Source: Pelagomonas calceolata | Lineage: Eukaryota | Length of the DNA stretch: 64,000 nucleotides | Assembly: GCA_918797485.1 (NCBI GenBank) | Contig: CAKKNE010000002.1 | Coordinates: 1,116,001 to 1,180,000, forward strand | Direction: 5' to 3' | Shown: one piece after another, positions 1 to 64,000 of the stretch | Layout of the letters: every line of letters starts with the position of its first letter | Numbering within the stretch: position 1 is the first letter of the stretch | Position numbers and translations under genes: made by a program | The notes under the pieces: generated by a model | The model's database searches: none | Seen by the model: only the letters and a program-made list of their open reading frames with translations | Told to the model about the DNA's origin: nothing

Positions 1-5
1 CCGTC

Positions 6-3000
6 GTGCGCGCCAAGGACGGCGAGCTGGCGCGGCTGGCTCCATTATTATCTCGGGCGGCCGCCGAGGCCGTCGTCGTGGACGCCAAGGACGCGGAACT
101 AAAACGTGCTGGTGCTGCGCTGGCCGAAGCGCGGAGCGACGCGGACAAAGCGGCTGAAGAGCTCGGGAAAGCGCGCGACGCCGCCGCTCGGAGCGAAGAC
201 GCGACGGAACCCGAGGCGGCCGCGCCCGACACCAGGGACGAGGAACTCGCGCGGCTGCGGGCGGAGCTCGCCGACGCGCGCGGGCGGGAAGCTACCGAAA
301 CCACTGCCGCCGAGGCGACGGACTCCGCCGAGGAGCCGCCGGTGCCTCCATTGGTAAGCCGCGCGCCGCGCGACCTCAGGGGGGACCTCGTCGCGTCGGT
401 CCGGTCGCTGGGCTCGCCGCGGCGCGACCCCGCGGCGGAGGCCGCGGCGATCGCCGCGGCCGTGCGCGTCGCGCGCGCGGCGAGCCGGCGCATCAAGTCG
501 CACGGCGACGAGCCCGACGACGCGCCGGCGCCCGTGGCGGCGCCCGCCGCCGATGGCACGGACGGCGAGCCGTCGGCGCTACGTCTCGCCGTCGCCGCCA
601 GGGCCGAGGCGAGCCGCATCAGGGCCGACGCCGAGGCCGAGGCGGCGCGCATCGTCGACGCCGCGACCGCCGAGGCGGCGCGCATCACCGGAGACGCGGC
701 GGCTCTGATGAGACGCGAGGCCGTCGAGGCGCGGGACGGCCCGTCCGAGGAGTTGACCGACGCCGCGGCTGAGGCCAAGCGTTTACTTTCCGAGGCCGAG
801 GCCGAGGCGACACGCGTCAAGACCGAGGCCGCGGAGGCCGCCGCGCGCATCCGGGCCGAGGCCGCCGCCACTGGCGGCGGCGACCCCGCCGCCGTCGAGG
901 CCGCCGTCGCCGAAGCTTTAGCGGCCGCCGTGCCCGAGGCGGTGCGGACGGCGCTCGCGGCGAACGACGCCGCGCACCGCGAGGAGGCCGAGGCCCTGGC
1001 GCGGCGCGTCCAGGCGAAGCTCGAAGCATTAAAGAAGCTGACGCGGGCCCTCGCGAAGCTACGGATGCAGGTTTCTCAGGAAGCGGCGCCGGAGGAGACA
1101 ACTTCCATAAAATGTTCCGCGGACGCGAAGACGGCGCTGTTCCGGTCGTCGGACGCCTGGGCCGCGGCCATGGAGGCCATCGAGCCCTCGATTGCTGCTT
1201 TACTAGATTCCTTAGCCGCGGCGGCGCGGGAGAACGACGAAGACCGAGTATCTTCCTTAAAAGCGGCCCTCGCCGAGCAGGACGTGGCGGAGCTAGGGAG
1301 AGCCCTCGCGAGGTTGCGCGACGGTCGCTGGGCGCAGGCGCCGGGCAACCCTGACGGTACGCAGTGGGACGTGGAATTCCGGGATACGTTCAGCGATGCC
1401 AAAGAAGGCAGAAAGGACGAGCGCATGGTCTGGCGGCCGCGCATCCCTGCTGTTAAGAACGACGGCCCGCGCGAGGTGGCCCTTGTAGAAGCTCTTGCTA
1501 AACAGCCGCTCGGGGAACTAGCCGCGGCGGCGAGCGTCGAGTACAAGAAGCTCGTGGCGCAGTGCGCGTCGGCGGAAACGTCGCGAAGAGATAAGATCGA
1601 CGTCGCCGACGATTTGAGGTTGGGTTGCCGGAGCTACCACGCGTTGCGGGACGCCGTCGACGCGGTCGGTGGGTGGGCTGCAGCAATATTAACTGAAGAC
1701 GGCACGCCCGACGACGCAATCGAATTGGACACGTGGCCCTGTGATGATCGGGCGAGGATGCAGCATGTATTGTTAGAGCATTTACGGGGCGAGACGAGTC
1801 GTCTCGAGGAGAAGGCCCGGGAAACATCTAGGAAGCTACGGGAAGCTAGGGGCGCGTCGCACGCCCAGGCCGACGAATTGGTCTCCAATAAACTAAGGAA
1901 GGCCCTGGCGCGGGAGGCCGACCGCATCTCCCAAGCGGCGGTGGCCGCGGAGAGAGCTAGAGTGGCTTCGGAGTTTGGGGTTCATACACTGCCAGAAATC
2001 GTGGACAGCTGCGCGTCGCCCATCATGTGGGATTCGTACGACGAGGCGACGCAGTCGTCTCCTGTCGGATTCGCGTCGCCCTCTTTTGATGCGGCGTGCC
2101 AATCAGTGGTGTATCAGAGCGAAGAGGGGTCGCAGTGCGAGTCGCCGTCCAGGAGGGAGCTCGTGTATACTGCGACCAAACAAGCTATTGCGCTCAATAG
2201 TAAGACGGTAGCCGAGCTGGAAGCCGAGCGCTTAAGGCACGGCGCGAAGATTCTCGACCACGAAGCCGCGGTCGCGGCCCTCGAAGCGACCGTTGCCCTC
2301 ATGAACTCGCAGAATGAAGACTTGGCGTCGCAGTTGGCCATGTCGCGGGACGAGGCCTCGAAACACTTGGAGGTACAGGTTCAACTCCAAAGACGCCTGC
2401 AGAAGCTGCTCGCGCAGGCGTCGGAGCTGAACGCGGAGCGTGCTGGATTAGTATTTGATAAAGCGAGGGAGTCTGCTGCTTTAGATAATGTGGAACGTAG
2501 ATTAGCGGATCTCCAGGAGGGCTCTGAGGACGATAGTGACGAGGACGAGGAGCCGTCGCGGCCGGCGTCGGCGCTACCGTCGCGCGCCACGACGGCGGCC
2601 ATCGATTCGCGCCCGTCGACGGGAGCTCTCAGCGATCTGCAGGGCAGGGACCCGTCCTTCGACCGCCATGTTAGGAGAGCTCTCCGGTACCAGCGCCGCA
2701 CGCTCGGCCAGCGCTTAAAGACGATCTTGCGACGCATTAATCAAGTCGACGCCGAGAAAGATTTACTAACTGAAAAGATCGTGGCGACGCAGTGGGTCCA
2801 CCGCCAGCCCCAAGTTGTGGTCTCTGGCAAGCCGTACGCTCATATTGCCCAGTACGCGCGGGCTCATCAAAGGTCTCAAAGCGCCCGGACGTGGAAGCAA
2901 GGGAGCACGTTGGGTGGCGTGTTACCTCCATCATTGCGAGGGCCGGTGCTGGACCTGTTGCCGCCCATCGCGCTGCCGAATGGCTCGGGCTCACCAAAAG

Positions 3001-3791
3001 ATTTCCGGCCGGGTCGAGTGCTCAAGGTGCCCATGGAACATATAGGAATGGACCCGCTGGGGTCGCCGGGCAAGGCTTTGTCCATCCGGAAGCCGCCCTT
3101 GTTTTCCGACGGCTCGATGCGTCATAGAAGGGGGTCGCGGTGCTCGACGCCCGAGAAAGCGGATGTATTAGCGTACTGTCATGCTAATGACGAGAACTGT
3201 ACTCGGGATAACCGCGACGCGCGGATCGTGGACCAGCGCATCGCGGACCAGACGCCGTTGCGGACGCCCGAAGGATTTTCTGTCGCGCGGTCGCCCGAAG
3301 CGTCATCGCCAAACAAGCACAACTTCGCCTGGTCGCCAGATCGGCGCGTCGTGGCCCGTAAGTTTGAACGGGAGGACACGCCGCCGGATATGGCCGCGAC
3401 GGTGCAAGCGGGCGACGCCGAGGTGATCGTCGGCCGCGTCACCAATCAAAATGAAGTCTTGGCGGAAGATCTGGCCGAGAAGGCGGAAGAGTGCACTTCT
3501 TTCATGGGTTCTCCGGTTCTGGCCACCGTGGGGCCGCCGACGTGGAAGCCCCCGGAGCCCGATCCCGACGCGCCGCCGGGCGCGACCATCTACGTGCCCT
3601 ACGCGCCGGCCTTCGGCGGGCGCAGTGCCAAACGCGCGAACGGCGGGCGCGCGCTGCGGCCGAACCGAGGGATGTTGACCGTCGCGGACGCGGGGAAGCG
3701 CCTCGAGGAATCGTTATCTTCCGCCCAGGACGCGCTCGAGAGACGGAAACGCGTCGTCCATACTACTGTGCCCCGTGCTTCGGGGGCGTAA
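6..3791 (+). CDS. Large Ala/Glu-rich coiled-coil protein, probably 5'-incomplete at the window edge
   Basis: 1261-codon open frame with heptad-like AEAEAARI repeats. It begins at GTG at the window edge and stops at TAA 3789-3791. No catalytic motif recognised. Confidence 0.75.
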   Translation: MRAKDGELARLAPLLSRAAAEAVVVDAKDAELKRAGAALAEARSDADKAAEELGKARDAAARSEDATEPEAAAPDTRDEELARLRAELADARGREATETTAAEATDSAEEPPVPPLVSRAPRDLRGDLVASVRSLGSPRRDPAAEAAAIAAAVRVARAASRRIKSHGDEPDDAPAPVAAPAADGTDGEPSALRLAVAARAEASRIRADAEAEAARIVDAATAEAARITGDAAALMRREAVEARDGPSEELTDAAAEAKRLLSEAEAEATRVKTEAAEAAARIRAEAAATGGGDPAAVEAAVAEALAAAVPEAVRTALAANDAAHREEAEALARRVQAKLEALKKLTRALAKLRMQVSQEAAPEETTSIKCSADAKTALFRSSDAWAAAMEAIEPSIAALLDSLAAAARENDEDRVSSLKAALAEQDVAELGRALARLRDGRWAQAPGNPDGTQWDVEFRDTFSDAKEGRKDERMVWRPRIPAVKNDGPREVALVEALAKQPLGELAAAASVEYKKLVAQCASAETSRRDKIDVADDLRLGCRSYHALRDAVDAVGGWAAAILTEDGTPDDAIELDTWPCDDRARMQHVLLEHLRGETSRLEEKARETSRKLREARGASHAQADELVSNKLRKALAREADRISQAAVAAERARVASEFGVHTLPEIVDSCASPIMWDSYDEATQSSPVGFASPSFDAACQSVVYQSEEGSQCESPSRRELVYTATKQAIALNSKTVAELEAERLRHGAKILDHEAAVAALEATVALMNSQNEDLASQLAMSRDEASKHLEVQVQLQRRLQKLLAQASELNAERAGLVFDKARESAALDNVERRLADLQEGSEDDSDEDEEPSRPASALPSRATTAAIDSRPSTGALSDLQGRDPSFDRHVRRALRYQRRTLGQRLKTILRRINQVDAEKDLLTEKIVATQWVHRQPQVVVSGKPYAHIAQYARAHQRSQSARTWKQGSTLGGVLPPSLRGPVLDLLPPIALPNGSGSPKDFRPGRVLKVPMEHIGMDPLGSPGKALSIRKPPLFSDGSMRHRRGSRCSTPEKADVLAYCHANDENCTRDNRDARIVDQRIADQTPLRTPEGFSVARSPEASSPNKHNFAWSPDRRVVARKFEREDTPPDMAATVQAGDAEVIVGRVTNQNEVLAEDLAEKAEECTSFMGSPVLATVGPPTWKPPEPDPDAPPGATIYVPYAPAFGGRSAKRANGGRALRPNRGMLTVADAGKRLEESLSSAQDALERRKRVVHTTVPRASGA

Positions 3792-3843
3792 GGCTTATGT
3801 GCTAGTCCCACGCCGTCGATGGTGAGGGGTAAAACGAAGAACA

Positions 3844-4504
3844 TTAGCCCACGCTCCAGCCGTAGCGCGGATTGTCGCCGGCCACGTCGAGGTCGTGCGA
3901 CGGGCAGTCCGGCCCCCGGAGGCTCTCCGCGGCCTTCAGCGCCGCCGCCTGGCGCGGGGCGCGCACCGCGAGACTCAAATCGCGCAGGAAGCAGTCCGCG
4001 AGCCTGGCGTCCGTCGCCATGCACTCTTCATAAATTCGGCGGACCTTCGCCCGCATGCGCGCCTTCCGGCCCTTCGAGACGGCGGCGACGGCCGCGACGA
4101 CGGCGCTGAAGTTTTTTGCGAGGGACTCCGGCATGGATAACCGCGCCTGGGGCCAATCGACGAGGTGGCTATAAGGTAGGCTCATGCCATCTGCTAAGAT
4201 TACGGGTATCACGCCGGCGTTCATCGTCTCGCCGAAGCGCCAGCTCCACCTGCGCGGAACATATATATATGGCAACCAGTGTCCCGCCTCCACGCCATCG
4301 CCGCGATGTGGACCACACGGGACTGCGTGCCGCTCGTCGCCGCGCGGGAGCAGCCCGAACTCCGACGCCCGCAACAATTCTTGATATTGAACCTTGGACA
4401 TGCGGTCGCTCCGGTGCAGCAGCCCGTTCACCACAACCTTTTGCTTGTCGCCGCGCCACCGCTCGTAGGCCGCGAGCAGGTCCGGCCGCACCGTCGACGA
4501 ATTG
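3844..4504 (-). pseudogene. Exostosin-family (GT47) glycosyltransferase, 3' fragment lacking its 5' part
   Basis: Removing a GC-AG intron (4330-4250) gives YQELLRASEFGLLPRGDERWSWRFGETMNAGVIPVILADGMSLPYSHLVDW, the exostosin C-terminal signature. Upstream of about 4504 the DNA is the antisense of a TPR gene. Confidence 0.7.
4250..4330 (-). other. 81-nt in-frame GC-AG intron
   Basis: CG|GCACGC...TTCCGCGCAG|G. Removal restores PRGDERWSWRF. It contains the CGATGGCGTGGAGG motif shared with other introns here. Confidence 0.7.
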
Positions 4505-5029
4505 TTGTCCGTGAAAGAGGCCGAGTTGTCTACGTTTCGGCGCCTTGGCTCACCAGTAGAATACATCCTCGTCGGGCAAGGCAATCTTGCGAACACCTAT
4601 CAACATCTCGGACGGCTTGAAGAGGCCCTACGCCTGCGACAAGATGTATACTCTGGCCGTTTGAAGCTCAGTGGAAACGAAAGTAGAGACACCCTCATAG
4701 CAGCCAACAACTACGCGTTGTCTCTTGTTCATATGCAGCGCTACGCAGAAGCCAAGGCACTGTTGCGCAAAATGTTACCCGTGGCGCGACGCGTCCTCGG
4801 CGAGAATGACGAGACCACGCTCAGGATGAGGTGGTGTTACGCGGATATGCTCTACAAGAACGACAACGCGACGCTCGACGATCTCCGCGAAGCCGTGACG
4901 ATGCACGAGGACACGATACGGACCGCCCGGCGTGTCCTCGGCGGCGAACACCCACTCACCGTGGACATTGGCGCTTGCCTGCGAGACGCGCGAGCCGCCC
5001 TCCGCGCCCGCGAAGCGTCGAGTGCCTAA
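4505..5029 (+). pseudogene. C-terminal TPR fragment of the MYND-RING-TPR family, 5'-truncated
   Basis: GNLANTYQHLGRLEEAL...EAKALLRKMLPVARRVLG...LREAVT...ARRVLGGEHPLT. Similar to the C-terminus of 18782-19963 and to 38607-38909. It lacks the N-terminal domains. Confidence 0.7.
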
Positions 5030-5060
5030 GACTCCAGACAAAGCCTTTTACCCGCGAACC

Positions 5061-5733
5061 CTAGGACAGCAGCGCCTTGAACTCCTCGAACTCGATCTCC
5101 CCCGACAGATCCGTGTCGATCTTGTTGATGAGCTCCTCGATGTCTATCGTCAGGCCGAAGTCGTGCTTGATGATCTTGACCAAGGTCTCCCGCCGCACGT
5201 GGCCGCCCTTGTCCGGTTCGCCGCCGCACGCGACGAAGGCGTCGATCATGTCATTTTCATCATCAAAATTCTCCGCGCGCTCTTTTTGATTTTCAATGAC
5301 CTTGAGGAACTCGGCGAAGTCGATGCTACCGCTCATGTTCTCGTCGACCTCGGAGATCATCTGGAAGAGCTCCTCCTCGGTCGGCTTCTGGCCCATGGCC
5401 TCGAGGACCTGCCGCAGCTCCCACACATCAATCGTGCCGGACCTATCCTTGTCGAAGGCGAGGAAGGCGTCGCGGCAGCCTGCGTGACGCGTGGTGTGTG
5501 TGTGGCTTCCGGCGCGAGACGTCGTCTCGGCGCGTTCCGCTTCGTGTGTGTCTCGCTCGCGAGAGAACTTCTGGCGCGACGCGTCGTCGGCGTGCCGTCC
5601 CGTGTCTCTCGCAACCGTCCAGGGCGCTCTCGGTCGGCGGTGCGGAACAGGCTGGGCCTGTCTGGCATATGGCTGCCCCATTCTTAACACTCGAGACGGC
5701 GGCGGAGAGCTGAAGACGCTGGAGCCATGCCAT
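5061..5733 (-). CDS. Calmodulin-like EF-hand protein resembling flagellar outer-arm dynein light chain LC4
   Basis: EF-hands DKDRSGTIDVWE, DENMSGSIDFAE and DTDLSGEIEFEE, plus an LC4-like DAFVACGG segment. A GT-AG intron at 5615-5480 joins the exons in frame. Start codon uncertain. Confidence 0.8.
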
Positions 5734-6172
5734 CGATCTCGTCCTGGGAAAGCACCATCGCAGCGCCTTCCGGCAGCCTCCGCCTCACGCGGACGCGGCG
5801 CAGCTCGGCCGGGGCAGCGCGCTGCACGATTAGCCTGGGAGCCCGCACGCTCGTTTTCGAGCCCCGGGTATCGCGTGCGAGGCCGCGGACGCTCCCTGGC
5901 GCGGCCCGGAGAGCATCTGCGCATGTTCGTAAAAAACCGTGACGAACTCACGTTTTTGCTCAAGCGATATCATCGGGCTCCTACGAGCCACATGGACTCG
6001 CACAGGTTGCTCTGAGCGGCTCAAACGGTGCTCTGACCACACCGCTCGGGCTCACGCGAGAAGACCGCGTAACCAGAGGCTACACAGCGGCTGAGGACCG
6101 CCGAAGGCAGCAGCGACTGTTTTGCGCTCAGACGCCGGCGAACGTACGCTGAAAGGGAAAAGGAGATAAACC

Positions 6173-8746
6173 ATGCTCGCCGCGCGGGTCCCGACGGCCA
6201 TATCGCGCCAGGATTTGAGTCGCCTCGACGCCGCGTCGCCGAGAAGAAGCCCGCGGCACCAGCGGAGGGCCGTCTGGGAAGACCTTTGGGACCGGGAAGT
6301 CGTGGCCTACGCTGTCGTCTCCTTCTGCTACGCCCTCGGCCAGAGCCTGTACGACATCTTCCAGTCGCAGCAAGCCAAGCTCATGACGTCGTCGTTACTG
6401 CAGCGCTGGTCGGTCTCGGACGAGGACGGCTACGTGGCGGCCTACGCTTATGCTTTGCTCGTTTCGGCCTATGCCTTCGCGAAGGCCGTGTCGTCGCCGT
6501 ACGTGGGGTTCTTATCAGATAGATTTGGGAGGCGGCCCGTGCTCGTTGCCACATTAGTATGTACGGCTCTAGCGTTGTTACTCTGCGGCCGAGCGACGAC
6601 CTTCTCAGGTGTCCTAGCATGTCGGCTCTTCACGGGCTGCGTCGCAAATGGTGGGTTGTTGACGGCGAGAGCGACGGACATGGCCACTTCGCACATGAGA
6701 CGAACACGATTGTTCGCTTTATTCACGACGTCGTGGGCGGTAGCTAGAGTGGTAGCGGCGTGCCTCATGCGCGCCGTGAAGATGGAGATAGGCGGTGCGT
6801 GCACTCTCGCGTGTGGCTGCGAGTTCGCGGCGGCTTTGATTGCCGCGCTGGCCTTCCGGGAGCAGGGGTTGAGTCCGCAGCAGAAGCCGCGGAAGATGCC
6901 CGAACCGACCAAAACTAGACCGTCCCTGCGAGGTCTCGCACGCGAGGTGCTTTCCGAGAGATTGGCGTATGCGTTATTCATAACGGCCATGCTGACGCCG
7001 CGCGTGGACGCCGCTTCTTTTGTGTGGAAGAGATTTGGCGCGGGCCCGGAGGCCGTCGGTGTGCTCAAAGCGCTGGAGGCCGTGGCCGTCGTCGTCGTGT
7101 CATTGACGCCCGCGGCACAGGCGCTCGAAGTCCGTTTTGGAGGTGCTGGGGCGGCCGTTGTTGCCGCTTGTTGTGTCTCTGGAGGGTGGTTGGGAATTGC
7201 GGCGGCGCCGTCGATGTCGTTGCTCTACGTGTTGGTGTTTCTTAGGAGTTGTTGCGCGGCTTTGTACGATCCGGCGGCGCGATCCTTATGCTTCCAAAGG
7301 GCAACGTCCTCGAACCAGAAAAGCGGTTCTTTGATGGGCATCCAGAACAGCATGAAGGGCGCCACGCAAGTTTTCGGGTCCTGGCTCGGTGCTTACTTAA
7401 CGTCATTGTCCGTGGCATTGCCCCTCTTCGTCTCAGCAGCCTCGTCCCTAGCCAACGCGTTCAACATCGCGGTGGAGTGCGCCGAGGATGTTTTTGATTC
7501 CACAACAATAAAACACAAGAAGGACGACGACGCGTTCATTCCCAAAGATATACTACCGGCGACGCCGTCGCCCAAAAGACGGCCGCGCGTGCGCTCGGGC
7601 ACGCCGCCACCAGCTTCTCCGAAACTAGTCGTCGCCGAGGCCGTGTCGCCGCTGCCGCGCATCCCCTCGGGCAAGCCTTCTACTTTCCTACCTACCGCGA
7701 GTGTGGAGGCCGAGGCCTGGCCGCTACGCGCGTTTTTTGAAGTTGGTACTTCCGGAGGGAAACGAGCACGCTTACTATGCACGGGACCCACCCAACCCTA
7801 TAAACCGCGACGATCAGCGTCGCCTGCTCTGATTGGAGACGACGCAACAGATCTATCTAGAGTCTCGGTCCACGCCGTCGCCGCGTGGCTGCAATCTCGA
7901 GGTCAGGCCTTCGCGGCCCAGCAGGCTCGGGCCGCGGGCGTCGACGGCACCGCGTTACAAATAGGCGAGGCGGACGAGCTGCATGATGCTCTCGGCGGCG
8001 AGGTGTCCAAATTGGTCTGCCGAGCGATCTTGCGGGCCGCCCGGTCAAAAGCAGGAGCGCGCGACCTCCTCAAGTCCGTGTCGTCGGGCGAGGACTCTCC
8101 CACTTCTCCGTTGCTCAAGGGCGACGCTGGGGCTTTGTGCGGCCTGACGTCTGTCGGACGACGGCGGGCCTTGGAGCTGCGGTGCGTCGACGAGCCTCCG
8201 CAGTTAGTCGTGGTGGCGCCGGAACGAGCGGCACTCCAGACGGCGTTGCTAGCTTTCCGGCGGGGAGAACACGTATCAATGGACGACTCGCGGCGCTCGC
8301 GCGCGCTGAGCTCGGCGTCGGACTCGTCGTCGCGGATGACGCCGCCGCCGTCTCCTAGACTAGCCTTCCGGCCCGTGGACCAGACTGGCGTTCCTCGGTT
8401 CGTCGCGCACGACGCAGCGAGATATGCCCCAGCGTCGGCGACGCGCGAGTTAAGGTTGGAGTACGGCGCGGTGGACTTTGGCGCCTGCGACGACGGCGTG
8501 GACGACTCTGACTCAAATGATCCGCGGCGGCTGGCGCGGAACGCCTACGCGTTGCTCTGCTTCGTGCGAGCTAGGCCGGAGACCGATATTGCGATCGTGG
8601 CGGACGGCGCGGTGCTGGAGGCGCTCGTGAACGCGACGCGGGGCCACCGGGATAGATTGGCGCTCGATCCGAAGGCGATCCACGACTTCCGGCTGCGGTT
8701 CGAGGACGAGGGGAGCCTCGAGGACGAGGAGGCGATGGAGTGGTAG
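6173..8746 (+). CDS. MFS transporter with a long C-terminal soluble extension
   Basis: MFS motif A (GFLSDRFGRRPV) and multiple hydrophobic helices in the first ~440 aa. The tail has SAM-like and histidine-phosphatase-like segments. Confidence 0.8.
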   Translation: MLAARVPTAISRQDLSRLDAASPRRSPRHQRRAVWEDLWDREVVAYAVVSFCYALGQSLYDIFQSQQAKLMTSSLLQRWSVSDEDGYVAAYAYALLVSAYAFAKAVSSPYVGFLSDRFGRRPVLVATLVCTALALLLCGRATTFSGVLACRLFTGCVANGGLLTARATDMATSHMRRTRLFALFTTSWAVARVVAACLMRAVKMEIGGACTLACGCEFAAALIAALAFREQGLSPQQKPRKMPEPTKTRPSLRGLAREVLSERLAYALFITAMLTPRVDAASFVWKRFGAGPEAVGVLKALEAVAVVVVSLTPAAQALEVRFGGAGAAVVAACCVSGGWLGIAAAPSMSLLYVLVFLRSCCAALYDPAARSLCFQRATSSNQKSGSLMGIQNSMKGATQVFGSWLGAYLTSLSVALPLFVSAASSLANAFNIAVECAEDVFDSTTIKHKKDDDAFIPKDILPATPSPKRRPRVRSGTPPPASPKLVVAEAVSPLPRIPSGKPSTFLPTASVEAEAWPLRAFFEVGTSGGKRARLLCTGPTQPYKPRRSASPALIGDDATDLSRVSVHAVAAWLQSRGQAFAAQQARAAGVDGTALQIGEADELHDALGGEVSKLVCRAILRAARSKAGARDLLKSVSSGEDSPTSPLLKGDAGALCGLTSVGRRRALELRCVDEPPQLVVVAPERAALQTALLAFRRGEHVSMDDSRRSRALSSASDSSSRMTPPPSPRLAFRPVDQTGVPRFVAHDAARYAPASATRELRLEYGAVDFGACDDGVDDSDSNDPRRLARNAYALLCFVRARPETDIAIVADGAVLEALVNATRGHRDRLALDPKAIHDFRLRFEDEGSLEDEEAMEW

Positions 8747-9088
8747 TTGTAATTCATAGACATACATCATAGCCTATTTGTTTGGCAGATACCTCGAGCG
8801 GCAGGGCACGCGCTCGCGCAGCGCGCGATAGCGGCCGCCGAGCTCGCGCGCGTCGAAGGCCGCGACGTCGGCCACGTGCTGTTCCTTCTCCGCCGGCGTC
8901 GCGCCGCTCGAGTGGCTCCGCGCCGCGGCCCCGCCCGCGCCGAGGCATTATATCCGCGCCTTTGCGAACCCTCGTTCGCTAGTTCACACAGAAGAGGGTA
9001 TTCGAACAGTCCGGCTGCAGCGGCGACGCGCCCCCCGCCGACGGCGGATCGGTCCCCAATAAGTAGCTATACTTGTCGTTTTATCCGT

Positions 9089-9804
9089 TAACATATCCCG
9101 TCGACGGGATATGTTATACGGCACTCAGCGTGGAGGTCAAATGCGGCACTTCCGCAAGGATCTCAAAACCGCCACTCGGCTCGGCTCGGTGCGGTACTAG
9201 ACCCGTTTAAGTCTATTATTTACACCACTAAAAATTCAAATTTCAAATTAAAAGCAAGCATGCCATTTGTGTTGGAAGTGGTGCGCTTCATTCAAGACCG
9301 CGACGAGTGGATGGCAACGGGCGGCAAGCTGGAACATGTAGGATACATGCGTGCCCATTTTCGCACGAAGAAGGATGCGGCGTCGTACTACGATCGTCAC
9401 AACCCACGCATGCGAGGGTTGAACGCTTACAACACATGGAGAAGCGACTGGGATCCGACCACAAGTCTGATGTACATTGTGCGAAAAGACCATGACCTGA
9501 ATCAGACGATACCTCCATTCGATCCGAAAGATGAACCAGCCATCGAGCGCACGGAAAGCGAAGTTTGTATTAAATACCGTTGGTTACGCTGATTTCCGGC
9601 AGACATTTGAAATACACTAGGCTAAATCTATTATCCCCTTTAAAATTAATCCATTTTGGCTTACGATTTTGCGTTTTGTGTCTGCGCGTTGTCGTCTACC
9701 GTTTTAAAGGGAAAGTGGGTTTTTGAGTTTTGGGCCGAGTGCCGCGTTTGAGGTCTCCCTAAGTGAAAGTGCCGTATAACATATCCCGTCGACGGGATAT
9801 GTTA
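9089..9804. mobile_element. 716-bp non-autonomous TIR element with palindromic ends and a CCGT target-site duplication
   Basis: TAACATATCCCGTCGACGGGATATGTTATACGGCACT at 9089-9125 is the exact reverse complement of 9768-9804. CCGT lies at 9085-9088 and 9805-9808. The interior is AT-rich and encodes no transposase. Confidence 0.9.
9260..9592 (+). CDS. 110-aa hypothetical cargo protein resembling giant-virus (NCLDV) hypothetical proteins
   Basis: Intact, intronless ATG-TGA ORF preceded by AT-rich AAAAATTCAAATTTCAAATTAAAA. The segment HVGYM..F.TKKDAASYYDRHNP.MR.LNA...SDWDP.T.L.YIVR recalls viral-metagenome proteins (from memory, unverified). Confidence 0.7.
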   Translation: MPFVLEVVRFIQDRDEWMATGGKLEHVGYMRAHFRTKKDAASYYDRHNPRMRGLNAYNTWRSDWDPTTSLMYIVRKDHDLNQTIPPFDPKDEPAIERTESEVCIKYRWLR

Positions 9805-11563
9805 CCGTGACATCGCCTCGGCCTGGGGATTCCGCGCCGCGTTCTCGAGCGCGCCGGGCGCGGAGCTCCAGTCGTCCAAACGCATATCATATCCTGACAA
9901 GTTGCCCCGCGCCGCTGGCGAGTCGAAGCCCGTAGGCTCGTCCGCGGCCTGCGTCGGCAGCAAAGCGAGGACGACGCCCTCCGCGTGTCGGCGCACGAAG
10001 GCCCGCACCTTCTGGATGCCCGAGGCGTCCAAGCACGGCGGTGCGTCGCTTTTCGCTTCGACCAGCGCCTTCAATAATGTAGGGTTCTCCTGCGCGAGTT
10101 TCAGGGGCATGTCGTCGTCCTCCGCGAGGCCGAGCTTATCCAGTAAAGCGCCGCGCACCTTGATGAACAACGCCGTCCAGCCGTTCGCGCAGTCGGCCTT
10201 TCCGGTCTTGCCGTCCCCTGTCCAATGCCGACAGGGATTGACGGCGGCCTCGAAGCCGCTCTGTCCTTGGACCCGCGACGGCACCTGTGTGTGGTCATCG
10301 TTTGGGGGGTAGGACGGAACGTTTATCCTCGCGCTGGACTGCACGTGGTGCCAGAGCGCCAGGTCGAGGCACCACCAGGTCAACTGCTGCGAGAGCATGG
10401 AGTCGTTGAGGGCCTCGCCCTTGGCCGTCATGTCCTTCATCCACGCCTCGGACCTACGTGTCGATTTCACGCGGACGCCCGGAATTTGATTTCCACACAG
10501 CCTCGGACACGCCGCCGTCCGTCACGCCGTCGGTCGAGCTGCGGTCGCTGCCCGCGACGGTTATCAGCGGCTGCACGAGCAGGTTCAGCACGCAGTCGAG
10601 CATCGCGGCGCGCGCGGCCGGCCGGAGCCGCGGCTCCAGAATCACGCACGGGTCGTCGCAGTGGTACGGCAGGGGATAAGGACTTTCCCAGTCACCGTTT
10701 TCGAACGGGCCTCCGGCGGCCTGTGTGGAAATCAAATTTCGGGCGTCGCACGTTGTCCCCGTAACTGCGTCTGCTCGATGGCTTGGATAGAACCTAACTC
10801 ACTGCTTGATTTCCACACAGCCGGCGGCCTTCACCAACGTCGAGTGCAGCCCTTCCGTACAATCCATCACATGCCGTTTGGGAGCGTAGCACCACCGCCG
10901 GATCAGCGTCAGCTCCGTCTCACTCACGTCGGGCGCCAGCGCGTCGACGACGCGGCGCCACGTCGTGTAGGTCGCGCGGACAGCGAGGCATCGGGTCGCG
11001 TGGACGCAGAGCGGCCCGTCCGTGGTCGCGTCGTAGGCGCGCCACGCCGCCGTGGAGTCGTCCGACGATTCCCAGTACGCGCCCTTGCCTTCGCCGAACT
11101 TCGGGTCGAGGTAGGGCCACTGGACAAACTGCGGCCCGCCCTCCGCGTCGGGCGCCGGCGGCGTCCTTGCTAATAGCTTGGACCACATCTCACTATCGCG
11201 CTTGCCCAGCGACAGGATCAAAGCGCGCGTGCCGCTCGCCGTGCCGAAGGACCAGCTGCACTCGTCGGGGTAGATGCGGCCCTTGAGCGGCGAGTCGATG
11301 AGCGTCTCATTTTTTACAGTGACGCGCAGGGACCGCGCCGTGAACCGCACGGCGACGTCCTTCTTAGTTGTGCCGTCGGCGACGGGAATGGTCACCTCGA
11401 GCTCGTCGTCGTCCTGGCTCGTGAGCCTGAAGTTCGACTGGTTTGCGTCGGCGGCTTCGAACGGGTCGAAGTTCTGGTAGTTCGTGCCGCTCGGTCCAGA
11501 GGACATGATACTGCGCGAGACGCGGCGCGCGCCGACGCCTTTTGGGGCGTCGAAGGCAGCCAT
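9802..11563 (-). CDS. CS (p23/NudC-like) domain protein, 3 exons, about 532 aa
   Basis: CS domain (TTKKDVAVRFTARSLRV...LKGRIYPDECSW). Exons 11563-10829, 10720-10509 and 10453-9802 join in frame. The stop codon is supplied by the terminus of the TIR element. Confidence 0.8.
10454..10500. mobile_element. Short degenerate introner (47 bp) with 8-bp TSD; forms intron 10508-10454 (-)
   Basis: Direct repeat CCTCGGAC at 10446-10453 and 10501-10508. One intact family end (TTGATTTCCACACAG). Splicing gives GGVSEAWMKD. Confidence 0.85.
10721..10820. mobile_element. Introner (100 bp) with 15-bp TIR and 8-bp TSD; forms GC-AG intron 10828-10721 (-)
   Basis: Perfect TIR CTGTGTGGAAATCAA...TTGATTTCCACACAG. 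TSD CCGGCGGC at 10713-10720 and 10821-10828. Splicing gives LVKAAGGPF. Confidence 0.9.
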
Positions 11564-12376
11564 CTGTTTTGACCTATAGTTTATCTCTCTGGCTCGCGCC
11601 GCGCCTTGTCCTCTGGGAGAGCGGCTAGGCTGTGCTTGCAGATTGTGAGGGCTGTACAGTCTGTTCGGCTGCCAAAACTTCTACGATGCTTCCTGGCGGA
11701 TCCGAGATGCTCCTGCGAGCGCTTGATGAGCAATGCGACGCGCAGCTCGGAGATCCAAGGGCCCAAAAAGCTGGCTCTGCCAAGCAAGACCCCGCACGAA
11801 TCGTGAGTGACGCGTCTAGTCGCGTCTAGAGCGATCTTCCCTTCCTCGAACACGCGCCGGAAGAAGGATGGGAGGCGGTAGCAACCACCGAGTACTTCGC
11901 ACAAAGAAAGGGTGACCGTGGGAACGGCCGATGTAATCCTCGTTCTGTTGGGCCCCCACCCGAAGCTGGAGGCCGCGTCGAATAACTTTGCTTGCACGGG
12001 TCTCGCCCCCCGCTCGCGCGACTCGGCCATGTGAACATGGCTTCTTCGCCGTGTGCGCGGCGGCGGTGCGCGATCGCGGATTGCGCCGCGGGTATTTTCT
12101 ACCAATTCGTGCGAGGAATTTCCCAAGACCTCCGGAGAGGCCCTAAATCGACGTCATCGGCCGGTTGCCCACCGCAAACGAGTCTGCGAGGGGGAACAGG
12201 TGAGTTTTGTCTGATTCAGCGAGATGGCCAAAGCTCTGCGGGCAGCGCAAGGCGGCCGACGCGCGCTGCGGAGGCGTTTGGTGGCGGCTGTGTGCTTATT
12301 CTCCTAATTTTAAGTGTGTTAGCCGAGCAACATTCAATCCATACGACGCGGCAAAGCACTGCGAGCGGTGAGTAAA

Positions 12377-12400
12377 GCTAGCTCCAGTAAGACACTAGAA
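12377..12400 (+). promoter_or_regulatory. Recurrent upstream CTAG-bounded motif, copy
   Basis: GCTAGCTCCAGTAAGACACTAGAA in the divergent 11563/12588 interval. Confidence 0.55.
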
Positions 12401-12587
12401 AACAGGCTGGCCTAGCTTAAAAAACCACGTAGAGCCCCGTAAAGCTACAAGAGATTGTGGCATTCGCGTCAGCGATCACCTACAGCCTCGCGCTCGACGC
12501 CTACGTCAGCTTCCTCGCGTACAGACGCCGCCAGCACCGCTACACTCCAGACGCCGCACAGACGCCGCCAGCCCGTACGACGTGTAG

Positions 12588-12779
12588 ATGCCCAAGGCCC
12601 TCGACGTCATCCACAAGCTCGCCGTCTCAGGGCTCGTCACGGCCACTTTATTTGGCATCTACACGTGCGTCGACGGCACGCGCCACATCGTCGCAGCGAG
12701 AAAGAAGGAGGCCGCGCGCATGGCCGCGGCCGGTGAAGCACCGAAACCGCCCCCGAAACACGAGAAGTACTTTTCGTAA
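12588..12779 (+). CDS. Small single-pass membrane protein, possibly COX14-like
   Basis: 63 aa with a D..HK-hydrophobic helix-G.Y pattern followed by a basic tail. Confidence 0.5.
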   Translation: MPKALDVIHKLAVSGLVTATLFGIYTCVDGTRHIVAARKKEAARMAAAGEAPKPPPKHEKYFS

Positions 12780-12782
12780 AGC

Positions 12783-13298
12783 ATGATCGACTCTTTAAAG
12801 GCCGCGGGCATCAACTTCCTGGCCGTCGATTTCGACATGACGTTGATTGACCGCCATACGGAAGGCAGATGGTCCGGCACGGCCTCCGAATTGTTGAGAC
12901 ACGTCCGTCCCGAGATGCGGCAATTACTCCGAGATGCGCTGGACGCCCAAATGTTCGTGGCCATTGTTACACTGAGCCCCCAGACGTCTCTCATCCGCGA
13001 GGTCACTCGTTTATTATTCCCGAAGGATTTTCAATTAATCATCATCCGGGGCAACGACGGCAACTGGTTCTACGGCGGCCAGGGGTCTTCGAGAGGCAAG
13101 CAGCCCCACATCGCGTCGGCCGTCGAGGAACTAAGTCACGCGCACGCGGCGCAGATTTCGCGGCGGAGCACTTTACTAATTGACGACGACGCGCAGAATA
13201 TTAATGATGCGCTCGTCAACGGCGTCAACGCGATATTATATGCGCCGCACGACCCGTCGTGCTTGCAGCGCGGCGTCGCGGCGCTCGGCGAGGCCTGA
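12783..13298 (+). CDS. HAD-superfamily phosphatase-like protein
   Basis: Motif I (AVDFDMTL), a Lys in GKQPH, and motif IV (LLIDDDAQN). Confidence 0.75.
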   Translation: MIDSLKAAGINFLAVDFDMTLIDRHTEGRWSGTASELLRHVRPEMRQLLRDALDAQMFVAIVTLSPQTSLIREVTRLLFPKDFQLIIIRGNDGNWFYGGQGSSRGKQPHIASAVEELSHAHAAQISRRSTLLIDDDAQNINDALVNGVNAILYAPHDPSCLQRGVAALGEA

Positions 13299-13461
13299 TG
13301 GCTTTCTAGCCCCGGCGGCGCGGCGATGGCGTTTCAGGCGGCCTGCGTACACAAAAATTAATGTAGAGATATCTTAATAGATACTAGTGGCCCGTCGCAG
13401 CCCCAACAAAGGGGCGCAAGCTTCCGCGTCGTCGAGGCGGAAGCCGGGGGCAGATATAAAA

Positions 13462-14547
13462 TCAGACGCGGTCCTCGATGGCGAACCAGCTGCCGAGGTG
13501 GTCCCAGAGCCGCGTCAGGTGCGTCTCGTGCGCGGCGCTCATGGCGTCGGCGCCGGGCGCGAGGAGCGAGTAGGAGAGCGAGTCGAAGCGCGCGCGCGGC
13601 GCGTCCTCCCAGTCGTCGCAGACGACCGCGTGCCGGTAGCCCAGCAGCGACAAGCAGCCCTGCGGCCCGGCGATGTCGAACCGCGGCGGGCCCGTGCGGA
13701 ACGGCGCATCATAACAGACCGTGCAGCAGCGGCCGTCGCGGTGCCGGGCGAGAGTTAAAGTGAGTCGTAAATCGAGCAGATCGGCGCGCGGCACCAGGCG
13801 CGACGGGTGGAGGTCGATCAGCACCTTCCCCGAGCCCCTTCTCAAGGGCCGCCAGTCGGCGACGACCGAGTACCCCGTGTCCGGTCTGAGGACCTCTATT
13901 TCCACTAACGCCGAGTAGCCCCGCAGGACATCAGGTCTAGGTTCCGGCGTGTCTGCTGCTCGTTCTAATCGTAGACGGAGTTTGTAGAGTCGCAGGTACT
14001 GGGCCGCCCGCGGCGCCCTTTCGAGCCGTCGAATCAACTGATGACTACCGCGGGGAAAGAAGTTCTCGACGAGCGGTCGCCACAGCGCATCATCACTACA
14101 GACGCGCCGCCAGTCGTGGGAAACTTGCCGGCACGTCGCGAGTCGCGCCGGAGATAAATAACTCAAAAAGTGCTTCAGGCACTTCGCGTCCAGCCGGAAC
14201 TGGGCTAATTTAGGCCGCGGGCGCGCGCGCGACTTGCGCGGTGACGGCAGAACGGCCTCCAACGCATCGGGTTCGAAGGCGTCGTGGCTGTAGGCCGACG
14301 ACGCGCTGTCAAGGCTCGCTCGTCTAGCGTCGCCGCCGGTATGGGGCTCGGCGGCGGCGCTTGTGGTAAGGGGGTCCTCCGCGGCCTCTTCAGTAGTCTC
14401 GGGCTGCGTCACGGCCGGTTTCCGCAGCTCCGACGGCGGGCCCTCGACACTCTGGGAGACGCGCGCAACCGCCGCTTTCGGTGCCGCGGCTTTCGCTTCC
14501 GTGCGGCGGGACCGCGTCCGGCGGGCGACACACGCCGCGGGGTCCAT
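13462..14547 (-). CDS. F-box domain protein
   Basis: LDAKCLKHFLSYLSPARLATCRQVSHDWRRVCSDDALWRPL. Confidence 0.75.
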   Translation of the reverse strand: MDPAACVARRTRSRRTEAKAAAPKAAVARVSQSVEGPPSELRKPAVTQPETTEEAAEDPLTTSAAAEPHTGGDARRASLDSASSAYSHDAFEPDALEAVLPSPRKSRARPRPKLAQFRLDAKCLKHFLSYLSPARLATCRQVSHDWRRVCSDDALWRPLVENFFPRGSHQLIRRLERAPRAAQYLRLYKLRLRLERAADTPEPRPDVLRGYSALVEIEVLRPDTGYSVVADWRPLRRGSGKVLIDLHPSRLVPRADLLDLRLTLTLARHRDGRCCTVCYDAPFRTGPPRFDIAGPQGCLSLLGYRHAVVCDDWEDAPRARFDSLSYSLLAPGADAMSAAHETHLTRLWDHLGSWFAIEDRV

Positions 14548-14917
14548 GGCCGCGGGCGCTGGTGGCTGTGCGGGCCGATTCCAGCCGCCAGTTGATCGAG
14601 CTGCACAAAACCCCCACCGGTCGAACCCGAACGCACACTGCGGTCCCTCTGCACGCTATCGAAGCGGCGTACATTGGTCCGGCGGCGTGGACTTCGAGCC
14701 GTGCATGCATGGCCCGCACGTCAAAAATCAGGCAGCCTGGACTTCCAAGCAAAGCGCCCAGGACAGCGGCGCGCGTCCCCATCAGAGCTAAGAACGACCC
14801 GGGCAGCCCGCATCACAACGCCACACAACGCCATCCGCAGCAAAAAAACGAGCGGTTCGTGCTGCAGCGTAGCTCACCGGCTGTGGACATCCCTAGTCCT
14901 TTAGCACAAGCATAACC

Positions 14918-15910
14918 ATGGTCTCCTACGCCAAGTTCGATAAATTAGCAAGGGAGCTCGACGGCGAGTCCACGAACCCCACCGACGGCACCTGGACGAA
15001 AAGAAGGCAAGACGACTTCTACCTGGATCCCGCCGTGCGGGACCGCGAGGCGAAGACGCTGGCGGCGTGTGCGCCTTTAGGGTCCGTGGTGGAGCTCGAC
15101 GGTCTGGTCAAGCAGCCCTTCTACAACGGCAGGAAGGGTCTGGTCGTGTCCGGGCGGCTCTGCAAGGGCGAGCGTTTGGCGGTGGAGCTTACCGAAGACA
15201 AGTACGATAACAGAGTGCTCCTGGTCAAGACAACGCAGGTCACGCATTGTTTGTTGGAGAAGGCGCCGTCGCGCATCGAATTGTTGAAACCACGAGCATG
15301 CGAAGTAGCTGGAAATGTCTGGATCGGCGACGCGTGTAGTGCGGACGTCGTCGCGGGCGGTTCGCACATCCCCGAACAGCTAAAGTGGCCGCCCTTCGCC
15401 GCTTTAGTGTTGTGCGCGTCCGAGTTTGATGGCTACGGGTCGAACCCGGCGGTGCCCGTCGAGCTATGTGGAGACGATCTGCATCGGGCCATGACGGTCG
15501 TTTCATCCGCGGCCTCGCGCGGCATTTTACGAGACTTGGCTGGTTCGTCGGACGCGGGGCCGGTCTTGGTCTGCGGCGTCGACCGGCGCGATACGAGGCC
15601 GGTGGTCGCGGCCGTCGGCGCGCTCGTGCTGCGCGGGTGGACGTTGCAGGACGCCTGGGCGGCCATCCTCAAGGCGCGGCCGGGCGCCAAAATCGGTCCG
15701 AAGCGGTGGCGCGCGCTCGTCCAGGCCTTTGGGGACGAGGTCGAGGGCATACAAGCCGCGGCGTGTGAAATATGCCCCGCGGCGTTCGCGGAGAAGCCGG
15801 CTGAACCGGCGAAGAGAGAAACGGAGCCGGGCGCGACGCCCCCGCCCGACGCGCCGGCCGATCCGAGCCGGCCGTTGCGGATCAACGTACCGCTTAAGAA
15901 CTCACAATAA
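14918..15910 (+). CDS. Hypothetical protein with a degenerate dual-specificity-phosphatase-like domain
   Basis: EVAGNVWIGD...PVLVCGVDRR...AVGALVLRGWTLQDAWAAILKARPGAKI follows the DSP pattern but lacks a canonical HCx5R. Confidence 0.6.
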   Translation: MVSYAKFDKLARELDGESTNPTDGTWTKRRQDDFYLDPAVRDREAKTLAACAPLGSVVELDGLVKQPFYNGRKGLVVSGRLCKGERLAVELTEDKYDNRVLLVKTTQVTHCLLEKAPSRIELLKPRACEVAGNVWIGDACSADVVAGGSHIPEQLKWPPFAALVLCASEFDGYGSNPAVPVELCGDDLHRAMTVVSSAASRGILRDLAGSSDAGPVLVCGVDRRDTRPVVAAVGALVLRGWTLQDAWAAILKARPGAKIGPKRWRALVQAFGDEVEGIQAAACEICPAAFAEKPAEPAKRETEPGATPPPDAPADPSRPLRINVPLKNSQ

Positions 15911-15926
15911 TTACACGTGCAGATAA

Positions 15927-16427
15927 TCAGTAGTCGCTCGGGTCCGCGTCGTTCTTCGAGAGCCACGACGAGAGCTTGCCCGCTCTAGCTCGCATGGCCG
16001 ACGCCGCCGACGAGACGGCCGCCGTCGCGCGGCGGCCGGCGTCGCTCGCGGCCGCCGCGCGCGCCGCGCGCCGCACGGCGTCGACCGAGTCGCGCGCGGC
16101 CGCAACCAATGGATCATCATCATCATCATCCGCCGCGCCCCGCGCCGCCGGCCCGTCCCAGCGGTCGTCGTCGAAGTCTATACATAAAGCACGGACGTCG
16201 CACCGTTTCGGGTCGTCGAGTTCGACGGCCTCGCCCTCCCGAATATCGTACCAGACGTCCTCGCCCTCCAATTTTCTACGTACGCGGAAGTGGAAGCGGC
16301 CGGCGAAGGGGTAGACCGCTCTTAGGGATTCATATGTCAAAGGCTCGTGCACGGAGCAGCGCGTCACGACGTTGCCGGCGGCGTCGGCTGCTTCGCCGTG
16401 CAGGTGGACGCTGCAGCGGACGACCAT
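15927..16427 (-). CDS. Hypothetical protein with a DIX-like domain
   Basis: LTYESLRAVYPFAGRFHFRV...VWYDI pattern. Confidence 0.6.
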   Translation of the reverse strand: MVVRCSVHLHGEAADAAGNVVTRCSVHEPLTYESLRAVYPFAGRFHFRVRRKLEGEDVWYDIREGEAVELDDPKRCDVRALCIDFDDDRWDGPAARGAADDDDDDPLVAAARDSVDAVRRAARAAAASDAGRRATAAVSSAASAMRARAGKLSSWLSKNDADPSDY

Positions 16428-16805
16428 TGTTTGATTTGTTTTTTTACGTGTGGTTTCTCACTTCCGGGCGCGGCTGCGGCGTCACAGAGGCTACCAGGGT
16501 GCAGCTGTATAGCTGTATTTGCACCGCGTGGCGACGGCAGCGCTGCCTGCAGCTGGCTGGCGCGGCAACAGCAGATGCGTCACAAGCGCAGAGCAACGAT
16601 ATCTCGCGGCCGCGGCCTTTTTTTCCCACGGCAAAAATAATCAGCTAGCGGTGTATGGGTGCTAGCGCTCACGCATGCAAACCAGAGTCAAACTATTTGC
16701 GATCTGCACCTCGCGGACACTTTGGATGCCAGACGGCTGTTAAAAACTTCGACGAGGCCCTTCCGTCCCGCTCTGGGCGAAGGGCCGCAGCCGCGGCCCA
16801 CAAAA

Positions 16806-18610
16806 ATGAACCACACCAATGGCCACCCCCTGGCGCGGTCTACGAGCCTCGTCTCCAGCCTCGACCTCGTCTCGTCGCCAGAAGAGCTGGGCAAGCGCAA
16901 GCGCTTGGATACCAGGGACGGCAAGCGCCACCGGCGCATGGAGTCCGCTCCTGTATGAAACCGGCGCCGAAAAATTTTTCGTTCAATTCTTGAAAAGCGA
17001 AAGCGGGCGCCCGCCTGCCCTAAAATGACGACACGGACCCCATACACACGCGAGGACCCCATCTAAACGTCTAACGGCCCCGAACGGCCGCCAAAAAAAA
17101 TAAGTTGCACGCGCGCCGGACGCGCGCCGGTTTCGAGACGCTTCGAGAGACCGCCCTCACGCCACCGACGCGACACACGCAGGCGAACCTCTTCGGCCTC
17201 GGCGACGAATCCTTCGACTTCAACAATTCTTTTGGCCAGGACGACGATTTTATGAACGAAAGCATCGGGAGCCGGGGCCTCCAGGACTTCGGGGACCTGC
17301 GCGACCCCTCGGATCTCTCCATGGACCGGTCGCCGGCGTCCCTAGATACGTTCGACATGCCCAACTCGTTTGATTTAGTTGCGCAGCAGTCGGCGACGGT
17401 CTTTCCCGCGCCAAGTCCCTCGACAGCAAGGCAGCACTTCCCGCCGGCGCAAAAAACGCGGCAGCAGTCGTCGCATAGTCTAGACATGCCGGAAGGGGCG
17501 CCATCAGTTCCGCCCTTCAACCCCGAGGAAGGGTTGTCGCCGGACACCATTACGAACCTCCGGAAGACCTTGGAAGCGACGTCGCCGGCCTCCATGCCCG
17601 CGATCCCGCCCCAACAACCACGACAAAGGTCGCCCCGCGCCGCGGAGTGCGCCGAATTTAAACCAGCGCAGAAGTCGGACGAGACCCGAGGTAAATACAA
17701 GTGCGGCCGCTGCGGCCAGATCAAGGTGAACCACATCTGCCCCTTCGCGCCAGCCCAGCCGCGAAACGCCGACGCCCAGACGGACGATCCCCGAAGGCCT
17801 GTGCGCACGAACGATCGCGACAAGTACGTCGCCGTGACACCGAAAGTCGACGCGATGACGGACGACGAGTTGACGCCGCGGCCCGCGCCGTCCGCCGACG
17901 GCGACCACAGCTTCCGGGAGCGGACCGTGAAGGTCGGCACCTTCGTGCCGGCCATCGCTGTAGTTGATGAAGACGGCCCGGGGAAGAGGTCTCATAGGAG
18001 AACAGCATCGAGCGCGTCCACCGGCACGGTCGAGACGCTCATGGACACCGATCCTCCGTCGAAGCCGCGACGGAAAGGCGTGAAAAGCGAGGCGACGACG
18101 CCGCGGCCCGGGCCTCCCACATTTGTACCGCACCCCTGGGCCGCGGCCTTTGCCTCGGCGACCAAGGCGGGGCCGCCGTCCATGATGTCGCGATCATCCT
18201 CCTCTCTGGACTCGACGGCGTCGGGGCCGGCACCGGCTCTCGCGTTCCCGCCTTATAATCCTGCGGCGTTTGCCGCGGCTTGTGCGGCCAGAGGAATACC
18301 ACCGCCGCCGCCGTTCTTCGCGGGCCTGCCGCCGCGGCCCTTCTTCGCGGCGGGACCCCTGCCGCCGGGCGCCGTACCATTACCGCCGGGCGTCGTGCCG
18401 GCGCCGCCGCCGCGCGGGATGATCCCGCTGCCGCCGCGGTTGGGGGGCTTTCGGGCCCCGGCGCTCATGGGCCAGCTCGCGCACCTGACGCCGGCGCAGC
18501 TCCAGGCGCTCGCGGCGATGCCGCAGGTCGCGATGCACGCGAGGCCGCCGCCGGGCGCTCCAGCGCCGCCGCGACCACCGCCACCGGTCCCAAAAACCGA
18601 AGCGTCCTGA
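16806..18610 (+). CDS. Low-complexity, Pro-rich protein with a CxxC-HxC zinc knuckle, 2 exons
   Basis: A GT-AG intron at 16953-17182 joins RMESAP to ANLFG in frame. Contains GKYKCGRCGQIKVNHICP. Confidence 0.7.
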
Positions 18611-18781
18611 CGACAACCCTTGTATCCTATTAAATTCAGTTTTTACCGTGCTCTCGTCGATGGCGTCCTGGCGAATGCCAGCCTAGTTTTCGGTACGCCA
18701 GCTCCGGAATGTGTCTTCTTCTTCTTAGTCACTCGCACAGGAGCACAGGGGGTAGGGTTACTTCCGGCCGCGCGTCTACTC

Positions 18782-19963
18782 TCAGCGATAGCCTTGGGCC
18801 TTGAGCATCTCACAAATACCAAGGAAGTTTCGGATATTCGACGCGGTATTTTCAAACATCTTGGTGAACTTGTGAGCGCCGCCGAGGAGCTGCCGGGACT
18901 TGTTGACGACGTCGCCGATGATCCTCTCCGCCTCGCGCACATCGGCGCAGCGCCGCTCGAGGCTGCCCGCCGGCGGGCCGCCGCGACTTGACTTACCCAT
19001 TGGAAGGCCCGAGATGGCGACGGCAAGAACATGGCGGAGAAGTAGCAGAGTATCAGAGTTGGGACGACAATTGCGCACAGCCACGGGGATGGCAGTTTGC
19101 AGAAGTGATTTTGCCTCGGCGTGGCGATCTAATTGCACAAGTATAGTTGACATGGACTCAATCATCTGAAGCGTACGTTCGCTTGATGGACCATATAATT
19201 TCGCACAGCCGTCGCGCGCCTTTTGGTTCAATTCGAGACTCTCTTCTAACCGGCCGAGATGCATGTAGCAGTTCGCGAGCCAGCTCTGCGTGGTGTAAAC
19301 GTTTTCTTCCAGGTTTGGGTGTTGCAGCTGAAAGGCCAATAGTGATTCATATATCGGAGCCGCTTCGTTGTAGAGCCCGGCTTGTTTCAGACCGATCGCG
19401 AGCTGCGCCATCGCTTTCCAATGCCTTTGGGTTTGCCCATTTCGGTTCGCGTAGGTCTTCCAGCACGCCCACCCGAGCGCGCACCGCACGACACCGACGT
19501 ACTGCTGTTCGCACAGGCTGCATCCTTGCCATCGCATCCACGACTCAATCTGCGCCTTGTCGCCCAAACGGTTCGCCTCGGCCTCGTCGTTCAAAATCTT
19601 CGCTTGCTCCGCCAGGCACGACACGTGCGCGAAGCCCGAAGTCCCACGGCACGCACACATGCGCACGAGACCCTCCTTCGTCTTCCAGTGAACGGCCTGC
19701 GTGCATATGTAGCACGTCTGACCCGCGGTGTCCTTGGCGCACGCCTCCGCCGCGACCGCGATCGCTTCCTCACATTTTTTGTCGGCATGGTATTGTTCGG
19801 CTCCGCCGCGGCGCTTGATTTTTTTGCACAGCACCGAGTGGCCGCCCCCTTCCCAGTGCTCTTTCTGGCAGGTGGGTCCACAGTAGCGCGTGTGGCAACG
19901 AGCGCAGCGCGGCGCCGTATGCGAGATGGGTCTTGCGCATGAGGCACACTGGGTCAGGAGCAT
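18782..19963 (-). CDS. MYND zinc finger - RINGv - TPR protein, full-length family member
   Basis: MYND (CASC...CARCHTRYCGPTCQKEHW...H...C), RINGv (CYIC...CACRGTSGFAHVSCL...CSLC), then TPR-like repeats. Confidence 0.85.
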   Translation of the reverse strand: MLLTQCASCARPISHTAPRCARCHTRYCGPTCQKEHWEGGGHSVLCKKIKRRGGAEQYHADKKCEEAIAVAAEACAKDTAGQTCYICTQAVHWKTKEGLVRMCACRGTSGFAHVSCLAEQAKILNDEAEANRLGDKAQIESWMRWQGCSLCEQQYVGVVRCALGWACWKTYANRNGQTQRHWKAMAQLAIGLKQAGLYNEAAPIYESLLAFQLQHPNLEENVYTTQSWLANCYMHLGRLEESLELNQKARDGCAKLYGPSSERTLQMIESMSTILVQLDRHAEAKSLLQTAIPVAVRNCRPNSDTLLLLRHVLAVAISGLPMGKSSRGGPPAGSLERRCADVREAERIIGDVVNKSRQLLGGAHKFTKMFENTASNIRNFLGICEMLKAQGYR

Positions 19964-20213
19964 CTTGCAAAGAGCCGCCGAGCGCTGCCCCCGCGCGAGT
20001 TCGTAGAGGCAGGCGCCGCGCTGGCCCCTGAGAATGTATGGAGCACGCGCGGTCCCGGTGCGAGTGCTGAGCCCAAATGCTCTTGAGGTGACTTGGTCAC
20101 ATTATTTTTTCTGTACCAGCATACTCACATACTAGCTGTTACGTCGATACGAAGTCGGTCGGCAGTCGGTTTTCCGAGATCTCTATACAAACAACACTAC
20201 GTTAGAAGATAAA

Positions 20214-21170
20214 CTAGTCCGCCCACAAACTCTTCGCCCGCGGCCCCGTCGTCGCGTCGCCGACCGTGAGGTAGAGCTGGAGCCACGCGGCGCCGAGCAG
20301 GAGCTGCTCCTCGACCAGCGGATCCGTCGCATCTACCACGCGGACGACGTAATCCTTCGCCTTCGAAGACTCCAGCGCGTCCCTCAGATCGACCGCGTTC
20401 GAGGTCGTAAACACGCATACGGGCGTCGTCGCCGCCTTCGCTAGCGCTGTAGACGACGGCGCCCACGCGACGACGGCGTCGAAACCACTCGACGCCCCCT
20501 GAAGCGCGGCGTCCGCGCTCCGCCCGAAGCCCACGGCGCCCGTCGCGCTGACGCGCTGCTCGGCGAAGAACGCGGACGCGGCCTCGAGCAGCGCGGCGGC
20601 GTCGTAGGCCTCGTCGACGTCCGGGTAGAGCACCGTGGCGTCCGCGTCGAACGCGAGGCGGTCCGCCACCTCCGCCGCGACATCTCCATCAGAGTCCGGC
20701 AGCAGCAGCACGCCGCGGCCGCCCTCGACCTTGCCGGCCTTCTCCTGGGCGACGAGCCGCGACGCCGTCGTGAAGCACCTTATTTTTGCGGAGCCGACCT
20801 CGAGCTCGTGCTCCTCGCGCACGCTCGAGTCCACGAACCCCACGCGCGCGTCAGTAATAGACGGCTCGTCGGGCGCCGGCGCCGTTTGTTGCGGCGAGAC
20901 GACGACGTCCTTGGTCTCGGGTGCGGCGGACAGCCTCGCGACGAGCTCCGCTTTCGTGCCGCTGACTTTGAGGCCGCGGCGGCGACACGCGGCCTTCAGG
21001 TCGACCAGTTTCATGGCCTGCCACACCGATCCGTCATCGCCGCTGCTGCTGCTGCTGCTGTACAATGTGCTGCTGCAGGTGTGCAAGGTTGTGGCGCCGC
21101 GGCGGCGTGCTGGTGATAATGCTTGGACGCGCAGGGCTGTCAGCGTTAATAAAGCGGTCCGAAGCATCAT
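20214..21170 (-). CDS. SAP-domain protein with a degenerate dienelactone-hydrolase-like fold and N-terminal targeting peptide
   Basis: SAP motif (MKLVDLKAACRRRGLKVSGTKAELVARL), GAVGFG, and a hydrophobic N-terminus. Confidence 0.7.
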   Translation of the reverse strand: MMLRTALLTLTALRVQALSPARRRGATTLHTCSSTLYSSSSSSGDDGSVWQAMKLVDLKAACRRRGLKVSGTKAELVARLSAAPETKDVVVSPQQTAPAPDEPSITDARVGFVDSSVREEHELEVGSAKIRCFTTASRLVAQEKAGKVEGGRGVLLLPDSDGDVAAEVADRLAFDADATVLYPDVDEAYDAAALLEAASAFFAEQRVSATGAVGFGRSADAALQGASSGFDAVVAWAPSSTALAKAATTPVCVFTTSNAVDLRDALESSKAKDYVVRVVDATDPLVEEQLLLGAAWLQLYLTVGDATTGPRAKSLWAD

Positions 21171-21232
21171 TTATGTGAGCGCCTCGCCCTCATACAAGCT
21201 CGTACAAGCTCCCAAAGGCCTAGCTTGCTTGT

Positions 21233-21257
21233 TTGCTAGTGTCTTACCGCCGCTAGC
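21233..21257 (-). promoter_or_regulatory. Recurrent upstream motif, copy
   Basis: Reverse complement reads GCTAGCGGCGGTAAGACACTAGCAA, upstream of the 21170 start. Confidence 0.6.
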
Positions 21258-21691
21258 TGGCTTTGTGATCGGCGGCCGTCGCGACCGTCGCGAAGACGAG
21301 GCTATTGGGCCGCTCTTTGTTCTGAAACTGAAGCCAAAAGATAACACCGTCACGGTGACCAAGACCGCTACTCTCTGTTTTGGAGCCTGGCATCCAATCC
21401 CAGTGATCACTCCGATTCACTAAGTCGGCGGGCGTCGGTGGCGACTGTCGCTCTAACCGTTGTCTCGCCGGCGCCGGCGCGCGCCCCGCGGCCTCGGCGG
21501 CCGCGGGGACCGCTGCGACCGCCCTCTCGAAAAGTTTGCAAATGTCTTGCCTTTGCTCTCTTATTGGGCGGCCCTTGTCGACAAAAACTGCGGCCGTCAG
21601 ATCATGCATAGCATTGTGGTACTTGTCTCTGGCATCGTCGTATTCCACGCGATCCGCTGGTTGCCTCATAATCGTCGAGGCGGCCACGCTA

Positions 21692-21717
21692 GCTAGCGAC
21701 ATGTAAGACACTAGCAA
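21692..21717 (+). promoter_or_regulatory. Recurrent upstream motif, copy
   Basis: GCTAGCGACATGTAAGACACTAGCAA upstream of 21949. Confidence 0.6.
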
Positions 21718-21948
21718 TTAAAAATGCATCAGTAAAAGTCCGCTCATTGCTGCACAGAGTGGGTTGCACACTGTCAGCGATTGATACCGTACACACACGG
21801 CTGCGTGGGATCGGTTTTTGATAGCTCTAACGCTGGACGAGAGCGCTGCAGCAAATCCGGAGCGCAAGGCACGATTTCCAGCGCCAAGCGCGCGCGACGA
21901 GACGTACTACACAGCGTCGCTCCCCGTGCCAGACCGCGGAGCTGAATA

Positions 21949-24502
21949 ATGGCGACCAGCATGCAAGACGTAAGCGCCACGGCGGTGGCGGAGGCCTCGG
22001 ACGGCCTGCAGCCCTGGGCTGGCGTGAACGGCGGCCGTGGCAGAGTCATAGATGAGTGGAATCACCGCTCGCGACCCGAGGGCATCGATCCGTGCCGGGG
22101 CACCTACGGCACCGAGGGCTTGCGGGCGCTGGTGCTGCTCACGCAGAGCTTAGGAAGCGAGGAGCGCGTCGCGGGCGTGGCTACTGTCGTGTCGCAGCTC
22201 GTCTACGGCCCGGTCACGTGGTGGAAATCCTACGATCTAGAAGCGCTCCGCCGCGAAATTTACCGGTGGTTGTCGCTCGGCAACGACCAAGCCACGACGT
22301 TGATCGACGAGATCCTGCGCCAGCACCGCGTGTGGGTGATGGGCGGCGAGGAGGGCCCCTTCGCAAAACTGGGCGAGGTCTTGCACCACCTCAAGTTCTT
22401 CCGCTACGAGAAGCGCGGCGAGGAGACGCACCACATCGTCGACGGCGAGCTCATCGCGGAGCTGCGGCGCATCTGCGCGGCGCTGACGTCGGAGCATTCG
22501 CACCTCACGGGCACGTGCCACATCGAGATGGCGTTCCTCCTCTTCTTCAACATGGCCGTGGGCGACGAGGAGCTGCGGAAGTTATTAGTGTTCGTGTTCG
22601 CCCACTGCCTCTTCGGCGCGGTCGGCATGGCCGTCGCTTTGAAATTATTGAAGTGCTTCCGGAAGCAGCTCTCGGCCGTCGCGTTCGACGAGGATTTGTT
22701 GAAGGCGCGCGAGGCCTTGGTTTTGGCTCTGGACGGCGGCGTCGAGGCCACGATCGCGGCCGCGGTCGCGGCCTTCAACTCCGCGTGGTCCGCCGTCGAG
22801 GCGGAGGCGGTCAAGGCCTACCCGCACGAGGCCTGCGTCGCGCTCCAGTACCAGATGCAGAAGGTGGACCTCGTCGAGCACATGGAACAGCTCCGCGAGG
22901 TGCTGGACGTGCTGAAGACGGCGAAAGAGCCCGTGATGGTATTCGTGGCGCCGAAGGGCATAGTCTCGTGCTTCGGTCAGAAGCCCACGACGTTGAAGGT
23001 CCTCCGCTGTCGCTTTGATCCCGGCGCCATCACCACGGCTCTCGAGGGCCTCCATAAACTAAATAACTCGCAAGCGCTATTGTCGAACGCCGTCGCGCTC
23101 CTCGTGGCGATGGGGAACTACGGCACGTCGGGTGAGGTCGACGCGGACCTCATGGACCACCTGCGCGGATGCGGCAAGGGGTGCCAGCTAGACATCTACG
23201 CGCTTATTTTCTATGGCATACTTAATAGCGCTCTTATGTCGTCGATTCAAGGCGACATTGCGGTCTTTGTACCTTCGGAGGGGCGCTTTGTCGTCGCGCG
23301 GCGGCCGGGCGAAGCCAGGCTGGTGCATGCGCTGCGTCAGAAAGTCAACTTAGCCTTCGGGACGGCGCGTCGACCTCCACGCCGTCGAGGCCACGCGTTT
23401 GCGGGAGATGGAGTGGTGTTGTGAGGAGTACTTCGCGCAGGCGTACAGCTTCGAGGCGATGGCGCTGGACGCCGGCTACGAACGCGTGCATGATTTCCTG
23501 CAGGACGCGCGCAACTCCTACGACGTCACGACGATGCGCGCGGTCCGCCAGTTTAGGAGAGAGGCGCAGTTGTTTGACGAGCGCTTTGTACCGATGAAAG
23601 ATGCGTTGCGAGCGGAGCACCTCGCGACGATGGCGCGGCGGGCGGCGCGGACGCTCGCGGGCCAGGAGAACGGCGGGCGCCTTTCGAGGACGACGGTCGT
23701 TGTAGCTGGAACGCAGTTTTACGACGCGGCGGGGCATTTGAGGGGTTCGGCCCCTGGAGCCGCGGGCGTGTTCGGAGCGCGCGTCTCGTTTGTGAGGGGG
23801 CGGCGCTGGTCTACGAAGAATGCGTTCGTCGACTTGCTCTGCGACGAGGGCGCGGACGTCATCGATCATGGGTTAACGACTGGCTCGGCGGAGCTCGCGG
23901 CGTTCCTGGCGTCGTCGGAGGGTATTGACGAGCTCGAAGATAGACAGTACCTGTGCGTGATCCCGAACACCTACCCGGCGCCGGAGGGGTGGGAGGGTTT
24001 GTTCGACTTGCTCAGGAGGTTTGTGAGTGACGACCGGTGCTACCGCGAGGACGCCATCAGTAGATTCCTCGCGTCGGACGAGGCGTCCTTCTTTGAGTGG
24101 GAGGGCCGCAAGGGCTGCTCAGTCATGAAAAAGAGGTTGGAGGAGGTCGATTGCGGCGACAAAATCAGCCGCTTGCTCGTATGGCGTCCCTGTGCGACCG
24201 ACCCGGACGGCAATCCGTACCAGATCGGCGTCGACCCCTCGTTAGTTCGCCGGTCGAGGCGACTAGCACCGGAGCCGGCGCCCGCGGCCGAGCCAACGCC
24301 TTCGGATGAAGATATGGAGGAGGATGACGACGATCCGTTCGCCGAGCACAACGTGCCGCCCGCGACGAAACCCAATCGACCGCGGCTCCTCGAGCTCTAC
24401 AAACGCAAGTTCGGAAGACCGGCGCCGAAGGGAAGCACCGAGATTACGCTGTTCCCGGGCAACTATCTGGAATGGGTACGGTACAAGATCGCCAACGGCT
24501 AG
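21949..24502 (+). CDS. Hypothetical protein split by an apparent 1-nt frameshift near 23359 (about 850 aa if joined)
   Basis: ORFs 21949-23424 and 23399-24502 overlap. Removing one G from GGG at 23359-23361 fuses them (LAFG-RRVDLHAVEATRLREM). Confidence 0.55.
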
Positions 24503-24586
24503 CTCAAGCGTCGCGGCGGTGTCGCTGGGCAACCGCTGCTGGATCTGATGAACTCCCCCTCCCAGTACTGTAGTAACAACACTTCG

Positions 24587-27500
24587 TTAGTGATCATGGT
24601 GCCGTCGCTCAAACACCCTATGCGCAAACGCCCGCAACGCCTCCTCGCCCGCCCCAACATCAAAAGCAGCGCCGTCGTCGTCGAGCAACTCTTCAAAAGC
24701 GAACGGGTCCTCGGCGAGCCACGCGTAGGTCCCGAGGCCCTGCGCGTCGTCGGACAGGGCGGCGCCTAGCGCGGCGACGTGCGCCAGCCCCGCGCCGGCC
24801 TCAAAGCACGACGACGCGACGACGCGCCCGTGGCGCCGCGCCAGCGCGAGCGTCCGTTCCAGACCGATCAACGCCGGCTTCGCCACCAATACCTCAGCAT
24901 CGTCGAAGGCCGGCGACCAGTCCGCCTCGGCCAGCGTCTCGTCCAGCGCCGCCGGTATATTACTCGAAGAAAAGGGCGGCTCTTCCACAAAGTCGAGCGG
25001 CGCGTCTCCCAAGTGCGCGAGGAACGTCTCGTACTGCTCGCGGGACCACCTTCTATTGGCATCGACGCGAACCTTGTAGTGCTTCTTGACGGCGTCGCGG
25101 ACGCGCGCGGCGTCCCGCTCCGGCGCGAGGACGCCCGCCTTGAGCTTGACGACCCTATTTGGTAAAAACGCGGGCGCGTCGTCCTCGCCGTCGACGAGGG
25201 CCGCGATATCTACCGATCCGCGCGCGCCGCGGCCCAGCGCCGACGCGTACAACGCGGACGGCGAGCGCGTCACGAGTCCGATGACGGCGGTCTCGAGCGC
25301 GAAGCGCACCGACGGCAGCTCGGCGTCGGCGCCGCACACATCATGGAGAAACCGGTTCAGGCTCCCGTCGAGCTGTTTCACGGCCGGTGGGATCGTCGCG
25401 TGCTCGAGCTTCGCCGCGCAGCGCCGCAGCGCCGCGCGCGCGTCGGCAGCGGACTCGGAGTGGACGCCGCGGCACGGCGCCGCCTCGCCGATTGAATACT
25501 GAGAGGCGCTCGCCAGCGCGATCCAGGCACCCTCGACGGCGCCGGCGTCCGTTTCCGACGAAGTGCCGGCCCAGGCGTTTTCGCGCGGCTTCCGCGTCGC
25601 GACCGAAAAGTCCTCGACGACAGCCGCCGTGATCACGACGTCTTCCTCATCAGCATGATGATAACTCAAAAAGCCGTGCACGGCGGCCGCTATTTCATCA
25701 GGCGCCTCGTCCAGCAACGCGTGGCCGCCCGGGAGCACGGTCGCGTCCAAGGCGGCCGCGTCGCCGGCGCACCGCTCGTCGTGGGCGCCGTGGACCAGGA
25801 GCACGTCGTCGTGCGATGCTACGTCTCGTAGGTCCGGCTGGTCCCCCAGCCCCGCGCGCTCGAGCGACGCCGCCGCGTTCTCGGGGAGCCGCGCGAGGCG
25901 CCGTCGTCGCACCGCGTCGTACGCCCCTGAATTTCTAAGCTCTCCCCAGAGGCCGCCCTTGGCGCCCTCGGCGTACCAGACGTCGTCGAAGAACGAGGCC
26001 CAGTCTGCATCGCATTTCAGCGCGCGGACGCGCGCCGCCAGCGCTTTATCAGCTCGTCGCCGCGCGTCCCGCGCGTCGCCCTCGAGGCCGACCAATCTCG
26101 CCGACACGGCCACGACTCTCCCTATTGATGATGGTCTCCGCAACTTGCAGCCGAGGGCCAGCCGCGCGCCCAACGAGTAGCCCACCATGTCCACGGGTCC
26201 GTCGTACAACTTTTCGACCAACGCCAGCAGCCCGTCGACCTGGTCGTCATAACTATAACCGGCTTCGGTCGCCGACGCGCCGTGGCCCGCGAGGTCCACC
26301 ATGACAACGTCGCGGCCCGCGAGCTCCGCTTGGAGTCCTCGCAGATCTTCCCTACTCCCGAAGAGGCCGTGCAGCAGGACGACGGGCGGTCCATTACCAT
26401 GAAAGCGCTCGTAGGCTAGGTTGTGGGACATGGACCGTCTCGCCGCCTCGACCGCCGGCGCCTCGAGCGCTCTATGAATCGCGACGTTGTCCTTTCGTTG
26501 AACCTCCGGGGTCGCGACGACGACATCCAGGGAAGCATCGTCGAGCAATCGTTCAAATTCACTCGCAGACGAAGCTCTGGAAGCAGTCAACCCGTGCGCC
26601 TCGACCAGCCGCACGAAATCCACAGCATGCGTCGCTCCAAATAAAGTCTCGAAGACCTCCTCAGAGACGATTTCGTCCGCCGCGATACCCTCCGGGTTCG
26701 ACGCTAAAGGAAGGAAGCTGAAGATGCCGCCTCCGCCGTTGTCCACAACCACAATGCGCAGCCTTCTTTGATGGGCGTCCGCGACGGCTCGTAACGAGCC
26801 GGCGTCGTGGAGCATGGCCTGGTCGCCAATCAGCAAGTATGTCGTGTCGGCGTCGTGGTTCTCCGCGTAGCCCAGGGCCGTCGCCACGACCCCGTCGATG
26901 CCCGCTAATCCTCGATTCGCCTCCGCTCTTATAGGTACGCCAAACCTATCGCAGTCCCGGATCGGCATGCTGTTCGACACGAAGAGGCCCGCTTGATGAC
27001 GTGACGCCGCCTCGGTCACGGCGCGCGCTATAAATGGTTCCGAGAAGCCGTCTATATCTAAAGCTTCGTCGGCGGCCATGCCAGCTCTGAGTAGCGGCTT
27101 GAGTAATTTCGACGGAGGAAATATCTGACCATACAACGCCCGCGCAATCATATAGGGAGGCGCCTCGACCCTAACAGACGTGGCGAAGTCGTCGTCGATT
27201 CTTGAACGGCCCGGCGCGACCACGACCTTCCGCACATTTGGGGCGCAAAACGCGGCGTCCAGCCACGCGCGCGTCGCCGGCGCAAAGGCCGGCGCGGCAC
27301 CCAGCTGCAAGACGCAGTCCGGTTTCAACTCCCGTAAAGCTTCTAAAACGGCGTTCGGGCGTCGCACGACGACGTCGACATCTCTGATACCAGAGCGGAC
27401 GTCAGCATGTATAACAGGCCAGTGCAGCTCCTCCAAGAAATTTGAGACGTCCTCCACATCCTTCGGCGCGAGGCGCCCGACGACGACGACGCCCCTTTTT

Positions 27501-28877
27501 GATGGTCGCAGGGCGTCCATGATTTGAGACGCGTCTATGGTGTTGACAGAAGTAGTAGACGTCCAGGGGTCATCATGTGACGCCCAGGTCGCGTAGCGCG
27601 CGCCCTGTAAGGCGGAGTTGTCCCAGTCCGCGTTCACTGATAAGCCGGGGTCGTTGCGCGCGCCGCCGACGCCTCTTCTAGAGCCGCGGCGCGGCGCGAG
27701 GTTCTCGCGGAAGGCCAGGTTCATGTGCGTTGGGCCCTGTGTTGTTTTGGTGTCGTGTGCTTGCGCCTATTTTGCGCTCTCTCTCTCTCTCGCGCGCGCG
27801 CCGCGACGCCATCGACGCGACCACTGAAGTTCGTTTTCCGCTCCGAGTACGCACCGGGTCCTCCTCGCGCAGCGCCGCCGCAGCTATTGACGACACCTCA
27901 CCGAGGTCGCCCAGCGCCGCGACGCGGTCGTCGGCCGGCGGCAGGTCCGCTGCCCGGCGCACCGTCGATCGCAGGAGGTCCTGCTGCCTCTCGAGGACCT
28001 GGTCCGCACCGACGCCGCGCATCTCCGCGGGCCGGTCGGCCGTCGCGAAGACGATCGGAATAGAGTCGCGGTCGGCCTCGCAGGCGGCCGGCAACAAGTT
28101 GGCGACGGCCGTGCCCGACGTCGTCACGACGCAGGCGCAGCTTCCACTTCGCGCGCGCGCGTGGCCCAGCGCGTAGAAGGCCGCTGCGCGCTCGTCGTGT
28201 ACTACCCTCAAGTTGCGGCGCACATGGGGGTCCCGCGCGCACGCGAGGGCCAGCGGCGCCGACCGCGCGCCCGGCGCGATGACGAAGCGGTCCACGCCCT
28301 GCCGCACGAGCTCGTCGATCACGCTCGCGGCCCAGGCGGCGCCGGCCGTCGGCAGCGTTGCGTACGACGGTAACGGCGCCACGACGTGCGCGGCGTCGCC
28401 CGTGAGCACGGCGTCGGCGCCGCGTCTCACGAGAGTGCACCCTTTGATAGTGCCGGTCGCGCCGTCGAACGCGTCACCGCCGAGCGCGATCGCCAGCTCG
28501 CACACGTCGTCGCCTTTTCCTTCAAATACCGCCCCGCCGTCGACAAACCGCGCACGCGGCGGCCGCGTGTTTTGACCGGTGCGCAAGGCGAGCGTCGCGG
28601 AGCCGTCGAGCGCCGCGCGCAGCAGCGCCGTGCCGTCGCCGTGATCGACCAGGGACGCGTTCAGGCCCTCGAGAATGCAGTCGCATCTGTTGTCTTCGAT
28701 GGAGAATGCCTCGATGCCGCTGCAGCCGCGGAGGAACTCGCGCGCGGTGCACGCGACGAGGATGGGGCCGTAGTGTTTTGTTGTGTGCGCGTTGATCTGT
28801 TGGGTCGTGCGCCAGAGGGACTGCGGTGCGAGCTGGCTCGTCAGGCGCAGCAGTGCGCATATGATGATGGTGCGCAT
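24587..28877 (-). CDS. PHYLLO-like phylloquinone/menaquinone biosynthesis fusion MenD-MenH-MenC, about 1390 aa, 2 exons
   Basis: MenD (APGARSAPL, HDERAAAFYALG, TTSGTAVANL, NRGLAGIDG, GDQAMLHD, NGGGGIF), MenH (LHGLFG, GYSLG) and MenC (KLK, DAN, EEP, LDE, KP). GT-AG intron at 27854-27737. Signal-peptide-like N-terminus. Confidence 0.9.
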
Positions 28878-29009
28878 CTTTACTCAGCGTCGTCTCTTTG
28901 CTGTGATCAGTTATGCATCGTGGCACTCTGAGGATTCGCACCGAGGCTGCAGCGCGTCTGAAGTGCACTCGTGAGGGAGAACAGCTCAGAGAGTTGCCTC
29001 AATCGCGAA

Positions 29010-29033
29010 GCTAGCGGTCTGTAAAGACACTAG
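29010..29033 (+). promoter_or_regulatory. Recurrent upstream motif, copy
   Basis: GCTAGCGGTCTGTAAAGACACTAG in a divergent interval. Confidence 0.55.
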
Positions 29034-29035
29034 GG

Positions 29036-29680
29036 ATGCTACGCGTAACGCGAGATATGCACGTTAGGAATGGGGATGGATGCGAAGTCGGACTGCTCGA
29101 CCGGCCCCGGTCGGTCGTCGTAGCCGGGGTTAGAAAGATGGGCTGTGTTAATGCCGCGTCCGCCGCGGCGCCGCCGACCCAGTGCAAGTCGAAGGACTGC
29201 CGCTTCGGCGACCCCAGCTCGAGCGGCGGCCTCGGCGACGAAGACATCTGCTGCCCGGACGCCTGGGAGAGCGCCGACGTCATCAACGTGGAGCTGCCGG
29301 AGATCGTGATGCAGATAGCAAAGGAGCTTGGCCTGGGCACGATCCCGTTCCGCGAGGCCATTGGCGAATATCACAACGAGGTGCTGAAGGCCATCCGCTC
29401 GTACGAGATGGCCGACCAGGTCCACCCGAACGAGATGGGATACCGCGAGATGGCCATTCAAGCCGTCAATGTCCTCAACAAGGCCCTTGCGCCGTCGTTC
29501 TGGGCGAAGACCGACGAGGCGGAGACCGGCGCGCGGTGGATGGGGGGCCTCGCCGTCGTCGCGGTCGGCGGCCTCTTCGCCGTGTTCGCGGCGATCTCGC
29601 GCAAGGGCCGCGGCGCCGCGCGGGTCGTCAAGGAGGGCTACGGCGCCACCGATTCTACGGTGGACGCGCTGCTGGCCTGA
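29036..29680 (+). CDS. SGNH-hydrolase-like C-terminal portion with a membrane anchor; possibly a gene fragment
   Basis: ADQVHPNEMGYREMA (DxxH block V) and a C-terminal hydrophobic helix. No GDS block I is visible and the start is uncertain. Confidence 0.5.
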   Translation: MLRVTRDMHVRNGDGCEVGLLDRPRSVVVAGVRKMGCVNAASAAAPPTQCKSKDCRFGDPSSSGGLGDEDICCPDAWESADVINVELPEIVMQIAKELGLGTIPFREAIGEYHNEVLKAIRSYEMADQVHPNEMGYREMAIQAVNVLNKALAPSFWAKTDEAETGARWMGGLAVVAVGGLFAVFAAISRKGRGAARVVKEGYGATDSTVDALLA

Positions 29681-29764
29681 GCGGCGAGCTCTATCCCCGG
29701 CGCGCGAGCTTTCCTTCGCGCCGCCATCCATCCCCATTCCTAACATGTAAGTAGTACACTCGAG

Positions 29765-30688
29765 TTACGCGCGCCTACCCCCCGAAAGATTCGGAGGCGG
29801 CCGCCGGTCCCGCCGCTCCTCGGTCACCGCGACGATCCGCGTCGCGACCTTGCACCCGCTATTCAAAACCTTCGCGCGCCGCCGCAGGCCCGTCAACAAT
29901 TCCAGTTCCTGACGCTCATCCCTCTGGGCCTCTTTCCAGCGATAGTCGCATTGTGCCACAGAAAACTCCAGAGCGCGTATATCTTTTTTGATAACACCGT
30001 CGTAGTACGCGTCGTACGGCTGCGCGATGTCCACATCATCAGAGGCCACGGCCGCGCGCGCGACGTCGACGAGCTCGCGCGCGCCGCGCTTCGAAAATAG
30101 AGCTCGCCGCCGCACCGCCGCCGCGAGCGGCTTTTCGCGGTGCGCCCGGAATTCCCGCCGTCTATCGTCGAGCTTCCTCTCGACGCTGCCGAGGCACGCA
30201 CGAAAGTGCTTCACCCGGGCCTGAGCCTCAGAAACGACAGTCATTTGCTCGTTGACGAGCGCCATCTGGGCGCGCAGCTGCGAGTTGAGCTTGCGCGCGA
30301 GGCGCGAGGCCCGCGGGAGGAACCAGCGGGGCTCGCGCGCGGCCCGCATGGCGACGCGCGAGGCGGCGCCGAAGATGTTCAGGCGGTCGCGCGGTGTCAC
30401 GAACGCCAAGCAGCGCTCCACGAGCTCCTCCGGCAGGCCGAAGCCGCGGCGGCCGTTGCGGATTAGCGCGAGGCGCTTCGACGGCGGCTCCTCGGGAGCC
30501 GGTTCGGCGGGATCGGCGGGATCGACGCCAGGCGGTACCGGCACGTGCCAACCGTCGAACCCGACGCGGTCCGAGGCGCGGTGGCGCTCCTCCGGCTCGT
30601 CCTCGTCGTAGTCCGCGCCGACGCCGTCGCCACTCCACGCGTAGGTCTTGCGGCGGGCTTTCGCCGGGACGCGGCGCTGCTTGAACAT
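29765..30688 (-). CDS. F-box-like, coiled-coil protein
   Basis: GLPEELVERCLAFVTPRDRLNIFGAASR followed by coiled-coil segments. Confidence 0.6.
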   Translation of the reverse strand: MFKQRRVPAKARRKTYAWSGDGVGADYDEDEPEERHRASDRVGFDGWHVPVPPGVDPADPAEPAPEEPPSKRLALIRNGRRGFGLPEELVERCLAFVTPRDRLNIFGAASRVAMRAAREPRWFLPRASRLARKLNSQLRAQMALVNEQMTVVSEAQARVKHFRACLGSVERKLDDRRREFRAHREKPLAAAVRRRALFSKRGARELVDVARAAVASDDVDIAQPYDAYYDGVIKKDIRALEFSVAQCDYRWKEAQRDERQELELLTGLRRRAKVLNSGCKVATRIVAVTEERRDRRPPPNLSGGRRA

Positions 30689-30737
30689 TTATTTTTTTGC
30701 TGGTGGCAGCGGGGCGACACTGAGGCCAGAGCAGCTT

Positions 30738-30795
30738 CACGAGAGCTCTGGGGGCGCCACGGGCCGCACGAGAGCTCTGGGGGCGCCACGTGCCG
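30738..30795. repeat. Tandem duplication of a 29-bp unit
   Basis: CACGAGAGCTCTGGGGGCGCCACG(G/T)GCCG repeated twice. Confidence 0.85.
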
Positions 30796-31201
30796 CGATG
30801 AATTAGCGCCTGAGAGCCTTAGCTTGTGCTTCACACAGGGGCTCTGCAGCCTACCGAACGCCCAAGATCTGGCCGGCGGCAGGACGGCGGACGTCGCAGG
30901 TTCAGGTAGCCAAAAAGGGCACGCCACACTTTGGTGAGGCCGAGCTGCTTTTTGCTTAATCTCGAGGGCTAGCGTACTCGACACACACTAGAATTTAAGC
31001 AGCGCGGCAGCTGCGCTCATCCGTGCGATAAATCGACGTCTGCTGGGCCGTAGGCAGCTCTCACGACACCAGAGTAGCGCTCGAAGCGCAAGCGCAGCAC
31101 TAGGAGCCGCATCGCAAGCAACGCTGCCCGAGAGCGCGGGCAGAGCTAGACAGATACCGAAGCGGCGCGCGGCAAGCGCTGCACGCCGACGACGCGAAAG
31201 C

Positions 31202-34200
31202 ATGGCCGAGACCGCAAACGTCACGCCCGAGCCCACCGAGGACTCTCTGATGGGCTCGGCCGTGGCCAAGAAGTTCCCCGGCTTCGGCAAGGAGCTCTGG
31301 GACGGCGAAATCGTCGACGGCCCCGATCCTAAAGGAAGGTGGTGCGTCTACTGGGCGCGCGACGATTCTACAACGTGGCACTCGCGGTCCATGCTCGAGA
31401 AGATCCTGACGCGGCGCGGGCCCGCGGCGGACGACGACGCGCCGGCGGCCGCGGAGCCCGCGGCCGCCGCCGCCGCCGCGACGACGGCGATGCCGCCCTT
31501 ACCTCCCGCGACGCCGAGCGAGGCCATGCCTCCGTTACCGCCGCCGACGCCCACCGAAGAGGCATCGCTACAACAGCCACCGAAGAAGAAGGCGCCCTAC
31601 AAGTGCTCGACGTGCGGTCCGCGCCCGGCGTCCTCGTATCGTCGGCGCGACGGCGTGGACGTTGCGCGCCGTCGACGCGACACTGTAACTCACCGGTCGC
31701 TCGCGCCGCGCAGGCCAGGCCAAGAAGAGCGACTGCGTCTGCCCCAAGAAACCGGCGCCGCGCGGCAAGAAGAAGAGCAAATTACCAAAGACGGACGAGC
31801 CGCTCGAGGCCATCGAGTCGCGGTTTCTGGGCGAGGACGAGGACCAGCGCGAGCTCGAGGCCTGCCGCGAGCGCAAGGGCGCGCTCGACGAGGAGGCCGA
31901 AAGATTAAGAAGGGAGCTCGCGGAGACGCGTGCGGCGCAAGCGGCGGCGGCGCCCGCGCCGTCCCCAGAAAAGAAGAAGCCCAAGAAGCGACCGCCGAAG
32001 AAGGCTTTTGAAGTAGGTTCAATTGTGGACGCGGATTGTAAGGCCTTCGGCCCCCAGTACGTGGAAGCAGCGCGCAACGGCGGTCCCAAGAAATTTAGAG
32101 GAGTGATCGTCGCGACGCCGCCCAATAGTGACCACTGGAACGTCGAGTACGACGACGACGGCGAGACCTTCGCGACGGAGTCAAAACATTTGACGCTAGT
32201 AAGTGAACCGACGAAGAAGAAGGCGAAGCCGAACGAGGTCTGCGTCGTCTGCGGGCTACCGACAGTTGATGAAGACGGCCGGCCCCAGGACGACGTTATA
32301 TTGTGTGCGGATGACGTTTCTCACGAGTGCCACCTCAAGTGCTCGGGCATCACGGCAGGAAGCGCAAATTCTATGAATTGGCGCTGCCCGCGGTGCGACA
32401 TCAAGAAGTGCCAGGAACTTTCTCTGCAAGAAAACGACCTCACGAGCCCCTGGGTCGGTTTGGAAGCTCACAGACTAGTGAGAGAATTAGTAAAAGGTCT
32501 ACAGAGAGAGTACAAGCAACTCCTGGTGTCGGGCCAGCGCATCGACGAGAACACGCACGACGTTACCTTATCACATGCCGACGCGTGTGAGTTGTACGGC
32601 AAAGCCGTGTTCTGGGAGGGGGCCTCGGCCGACCTGACGGCGCGGGGTCGGCGACGCAGAGCAGAAACGACCTTGAACTTGACGTGGTCGCGGCGATGGC
32701 GTCTTCGCGAGACCACGCCGCCTCGACGCCGTCGACGTGGCCGTCCGAGAGTCTACGGGTCTCGTGACGACGGCGTCGTTCCACGCAGGCGGCCTCCTCT
32801 ACTCGCAGCTCGAGGTCGGCGAGGCGGAAGATTGGCGGCGCAAGCCCCGGTCGATATCGCTATTCCCGTCGGGGCGGGTCGTGAAGACGGTAGAATATTT
32901 GGAGGACCAGTTTAGAGGAAGGATCCAGAAGGCCTGTTCATCGTTCTATCCCGATCAGGCGCCACCTTTACCGATTGACCAGGCGGCCAATATCTTAGTA
33001 CAAAGATGGTTGGATACCTGTGAAGAGGCGACGCGGCAGGTCGATGATCGGAGGAAGCGCGTCACGGCGGAACTAGGATCGTCGGTGCGCGATGATCAAG
33101 CGTGGGGCGTCCGGTTAGCTTATTTGGCGGACACGGCCTCGGACCACGGCGCGGCTCTCAGAGGCGGCGCCGGCGTGTCGAATGGTCGAGGCGACGTCTT
33201 GGCGACGCTGGATGACGGCCCGTTCCGCGTCGCGGAGGTCTACTGCGCGAAGGACTCCGCCATAAGGTTACCGATTCGGGCGGACGTCTTGGAACGGTTG
33301 CTGAAGCGGTTTCGGCGGGCCCAGGACGCGGCCGACGAGGCCATCGGCAAAGAGAAAGAACAGAAGAAGACCGTCACAGCGGTTCAGGAACCGCTGGTCC
33401 AGAAGGCCGGCCGCATCCCCAAGAAGCGGAAGCGCACGCAGACCTCCGAAGAACATACCGCAAGGCCGCCCCACTTCCTATCTCATGTGTATTCGATGCT
33501 CCTACGATATGACGATCTCTCGGGAGAAGCGGGGCAGCACGGCGCGATCCCGCCGCAAGTGTTTGACGTCCTCAGGAAGTGGGGCTGCGCGCACGAGTGC
33601 TGCGCGACGCCGTTCAACGCCACTCTGGACTCGTACGGTTCGCCGTTCCTGGACACGGACGGCGTCTTTGGATCCGCGGGCAGCTTCTTCGCCTTCGAGC
33701 CCGTCTTTTGCCTGTGCGGAAATCAACCAGTGAGTCGATGGCGTCCTGAAATATGATTTGCACACAGGACGAGGGCTGCTTCGAGATCAACCCGCCCTTT
33801 ACATTAAGTGGCAACCACGTGAGCGACCACATGGGCCGCATCTTACAACGAGCGGAGGATTCAAGGAAGCCCCTGACCTTCGTCATGGTCCACGCGGCGC
33901 CGCACGCGCGCGTCGCGCGCGAGGCGGGGTTGCAGCGATTCGTCCGCGAGGAAGTGAGGTTGGAGGGCGGGCGGCACTACTACCTCGAGGGCAACTTCTA
34001 CCAGCGGGCGCAGCCGCGGGCCTACGTGCCGCCCTTTCCTTCTGTTGTATTATTCTTCTCAACCACCGAAGGGAGTAAACGGTGGCCCGTCACGCGGAGT
34101 TTGGTGGATGATATTAAAAAGGCTTTCGCGTGGCCGCGTGTTAAGTCAAAACCGGCGCGGCCCTCGGCGATGCTGCCGGTGCCGTCGCGGCCCTCCATTA

Positions 34201-34355
34201 AACCGCCGGACGTGCCGTCGTGGCCGGCGCCTGCACCGGCGCCGGCGCCGCCGGCGCGGCCCGATGCGGTGTGGCCCGCGGCCGAGCCGGCGATCGACCC
34301 CGCCTCAACGACGCATGAAATGGCGCCGGGCGGGTGGCAGACGGTAATGATGTAA
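31202..34355 (+). CDS. Tudor-like / Zn-knuckle / PHD / PCIF1-type N6-adenine methyltransferase domain protein, 4 exons, about 949 aa
   Basis: Introns at 31617-31713, about 32647-32788 and 33703-33767 give one frame. PHD (CVVC...ILC...HLKC...WRCPRC). PCIF1-like MLLRY, ECCATPFN, DTDGVFGSAGSFF and FEINPPF. Confidence 0.8.
33712..33767. mobile_element. Decayed introner within intron 33703-33767
   Basis: Imperfect TIR CTGTGCGGAAATCA...TGATTTGCACACAG. The TSD is no longer recognisable. Confidence 0.75.
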
Positions 34356-34391
34356 AAAGGAATATTAACTTACACAAACACATCCGCTGGC

Positions 34392-34922
34392 TCAGTCCTC
34401 GCTCAGGAACCGCTCCGCGAGGCGCGCGTCCGAGTCTCGGTAGCTCCTCTTCCCGGCAATGTTGTACCGGTTGTTTGCGATCGTGTCATAAGCAGCATCC
34501 GCAATAGCACGGGGGACGACGCCCTGCGCGATGGTCGCGAGCGGCGTCGTTAAGCTGAGTTGCTTGCCGATCTCGAGCACGGCCTCGCTCTTGATGAACG
34601 CCTTCTCGGGGGTAACTAGTACTATTGACGAGATATCGTCCGGCTTGCGGCCCGACCGCTCGAGCAGCCGACGGCCCGCGGGCGACTGGAGCGCGGCAAA
34701 CCTCAGCTTCGCCGTCGGGTCGTTGTCGAGCACCCAGTTGACCCAGAAGTTGCACATTCTACACACGCCGTCGTAGAGGACTATCGGAGCCCGGTTCTCC
34801 GCGAAGGGGTCGGCCGCCGCTGCACGACGCGTCGACGCGGCGCGGTTCACAGGCGCGACTGCGGGTCGCAGCGACGCGGTACGTGCGAGCACGGAGAGGA
34901 GTCCGATGCGCATCATTGCCAT
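34392..34922 (-). CDS. DCC1-like thiol-disulfide oxidoreductase (DUF393)
   Basis: IVLYDGVCRMCN (DxxCxxC), LRFAALQS, IANNRY, with an N-terminal targeting peptide. Confidence 0.9.
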   Translation of the reverse strand: MAMMRIGLLSVLARTASLRPAVAPVNRAASTRRAAAADPFAENRAPIVLYDGVCRMCNFWVNWVLDNDPTAKLRFAALQSPAGRRLLERSGRKPDDISSIVLVTPEKAFIKSEAVLEIGKQLSLTTPLATIAQGVVPRAIADAAYDTIANNRYNIAGKRSYRDSDARLAERFLSED

Positions 34923-35081
34923 CTAGCTGTCAGAGTGGTCTTGCTGCGCAAGCGACAGCTGCGGCAAGATTGTTGCTTGTAAAACGTGTGCAGTAGTTGG
35001 AATGTCTCTGAAAGCGAATAGATTGTCACAAATAGTCCCACAGCAAAGGCGTGGCAGCGCGATGAGTTGGCAGCGGCTCGG

Positions 35082-35107
35082 GCTAGCGTACAGTAAGACA
35101 CTAGAAA
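35082..35107 (+). promoter_or_regulatory. Recurrent upstream motif, copy
   Basis: GCTAGCGTACAGTAAGACACTAGAAA between divergent genes. Confidence 0.6.
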
Positions 35108-35249
35108 ACAAAAAAGCTCGGCGCGCAGCGGCTAATTCGTAACAGAGGCTGCCTCCCCGGCTCGGCTTGCAGCTCCGCGGGCGGCACAACACGAGACTCG
35201 CCAGACGCCATCGCTGCGAGGCTGCCCAGCCGGCCAAAAAAAAGGCAGC

Positions 35250-36827
35250 ATGGCAGCACAAGCGGCCGACGCCAACGAGCAAAACGACCAGCTCCGCAAA
35301 GCGGTAGAGCAGGCCCTCGCCGCGTCCTTCGTCGCGAGGAGAGCCAAGGCCGACGTGGCGAAGGACCTACTGAACAAGGACCGGCCGCCGACGGCCGACG
35401 ACATAAGGCAAGCGCTCGAGGACGGGGGCTGGGCGAAGGAATTAAGGATCAAGGTCCACGAGCTCCACAAGCAGGCTACTACGGAAAAGATTCTCGGGAA
35501 GGACTCTCTAGCTTCCGTGCAGAAAGCCAGAAAACAGTGGGAGGCGTCGATCAATGATGAGTTGCGGGCCATCGCGTCGGAGAGGCGAGTACCGTTAGTG
35601 AGAAAAAGGAAGAAAATTGTCATAAAAAAAAAGGAGGAAGAGACCGACGAATTAATAGAAATGAAGGTCGAGGAGATCCTGTCGCCGACCCTTGTGACGC
35701 CTGGTACGCGGTTCTTGTTCGACAGTGATGATCTGTTGGACGCGATATCACATATAGAATCACCAAGTAACAACGAGGGCTGGGGCCTCGTCAAACTACA
35801 ACTCAGAACAGCGACACTCACAGAACTCCGTGACAAGTACAAGGAGCTCCACCCCTCAAAAAGGCAGTATGGTGTGGATGACGTCACAGGCGATCCAAGG
35901 GATAAAGCGAAGTTCGCGGACGCCTGGCATGAGTTAGGAGAGAAATGTCTCGCTGAAGGACATATACCACTCGCGAGGACGTATGCGAGACGAGGCGTGC
36001 CTCCGTCCCTACGGCCGGCCGTCTACCGTTCTCTGTTAGGCCTACCACACATGGAGGATGCCCAGGCGACGTCAGCCTTCGAGGAGAGGTACTACGAAGA
36101 TCTGAGGGACAGAGTAGATTCAATAGAACTGGTCACAGACGAATTGTATCAAATGGACGTCCAACACGTGGCTGACGACGATACCTACTTTATATTTGAC
36201 GAGATGCTCGGCAATTGTGTGTTAGCGTTTTCTAGGGATTCTTGGGTGCCCAAGAACTGTGTCGTGAAGACGCACGCACCACTCCCATGCGAGAACGACC
36301 TGATGAAGGGGCAGCCGGTGCCGCCGTGCGGCGTCCAGCCCTTTCGAGGGTTTGTGTCGTATGCAGCACCTTTGACCTTCGTGTTCGGCCGAGAAACATC
36401 GCTCTATTTCGCGTTTCGAGCCTTCTACGCCCAGCACTTTTGCCGACTGAACGTCTTGCGGACGAATCAAAATACGCTGCTCCCGCTCTGTGCGTTGTTC
36501 GAACGATTGGTGATCGAGCACCACCCTCGGTTATTCTTCTACTTGGTCCAGGTCGGCGTGGACCCGTTGGCCATCGCTCTACCTTGGATACAATTTGGGT
36601 TCGTCGGCCTGCTAGACGTCGAGCAAGTATTACTACTGTGGGACCGGTTGTTGGGATTCGAGGATTTGGCCTTGTTGTCGGTGCTAGCGGCGGCGATCTT
36701 CGTTTATAGGAGCGAGAAGCTGCTCCAGTGCTCTTCATTGGAAGAAGCTAGGGAGATGTTCGCGGACGGCGCGGTCCTCGAGGTCGTGCCGCTGCTGCAG
36801 ACGTTCCTGTGGCCCGAGGGGTTGTAA
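35250..36827 (+). CDS. TBC1D19: TBC1 domain family member 19-like Rab-GAP
   Basis: RRGVPPSLRPAVY, DDDTYFIFDE, FSRDSWV, PPCGVQPFRGF..YAAPL, LLLWDRLLG. Confidence 0.8.
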   Translation: MAAQAADANEQNDQLRKAVEQALAASFVARRAKADVAKDLLNKDRPPTADDIRQALEDGGWAKELRIKVHELHKQATTEKILGKDSLASVQKARKQWEASINDELRAIASERRVPLVRKRKKIVIKKKEEETDELIEMKVEEILSPTLVTPGTRFLFDSDDLLDAISHIESPSNNEGWGLVKLQLRTATLTELRDKYKELHPSKRQYGVDDVTGDPRDKAKFADAWHELGEKCLAEGHIPLARTYARRGVPPSLRPAVYRSLLGLPHMEDAQATSAFEERYYEDLRDRVDSIELVTDELYQMDVQHVADDDTYFIFDEMLGNCVLAFSRDSWVPKNCVVKTHAPLPCENDLMKGQPVPPCGVQPFRGFVSYAAPLTFVFGRETSLYFAFRAFYAQHFCRLNVLRTNQNTLLPLCALFERLVIEHHPRLFFYLVQVGVDPLAIALPWIQFGFVGLLDVEQVLLLWDRLLGFEDLALLSVLAAAIFVYRSEKLLQCSSLEEAREMFADGAVLEVVPLLQTFLWPEGL

Positions 36828-36908
36828 CTTATCACGTCTAGTACTATGGTCTAGTTGTTGGGGCGGGCCTGAGTCGCCTGACCCGGTGCCTGGGTACATT
36901 AGAACATA

Positions 36909-38060
36909 TTATACATGAGTCTCGACGGCCTGTTCCTCGGCGACGGCGCGCTCGACGATGGGCCTAGCAGACGTCCGCCGCTCTTCTTCCTCAACCGACC
37001 TGCGATACGTGAGCCACCGCGCGATCGCCGACGCCTCCTCGTCCGTCTCCGACGAGTCGCTCACGCCGTCGCCCGGCGCCGCGCCGTTTGTATGACGCAC
37101 CGTTGGTCTATCGGGCGACGTGTGGCGCCGTCCCAATTCCTCGGACGGCGTCGGCGCCGGCGCCCAGCCCCGCCCCAGCGCGAAGGGCCCCACGTCGACG
37201 GACCAGCGCGGCGGCCGCCGGTCGGACGCGTCCGAGTCGAAGGAGTCGTCCGTCTCCGCGCGCTCGCCGTCGTCGGTCGTGCCCGTCTGCTGCGACGACG
37301 CGTCCGACGCGGCGTCGTCGACATCGACGGCGACCGAGGGCTTGACCCTTTGAGACGGCGCCTGCGATGCGCCGAAGAGCGAGAACTCCGTCGCCCCCCG
37401 CACGGACGCGGCCAGGCCGTTGACCCACGCGGGGATGGGCCCCACGCCCAACGAGCGACACAACGCATCGCAAAAGTGGCAGCAGTTGCGCTGCAGCAAG
37501 GCGTAGGCGTCGCCCGGCCACGTCGCCACGAGCCGCGCGAGCCTTCTCTCAATAATGCGCGCGTCGGACGGCGCGCGGCCCATGGGGATGGCCTGCCGAA
37601 ACTTCGCGCCGCACGCGTCCCGCGGCTCGCAGGCGAAGACGCCCGTGCCCTCCTCGCAGTAGCCATAACTGTACTCTACACCTGCTACTTCGACGCCCGC
37701 GTGGAATAAGCCGACGTCCCAGGACCGCATGAGCGTGCGGTTCAGCGATGCTAACGTACCCGTAAGATCCGTGCCGCCGACGTTCGAGAGGTCGTAGACG
37801 TTCAGGTAGACCGTGGGCCCGGCGCCGCGTCGCCGGTTCGACTGCGCCGCGGCGACGCGCGCGGCGGCGCCGGCCGTCCAGCTCTCAGCCTGGGCGAGGT
37901 GGTCGACGGACGCCGGCGACAGCTGCTGCGCCGGCGCGCGCTCGGGCCACCACTGGCCGCGCGGCGAGGGTGGCCGGCTGGAGCTGGCTGTGCTGCCTGA
38001 GTCGCTTACGTCCTCGTCCTCGGCCATGCTGGTCCCGCGCGCAGGTCTTGGCGGCTGCAA
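36909..38060 (-). CDS. PPPDE/DeSI-family peptidase
   Basis: VYLNVYDL, FHAGVEVAGVEYSYG and YALLQRNCCHF (His/Cys dyad). Start may instead be the ATG of MAEDED. Confidence 0.9.
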   Translation of the reverse strand: MQPPRPARGTSMAEDEDVSDSGSTASSSRPPSPRGQWWPERAPAQQLSPASVDHLAQAESWTAGAAARVAAAQSNRRRGAGPTVYLNVYDLSNVGGTDLTGTLASLNRTLMRSWDVGLFHAGVEVAGVEYSYGYCEEGTGVFACEPRDACGAKFRQAIPMGRAPSDARIIERRLARLVATWPGDAYALLQRNCCHFCDALCRSLGVGPIPAWVNGLAASVRGATEFSLFGASQAPSQRVKPSVAVDVDDAASDASSQQTGTTDDGERAETDDSFDSDASDRRPPRWSVDVGPFALGRGWAPAPTPSEELGRRHTSPDRPTVRHTNGAAPGDGVSDSSETDEEASAIARWLTYRRSVEEEERRTSARPIVERAVAEEQAVETHV

Positions 38061-38134
38061 GGCCTTCTTGTCAGATCCAGCGCGATTGGTGCCACAGCGC
38101 GAGCGCTACGCCTGCGACTGATTTTTCATGCAGG

Positions 38135-38159
38135 TTGCTAGTGTCTTACAGGCCGCTAG
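38135..38159 (-). promoter_or_regulatory. Recurrent upstream motif, copy
   Basis: Reverse complement reads CTAGCGGCCTGTAAGACACTAGCAA, upstream of the PPPDE gene. Confidence 0.6.
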
Positions 38160-38230
38160 GTCGTATCAAACAGCTGTACAAGGCCATTGCCGACCAAGCT
38201 TTCTGAGTTTTTTTATCCGGTGTCGTCGAA

Positions 38231-38271
38231 TGGGGTGGGGTGGGGTGGGGTGGGGTGGGGAGGAGGAGGAG
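38231..38271 (+). repeat. (TGGGG)6 plus (AGG)n microsatellite, G-quadruplex-capable
   Basis: Read directly from the sequence. Confidence 0.9.
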
Positions 38272-38604
38272 TTAGGCTAAGAGGGTCATGACACCGCCGA
38301 CGACGAGGGCCACCGCGACTCGTCCGCCTCGCCGCGGCGCCGCGTCCGTCCCTGGAGTCGGCGCGGGCGTCGAGTCGCAGCCGCCGTCCTCCGTTTTGAA
38401 CTGGCCTTGCGCGACGCCGCACGACGTCGACTCGCACAGGGTGTCGTCGAACGCCTGGTCGAAGTCGTCAGAGTCGTCGTCTACCACGTCGCCGCCTACG
38501 CACCAGCCGAGGGTCTGGTTAAAGGCCGAGGCGCCGTAGAACATCCGCCACATGCTCGTGACGCTCTGGATCGTCCAATTACCGATGTCCTGGTTGAACG
38601 CCGA
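38272..38604 (-). pseudogene. BspA-like/DUF285 repeat surface protein, 3' fragment
   Basis: [34 protein letters not shown] repeats and a C-terminal hydrophobic anchor. The 5' part is missing. Confidence 0.75.
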
Positions 38605-38606
38605 TA

Positions 38607-38909
38607 AAGCGCTCTGAAGAAGCCAAGGTACTGTTGTGCAAGATTATGCCTGTCGCGCGACGCGTTCTCGGAGAGAGTCACGAACTCACGCTCACGATGA
38701 GGTGGAATTACGCGCGGGCGCTCTACCAAGACGACGACGCCACGCTCGGAGATCTGTGCGAGGCGGTGACGACGCTCGAGGAATCGGAACGGACCGCGCG
38801 GCGCGTGTTCGGCCGCGCGCACCCGCTCACAGTGGACATTGCCTCTTGCCTGCTAGACGTGTACAAAATCCTCCGCGCCCGCGAGACGCCGTCGCCGGGG
38901 GCGGCGTAA
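38607..38909 (+). pseudogene. C-terminal TPR fragment of the MYND-RING-TPR family
   Basis: [22 protein letters not shown]...ARRVFGRAHPLT, alignable at DNA level with 4738-5029. Confidence 0.75.
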
Positions 38910-38935
38910 ACTAAGCAATCCACCATTACCCCAGA

Positions 38936-40363
38936 CTACCAAGGCAGCCGCAGCTCCTCGTTCTCCCGCCGCAAGCCAGCGTTCTCGCGCAGCAGCTCCG
39001 CGATCCGCGCTTCGTGCGCCTCGAGCAGCGCCGCCACCTCGGACTTCTGGATCTGGAACTGGCGCAGGACGTCGACGTGGAGGTTCTGGATCGACGCCCG
39101 GAGCTCGTCCGCGACGTCGTCCAGGGCCTCGTAGAACGCGGGCGGCGCCGGCGCGGGCGAGACGGCCACGGGCGCCTTATCCGGCGATTTCTGCTGCTTC
39201 TCGCGGTAGAGGCGCGCCGGCGACGGCGGCGGCGGCGGCGCCTCGGGCTCGACCGCGGGCAGCGGCGGCGGCGCAACTACGCGGCGCGGCGAGGCGACGG
39301 GCGACCGCGGCGGCGTCGCCTTGGGCGTCGCCTGGCGCGGCGGCGTGGCCACGCGCGGCGGCGTCGCCTGACGCGGCGGCGTCGCCTGGCGCGGCGGCGT
39401 CGCCGCGCGCTGCGGCGACGCCGCGATGCGCGGCCGCGGCGGCGCGGCATCGACGAACTGCAGCGACCGCACGGCGCCGTCGTGCGCGTCGACATGCGAC
39501 ACGGGCGCCGCCGTCGACCGCAGGTCGTAGGCCACGAGCCGCCCGTCGTCCGCCCCAACCACCACGACGCGCTCCGTTGCGAAGGCTAAAGAAGTACACC
39601 GCCCACCGACATCCAACGCCTTCACGCACACGCCTCTATCGGCGTCCCAGAAGGCCACGGCGCCGTCCGCGCGCGCCGCGGCCAGAAATTTGGCGTTTAC
39701 GGGACTGAAGGCCAGTCCCAACAGATCCGTCGTCGCGCGCCCGCCCCCGAGCTTCGCGAGCTTCTGCGACCGGTCGACGTCCCATAATCGCAATGAGCCG
39801 TCTCCATGGAGCGCGCCCAAATGGTGGGGCCGCAGCGGCGAGTACTCCAGAGTTGTAATGGGTGGTTGGCTGCTTTCAGCTAGTAACGCGAGGAGCTGCC
39901 TGGAGCGGACCTTATGTATTAAAACCTCGCCTTGGGCGTTGCCGGACGCGACGCAGGTTGAGGTGGAGTCGAACCTGCATGCTGTTATAGATGAGCCGTG
40001 ATCTTCTAAAGTTCGTACGATTCGTCTCCTTTTACAGTCCCAGACGTCCAGTAAGCCGCCCTCGCCGCCGACGCAGACTAATCGAGATGACTGGTCGAAG
40101 TCGCAACATTGTAGAAGCCCGCGCGGCGCGCCCTCTTCATTATTCCCCAATCGTAGCGCCACGGTGGCGTCCCTCGTCGCACAGAGCGCGACGTCGACGC
40201 CGCAGCTCACGATGGCCTCGCCGGAGCTCGACAGGCGCGCGGCGGTCGCCGTCTCGTGCGTAGTCACGCGGCAAATGGATTCTTCTCCCACTCCACTCCC
40301 GCTCGCGGTCCAGGCGGCGACGACGCCACCGCTGCTTTGTGAGGTTGCGGCGGAGAGGAGCAT
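38936..40363 (-). CDS. NEDD1: NEDD1/GCP-WD-like WD40 protein
   Basis: N-terminal WD40 repeats, a RQATPP linker, and C-terminal IQNLHVDVLRQF...LRRENEELR. Confidence 0.85.
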   Translation of the reverse strand: MLLSAATSQSSGGVVAAWTASGSGVGEESICRVTTHETATAARLSSSGEAIVSCGVDVALCATRDATVALRLGNNEEGAPRGLLQCCDFDQSSRLVCVGGEGGLLDVWDCKRRRIVRTLEDHGSSITACRFDSTSTCVASGNAQGEVLIHKVRSRQLLALLAESSQPPITTLEYSPLRPHHLGALHGDGSLRLWDVDRSQKLAKLGGGRATTDLLGLAFSPVNAKFLAAARADGAVAFWDADRGVCVKALDVGGRCTSLAFATERVVVVGADDGRLVAYDLRSTAAPVSHVDAHDGAVRSLQFVDAAPPRPRIAASPQRAATPPRQATPPRQATPPRVATPPRQATPKATPPRSPVASPRRVVAPPPLPAVEPEAPPPPPSPARLYREKQQKSPDKAPVAVSPAPAPPAFYEALDDVADELRASIQNLHVDVLRQFQIQKSEVAALLEAHEARIAELLRENAGLRRENEELRLPW

Positions 40364-40562
40364 TGTGGCTTCGCGCGATGTCTATGGCGGCCAGCGGTCC
40401 CGCGCGCCACAGAGCAATGGGTGCTGTACTTAAATTTGAGCGGCTCAGCGGTGAAGGCCGGAGTCTGAGCGGCTGGCGTGGGTGTAAAACTAAGCTATAG
40501 CACCGTAGTCTTGCACCGAGGCTGCTTCTACGCGCAAAAAAGCTTTGGGCGCGGCGCGGCTG

Positions 40563-40588
40563 GCTAGCGTCGTGTAAGACACTAGCAA
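40563..40588 (+). promoter_or_regulatory. Recurrent upstream motif, copy
   Basis: GCTAGCGTCGTGTAAGACACTAGCAA. Confidence 0.6.
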
Positions 40589-40846
40589 TCACGGCTGAGA
40601 CTGCAGCATAGCGCCTACTCGACTTGCGTGAGCGTGTAGCAGCCGCTGCGACGCGTACTTGAACTCTACTGACCAGTGGTGACGCTTGACTGCTGCGCTT
40701 CGTCCCGCGGGCCACTGGGAGAGAGCTGCACAGCCTTGCAGCAAGCTGCATCGCTCGCACGAACACGTACCGCGAGAGCAAGCCGTCGCCGGCCACCGCG
40801 ACGACCGGCATACTGCGCCACAACAGACACAAAAGGCTTCGTCGCG

Positions 40847-41095
40847 ATGAGCGCCGCGCCGTCGGTCCGCGCCGCGGAGTCGCACCGCGGAGGAGGCGAG
40901 GCCGAGGCGCCCGAGCTCAGCGTGTCATCGTCGGAGCCCGTCTCGGCGAAGCAGGCCGAGAAGGCCATTACGACCTTCCTGGCGGCGACGCCGGGCCTCG
41001 GCGCCGACACGGCCGCGCAGCTCCGCGACGCGCGGGACGCCATGCGCGCCGAGCGGAAGCTCCTCGATTCTGTGGCGAAGGGTGGTAAATCATGA
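40847..41095 (+). CDS. Small hypothetical protein (82 aa)
   Basis: ATG at 40847 to TGA at 41095, host-like codon usage, preceded by a motif copy. Confidence 0.5.
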   Translation: MSAAPSVRAAESHRGGGEAEAPELSVSSSEPVSAKQAEKAITTFLAATPGLGADTAAQLRDARDAMRAERKLLDSVAKGGKS

Positions 41096-41124
41096 CTCTA
41101 TTGTGAACGCTCCCTTTTCGCATA

Positions 41125-41150
41125 GCTAGCGGTATGTAAGACACTAGCAA
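41125..41150 (+). promoter_or_regulatory. Recurrent upstream motif, copy
   Basis: GCTAGCGGTATGTAAGACACTAGCAA upstream of IDI-SQS. Confidence 0.6.
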
Positions 41151-41411
41151 AGCCAAAAAGCCACGCATCCCGCAGCCGCAGGATTCACCCGCTTGCCGAG
41201 CCTGCCATTGCTCGTATCGGTGCCTGGCAAAGCACAGCTGGCCACAGCACACGCAGCTGCTAGCAAGGCGTGCAATTGAGGCGCCATCGCTGCCTAGCTT
41301 GCAAGCTACCTAGCAAAAGCAGCAGCGAGACGCCATCGCAGCAAGACGAGACGCGTTTTATTCATCGTCCTCGGCGTCGCGGCGACCCCATCACCACGCA
41401 ACCACAGAACC

Positions 41412-43896
41412 ATGGCCAAAAACGGAGGCGAGGTCTGGACCGCCGCCGGCAAGAGCCAGGACGACTTTATGCTTAAGGATGAATGCATTCTGCTGGACTT
41501 CGCGGACAACGTGATCGGCCACGACAATAAATACAACGCGCACAAGTGGGTCGTCGGCCAGCCGCGGGGCATGCTTCATAGGGCCTTCTCCGTCATGTTG
41601 TTTGACAAGTCGGGTCGATTGTTACTGCAGCAACGCGCTTCTGATAAAATAACGTTCCCCGACGTCTGGACGAACACGTGCTGTTCGCACCCTTTGTATG
41701 GCATGGCGCCCAGCGAAGTCGACCAGCCAGAAGCTACCCTCAAGGGCCAACCTGTGGGAGTCTTCCACGCGGCCATAAGAAAGCTAGGCCACGAGCTCGG
41801 CATCTCATCAACAGATCTGGACGTGAACAAGTTCGCCTTCGTCACGCGGGTCCACTACGCGGCCGCGGACGTCGTCACGCATGGTCCCGACGCGCCGTGG
41901 GGCGAGCACGAGATCGACTACTTGCTGTGCTACAAGCTCGACATTGATGGTGAGTCTTTATCCATGAAACCGCATCCGGAGGAAGTGCGAGCCACGCGAT
42001 GGGTCACGAAAGACGAATTGTTTCGATTGATGGACGAGAAAAAGGAGATGCCGCTGTGGTCGCCCTGGTTCTGCATAATTGCGAGAAAGTTCCTGGAGAC
42101 GACGTGGTGGGGCTCGTTGAAAGATAAGAAGGCCGTGGTCAAGACGTGCAAGGACTGGGCGACGATTCATAGGTTTGATTGTCCGGACCACCTGGCGGTC
42201 GACGGCGTCGGCGGCGGCCAGGGCCATGCGACGCCGTTCCTCGACGATCTGGAGAAGCAAGTGCGCGCGGCACCGAAGAAGGAGGCCGAGATCCTCAAAT
42301 CAGCTTTTAGGAAGGAGATGCTGAACGACATCGCAACTACAACATCAGTACACGGTCGCAGCGGTTCTTCGCTGAAGCAGGGGGCATACGGGAAGGTGCG
42401 ATCTCGGCGTCCCGCGGTTCCGCGGTGCCTTCACGCCATCGATGCGACTCGTGTCCACCTCACGATGCCGTGGGTCGTTTCTTTTTCGACTTTGGGGCCG
42501 TTCGGACCGCGTCGAACGACCGCGATGCTCCGCGCAGGTCCCGACGCACTCGCACTCGAAGTTAGATCAACTCCTGAGACCGAGGGAGGTCATTGCTGCG
42601 TTAACACTGAAATTCGCGCCGAAACTAGCTGGATTGAGAGATAATTTGGGAGGCTCTACGAATGAGGACGTGCGTTTTTGCGACGACATGCTCTGCAAAG
42701 TCTCTAGATCGTTCGCTGCCGTGATTCAACAATTGCCCGCAGGGTGCTGCATCGACATCTGCGTCTTCTATTTAGTACTACGCGCGTTAGACACCGTCGA
42801 GGACGACATGACGTTTTACGCCGGAAATGAGGGAAAGAAAGAGCAGGAGCTGCGGGCCTTCGCGTCGACGCGGTTGCTGAATGATAGTATGGAGCCCATC
42901 CGAGGCTGCGGCGAAGGTGATGAGAGATTACTGTTAGAAAACTTTGGAGCGGTGGCGCGCGTCTTTGCCTCGCTGCCGAAGACGTCGCGAGACGTCATCC
43001 AGGACGTCACCCAAAAGATGGGCGACGGCATGGCCGACTACGTGACGGCGGAACTGGCCCAGGGTACGCAAGATACGGCGGCGTATAACCTGTATTGCCA
43101 CAATGTCGCTGGTTTAGTAGGTGAAGGGCTGACCGGTATCTTTGTCGGGAGGGAGTACGAAAGTCGTTCGATAGAAGCTGGTGGTCAATTAACGTGGCCC
43201 TTCTGCTCTGGTGAGAACCATCTAGGCCTCGCGAACAGCATGGGCCTCTTCCTGCAGAAAACGAATATTATCCGAGATTACCTCGAGGACTACGTCGACG
43301 GGCGGGCGTTCTGGCCGCGGTCCGTGTGGACGAAGTACGCTACGATTGATGACTTAGGGGACTTTACAAGGCCAGCCGCTCGCGGCGGCGGCGATGCGAA
43401 GTGCATCGACACGGATCATGCGAAGAGTATAGTGACGAAGGGCGCATCTCACAGAGCCTTGCATTGCCTCAACGATTTGGTTGCGGATGCTCTCGAGTTA
43501 GTACCCGATGCTTTGGAATACTTGTCAAGGTTGAAAACCCCGGAGGTTTATAGATTCTGCGCGATCCCCCAGGTTATGGCCATCGCTACTCTCTACGAGT
43601 GCTTCGACAACGAGGAGGTTTTTACTGGAGTTGTTAAAATAAGAAAGGGTACCGCTGCTAGACTGATCGTCGACACGCAAAAGGGGCACTTGACGACGTT
43701 ACAAACCTTTAGGAGATACGCGTTGTTGCTCCAGAAGCGTTCGTCGACGTGCCGCGCGCCTCCCCATGTTCAGCAGCGCGTGGCCGATGCGGCGGCCGCG
43801 ATTCTGGAAGCGACGCCGGCGCCGTCTCTTATACAGAGGTACGGTTCTACAATCGTCGCGTTGGCTGCCGTCGGGGCCTACGCGGCGCTCAACTAA
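41412..43896 (+). CDS. IDISQS: Isopentenyl-diphosphate isomerase - squalene synthase fusion, 2 exons, about 780 aa
   Basis: IDI (LHRAFSV, WTNTCCSHP, WGEHEIDY) and SQS (VSRSF, YLVLRALDTVEDD, YCHNVAGLVG, MGLFLQKTNIIRDYLED, FCAIPQVMAIATL). A GT-AG intron at 42396-42537 joins them in frame. Confidence 0.92.
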
Positions 43897-43910
43897 GACC
43901 TTTTACTACA

Positions 43911-44969
43911 TTACTGCACGGTTTCTGAGTCGTCGTCGACGGCGTCAGTGGGCAAGGCCCGCGGCGCCGGATCTAAACGATACTCCGCCGTATCTCCTAC
44001 ATGACAGTAGCCGGCGCGCGTCCAGAGCCCGTCCAGGGCGCCGGCGGGAACGACCACCGTGGCAAACCCAGGGCCAGTGCGGTCGTCGAGCAGTACCGAC
44101 GTCACGCTCTTGACCAGTTCCGTCGCATGACCTGCTCGTCGCAGGCTCGGCGGCGTATAGACGAGACCAATTCTGCGGCCGCCGGGACTCGTCGCCTGGC
44201 CAACCACTCCACAAATACAAGCTAGCTCCCCGTCCTTTTGGCGCCGCACATAAACGCCGCCGAAGCGCTCGAGCGCCACGCGACCCGGTGTCCGTTGCGC
44301 CGCGTCGATGCCCGCTTCGACCTCGCACGCGTCCAGCCACTCGATGACCGTGGCCGCGGAGCGCGACTCGCCGGTAACGAGCTCCGGCCGACCCGCTTCC
44401 TCTGCCGGTCGTCGTCGAGAAAAAATGCGCAGGCCGCCGGTCTTCTCCGGCGCCTTCCAACGCCGCCGGAAGGCGAGTTGCCTCGAAAAGGCCTCGGCGA
44501 GCGACGCCGGGCCGGATACTTGTTTTACGTTTGCCTCGGCCTCGGCGAGGCATTCTGCGAGCAGTAACGCCGCCTGCATCGCGACGCCGTCATTGCCGTC
44601 GCCGCACAAGCGCAGCGTCCCATCGCCGATCGGCGGCCGCAGCGCGCCGAGCACCGCGTCGGCACCGCTGCGCACCACGAAATAGTCGCCGCCCGACGGG
44701 CAGCGCGCCGCCGCCGCCGCCGCGAGCTCCAGCGTCATGAACTCAAAGTCGGCCCGCGGCAGCAGCATGGGCGCCGCGACCTTCAGGAAGGCCGCCGCGT
44801 TCGGGGCCTTCGTGACGATGGGTGGCGGCGGCGGCGGCGCCGTGCGCTCCGTTCGCGCCGCGACGCGGGCCAGGGTTTCGCGGAAGAGGCTGCCCGGTGT
44901 CGGTTGCGCATCGGTGCTGGCTGCGTCGGCGTCCTCTTCAATTCTAAGCCCGGCGAGGTGCCCGGCCAT
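43911..44969 (-). CDS. GNAT-family acetyltransferase
   Basis: RIGLVYTPPSLRRAGHAT acetyl-CoA motif and LWTRAGY. Start taken at ATG 44969. Confidence 0.75.
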   Translation of the reverse strand: MAGHLAGLRIEEDADAASTDAQPTPGSLFRETLARVAARTERTAPPPPPPIVTKAPNAAAFLKVAAPMLLPRADFEFMTLELAAAAAARCPSGGDYFVVRSGADAVLGALRPPIGDGTLRLCGDGNDGVAMQAALLLAECLAEAEANVKQVSGPASLAEAFSRQLAFRRRWKAPEKTGGLRIFSRRRPAEEAGRPELVTGESRSAATVIEWLDACEVEAGIDAAQRTPGRVALERFGGVYVRRQKDGELACICGVVGQATSPGGRRIGLVYTPPSLRRAGHATELVKSVTSVLLDDRTGPGFATVVVPAGALDGLWTRAGYCHVGDTAEYRLDPAPRALPTDAVDDDSETVQ

Positions 44970-45282
44970 TGCGTTCTTCAATTCTAAGCGCGAGGCAGCA
45001 CTACAAGCTCGTATAGGCTGCCCAAGGTGTCGAGAGATCGATGAGCTCATGAGAGCGTGCGGGTTCCTTACGACCTCTGAAACACAGCCTCCAATGCGTG
45101 CAACAGGCACTTGTGCACGTCCCCTCGACTGCGTCTCCGCCAACCCGCGAGATCGCCATCAATCTGTTTGAATACCAACTACTAATATTCAGAAGCCGTC
45201 GGTGACCACCTGCGGGGCTGCTTCGACCGCGAGCGGACCGCCGCGAGGTCCTACGAGGCTACTCTCTCGGCGCACAGAACCG

Positions 45283-46194
45283 ATGGCGCCGGCTGTTGTG
45301 CTCACGCACGTCGAGGACCCCTATGCGTCGCACTGGAGCTGCCGCGCAAGGGCCCCGTACGCGGACGAGGCGCCGACGTTCGACGACCATTGGACCTGTC
45401 GCGAGCGGCCGCCGCCGGTGAGCACGCCGCGCAAGACGTTCCTCGCCCGCCGCGCGGCCGCGTCGACGCCGGACGTCGGACAGCCCATGCGCCACCCCGG
45501 CGTGCTCGCGTTGCCGCAGGATAAGACGCTCGTGAATCTGGAGGGGAACATCGGCGCCGGCAAGAGCACGCTCCTGCGCGTGCTGAAGGCGGCCTACGGC
45601 GGCTGCAGCGCCGTCCGCTTCGTCGACGAGCCCGTCGCGCAATGGGAGCGCGCGGGCCTGCTCGCGGCGCTCTACGCGGGCAAGATGTCGCCCGCGGCCT
45701 TTCAGCTCACCGCGATGGTCACGCGGGCGGCCGCACTGAAGGAAGCCCTCGCGGATCCTTTTGCGAAAGTGATCATCAGCGAGCGGTCGCTTGCGTCGGA
45801 CCGTGCGGTCTTCGCGGAGACGCAGCTCTCCGGCGCCGACCGGGACGCGTACGACCTCGCTTACGAGACGATCGAACTGCCAGCGGTCGCCGCGACGGCT
45901 ACCGTGCTGCTCGAGTGTCCCGTCGAGGAATTGACGAGGCGCGTCGCGCGTCGCCGCCGCGACGGCGAGAATCACGTCTCGGGCGAGTACCTGCAGATGC
46001 TCGAAGCCGCGCACGAGCGCTACTTTGCGACTCTCGACCGCGCGAGTCGCGTCGACGCGTCGGCCGCGCCCGACGACGTCGCACGAGGCGTGGTGAATGC
46101 GATCAACGGCCTCGTCGCGCCTTCTTTGCCGAAGCCGCGAATGCGGTCGCCGACGAGTGTGGCGGACCTTGTCGACAATGACTCCGACGTTTGA
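45283..46194 (+). CDS. Deoxynucleoside kinase
   Basis: P-loop EGNIGAGKST, DEPV, ERSLASD..VF, RRDGE and EYL..L...H. Confidence 0.9.
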   Translation: MAPAVVLTHVEDPYASHWSCRARAPYADEAPTFDDHWTCRERPPPVSTPRKTFLARRAAASTPDVGQPMRHPGVLALPQDKTLVNLEGNIGAGKSTLLRVLKAAYGGCSAVRFVDEPVAQWERAGLLAALYAGKMSPAAFQLTAMVTRAAALKEALADPFAKVIISERSLASDRAVFAETQLSGADRDAYDLAYETIELPAVAATATVLLECPVEELTRRVARRRRDGENHVSGEYLQMLEAAHERYFATLDRASRVDASAAPDDVARGVVNAINGLVAPSLPKPRMRSPTSVADLVDNDSDV

Positions 46195-46256
46195 GACTTC
46201 TAGTGAGCTAATGGTAACTTACTGGCGGAAACAACGTCCGAAAGCTCCCAAAGTGG

Positions 46257-46277
46257 GCTAGCGCAGTCAGACACTAG
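46257..46277 (+). promoter_or_regulatory. Recurrent upstream motif, shortened copy
   Basis: GCTAGCGCAGTCAGACACTAG. Confidence 0.45.
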
Positions 46278-46509
46278 GGCAAGCAACAAGCTCGGCACAA
46301 AGCAACGCAGCTCGGATACGCGCTCGGGAGGGACTACCGTGCAGTGTCCGCTCGTTTCCTCAATCTCCGGCTGCGCGACGTTCCCCCACTAGCTTTACGC
46401 CGCCGACGCGGCGGTATTGACTGAGTTTGGCTGGCAGGACAACCCGAGGAAGCAAAAGAAACCCTCGTAAAGTGACAGCTCAACAGCTTGTAGTGCTTGC
46501 GAAGCGTAC

Positions 46510-48344
46510 ATGAGAAGAGGGGAAAACTCTCCGCTCATCTCTCGGTCGCAAATGGAACAGCCCGCCGCCGAAGTCCGCGGCAGCGCCGCGCTCGACGCGA
46601 CCGAGCCCGGCGCCCACGATGCAAGAAGAGAAGCGCGCGTCCGCTATCTTGCTTTACTAGCATGTATCAACTCCGTGAGCCTGGGCTACCAGATCGGGGC
46701 CGTGACCGTCTCCAACGGGTTGGTAAAAAGACACCTCGACCTGTCGAACGCGCAGCTCGCGGCCTATGAAGCGTCAGTTAACATCGCGGCCATCGCCGGC
46801 GCTATATTATCAGGCCTCATCTCCGAAGAGCTTGGAAGGCGCAAGGTCTTCCTCCTCTCCGCTTTTGTATTTAGCGCGGGGTCGGTCGTGCAAGCTTTGT
46901 CTTGGACGTACGCGTCGCTGCTCGTGGGCATCCTCCTTGTTGGTTTAGGAGTGGGCATCGGCCTGGCCATCGACCCGTTATATATCGCGGAGATCTCGCC
47001 GCCGGGCGGCCGCGGTTTTTTCGTCACTTATAGCGAGGCGGCGATCTCCGCCGGTCAATTACTCGGTTATGTCATCGCATTAATAATAAACGCGTCGATG
47101 GGCAGCTGCGCCTGCGCCTGGCGGTTGATGTTGGGGTTGGGCGTCGTGCCGGCGGCGTGCCTCGCGTACGCGGTAATTTTCATCATGCCCGAATCACCAA
47201 GGTGGCTCGCGCGGCACGGGCGCGAGGAGGAGGCGAGGAAGGTCTTGGAGGACGATTTGCAGTGGGACGCGACGCGGGCCCAGGCCATCCTCGAGGACGT
47301 GCGAGCCGAAGCGGCCCAGGCGCCGGCCGCGGGCCAGACGTGGCTTGGGCTATTACATTTGGCGCGGACGAAGCCGGCCGTGCCGCCTCGGCGTCCTTTT
47401 TTCAACGCGCAGTCGCGTCGTATCGACGCAACGTCCGCGCAGGTGAGGCGCATGCTATTAGTAGGCGTCGGTACGGCCGTCGCGCAGCAACTGAGCGGCA
47501 CGGACGCGCTCTTCTACAACTACGTCAAGGCCGCCGACGCGGTCGGCTTCTCGCGGCTCTGGAAGGTCTACGCTACTTTGGTCGGGTTTGGCACGTGCAA
47601 ACTGATCACGGCCTTCGCGTCGATGTATCTGCTCGATACCGTGGGAACCTGTGTGGAAATCAAATTTTGGGCGCCCCACGCCATCGACGCGATGCTGTAC
47701 CTATAACTGCGTCTGCTCGATGGCGTAGAGTTCACGCCATCGACGCGACGTTGTTCCCATGACCGCGTCTGGTCGATGGCGTGGAGGTGCACGAAGGTCT
47801 CCGCAATATTTCTCAGGATAACCTAACTCACTGGTCTATTTCCCCACAGGTGGGAAGAAGGCCGCTCGTCGTGGCGTCGGCCTTTGCGACCACGACGGTG
47901 CTCTACCTCCTGGCGTTGGTGTTTGGATGGGCGACGGAGCAGCGAGGCAATTCGGGATATGAGTCGCTGGTGATTTTGCTGTTTTATGCCTACGTCATCG
48001 CGTTCGAGATCGGCCTGGGGCCGGGCTGCTGGCTCGTGCCCTCGGAGTGCTTCTATAATGATATTAGGATGCGGGCCATGTCGCTCGCGACCTTTGCCAA
48101 TAGATGTACGACGACGGGCGTCGTCGGCACGGCCATATCCATCCAGCGCGCCTGGAGCTGGAGCGGCTTTTATGCGTGGTACGGCTCGGTGTGCCTGACC
48201 GGAGCCGTGTTCCTATTCGTGTTTCTGCCGGAGACGAAAGGAAAGTCGCTAGAACAGATGTACACGTACTTTGAGAAGATTACGGGCGGTGATTTCGGCG
48301 CGGCGCTCTCGGCGAGCGAGGGCGGGCAACCGGCCTTGGCCTAG
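46510..48344 (+). CDS. Sugar-porter (MFS) transporter, 3 exons
   Basis: EELGRR, YIAEISP, PESPRWL, QQLSG, DTVGRRP and PETKGKSLE. Introns at 47380-47442 and 47641-47849. Confidence 0.9.
47649..47849. mobile_element. Long (201 bp) introner; forms intron 47641-47849
   Basis: Ends CTGTGTGGAAAT...ATTTCCCCACAG. TSD GTGGGAAC/GTGGGAAG (7 of 8). Shares internal blocks TAACTGCGTCTGCTCGATGGC and AACCTAACTCACTG with 10721-10820. Confidence 0.88.
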
Positions 48345-48601
48345 TTTTGAGCATGTAAGTTTCGTTCAAAGAGATAGTGCGGGTCAGCCACGCGACTCCA
48401 CGCCGTGCCCCTCAGTTTCGCCCCAGCGCTGAGCTAGTTACACCCCCACTAGATTTGTTTTCGCGTTCTGGCTCGCGGGCGTCGGCTCGGACGCGTATGC
48501 CGTCGTAACGTGATTGTGTGTGTTTCCGCGCGTCGCGATTCACCGGCCGCCCCTTGCTGTTTAGAACGAACACCAATCTTACACCGTTAAGAAGGCAGGG
48601 C

Positions 48602-50476
48602 CTAGCTGCCGCACGTCTTACAGATGCAGTCCCCAGCAGGCGGCACCGCGCGGCGCGGGCACCTCTGACAAAAGGCGTTCCACTTCGCCTCGGTGTACGT
48701 CTCCCAGGCGGCCGTCTCTTCGTTCCACCAGTACTCCGGTTCCGGTCCAAAGCCGCGCGGCGCGTGCCGCTTCTTGCAGCGTTGTTTGAGGCCAATGTTC
48801 TTCTTGATACATTTTCGATACCGATGCGGTTTTTTCCCGTACCACATCCCCGTCAGCTCAGCTGAACAACGCAAATCATACGACAAAGTCTCGCCCCGCA
48901 GAGCAGCCTGCTGTCTCTCCGCAGCCTGCCGCGCGGCGGCAGCACGGGCCAAACTTGCACTAGAACTCGCGGCGTGCCGCGCACTATCATCTTCACTGAC
49001 CAATACGTCACTAAGTGGTGGTCGTGGATCCATGTTCCCGGCGTGGAAAATCCCCGAGCCAACTAGGGCTTCGCGGAACTTCTCGATCTCCCGGCCCGTG
49101 ACCTTGCACAAGCACCGCAACTTGCTTCGAGAGTCACCGTCCAGCAACGTACTAAGTTCAGACGCGTCATCACCTAAATCTCCCCCGGCCGCGACCCACT
49201 CCACTTCCCGCGGAGGCCTTCGAGCAAAAGCAACAAAAGACAGGAGCGTTCTACCATTAAAGCCAAGCGCCTCCGCGGACCGCATCGCGCGCGGCGCCCC
49301 ATCATCCACAAACTCGGGCTCCGTCGCCCACCTGGGCGGCGGTTCTTCCGGCGCGAAGGCCTCGAGGACATGCAGCTGCACGCCGAAGAGCCGCCGCGCG
49401 GACGTCGTCGACGCCGCGAGCGACAACGTCGTGGCGCGCGGCGCCCAGTTAACAGGCATCGCGAAGTCGCCGCCGTCCAACTCGGCCTCCAACACCCGCA
49501 GCATCGGGTTGGCTCTGTCCGCCGCGGCGCGCTGGGCGGCGTCTTCCGCCAGTTCGGCGAGGACGGCCGGGGCACGGACGGTCGTGGCCTGGAAAAAGTA
49601 AGTGGGCGGCGGCACGAGGCCCGCCTGCACGCGATCCAGCAGCGCCCTCGCGTGGGTCCACTGGCAGGTACAAGACTCGTTTTGGCAGCTGCCGAATCTT
49701 CCTTGTCCGCCCCACTGCCCCTGGCAGTTCGCGCACGAGAAAGTTCCGTCTCCGTTGCTGACTTTGAGGTCGCCCATCGACCATGCACCTTTCGACAGGA
49801 TGTGGACCCGGCGCTGGCAGTTCTCGCGAGCTGTGCAGGCCTTGCCCCGGCGATGAGCGGGGCACACGTCGAGGACGACGGGTTGCCCCGGGACGAACGG
49901 CGCCGCGGTGACCGGGTCCAGCGCCGACGGCGCGACCGGCACCGGCACGACGGGTAAGAGGGGCTGCGCGGCCGACGCGGGCGCCCCCAGGTCCATCGCG
50001 TCGCCCGCGGACAACATGTCCGCGTCGGCGCCGCCGAACGAGAGTCGTTCCTGGACCGCAGTCGTGGTCGTCTCCATCTCGTCGGGCTCGGGCTCGGGCG
50101 CCACCTTGGCCAGATCGTCGATGTCGTCGTCGGTATCATCGCCCATGCGGTCCCACACGTCATCATCGACCTCCGTCGCCGGCGGCGGATCGTCGTGGTT
50201 GGGCCTTTGCAGCTTCCGGTCGAAGCCGCCCGTGCCCTGGCCCTCGGCAATGTGTCTAATTGCTACGGCGCCCTCGCGGTTCGTCGCGCGCGTCGCGCGC
50301 GTCGGCGTGGTGTCGCCGTGGTTGCCGTCGGCCGCGGTTTCGCCCGCGTCGTTCTGGATCGGCGGCGGCGCTATCGCGCTTCGGCCGCGTTTGGGGCGCG
50401 ACGCGGCCGCGTCGCCGGCCACGGGGTAATCCGTGGCCTTCTTCTGCTGGCGCCGAGCCCTGCTGCCGCGGCCCAT
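48602..50476 (-). CDS. Hypothetical protein with Cys/His-rich putative zinc-binding segments
   Basis: 624-aa ORF with CPAH...C...C...H, CANC...C...C.C and a C-terminal CQRC...CICKTC. Confidence 0.6.
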   Translation of the reverse strand: MGRGSRARRQQKKATDYPVAGDAAASRPKRGRSAIAPPPIQNDAGETAADGNHGDTTPTRATRATNREGAVAIRHIAEGQGTGGFDRKLQRPNHDDPPPATEVDDDVWDRMGDDTDDDIDDLAKVAPEPEPDEMETTTTAVQERLSFGGADADMLSAGDAMDLGAPASAAQPLLPVVPVPVAPSALDPVTAAPFVPGQPVVLDVCPAHRRGKACTARENCQRRVHILSKGAWSMGDLKVSNGDGTFSCANCQGQWGGQGRFGSCQNESCTCQWTHARALLDRVQAGLVPPPTYFFQATTVRAPAVLAELAEDAAQRAAADRANPMLRVLEAELDGGDFAMPVNWAPRATTLSLAASTTSARRLFGVQLHVLEAFAPEEPPPRWATEPEFVDDGAPRAMRSAEALGFNGRTLLSFVAFARRPPREVEWVAAGGDLGDDASELSTLLDGDSRSKLRCLCKVTGREIEKFREALVGSGIFHAGNMDPRPPLSDVLVSEDDSARHAASSSASLARAAAARQAAERQQAALRGETLSYDLRCSAELTGMWYGKKPHRYRKCIKKNIGLKQRCKKRHAPRGFGPEPEYWWNEETAAWETYTEAKWNAFCQRCPRRAVPPAGDCICKTCGS

Positions 50477-50587
50477 CGTGCAACGCTGGGGCGTTGCGCT
50501 AGAAGCGCTACTTTAGCTTTGCTATAGTGATATATTGCTTCTGCGGCGAGGACGCTCGTCTGGGAGTGAATTTGATCCTAGGGATGC

Positions 50588-50609
50588 CTAGTGGCTTACA
50601 GGTCGCTAG
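50588..50609 (-). promoter_or_regulatory. Recurrent upstream motif, copy
   Basis: Reverse complement reads CTAGCGACCTGTAAGCCACTAG, between divergent ORFs. Confidence 0.55.
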
Positions 50610-50730
50610 GTCCACAAAAACGCCCCAGCTCTGGGCAGAGGGAAATACACGCCTGCTGCAGTGCAAACCCCCAAAAAGTATCCGCATCAATCACAAACTA
50701 CTTCGACGACGCACCACCAGCGAATCTAGC

Positions 50731-51891
50731 ATGACGCTACACCACAAAGCAGAGGAGGGCCCGACGCCCGGCCGCGACCCGCGCTACAGACAGCACAGCG
50801 TTGCGAGAGCGGTCGCGAGATCGCGCCTGGACGCCACGTCGCTCATCCGCCCGGTCCTGACCTACCTGTTGTACGCGGTGACGATTCCGTTCAATCTGGC
50901 CTCCCGCGCGTGCGCCATGTTGAGCGAAAAGGCCGGCAACCGCAGCCATGCTTTATTGAGCGCTGCCGGGCAGCAGAACTCGAAGGACGCCGCCAAGACC
51001 GACGCGGTCTGCGATGAGGCGTGCGCGGTCCTGGCACACCGCATGAAGGTCGATAGACTCTCGGGCGGCAGAGTGATCGAGGCGACCACAGTTGTCCTGT
51101 TCCACAACATCGAGGCCGGGACGATCGACGCGCGGCAGCGCGATTTAGTCATCAGCGGCCTGGGCTGGTCCGCGCGCTGCGCGTTCGCCTTGCTGAACCG
51201 GATGATCCGGGAGCATCGGATGACGATGTGCAAGGCCGACTTCGACCGCTGCCTCGAGATGATCCAGACGCGCGTCGTCGGCTCGCGGCGCGAGGAGCTC
51301 GGAGGCTTGTTACGGGCGGGCGACGAAACGAAGCACCCGGTGATCTTCACGGTCGTGACGACGGTCGTGCCGGCGCCGCCGGGCCACCCCGCGCACGGCC
51401 TCTTGATGCTCCCCCTCGTCGTCTCGTTCATCGCGATGGTCTCGCAACCGTCGATGACGTCGACGTCGATGCGGCGCTTCTACGAGGACCCGTTCTTCCA
51501 GGCGCTGCTCGTGTGTGTCTTCCTGCACTTCGGCGTGTCGCCCGGCGAGTCCGAGGCCGAGATCGACGTCATCCGCGCGCAGATCGGGCGCGCCAGGCAG
51601 CTCCAAACTCAGCTGCCGGCCTGGTGGGGCTTCGACGAAGGACCATCAAAGTGTGGGAACGCCGTCTTCTACGGCATGTCGCACGCGGAAATCGCGCGCG
51701 TCCCGGAGCGCATCGCCAAGGCGCTCCTCTCCGACGCGCACACGAAGGGCCCGCACAAGATCCTCGACCTCAACTCGCGCGTGACCGTCGAGCTCATCCT
51801 CGAGGCAGCGAGGGAGGGCAGCCCTTGCGGCGACGTCGCGGTGCTCAAGCTCCTCGGCAAGCCCGAAGAGTCGCAGTGCGTCGCCGTGTAG
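50731..51891 (+). CDS. Hypothetical protein
   Basis: Long ORF with host-like GC3-rich codons from ATG 50731. No motif recognised. Confidence 0.6.
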   Translation: MTLHHKAEEGPTPGRDPRYRQHSVARAVARSRLDATSLIRPVLTYLLYAVTIPFNLASRACAMLSEKAGNRSHALLSAAGQQNSKDAAKTDAVCDEACAVLAHRMKVDRLSGGRVIEATTVVLFHNIEAGTIDARQRDLVISGLGWSARCAFALLNRMIREHRMTMCKADFDRCLEMIQTRVVGSRREELGGLLRAGDETKHPVIFTVVTTVVPAPPGHPAHGLLMLPLVVSFIAMVSQPSMTSTSMRRFYEDPFFQALLVCVFLHFGVSPGESEAEIDVIRAQIGRARQLQTQLPAWWGFDEGPSKCGNAVFYGMSHAEIARVPERIAKALLSDAHTKGPHKILDLNSRVTVELILEAAREGSPCGDVAVLKLLGKPEESQCVAV

Positions 51892-51996
51892 TTGGTAGGG
51901 TCTTAATCTAGTATGTATATGATTATTCCGAGGAGGATGCGGGCCTGAAGATCAGGACCTCCGCCGATCAGGAAGAGGCATACAAAGGTTCCTTCT

Positions 51997-52065
51997 GTCT
52001 TCGAAAAGAGCTGGCTCGGGAGCACGTACGACCAGGTGGCCAAGCTGACGGCCTCTGACGCCGCT
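51997..52065 (+). pseudogene. Tiny FG-GAP-repeat gene remnant
   Basis: VFEKSWLGSTYDQVAKLTASDAA matches the xQxAKLTASDAA linker of FG-GAP repeats. Confidence 0.5.
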
Positions 52066-52300
52066 TTTTTGGGCTCGCGCACTAGGCCGAGCCGCCCAAT
52101 TCACTACCACTCCCCCGTCAACATCAACATCTATCTCCGAGTCGCCCGGGCGGACTCCGCCCTCGGTCGCTGGCTCCTCTCCACCCTGAATCGCTCGGGC
52201 CCTGCCCTCGACGCACGCTGGTTCGCACTAAGACACCGTACTTCCTACCACCCCGCGTCCCTAACGGCGCCGATGACGCTAAGGACATTCACTTGTAAAC

Positions 52301-53766
52301 TTAGTGCCGCCGCCGGCTTCGCTCACGCGACCGCGACCGCTTGCGCCGCTCGCGATCCCTATCCCGACGGCTCCGTTCCCGCGATCGATCGCGCCGGCTC
52401 CGGTCGCGGTCGCGCCGATCATCCAAGCCTTCGATGCCAAGCGACCGCCCCGGGTCCCGCCGCTCGCCCCGGCGCCTATCGCGGTCGTCCAACCGCCCGC
52501 GGTAGTCGCGCACGTGATCAGCCGCGTAGACGTCCTCGCCGCTGCGACCGCCATAAGCTCTTTGCGAGGGCCCGCCGGGCCCGTAGTGGCCCGTATCTAA
52601 CAAAGCCCCACCCTTCCGGTGCTTCTCCCGCAGCTTCGCCGCCGCGCTCCCTTTATACTGCATCGTGTAGCGCGACCATATCTTCGCCACCGATTGGGAA
52701 AAATCGACCCTAATGCGGGAATCATCGATGAGCACGTTGTTCATCTTTTTATAAGCTTCCACGCAACTTTTTTCTTCTTCAAAGGCGATAAACGCGAAGT
52801 TGAGACTATCCCCGGTCTTCCAATCCCTTACGATGTCGCACGACTCGATGCGACCAAATCTACTGAAAATGAGTTCGAGATCCGCGTCCTCTGTCGCCTT
52901 GTTGAGCTTCGCGATAAATAACTCATTTTTGGGCACCTCGACCTGCGCGGAACGACGCCGTCGCGAAACGAGTCGCGTCGACTCTCATGGGATCATGAAG
53001 ACGGCGTCGCCTCGAAGCTCCTTTCCGCGCCGCATCAGACGTCCGCGTGGGGTAGATCTCCAATCATTTCCAGGACCTCCGCCTGGCTGCGCGCTTTTTT
53101 GTCGGCTTCTTGCGACGCGCGCTCCGCCGCGGTGAGGCCGTCGTGCGCGTCCTTGGCCTGGCCGTAGGCGACTCTTGCTGTCACTTTTTCGTCCGTGTGA
53201 GGCGTCTCTGGTTTCCTATCAGGTGACGGCGGGCATTCTACGGCAGCAAAGGGGTTCTCCAGGACGTGCGTGTGCTGGATTCTCACATCCTCCCAGGGTC
53301 TTCCATTTCCATCAAGATACAACGCTCCCATCTTCTTCAGGACGTCTAACCCCTCCGCGACTTCCCCAATAATCATATGACCGCCCGCATCCAGGTGGTC
53401 CAAATCCTCGTCTCGCAGCGTGAAGAAAAATTGCGATCCATAGACATGTTCGTTGCCCTGGGAGCCCATCGACACGACAGACACGAGACCCGCTCGGTCA
53501 TGTTTCTGTCTATCATCTGTTGGTGTGTGCCGTATGAACCGTTGAGCGTCTCCTTCGTGATGCGAAGCACAACATCCCCCTTTGCCCGTACCACTCGGGT
53601 CGCCCGTCTGGGCCAAACAGCCACTTTGCACCTGATACACGAGACAGCCGTGGTAGTACTTTCTAGCGCACAATCGTGTAAAGCTCTCGCAGATCTTTGC
53701 CGGCTCGCCCTCGTCGTACAGGTCGACGACGACGTCGCCCAGCGGGAACTGGAGCATGACGGCCAT
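52301..53766 (-). CDS. PPIL4: Cyclophilin-RRM protein (PPIL4/CYP59), 2 exons
   Basis: Cyclophilin ([20 protein letters not shown]), [13 protein letters not shown] ([37 protein letters not shown]) and an RS/RD tail. Intron at 53040-52943. Confidence 0.92.
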
Positions 53767-53886
53767 TCTTGCGCTGGCGCTTGGCGACAGCGCTCGACAG
53801 CGCTGCGGGCGAACCTCTTAGAGACGGCTGCGCGCGTCGAAGGCGTGCGCCAGCGGCTGTTATGCCGTCGCGGCCGCAAAGTCCGA

Positions 53887-53912
53887 GCTAGCGTACAGTA
53901 AGACACTAGCAA
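53887..53912 (+). promoter_or_regulatory. Recurrent upstream motif, copy
   Basis: GCTAGCGTACAGTAAGACACTAGCAA; its first 23 nt are identical to the 35082 copy. Confidence 0.6.
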
Positions 53913-54115
53913 GGAAAAGCAAGCTTCGAGATTGGTGCATTGCTCGTGCGAAATTCGCACGAGAACAGCTGTAGAGTTCGGTTCAGGACATTTTCGCAGT
54001 CAGTAAAGCTGCGTGTAGCGCCGCGTACGCGAAACGCAACAGCAGCCTCCGGTAGCTCCAGCACCTCTCTGGCAGCCACACGCCGTCGCAGCGTCGACGC
54101 AACACGAGACGAACC

Positions 54116-55171
54116 ATGCCCCTCCCCGAGGGCCTCTCGCCCCCTTTGTTAATAGCGCTGGCGGCCGTCTGGTGCCGTTTCGTATATGCGCTGTGCACGC
54201 CGAACCTATCAGGTGCATTTGTAGCGCTGGCGACGGTCGCGGCGTGGCGCTGGGCCGTCCGGGCCAAGCGACGACGGAATAGTAATCACGCGCGAACCAA
54301 ACCGGCGCCGACGCCCGAGATTGCTCAACGCGCCGAGGCCTCAGGTATGACTGTCGAACAATTAGACGCCGACGCTTTGAATACGATACAACGCTGCGCC
54401 AAGCTCGCGACGAACGACAGCGAGGGCGAGGCGGAGGAATTAGGCTTCCGCCTCGTGTTGACCTTCGACCTCGCCGTGACGCCTTCAGAAGCTTTCAGTA
54501 AATTCTGGGAAAATGATTACTACGCGCGAGTGCTAGAGGAGAAGTGCAACAACGAGGACGTGACCTTCGAGCCTTGGGTGAGTGATAATCCAAAGACGCG
54601 GAAAGTGAATACCAGACATCCTTTGGCGAAGGATATTAGTATGCCCGGCATCTCTTTTAGTATACCAACCGCGAAGATCCAGCGCGTCTTCTTCGACGTC
54701 TGTGAGATGGCGTTTTGTATTGTCGAGGAGTCGCGTTTCGAGAAAATACCATATGCGCGGGCCCTGGCCGTCGAGACGGTGTGGTTGTTCCAGCGGAAGG
54801 GGTCGTCGATCTTTGGGAGAGTGTATTATAGGTGCGTCTTCGATTGTACGGTACTATCAGTACCGAAGTGGATCCAGAGCTATTGCAACGCGCACACGCG
54901 CGAAGAATTAATTGTTACGTACGGGCACTGGATCTCGGCGGCGCGCGAGCTGTTGGAAGCGGAGACGGGCGTGCGCAGCGCCCGCATGGTCGACACGCCG
55001 CGCGAGGCGCCGCCGCCCAGTTGGGCCGGCGTCCCGACCAACGGGTGGGACGACGTCTTCCCCGAGACGAAGCGGTGGCTCGAGGGTTTTGACGCGGTCT
55101 CCGCGGACCAGGTCTCGCTGAAGACCGTGGTCTCCGCCGTGAGCGTTGAAGAGGAGGTCGAAGCGAGGTAA
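54116..55171 (+). CDS. Membrane-anchored VASt/StART-like lipid-transfer domain protein
   Basis: Two N-terminal hydrophobic helices and a W...TRKV...HPL...KIPYARALAVETVW pattern. Confidence 0.6.
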   Translation: MPLPEGLSPPLLIALAAVWCRFVYALCTPNLSGAFVALATVAAWRWAVRAKRRRNSNHARTKPAPTPEIAQRAEASGMTVEQLDADALNTIQRCAKLATNDSEGEAEELGFRLVLTFDLAVTPSEAFSKFWENDYYARVLEEKCNNEDVTFEPWVSDNPKTRKVNTRHPLAKDISMPGISFSIPTAKIQRVFFDVCEMAFCIVEESRFEKIPYARALAVETVWLFQRKGSSIFGRVYYRCVFDCTVLSVPKWIQSYCNAHTREELIVTYGHWISAARELLEAETGVRSARMVDTPREAPPPSWAGVPTNGWDDVFPETKRWLEGFDAVSADQVSLKTVVSAVSVEEEVEAR

Positions 55172-55185
55172 CACTAAAAATGAAT

Positions 55186-57557
55186 TTATATGGTCGGTGA
55201 ACGCACTCTCTCGGTCGGCGGCCGGATGCGCCTTGCTAATGTAATTTTGCGCCGCGCCGCCGCGAGCTTGGCCTTGGCGGCCGTGATTCGTTCCCGCTTC
55301 TCGGCGCGAGCGCGCGCGTCCTCAACGGACGACCCGATGTTCTTCAATTTTTTGCGCACTTCCCTCAGCCGGTTCGACGCCGCCAGTCGAGGAGAAGCGC
55401 CCGCCACAAAGCCGTGGGGCACGGTGATCGTCTCCTCATTTACTTTGAACGAGTCGCCCTGTCTCAGACCAGCGGGCACCGTCACATTCAACTGATCTCC
55501 AGTAAGCGTCTCCAACAATTTCCGCAATTCAAGTTCCTCCTCCGTGAGGTGTTCCCGGTCCTCGATCTGGTGCTCGACAAACAACGCCCGCTTCGCATAG
55601 AACTCATACATAAAGTCGATCGTAACTAACGCGCAAACGTATAATATCGTCCAGACGTTTTCGCGATCCTTCTTGGGCCAGACGCACCCCAGCACGATGA
55701 TTATGCATAGCATTAACCGTATAGACACCCGAGCCTTCTTCTTCGTCCACCACACTCCCCGATCATTATGGAGCTTGCCGTGGAACAAAGCTATTATGGA
55801 TAGGGAGAGTAGTAGCACACAGGTGAATCCTAAGAAGAGGTTTCGTTCCCTAACAAGCCATTTATGACCCGTGGCCGCCCAATGTAAGACCGCGCCCGCG
55901 CCCGCGGCACTTATATATAACGGTAAGTGCGCTAGAGTCCACATGATGCTTCTTAACGCATTGACGTTGATGGCGTGCTTCGCGACGCAGCTCTGTAACT
56001 CAAAATAGAGTAACTTGATCAGTAGAGCGTAGTAAACACTGAGACAGGCCACGAGCATCTTCTTCACGCTGTCGCTCTGTTGTAAAATAGCGACGGCGGC
56101 AAATAAAGATTCCCCACAGGTAATGATGACGAGCAGCCCGAATCGCTCCGAGACGTACTCCACATTAACGACTAACGTCGATAACGAGTGGGGCCCGATC
56201 CCGCTATGAGGAAGCATCCAGCTCCCACAGTACATGAACGGCAGGTAAATGGCCCACAACGCGTACCCGAGCCAGCCTATTTCTATGTGTCCTAGGTCTG
56301 GATGTAAAATGACCACGAACAGGAGTGATACGAATGCATTCGCTATGAGGTTAACAGCTTCCGTCGTCAGCGTCCGCCAGTGGATCGGCTGGCTTAGGAA
56401 CGAATCGGCGACGGACCACAGCCCCAAACCGTTCGCGAGCGCGTTCCAGGCGTGGAACTTCCAGACACATGCATCGCCGTGCGGCGCCGCGCCTGCGTGA
56501 ATATTGAAGGTGAGTCGCGGCGGTGGCGTGTGGGGCGCTCTCGCGTCGATGGCGTATGGTGTCTCTCGCAGATGGCGTCCAACCCCATGCCGGGGCGTCC
56601 GAGCTTACGGCCGAGCCCACTGCGGAGCCTCGAGCCCACGGATGATTGGTCGTGGAGCCAACAGCCGAGCCTATGGCCCAGACCATGGCCAAGCCCACGT
56701 ATACGCCATCGACGCGACGCCGCCGACACCGGCACGCCATCGCAGCGACGCTCGCAAGGGGACTCGGACAGCGCAAGACGCCATCGCCGCGACGCTCGAA
56801 GACCAAGGGACGCCGGCCGCGCACCGCCCATGCCCAGGCAACAGATCGCCCGGCCCAGGAGTAAGAGAGAGCCGAATAAGTCGTTCCGCCGCCACTGGGC
56901 CCGGTGGCCGTCCGTAAAACGTCGGACAGAGATCACCGTCGCCGTCTCGAGACAATATAAAAACACGGCTCGCGGGAAGCTCATATGGACATCACTCGAA
57001 GACAACCTCCTATGATGTACATCACTCTCAGATGATAGGGTCAGGCACGACGCCAGCGACCCGAACGCCGCCACCAAGGCCAAATCAAAAAACAGCTCGT
57101 CCCAGCTCGATTTGGTCTCTTTATGTAAGTTGAGGACGTGGGTACAGTACCACTCGTGCTCCTTGAGCGTGAGTGGCGGGCAATAGATGCCTTCTATCGC
57201 CTCGAAGACCTCCTCTACCGACTCTTCACTGTCGTAGCCGCCCGGGTCGTCATCAAATAAAACGTCCTCGACGTTCGAGAAGAAGGAGTCGTTCAGGAGG
57301 CCTTGGTCCTTTTGGCTACCGATGTTTCTTTGTGTTCCTTGGCGCCAACTACCTGAGCCTCTCAGCAGCGACTTGACGCGCTGGTTGATGGGCTCCGGCC
57401 TAGCATGACTCTCGTAGTCCGACTTGCGCTGTTCAGTATCGTCCCAGCCGCTCGAGCCCCACCGGCCCTCGAGCTTCGACTCCGTGGCGGGCTCGGCGGG
57501 CTCGGCGGCGTCGTCGCCGGCGTCCTCGAAGGCGTCAACGTTCACGATCTCCGCCAT
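55186..57557 (-). CDS. Low-temperature-requirement A (LtrA)-like membrane protein, 2 exons
   Basis: SWDELFFDLALV, ERFGLLVIITCGES and W...HLPL. Intron at 56824-56493 restores the frame. Confidence 0.8.
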
Positions 57558-58216
57558 CGCGTCAACGTTCGCTTACTTAATGTGCTGCGTTGGCCGCGCT
57601 CGTGCTGCGGCGCTCCACTCCTGCAGGCGCTCCAATCGGTGTGTGGGCGCGCGCGTGTTGCGCCCGCTGCCGCGCGGTGCTGCCGCGATTCGTGTGAAGG
57701 AAAGCGGGCTGCCCCGGCCGCGCGCGTGCCCTCGCGCGGTTGTTGTTCCGCGGTTTAAGCCTCGGCCGCGCCCGCCCTTCTAGGTTTTGGGCTTTCGGCC
57801 CCGACTCGCGCGCGACCCGTCCAACGCGCCCCGTGGTCCTCGTGAACACTCCAAGCACGAATCAAGGACCTCCAACACCGCCCATGCAAGCGAAAGTGGC
57901 CTCGCAAATATTTTTCCCAGAGAAACACACCTACACCCCTCCCGGCCCCGTCCCCAACAACAAAGGAAGCACATAGAAGTCCAAAATTCCATTCCCCATA
58001 TGAGAATGAGAGCAGTACGGTAGTTACCTTAGGCGTATGGAGAAAGCAGGGTGAAAACGCCGGCGACCTCAGCCGCGCTTTTCGCAGCCCCCGCGGACGC
58101 AGAGACGCAGCGGCACCGCGCAACGCCGCGCGGCACCCTCCCGGAGCGCGCCCCCCACGGAAAACGCGGCGCCGCGCCGCCGCTCCATCAAAACAAAGAG
58201 CAGTCCCCTCAGCGGC

Positions 58217-59723
58217 ATGTCGCTGCTCAAAAGGACGAGAGACCCGGCGCGCAGCGCCCTCTTCGAGCCCGACCCGGCGACGGCCAAGCCGAAGCGCCGC
58301 CGCGCCCACAAGGCGCGCGACGTGAGCGACGACCTCGAGCTCGGTGCCGCGCCGGCGTCCCCGTCAAATTTTGGAGCGCGCCGCGCCACGCGAGCGGGCC
58401 GCGCGCGCCGCGCCGCGCGAGCCAGCGCCGCGCCGGCGGAAGCCGCGGCGGCGGCGGTGCGCGTCGGCGGCGGCCGCGGCCTCTCCGCCGCGCGCCACGC
58501 GCGGGCCCCGTGGAAACGCGTTTCCGCGCGCGCCGCGCCGCCGCGGCTTCCGCCGACCGCGGCGCTGGCTCGCGCGGCGCCGCCGACCGCGGCCTCTCCG
58601 CCACGCGAGAGGGCGCCGCGGTCGCGTCGATGGCGTCGAGAGACGCCGCGCCGCCGCGACGCCGTCGACGCGCCCCGCGAGAGAACCCGTGGTCGCCGCG
58701 ACGCCGCGCGCGGGCCCCTCACGGTACCACACCACAGGCAACGCCTTCCGGAAGATCTCCGCGCTGGCGGCGCCGGTCGCCATCCCGAAGCAGCAGGGCC
58801 TCACGCGCCAGCAGGCGCTGGGCCGACTCGGCGGCAAGTGCGCCGGGTCCATCGGCGAGAACAAGTTCGCCGTCGAGGTCGCGGCCGACGGAAGATCGAG
58901 GTGCCAATTGCGGACGTGCAAGGTCCCGCTGAAGATCGGCGAGTTACGCCTTGGAAAAAGACCGCCGTCGCTACGCCACGGCCAGAACAAGAAGTGCACG
59001 TGGTACCATCCCGAATGTGCCATGGTCGCCTTCGCGGCCTGCTCGAAGAAGTCGCGCGTCGTCGAGCGCGTCGAGGACATCGACTACGGCTTCGAAAGTC
59101 TCTCGGCGAAGGACCAGCAAAGAATTAGAAAGGCCATCGCGAACCGGCCCGTCGACAAGAGCGTTGTCCAGAGAAAGCCCTCGTCGAAGCCCCGCAAGTG
59201 CCACAAGGTCCCGATTGTACATGCCATCGACACGGACACGTCGTGTGCTTCCTCACTAGATGAGCGCGTCGGCCGGCTGACGGACGACGAGGACGTCGAC
59301 GAGAAGCCTTCTGGGTCGATCTCCATGTTGCGAGCCGCCGGATCGTTTGTCATGTCTCCGAGCAACCCGCCGCCGGCGCCGACCGAAGTCGCCGAGGAAC
59401 TGGCCAGTTTCGCGTTCGGCGGCTCGTTGGATTTCAACGAAGCCATGTCGTCCGAGATGCAGGACGAGCCGTTTTATCGGGACGCGTTTTATCGTTCTCC
59501 TTCGCGCTTAGAAGAGGCTCTCTCCGCGCCTCTGCCGCCGTCGCCGCCGGGCCAATACTCATTATTGCGGCCGCAACTCAATGATGGTACGGTCGACTGG
59601 CCGCAGGTGCCCCTCGACCAGCTCGTCGACGTCGCGATCACCGGTCCCCTGGCCTTAGTAGCCTGCGATGATGATGTAGAAACAGTCTCCGGCGACGTCG
59701 ACGTCGACTTCGCTGATCCCTAG
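58217..59723 (+). CDS. Protein with a PARP-type zinc finger, 2 exons
   Basis: EVAADGRSRCQLRTC..KIGELRLG...WYHPEC...GFESLSAKDQQRI. Intron at 58344-58737. Confidence 0.8.
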
Positions 59724-59889
59724 ATTCCCTGTCCCCATGTCCTTCCCATTCCTCACGGCAGCGCACCGCCGCGGGACTCTTTGAACAGAGTTTAACCCCA
59801 GCGGCCGTCGTCGCGCGCCCCTCCCCCAGTAGTTGTACTAAGTATGTACATATATGATCACGGTCACGGTACCTATCTAGTAGCCTTAC

Positions 59890-60903
59890 TCAGGGGCTCG
59901 GCTTCGCCGTCGCCCGCCGTTTAAAGTCTTCGTCCTGAGGATGGTCGAAGGACGCCTCCTCGTCGCCGCCCTCCAGGTCGCCGCTCATGCTCCGTTTGTC
60001 GGCTAATCTATAACCCATGATGTCGTCTCGGACCGATTCGGGAAACACGGGCGCCGTCGGTAATAACCAGTCGTAGCGAAAACCCCGCGATCGCCCCCCA
60101 AAGACCTCGTTCACGTCCGACGCGCACTCCGTCTCCTCGCCCTTCAAGCGATCGATCTTCGCGACATTTGTCCGCAACACGCTCCATTGGTCCGCGAGCA
60201 TGCACGCCGTGAACAACCCGAACAACAAGGCACAAAACGCAACCAGAATAGTGCCGAGCTTGCCCGGGTTGAAACTTTGTTTAGCTAGCTCGATCGTCGC
60301 GTCGTCATCATACCGCTCCTGCCTTCGCTGTTGCCTATTCATCTTTGGTAAGCGAGGTGCCGCGTAGGTCAACTGCACGATGACGACCATGGAATGGATA
60401 CATAGAGCAAACGTATACCCGATGAACAGGATGAAAAACTTGTGATTGAGCACGCCAATGGCGTTGTTCGTCCACGGGCAGTAGTGGTCCATCTTGACGA
60501 TGCATCTATTGGTTACGGAGTCGTGGTGGGCGCGCGGCGGCTTGTAGGACGCGCAGCGGTGGCACCAGCCCTTTGCTCGTGATCTGTAGCCGGAGGCCGC
60601 GGACGCGGCGAGGCGTGCCCGCTCTTCGTCTCGCGCCAACGGGGCGGCGGCTCGCGGCACGGCGCCCGGATCTGACAGCATCGCCTTCAAGTGGGATAAC
60701 GACGCCATCCCTCCCAGCGTCAGGCAGACGATTGCATTGAGTAAACCGGTAATACCGACGCCGTGCCTATACAAGTCGTGCAGAATCGACGACACCGAGA
60801 ACAGGATGACCACTTGCGATAAAATAGCGCAGCACAACCCGCACACATCGAGACAGAGCCAATACCTCGCGTCGGCGCCGGTACCTAACAAAGGCCTTGG
60901 CAT
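59890..60903 (-). CDS. DHHC-family palmitoyltransferase (DHYC variant)
   Basis: SDPGAVP and CHRCASYKPPRAHHDSVTNRCIVKMDHYCPWTNNAIG. Start uncertain, as the frame is open further upstream. Confidence 0.9.
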   Translation of the reverse strand: MPRPLLGTGADARYWLCLDVCGLCCAILSQVVILFSVSSILHDLYRHGVGITGLLNAIVCLTLGGMASLSHLKAMLSDPGAVPRAAAPLARDEERARLAASAASGYRSRAKGWCHRCASYKPPRAHHDSVTNRCIVKMDHYCPWTNNAIGVLNHKFFILFIGYTFALCIHSMVVIVQLTYAAPRLPKMNRQQRRQERYDDDATIELAKQSFNPGKLGTILVAFCALLFGLFTACMLADQWSVLRTNVAKIDRLKGEETECASDVNEVFGGRSRGFRYDWLLPTAPVFPESVRDDIMGYRLADKRSMSGDLEGGDEEASFDHPQDEDFKRRATAKPSP

Positions 60904-61323
60904 CGCGCGCGCCCTATATTGGTTCCGCAGCGCAACCTTCAAAATCTCGAAGGTCGGGTCCTGGACCTGTTCGGGTTTGCGCCGCGCGGCGCCGGCTTCG
61001 GCCGCCACGTTTATGTTCTCCGCGCTCCGGCGCCGCGGCGGCGCGTGGACCCGGTCGAGGAAGACGGCCGCGCGCGACGTGGTGGCGGCCGCGCGCCGGC
61101 CTTTTGGCCCTCCGGCGGCGGCTCACGGCCCGCGTACGAACCGCTAGAGTCCAAAAACCGGGCTACCGGTTGATGCGCTGTACCGCTCGTCGGGCGCCTT
61201 GGCGCGGCTAGTGTTGCCCGTGCCGTGGATATGAATCGTCTACAGAGCTATTGCGCCTGATAACTGATTTCAGAAGCAGCTTTAAGGACGACAAAAAGCC
61301 GGCCAAAGCACGCGCAGCTTAGA

Positions 61324-61350
61324 CTAGTATGTCACTGTACTCTAGCCCGA
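61324..61350 (-). promoter_or_regulatory. Recurrent upstream motif, divergent copy
   Basis: Reverse complement reads TCGGGCTAGAGTACAGTGACATACTAG, compared with TCGGGCTAGCGTACAGTAAGACACTAG at 35078. Confidence 0.45.
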
Positions 61351-61593
61351 AAAAATAAACACGACGTACGAGACGCGCCAGCTGCGTACGAGGCTAGTTG
61401 TGCTCCTGAAAACATTTTTAGACTATTTGGCAGACGCACGGAGCACCAGTCGTATTCCTCTGATCATAGGCGGCTCAGTCCCTCCAAAAAGGCTGAGAGA
61501 GCCCCTCGAGTGAAACCGGCGCGCCTACGCACGGGAACCGCTACGTGACATGTACTCGCCCGCCAGCACGACGCCGCCGCGAACACCGCACTG

Positions 61594-62922
61594 ATGTGCC
61601 GCCCCCCAACCCAAGACGAGATAGCAAACGAGCCCTCGCTCGCGCGGACCTTCTGGCGGCTGCGGGCCGTCGCCCTCGTCGCGTGCTGCGACGAAGCCTT
61701 GTTCAGCTTCGCGACGGGCGCGACGCACTACCCTTATCTGAGGACGCTCGTCCGCTGCCACGCTCGTTCGTCGAGTTTCAGCGGCTCCGCGCGCTGCGGC
61801 GACGCCGACGTCGTTTTACAAAGGGGCGCGCGGCTCGGCGGCTGGGCGACCTTCGCTGTCGTCGTGGGCAACGTCCTGTGCGTGCTGCTCTGGGCGCCGC
61901 GGATCGACTCCTTGGGCAGGCGCCATACTATAATAAGAAGCCTCGGCGGCCTCGCGCTGGGTTTACTGGCTCTGGCCGGCGCGGCACAGCTGGACTCGGT
62001 CGCCCTGTCGCTCGGCGCCTACGTCGTCATGGCCGCGACGTCGGCGACGCAGGCCGCCGCCGCGGCGCTGGCGTCCGATAGCATCGAGAAGGACGCGCGC
62101 CAGAGAACCGCTCTAGCGGTAGTAGGCGGCGCCCGGGGCGCGGGCACCGTCGTCGCCGCCGCCGCGGGCTACTTTGTTTTGAGAAGGGACCTCGAGGACT
62201 ATGCAATACCCTACGCGGCCTGCGCGGCCCTAGCGTTGATCGGGGCGGCGCTCGCGCGGGGCGCGTTGCCCGAGGACGCGCCTCCACAACAGACGGAGCG
62301 CGACTGGCGCCGCGGCGCGCGGGCCCTCGTATCAAACTGCCACCGCGCGGCCGCGGCCCTCTCTATTACAACCGCGGCCTACTACGCCGGCTTCTCTATA
62401 TTAAGCTCGTGGGGCATCTCGCAGCTCGGCCTCGCGCAGGCGACGCTGTCGCTCGTGGTGTTGGTCCAGTATGCGGGAATGGCCCTCGGCGCCCTCGCCG
62501 CGAGTCTCGTCGGAGGCGCGATCGCCGTCGCGGGCGGCTTGGTCGCGACGGGCCTCGCGGCGCCGCGCGCACCTTTATTGGTCTGGGCGCTGCCGCCGAT
62601 CGCGGGCGTGGGACTGGGCGCGGCGTCGACGGCGGCGTCGACTGAAGTCGGTATCGGCGTCGAGCAGGAAGACCAGGGCCAGGCCCAGGCCGTGCTATTG
62701 CTACTGGGCTACGTCGGGGCGGCCCTGGGGTGCCTCCTGGGCCCCCGGCTCTACGCGCCGGAGGCATCGGTGTTGAGGGCGTCGCTTCCATTTTTGGTGG
62801 GCGCGGGCGTGGCGGTGGCGACAGCGCTCGGTCTCATCGCCACGGCGCCTCGCTCAGCGGGACCGCTCGAGGAGACGCTCCTCGACGAAGACTCCGAGGA
62901 GGCGGACCCGGGCGAAGTGTGA
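61594..62922 (+). CDS. MFS transporter
   Basis: IDSLGRR motif, many hydrophobic helices, and EDQGQAQA. Confidence 0.8.
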   Translation: MCRPPTQDEIANEPSLARTFWRLRAVALVACCDEALFSFATGATHYPYLRTLVRCHARSSSFSGSARCGDADVVLQRGARLGGWATFAVVVGNVLCVLLWAPRIDSLGRRHTIIRSLGGLALGLLALAGAAQLDSVALSLGAYVVMAATSATQAAAAALASDSIEKDARQRTALAVVGGARGAGTVVAAAAGYFVLRRDLEDYAIPYAACAALALIGAALARGALPEDAPPQQTERDWRRGARALVSNCHRAAAALSITTAAYYAGFSILSSWGISQLGLAQATLSLVVLVQYAGMALGALAASLVGGAIAVAGGLVATGLAAPRAPLLVWALPPIAGVGLGAASTAASTEVGIGVEQEDQGQAQAVLLLLGYVGAALGCLLGPRLYAPEASVLRASLPFLVGAGVAVATALGLIATAPRSAGPLEETLLDEDSEEADPGEV

Positions 62923-63007
62923 CGATCCAGCGAGGCCTCCACGCCGTCGACGCGAGTCCCGGAAGAGAACTGTAAATAATTGTGTTTTTTCCTTAGGGAG
63001 GGAAGGG

Positions 63008-63086
63008 CCGAGTCCTGCAATAGCGGTGCGGTACCGAGTCCAGCAAATTGCGGTGCGGTACCGAGTCCTGCACGAGCGGTGCGACC
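63008..63086. repeat. Three tandem 26-27 bp units between convergent genes
   Basis: CCGAGTCCWGCA-N3-4-GCGGTGCG(GTA) repeated three times. Confidence 0.85.
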
Positions 63087-64000
63087 CTAACGATATGATT
63101 TCCCGAAGCCCGACAGCACGCCGCCCTCTTCGATGGCCCCGAACCGATCCTTGGCGATCGCCGCCTTGCGCTCCCGCTCCTCGATCATCATCTTCTGGAG
63201 GTGTTCCTGCACGTCCAACCGCTCCCGCAACTTCTCGTTCTGGGCGTGGTACTCGGCGGCAGCCACCAAGACGTTGACGTGGTCGCTCTCCGCTCTAAAC
63301 TGGGCCCCTTCGTCGAACTGCGACTCATTCACTTCTTTTCTGTACTTCTCGACGGCCTCGTTCTCTCCATAAATGCCGATGACCTGGGCCTTCGTCAATC
63401 CTCTATAATGGTCCGGCCGCACGCGGCCGTCCGCGAGGTACTCGCGCGCTTCGTTGAGCATCGGATCGTTGCGCATGCGTTCCATCTCGAGCGCGTTGCA
63501 CTCGGCGTCCAACACGGCGTCGTCCCATTCGCGCTGTTTTCTGTCCGCTACTTGGCGGTCTCTCGCCGCTCGCAGATCGAGTTGGACCTCGGCCTTGGCG
63601 CGTTTTTCTGCGGCTTCCACCTGAGCTCGTTGCTGGGAAACATGTCTTTCCCAGGCCGCAAATCTTCTGTCCTCTTCTTTCCCATCGTTCTTGTGGGCCT
63701 CCTTGAGGGCCATCTGTTCCAGACTCCAGGTCCGCATCTGGGCGTGCTGCCTTAACTTTCTCCGAGGCGCGCTTGGATCCTCCCCAACAAAGGTTTGTGC
63801 GGCGGCCTTGCCCGGTTCCAATTCGCTTGCGGACGCTAACTTGGGCAGGTCGTTCTTCGGTAAGGTGCTTCGCCGGTCCCAGTCCTGCTTGAGCGCTTGC
63901 AGCTCGGACTGCCTCTGTTCAAGGTCCGCCTGCCTTCTCTCTTCCACAATGAGTGAGACGCGCTCGGCCATGACGGCGTAGCGCTTGTCCAGTTCCCGCT
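63087..64000 (-). CDS. RIB43A-domain ciliary protofilament ribbon protein, 5'-incomplete
   Basis: AAAQTFVGED...R...Q..QMRTW, RVRPDHYRGLT and C-terminal FGKSYR. The frame runs off the window end. Confidence 0.8.
   Translation of the reverse strand, partial: RELDKRYAVMAERVSLIVEERRQADLEQRQSELQALKQDWDRRSTLPKNDLPKLASASELEPGKAAAQTFVGEDPSAPRRKLRQHAQMRTWSLEQMALKEAHKNDGKEEDRRFAAWERHVSQQRAQVEAAEKRAKAEVQLDLRAARDRQVADRKQREWDDAVLDAECNALEMERMRNDPMLNEAREYLADGRVRPDHYRGLTKAQVIGIYGENEAVEKYRKEVNESQFDEGAQFRAESDHVNVLVAAAEYHAQNEKLRERLDVQEHLQKMMIEERERKAAIAKDRFGAIEEGGVLSGFGKSYR

Follow-up and report, generated by a model that had tools for sequence, protein, structure and literature searches.

How did a short DNA segment with palindromic ends and a single foreign gene come to lie at the end of a CS-domain protein gene in Pelagomonas calceolata, and what moved it there? 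We examined this in a 64,000-nucleotide stretch of contig CAKKNE010000002.1 (hereafter the window), in which a first-pass annotation had described a miniature mobile element. The locus proved to be a real, multi-copy and insertion-polymorphic mobile element (Table 1).

Ends of the element and the host gene

Comparison of the two ends bore out the terminal inverted repeats (TIRs) of the first-pass annotation. The perfect inverted repeat is exactly 37 bp long, and each copy opens with a perfect 28-bp palindrome. Within the window this palindrome occurs only twice, both times at the element's ends, and two matches were seen in 0 of 100 shuffles. Its arm measures 14 bp, compared with a maximum of 11 elsewhere in the window and 7–10 in all 20 shuffled windows. 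The imperfect subterminal similarity described earlier was likewise recovered: it extends ~55 bp past the TIR (9126–9180 versus 9710–9767) with a score of 16, where 2000 shuffles reached at most 6, and the inverted symmetry reaches ~90 bp beyond what the palindrome itself requires. The ends also form a 28-nt direct repeat, and for each of them a stable hairpin is predicted at the DNA level (z of roughly −5 to −6 relative to shuffles). The reported 4-bp duplication is present, CCGT being the sole flanking direct repeat among lengths of 1–11 bp. The CCGT duplication can base-pair with the first 4 bases at the inner edge of the left palindrome, which would lengthen the hairpin to 16 bp with one bulge; this extended hairpin is probably peculiar to the present copy, because other copies carry other 4-mers. 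The interior had been called AT-rich, which holds relative to the window (48% versus 63% GC) but not in absolute terms.

Table 1 Coordinates of the element, its parts and the host gene (positions in the window)
Feature	Positions	Strand	Remarks
Whole element	9089..9804	.	716 bp; TIR element, non-autonomous, ending in TA...TA; missing from empty alleles
Target duplication, left copy (4 bp, CCGT)	9085..9088	+	One 4-bp unit in empty alleles
Target duplication, right copy (4 bp, CCGT)	9805..9808	+	From direct-repeat comparison
Left TIR (37 bp)	9089..9125	+	28-bp palindrome at 9089–9116
Right TIR (37 bp)	9768..9804	-	Palindrome at 9777–9804; outermost 3 bases form the host gene stop codon
Left subterminal arm	9126..9227	+	Imperfect inverted similarity to ~9180; repeated GGCACT motif; common to other members
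Right subterminal arm	9612..9767	-	Common to other copies, including a 4711-nt contig; entered by host-gene transcripts
Cargo cassette	9228..9611	+	AT-rich upstream motif, ORF and short tail; 94% identity over 384 nt to the L013 copy
Cargo ORF (110 aa)	9260..9592	+	Uncharacterised family, common in giant-virus contigs
Host CS-domain protein gene	9802..11563	-	Last few codons removed by the insertion

The insertion site lies in the last codons of the minus-strand CS-domain protein gene. Its cluster of related proteins includes one that bears the species name Pelagomonas calceolata, is identical over the 158 residues compared and ends exactly at the element's terminal stop. The C-terminal motif is borne by 22 of the 37 host proteins examined, the 15 without it being left out of the count, and 21 of these 22 extend past the insertion point (11 at 89–95% identity, 10 at 78–81%). 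Only the protein labelled as Pelagomonas calceolata stops there. At the DNA level, a contig joining both flanks with a single 4-bp unit was present in two of the three marine metagenomes examined (CCGC in X6, GCGT in X8), giving the empty site that the first-pass annotation had proposed to look for. Because these joints are single contigs aligned at 88% likeness, possibly from other organisms, the protein count is needed as support for the empty site; no such joint was listed in metagenome X13 or in the possible source run X1. Since alleles lacking the element exist among both the proteins and the X6 and X8 contigs, the insertion is polymorphic and likely recent, as had been suggested, at a cost to the host protein of ~5 residues. 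RNA reads of the host gene continue ~190 bases into the right end, where they are partly mixed with reads of other copies. In run X14, the element stands at the same locus preceded by CCGC, the common wild 4-mer at this site, and not by CCGT. This is not explained simply: it would need a second insertion, conversion or back-mutation, and counts against a single-insertion reading.

Copies, junctions and cargo

Further copies, which the first-pass annotation had proposed to search for, were found. Among the matches listed for run X1, about nine further contigs join the end sequence to other flanks, corresponding to at least 4–5 additional elements; a separate contig of 4711 nt, which runs into the shared right arm at 9619, is a candidate long copy. 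Summed contig depth of the ends relative to the flanks was 200 versus 15 in X1 and 11641 versus 126 in X8. These figures do not give a copy number, yet they show that the family is abundant in wild populations. Other members depart from the element at 9121–9127, 9147 or 9227 and contain different interiors. The limits of the cassette shared with metagenome contig L013 (9228–9611) coincide with the point at which other copies diverge (9227) and rejoin (about 9610–9619); the element therefore consists of arms plus an exchangeable cassette.

Five junctions could be read at other loci: a left end preceded by GGGT (29 reads), a right end followed by GGGT (83 reads), and one each with CACT, CCGC and AGCG. 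The two GGGT junctions may belong to different loci; two random local 4-mers agree with a probability of 0.007. None of the five is CCGG, CCGT or ACGG, so CCGT is no family signature. This count excludes a junction at 9775 in X7, which is either outer flank or an inner variant, and consensus rows that mix contigs. Seven palindrome variants were listed, six of them in the central 6 bp, whereas the remaining one breaks the stem with no partner change listed. This stem change (9110 T>C) was carried by 34 of 79 reads of one abundant copy, again with no compensating change listed. In one copy, 4 bases are duplicated at the centre of the palindrome. The palindrome is thus not perfect in all copies.

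The element contains a single intact ORF, as annotated. Searches recovered 128 relatives of its product in one case and 369 by profile, with 12 invariant residues across 61 relatives. The family was met at 68 loci in viral contigs, and 28 of these bear the label GVMAG, which we take to denote giant-virus genome bins, in agreement with the description of a non-autonomous element carrying a foreign gene. The ORF matched no Pfam, NCBIfam or PHROG family, and 28 of 29 longer relatives gave no Pfam match. Its predicted structure (pLDDT 95.7) matched one uncharacterised Megaviridae protein (E 3e-11, TM 0.84) and nothing in the PDB (best Foldseek E 0.36, best Z 4.1), although the latter does not establish a new fold. 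In sequence and predicted-structure tests, the product showed no likeness to a transposase, recombinase, nuclease or HUH enzyme, consistent with the reported lack of a transposase in the element. The top Atlas score, 0.86, serves as a lead only.

The nearest DNA relative of the cargo is L013, which is 94% identical over 9228–9611 and lacks the element's ends. L013 looks virus-like, with mixed composition, a GIY-YIG gene and a weak DUF5847, and its viral origin is putative. In a tree built on few columns, from which L013 was left out, the window's protein fell outside any supported viral clade. Viral or virus-derived DNA is therefore a putative donor of the cargo.

The same gene family also travels in viral cassettes with different ends. 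At 10 of 82 loci, several of them near-copies, it lies alone between a different inverted repeat. The corresponding viral end family is widespread, with 136 loci recovered, and forms 31 distinct paired cassettes with varied cargo; the gene family occupies 7 of the 136 loci. Among 41 cassette ORFs, 29 were scanned, and one encodes a DDE_3 transposase alongside restriction-modification cargos. In style, these cassettes resemble PGv-1-type Mariner elements, as described in part of one source (PMC3627910). Since it is also found in these unrelated inverted-repeat cassettes, the cargo gene family is a repeated passenger.

Mode of movement and alternative readings

The element is mobile, its copies share arms and differ in interior, its junction 4-mers are GC-rich and variable, and its cargo belongs to a giant-virus family. 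A duplication of fixed 4-bp length and variable sequence points to staggered cuts, and fixed-length duplications are ascribed to DD(E/D) enzymes in the available part of one report (10.1101/2024.09.03.611062). For this reason we infer a transposase-less, gene-carrying DNA element with inverted ends, inserted with a 4-bp target duplication and probably moved by a DDE/integrase-type transposase supplied in trans. Such an enzyme would pair both 37-bp ends, cut at the outer TA and join the ends to the target with a 4-base stagger. Each palindrome may represent two putative 11–12-bp protein-binding sites placed head-to-head, the spacer between them being tolerant, and the GGCACT repeats may add further such sites; the palindrome would then act in binding and not as a substrate for hairpin resolution. 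The cargo would be a passenger whose promoter and ORF were taken up together, as one cassette, from DNA that is viral or derived from a virus. If an end could be cleaved at either of its sides, adjacent copies would more easily capture the DNA lying between them. The DDE mechanism alone does not explain the palindromic ends.

No autonomous copy or enzyme was seen in the window, in the viral or prokaryotic collections or in the part of the gene table searched. A transposase, integrase or recombinase domain was absent from all 65 long reading frames scanned in the window (68 listed, the remaining three covered separately). Patterns of the TIR and arms gave 0 matches in viral contigs, the TIR pattern gave 0 in prokaryotic genomes, and the TIR matched no phage record; Rfam gave no match. 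Looser patterns gave 6 and 5 matches in viral contigs, all partial or lone hairpins lacking a partner end. Three looser matches in prokaryotes, two with striking flanks, were each a single intergenic hairpin per genome and were treated as chance terminator-like hairpins. The Pelagomonas calceolata gene table (PMC9481584) was covered for 14,639 of its 16,667 genes, repeats having been masked before gene calling. Among these genes, the only named transposase is Tc1-like, which does not fit because it would give TA targets; PF00665 gave 0 matches, and two RNase-H-fold genes (Pca_1p27840 and Pca_2p26960) have no database match in that table. The parent element may lie in the remaining rows or in the masked repeats.

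The element could instead be non-autonomous and belong to a family already in the catalogues that makes 4-bp duplications (AcademX, Sola or an entry left unclassified in Repbase/Dfam), its palindrome being incidental to the TIR. This is possible, although we think it unlikely, and it overlaps with trans-mobilisation by a DDE/integrase-type enzyme, sharing the mechanism and differing in novelty. Duplications are 3–4 bp in AcademX (PMC10045372) and 4 bp in Sola, whose ends are very variable (PMC10741241); the comparison was made by literature descriptions. On the other hand, the literature search found no description of these ends, and the Sola2 examples in the available text have AT-rich targets (PMC3627910). 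A little less plausibly, the element may represent an undescribed pelagophyte DNA transposon lineage whose ends read the same both ways and whose enzyme would escape current domain libraries or be supplied by a giant virus during infection.

In a further reading, which we regard as improbable, the palindromes would serve an HUH enzyme (rolling-circle or peel-and-paste) as hairpins in single-stranded DNA, in the manner of Helitron2, Replitron or IS200/IS605. The stable hairpin at each end, the direct repeat formed by the two palindromes and the concentration of palindrome variation in the loop all suit it; moreover, Replitrons are said to make 2–8-bp duplications (PMC10741241), and Helitron2 bears hairpins at both ends (PMC3627910). 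Helitron2 and Replitron were rejected nonetheless, as asymmetric ends without long TIRs are expected. The element's ends are symmetric over 37 bp of perfect TIR and ~55 bp of subterminal inverted similarity, whereas the repeats of Helitron2 are short and asymmetric (PMC3627910) and Replitrons have no TIRs (PMC10741241), according to the available parts of these sources. Against it, too, are the abundant copy with the unpaired stem change, the absence of an HUH match for the predicted cargo fold and the 0 matches to 'helitron' among the 14,639 of 16,667 genes (PMC9481584).

Tyrosine recombinase and protelomerase sites are usually laid out as two symmetric halves flanking a spacer that is short and variable. 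The palindromes show this layout, and one copy has its 4-base duplication at the palindrome centre, so that excision as a circle or as hairpin-ended linear DNA might be envisaged, as the first-pass annotation did. We consider this highly improbable, because elements of this kind are stated to leave no target duplication (PMC3627910) and the present one has a 4-bp duplication of variable sequence, with one 4-mer at the empty site and two at the filled site. The junction falls at the outer edge of the palindrome and not at its centre, and the central duplication is off-centre and fits slippage. Joints going back or changing strand appeared in 0 of 8 runs, a weak test, as seven of these are contigs, a form in which rare products are dropped. 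Among the 14,639 of 16,667 genes, nothing of the tyrosine recombinase kind other than topoisomerase I was named, nor was any telomere resolvase (PMC9481584). Hairpin resolution is thus not supported so far.

That the 110-aa protein is itself the mobility factor of a minimal autonomous element, as its intact gene, the conserved residues and its position as sole content of the 10 inverted-repeat cassettes might suggest, is scarcely credible given same-ended copies with other interiors, viral cassettes with many unrelated cargos (one a DDE_3 transposase), a predicted model with no nuclease or recombinase fold, 2 silent against 14 replacement codon changes relative to L013, and no RNA reads over 9224–9608 in the ~6% of run X22 examined.

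With little support for hairpin resolution, the interest lies in ends of unusual signature, in an enzyme that is missing and in a viral cargo. At this locus, a gene of a giant-virus family has entered the nuclear genome of an alga within a host-side transposon, in a case that is small, complete and polymorphic, while the same family also rides an unrelated viral cassette system; in the process, one cultured allele of the host gene was truncated by a strain-specific insertion. Because the ends fit no description found and the searched part of the gene table names no fitting enzyme, the parent is worth finding, and would be a cheap route to a new transposon group or a virus-supplied transposase. 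Should the parent turn out to be ordinary, of the Academ, Sola or GingerRoot-like sort, the result is a routine new family. Were the ends to work in both directions, neighbouring copies could pick up intervening DNA, and the family would shuttle gene cassettes between giant viruses and a eukaryote that ranks among the ocean's most abundant.

Comparison with known systems

The combination of TA termini, a 4-bp GC-rich duplication and a terminal palindrome fits no description found in the literature. The search returned none of this family or of such palindromic termini, including in the available parts of PMC10741241, PMC7805219 and 10.1101/2022.06.06.494994, and 'palindrom' gave 0 matches in the main texts of PMC6839031 and PMC10045372. 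In line with the first-pass annotation, which recognised no known type, the family is provisionally undescribed, as judged on the literature.

Ginger1, the link suggested initially, shares with the present copy a GC-rich 4-bp duplication, CCGT, and has TIRs of 40–270 bp, close in length to those seen here (PMC2836005). Membership fails on end motif and target sequence: Ginger1 starts with TGTNR, whereas the outer end here is TAACA, a boundary fixed by the empty site, and Ginger1 targets CCGG (75%) or CCGT/ACGG (24%), against 0 of 5 other readable junctions of this family (PMC2836005). Autonomous Ginger1 copies are characterised by a Gypsy-like integrase.

The target of piggyBac is TTAA. The left junction spells this motif by chance, but the right junction and the empty site do not, and piggyBac was rejected. 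Tc1/mariner elements, including PGv-1-type cassettes, were also set aside, since their TA target duplication is lacking and no TA stands at the empty-site junction. The mariner/IS630-type cargo elements of giant viruses (PGv-1 together with Mariner-2_PGv) are nevertheless comparable in having fixed ends and exchangeable cargo, and a viral cassette family in the PGv-1 style, a likeness by description and not by end sequence, carries the same gene family as the element (PMC3627910). They differ in their end sequence, TA target, lack of palindromic ends and viral rather than nuclear location (PMC3627910).

Pack-MULE-like elements and MITEs are likewise short, transposase-less, TIR-bounded carriers of foreign coding DNA, though MULE duplications are 7–12 bp rather than 4 bp (PMC6839031, PMC10741241); unlike in these, the cargo here is viral and intact, and copies in the source run are few. 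AcademX, with 3–4-bp duplications and TIRs (PMC10045372), and Sola, a group with a DDD transposase, 4-bp duplications and TIRs (PMC10741241), both agree with the element in these features, each compared by secondary description only.

The closest described group is that of the integrase-related DNA transposons GingerRoot/IS3EU, compared here by ends and targets. Its duplications are 6 bp, rarely 7–8 bp, rather than 4 bp (PMC6839031, PMC10045372), and its members measure 4–13 kb against 716 bp here. In the available descriptions, the two share TA...TA termini (PMC6839031), inverted ends as long as about 100 bp, GC-rich targets of no fixed sequence (PMC6839031), here represented by the few junctions CCGT, GGGT, CACT, CCGC and AGCG, and captured genes in copies that have lost the transposase (PMC6839031). 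The element works like a gene-carrying, non-autonomous TIR transposon.

Variants of the element and of its cargo ORF

In sequencing run X14, a single contig carries the element at the same locus, preceded by CCGC instead of CCGT. The centre of the palindrome is altered in this contig, the cargo ORF shows an apparent one-base gap near 9468, and coverage of the surrounding locus by this run is almost nil beyond the contig. Across three metagenomes, depth over the cargo ORF was 30-160 in the 3' half vs 0-8 in the 5' half, and the high-depth part begins close to a 22-nt palindrome inside the ORF. Other elements may contain just the 3' portion.

Positions of the features described here
Feature	Sequence	Positions	Orientation
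X14 contig	window	8959-9467	
Cargo ORF, depth comparison	window	9400-9610	
Internal palindrome	window	9400-9421	
Host-gene repeat	window	10445-10508, 10721-10747, 10806-10822	both
RNA-skipped piece	window	10445-10499	
Dispersed repeat	window	12376, 21227, 21689, 35079, 40560, 41122, 53884	both strands
Direct repeat	window	4737-4988, 38608-38859	direct
Two-part motif	L013	5890-5990, 7815-7886	
Cargo ORF piece	L013	5114-5142	
Bacterial hairpin	L095	744-774	
Bacterial hairpin	L096	8001-8029	
Bacterial hairpin	L094	8001-8030	
TACACC-ended cassette	L032	6974-7411	
TACACC-ended cassette	L033	7913-8351	
TACACC-ended cassettes	L028, L029, L054, L072-L074, L088, L110-L245		

Repeats in the host gene and elsewhere in the window

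The truncated CS-domain gene contains a short high-copy repeat. A 55-nt stretch skipped in RNA starts with GT in one register, and an AG end was found in none of the 10 registers tried; this piece is possibly introner-like or a strain difference. Elsewhere, a dispersed repeat of 30-35 nt with the core GTAAGACACTAG occurs in at least seven places, and a 252-nt repeat (78% identity) recurs 34 kb apart.

Hairpins and cassettes in other genomes

Intergenic bacterial hairpins resembling the element's palindrome, one of which (L096) also has CCGT outside, were taken as chance likenesses, as each genome holds one copy only. In L013, the metagenome contig with the cargo cassette, the same two-part motif lies upstream of two different genes. 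It consists of an imperfect hairpin, for which no match was found in the viral contigs searched, and an AT-rich word that also precedes the window's cargo ORF. The contig additionally holds a separate 29-nt piece of that ORF.

A widespread family of giant-virus cassettes has inverted ends of 25-30 bp starting with TACACC. Each carries one gene, of varied kinds (restriction-modification, methyltransferases, sulfotransferases, GIY-YIG and the window's cargo family), and one copy (L159) contains a DDE_3 transposase.

Follow-up and report, generated by a model that had tools for sequence, protein, structure and literature searches.

Introduction

The 64-kb stretch of Pelagomonas calceolata DNA analysed here (the window) contains an intact, uninterrupted 110-aa ORF at 9260..9592 (+), which belongs to a family common in giant viruses. 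Its neighbours are eukaryotic: MFS transporters, phytoene synthase, RIB43A and a MYND-RING-TPR protein. One neighbouring fusion gene is presumably PHYLLO-like. This raises the question of which unit of DNA carries the ORF and how that unit came to lie among host genes. A first-pass annotation of the locus proposed an exchangeable cassette, in which the gene would be swapped between TCTATTAT repeats, might be transcribed from giant-virus promoters and might serve defence during infection. We favour another reading and hold it to be moderately probable: the insertion at 9089-9804 would be what internal deletion has left of a large virus-like, multi-gene element able to integrate into the chromosomes of picoalgae. 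The parent element is apparently undescribed.

Results

The Insertion and Its Ends

The 716-bp insertion 9089-9804 has 48% GC inside a window of 63% GC. An identical perfect 28-bp palindrome forms each end (9089-9116 and 9777-9804). This palindrome has two matches in the 64 kb and none in shuffles. Outside it lies the target-site duplication CCGT, at 9085-9088 on the left and 9805-9808 on the right. The terminus starts with TAACA, TGTTA (TGTNR) stands at the inner edge of the palindrome, and the perfect inverted repeat of the two ends measures about 37-40 bp in all. The palindromes are followed inward by short subterminal repeats; in the left arm, the arm alignment gives three of the CGGCACT type, at 9119, 9144 and 9170 (+). 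The left arm common to sister insertions extends over 9089..9227 (+) and is 98.6% identical over 139 nt to L020 and L078. Between this arm and the gene lies an AT-rich stretch (9228..9259, +) with AAAAATTCA at 9230-9238 and ATTTCAAAT at 9240-9248. Its first 18 nt reappear in the sister L121 behind different upstream DNA. The 3' stretch of the gene (9593..9617, +) holds ATTTGAAAT at 9605-9613 and is also entered by an independent deletion form, P0071. The right arm common to sisters (9618..9804, +; 95-96% to L020 and L118) contains a direct repeat at 9623-9634, an inverted pair at 9636-9645 / 9702-9711 and a conserved core at about 9655-9680. It is the palindromes and the CCGT duplication that define the unit, not the motifs of the first-pass annotation; both lie outside the interval 9196-9711 to which that annotation was confined. 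No empty allele of the locus was found in 4 runs.

On the right, the insertion touches a host ORF at 9802-10440 (-): the final three bases of the palindrome serve as its stop codon, so that the end of this gene may have been truncated or altered by the insertion. This host gene is transcribed, and an intron of 60 nt spans 10281-10340. Further on lies an inverted repeat of 27 nt (96%), with copies 220 nt apart at 10474-10500 and 10721-10747 and a third, partial copy at 10806-10822. In run X9, many short contigs stack up over 10471-10500. It is possible that this repeat is a second, unrelated miniature element.

Sister Insertions in Marine Metagenomes

The 24-bp core of the palindrome occurs at no fewer than 121 loci in marine metagenomes, a count that covers 39 of the 64 parts of the collection; the total is estimated at about 210. 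When we looked at full palindromes without the usual arm behind them, 16 of the 29 sat between 4-bp direct repeats. The solo palindrome was defined by this flanking 4-bp duplication. After duplicate removal there were 16 distinct solo palindromes and 16 two-ended copies, the window's included, and the two-ended copies span 50-2315 bp. These copies keep both ends between target duplications of fixed length, which are perfect 4-bp repeats in 14 of the 16; L070 has one mismatch and L020 has no duplication. The 30 duplications are 30 different 4-mers, that is, the target has no sequence preference. A fixed-length duplication without sequence preference is the mark of DDE-type integrases. The Punuivirus preprint also ties fixed-length, non-specific duplications to these enzymes (bioRxiv 10.1101/2024.09.03.611062).

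The interiors of the family form a nested series, with lengths that run from 0 bp, in the solo palindrome, to 2.3 kb or more. The flanks reach at most 3 kb, and longer copies are therefore not visible whole. The longer sisters contain several low-GC intronless ORFs, each of them preceded by one gene-front module some 110 bp long. The first ORF behind this same module is homologous between two divergent arm lineages (32%, E 1e-10). No integrase, capsid, polymerase or ATPase was found in any sister interior read. The 242-aa protein of sister L039 has just 7 near-identical homologue clusters and no relative in IMG/VR, and the L039-type interior was missing from three cultured-organism runs tested. 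For a 726-aa protein, the alignment is 95-100% identical.

The main rival reading is that the insertion is a non-autonomous Pack-type DNA transposon, which picks up viral and host fragments in gap repair, and that the 110-aa gene is captured viral cargo. The fixed length of the duplications (4 bp) and the subterminal repeats resemble those of transposons. Some interiors look host-like, with TPR, RING and MYND pieces inside sisters. Moreover, IMG/VR contains no exact copy of the palindrome; a right-arm motif had 0 matches there as well. However, the interiors are not a random collection, since several of them combine the one gene-front module with one virus-like source. The retention of a homologous first ORF in two lineages also speaks against such a transposon, and there is no transposase in any sister interior read. 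We regard this explanation as rather unlikely.

Several further observations concern the same ends. Pieces just inside the left arm of sister L009 resemble the MYND / RINGv / TPR gene of the window at 18782-19963 (-). In L041, a helix-turn-helix protein (266-655; Pfam HTH_3), which we take to be MBF1-like, stands behind the same gene-front module and adjoins a palindrome. Nine contigs of run X2 exit the palindrome into other flanks. The same palindrome is found with other arms in L006, L016, L056 and L061, in L007, L023, L024, L044 and L048, and in L076, L080 and L104. Some of these other-arm palindromes lie in DNA of about 45-50% GC, which suggests that the family may span several host species.

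Breakpoints and Repeats

All the motifs that had been used to draw the cassette are present. The direct repeats are TAAGTCTATTAT at 9208-9219 (+), inside the left arm, and TAAATCTATTAT at 9623-9634, with ACTAG at 9196-9200 and 9616-9620. The inverted 9-mers are ATTTCAAAT and ATTTGAAAT, on either side of the gene, and the inverted 10-mers are CCCTTTAAAA at 9636-9645 and TTTTAAAGGG at 9702-9711. To assess chance, we shuffled the same AT-rich stretches 2000 times with their dinucleotide content preserved. Of these shuffles, 59 produced an 11/12 direct repeat, 96 an inverted 9-mer and 327 AAAATTGA with at most one mismatch; these three tests are weak because they were picked after the motifs had been seen. 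The 10-bp inverted pair arose in 1 of 2000 shuffles and, alone among the four motif tests, all of them picked after the fact, is clearly beyond chance. This pair keeps 7-10 of its 10 Watson-Crick pairs in 11 informative sisters.

The cassette model predicted that sister interiors would vary between the same arms, and it turned out that they do. In L020, the two arms of the window (left, 98.6% over 139 nt; right, 95% over 189 nt) enclose another interior, and L040, L058 and L070 hold further differing interiors. In the window's subfamily, however, the left breakpoints relative to L039 lie 25, 33, 61, 108 (window), 200 and 389 nt in, in a set that omits two rows ending with their contig and one non-aligning row. 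The right breakpoints relative to L020 lie 17, 19, 142, 150, 162 (window and L118) and 181 nt in. The direct repeats lie about 93-100 nt in on the left and about 145-153 nt in on the right. Thus, the breakpoints are scattered and off the repeats, and the exchange points are not fixed there, as they would be in a site-specific cassette. This indicates a deletion series and not site-specific exchange; the left direct repeat is no cassette border. The flanking repeats belong to the arms and are poorly conserved among copies. Of 11 left arms, 4 contain TCTATTAT, and 4 of 11 informative right arms contain TCTATT; both counts drop a twelfth row, L090, a copy of 176 bp whose orientation was wrong. 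The cassette part of the earlier model is largely refuted.

The 110-aa Protein

The composition of the 110-aa ORF (GC 51%, GC3 59%) differs from that of 8 host ORFs (59-71% and 70-87%, respectively). We found 128 homologue clusters of similar length, and the nearest homologue belongs to a cluster of 107. Homologues with 38-66% identity are held by 72 IMG/VR loci, 29 of which are named GVMAG; no viral contig in IMG/VR has a homologue above 66% identity. An AlphaFold2 model built with 69 sequences has a pLDDT of 95.6, and on this prediction the protein is a real, well-folded domain. Its sole significant structure match is an uncharacterised Megaviridae protein (Foldseek E 5e-11). Together with the IMG/VR loci, this match supports the giant-virus affinity that had been proposed for the protein. 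In the PDB, Foldseek gave nothing at E 0.001 or better, there was no sequence match, and the best VIA Z of 4.1 corresponded to no clear match. This does not show that the fold is new. Pfam and NCBIfam contain no family for the protein, PHROG matches were weak (best E 0.01; 69 members), and a prokaryote genome scan gave 0 loci.

In a quick unrooted tree of 152 rows and 116 columns, from which nine chimeric or partial rows and short rows were excluded, the window protein falls into a 39-row group without any IMG/VR member (SH-aLRT 87, modest support). Judging from this modestly supported group, a viral donor of the gene can hardly be named. The same group includes a Prymnesium protein; P0152, from a protein set of the haptophyte Prymnesium polylepis, is about 80% identical to the 110-aa protein, and close relatives may therefore cross algal groups. 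Among 21 neighbours at 3 loci scanned, TFIIS, Rpb6 and an Rpb9-like gene adjoin the homologue in L125. A GNAT-like part is present in 4 of 25 longer homologues (one Pfam match with E 2e-4, one weak, two by a shared motif only). One might guess, with considerable doubt, that the protein is a small domain with a binding or adaptor role and works as a partner of acetyltransferases.

We also assessed whether the gene had arrived as captured cargo. In two predicted proteins from other samples, P0053 and P0093, left-arm DNA is fused to the 3' half of the gene. In P0071, a predicted protein from another sample, the 5' half of the gene is fused to the right arm. The three fusions suggest that the gene is a long-standing resident beside the right arm and not a one-off capture. 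Compared in this way, the sequences make it likely that it is one of the parent element's own genes. The giant-virus family of the gene agrees with the idea of a viral origin, but the gene looks resident in the parent element and not like captured cargo.

Promoter Motifs and Expression

The promoter proposed for the gene rests on AAAATTGA, which we take to be the Mimiviridae early promoter motif. The window has AAAATTCA upstream of the 110-aa ORF and not the exact AAAATTGA. For comparison we used 48 non-redundant viral homologues, obtained from the 72 loci after dropping duplicates and 4 loci without a start codon. AAAATTGA lies within 150 nt upstream in 2 of these 48, compared with 51 of 444 neighbouring ORFs, and AAAATTCA lies upstream in 1 of 48. 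This argues against AAAATTCA as an inherited viral promoter. TCTA in AT-rich DNA is described as the mavirus/CroV late motif (PMC8547959). In the window, the TCTA at 9212 is part of the left arm, where TCTATTAT is poorly kept, and a late promoter is not borne out either.

In one poly(A) culture RNA-seq run, of which about 6% was used (775 reads on the window), RNA depth was 0 over 9237-9571 and about 30-130 over the flanking genes; the sample has the same species label as the source of the window and differs from it. This sample appears to hold the insertion: it gave a 199-nt contig of the ORF, identical in sequence and at depth 2.3, and X13 contains a right-junction contig. Silence in culture is compatible with a promoter that works only during infection. 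The variation of interiors between the same arms and the giant-virus homologues of the protein also agree with a cassette of giant-virus origin that acts in defence. Nevertheless, the scattered breakpoints, the repeats present in so few arms, and a promoter-like motif that is common in shuffles and rare before viral homologues make the model as a whole highly improbable.

A Virus-Like Contig with the Same Gene-Front Module

A scan with the gene-front module led to IMG/VR contig 3300030231_001001, which is 89,861 bp long with about 40% GC and was one of 4 matches. The module matches L194-L196 and L198 are unrelated phage-like contigs and were taken as chance. In contig 3300030231_001001 the module is present five times in the first 5.8 kb and is 95% identical over 128 nt to L039. 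The interior of sister L063 consists of just 137 nt that are 100% identical to the middle of an ORF of this contig; a mid-ORF fragment of this size is also what a Pack-type transposon could carry. The DUF285 repeats of the contig resemble sequence that adjoins the palindrome of L108. The contig also has another short motif in common with L121, where it sits just upstream of the AT-rich stretch that precedes the window gene.

We examined 15.8 kb of the 89.9 kb of the contig. This part consists of DUF285 and unknown ORFs, and it contains no capsid, PolB, A32 ATPase, RNA polymerase or integrase, and neither the palindrome nor the 110-aa gene. Its first 8 kb have no match among phages, and for the 1015-aa protein Atlas matches were at chance level only (0.80-0.81). 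The contig is common in ocean samples. Eight of the ten proteins tested are on record, on 17-50 contigs each, and their relatives lie on contigs of 86-139 kb (up to 138,703 bp). NCBI nr assigns the close relatives P0299, P0300, P0315, P0342 and P0350 to a Verrucomicrobiales MAG, which is probably mis-binning. DUF285-rich DNA is reported as typical of the pelagophyte virus AaV and is present in a viral insert of its host (PMC10720644, bioRxiv 2024.10.30.620910).

Two other features of this virus-like contig were noted. The end of one of its ORFs (L202, 10863-10937) is 79% identical to the F-box gene of the window at 14233-14307, which suggests that the owner of the contig picked up DNA from such a host. 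At 8900-10100 of L202, a 1.2-kb AT-rich (25% GC) array of imperfect short repeats lies between ORFs and is possibly an origin.

The size of these contigs bears on the nature of the parent, which might instead be a Polinton-like virus (PLV) or virophage, 15-40 kb long and dependent on a giant virus, with the gene-front module as its promoter. Low-GC intronless ORFs behind a repeated motif, terminal repeats and short duplications do resemble EMALEs and PLVs. However, contigs of 86-139 kb with matching genes are beyond the 14-40 kb of PLVs, a perfect inverted repeat of about 37-40 bp is short beside the hundreds of bp in PLVs, and no PLV core gene was found in the interiors read. A parent of this kind is quite unlikely.

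Discussion

The reading of the insertion as a deletion relic draws on the shared ends and duplications, the scattered breakpoints, the gene-arm fusions, the contig matches and the Punuivirus precedent. Against it, the two arms, together with the gene and a long stretch of viral interior, are not joined in any single record. We infer that an integrase is involved, that the parent is viral and how the solo palindromes arise. A DDE-type integrase with a 4-nt stagger would join the palindromic ends to host DNA. The integrated copy would then collapse at scattered points, through deletion or abortive gap repair, and would retain both arms and the genes adjoining them. Since the two palindromes also form a pair of direct repeats, recombination between them could finally leave a solo palindrome with its duplication. 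At the present locus, the gene beside the right arm would have survived intact and remained silent in culture.

More tentatively, the parent may be an abundant, undescribed large DNA virus of open-ocean picoalgae, of 90-140 kb or more, linear, with 28-bp palindromes as its ends, integrating with a 4-bp stagger and leaving relics down to solo palindromes. The element is undescribed in the literature searched, which covered neither supplements nor Repbase nor most subscription journals, and it may be described there.

A single gene at one locus is probably of little consequence alone. If the parent is such a large virus, solo palindromes would be a countable record of past infection, as solo LTRs are for retroviruses, and the integration signature would differ from those of punuiviruses and phaeoviruses. 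A viral parent of any kind would point to latency or integration in a very common marine picoalgal group. The palindrome with its 4-bp duplication is a short tag by which insertions can be counted and the full genome fished from long reads. Integration of large DNA viruses is only partly known, and a third signature with a countable footprint would make it testable. Even on the transposon reading, the family provides a route for giant-virus genes into algal chromosomes.

Comparison with Known Systems

Transpovirons are linear episomes of about 7 kb that have a helicase gene and are carried by giant viruses; the window copy is chromosomal and without a helicase. With Ginger1 the insertion shares 4-bp duplications, CCGT in the window, and TGTTA (TGTNR) at the inner edge of the palindrome. 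Ginger1 duplications, however, are nearly all CCGG or CCGT, whereas all 30 differ here (PMC2836005). We rejected Ginger1 identity, for which a TGTNR terminus is expected, as the true terminus is TAACA and the target specificity fails. In KolobokP, as here, each terminus is formed by a direct repeat that has inverted ends of its own, and single end units between target duplications are common (PMC9587614). Its terminal direct repeats, however, are of 450 or 660 bp with RR..YY ends, in contrast to a 28-bp unit that starts with TA, and the interiors read here lack a transposase (PMC9587614).

EMALEs and PLVs are likewise low-GC integrated elements with terminal repeats, type-specific motifs before their genes and short duplications, mostly of 3-5 bp in EMALEs (PMC8547959) and of about 4-6 bp in PLVs (PMC12220804). 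They differ in having much longer inverted repeats, lengths of 14-40 kb and capsid genes, no capsid being present in the interiors read here (PMC8547959, PMC12220804). Phaeoviruses are integrating giant viruses of stramenopile algae, and their endogenous copies have a palindromic site (N15-type telRL) proposed to form hairpin ends (PMC13236599). By analogy, we may speculate that the palindromes described here are opened hairpin telomeres. The phaeovirus palindrome is internal, and integration occurs at CC via a tyrosine recombinase, in contrast to palindromes at both ends and a target that is not sequence-specific (PMC13236599).

By analogy, the closest precedent is provided by the Punuivirus relics in Chlamydomonas reinhardtii, for which the preprint reports that no candidate integrase was found (bioRxiv 10.1101/2024.09.03.611062). 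The endogenous Punuivirus (GEVE) has terminal repeats of 10.8-14.8 kb with ACC-GGT termini, where our family has 28-bp palindromes. Its duplications are of 6 bp and its relics of 5.3-48 kb, as against 4 bp and 28 bp to 2.3 kb. For Punuivirus the full virus with its hallmark genes is known; the putative parent of the present insertions is represented by fragments (bioRxiv 10.1101/2024.09.03.611062).
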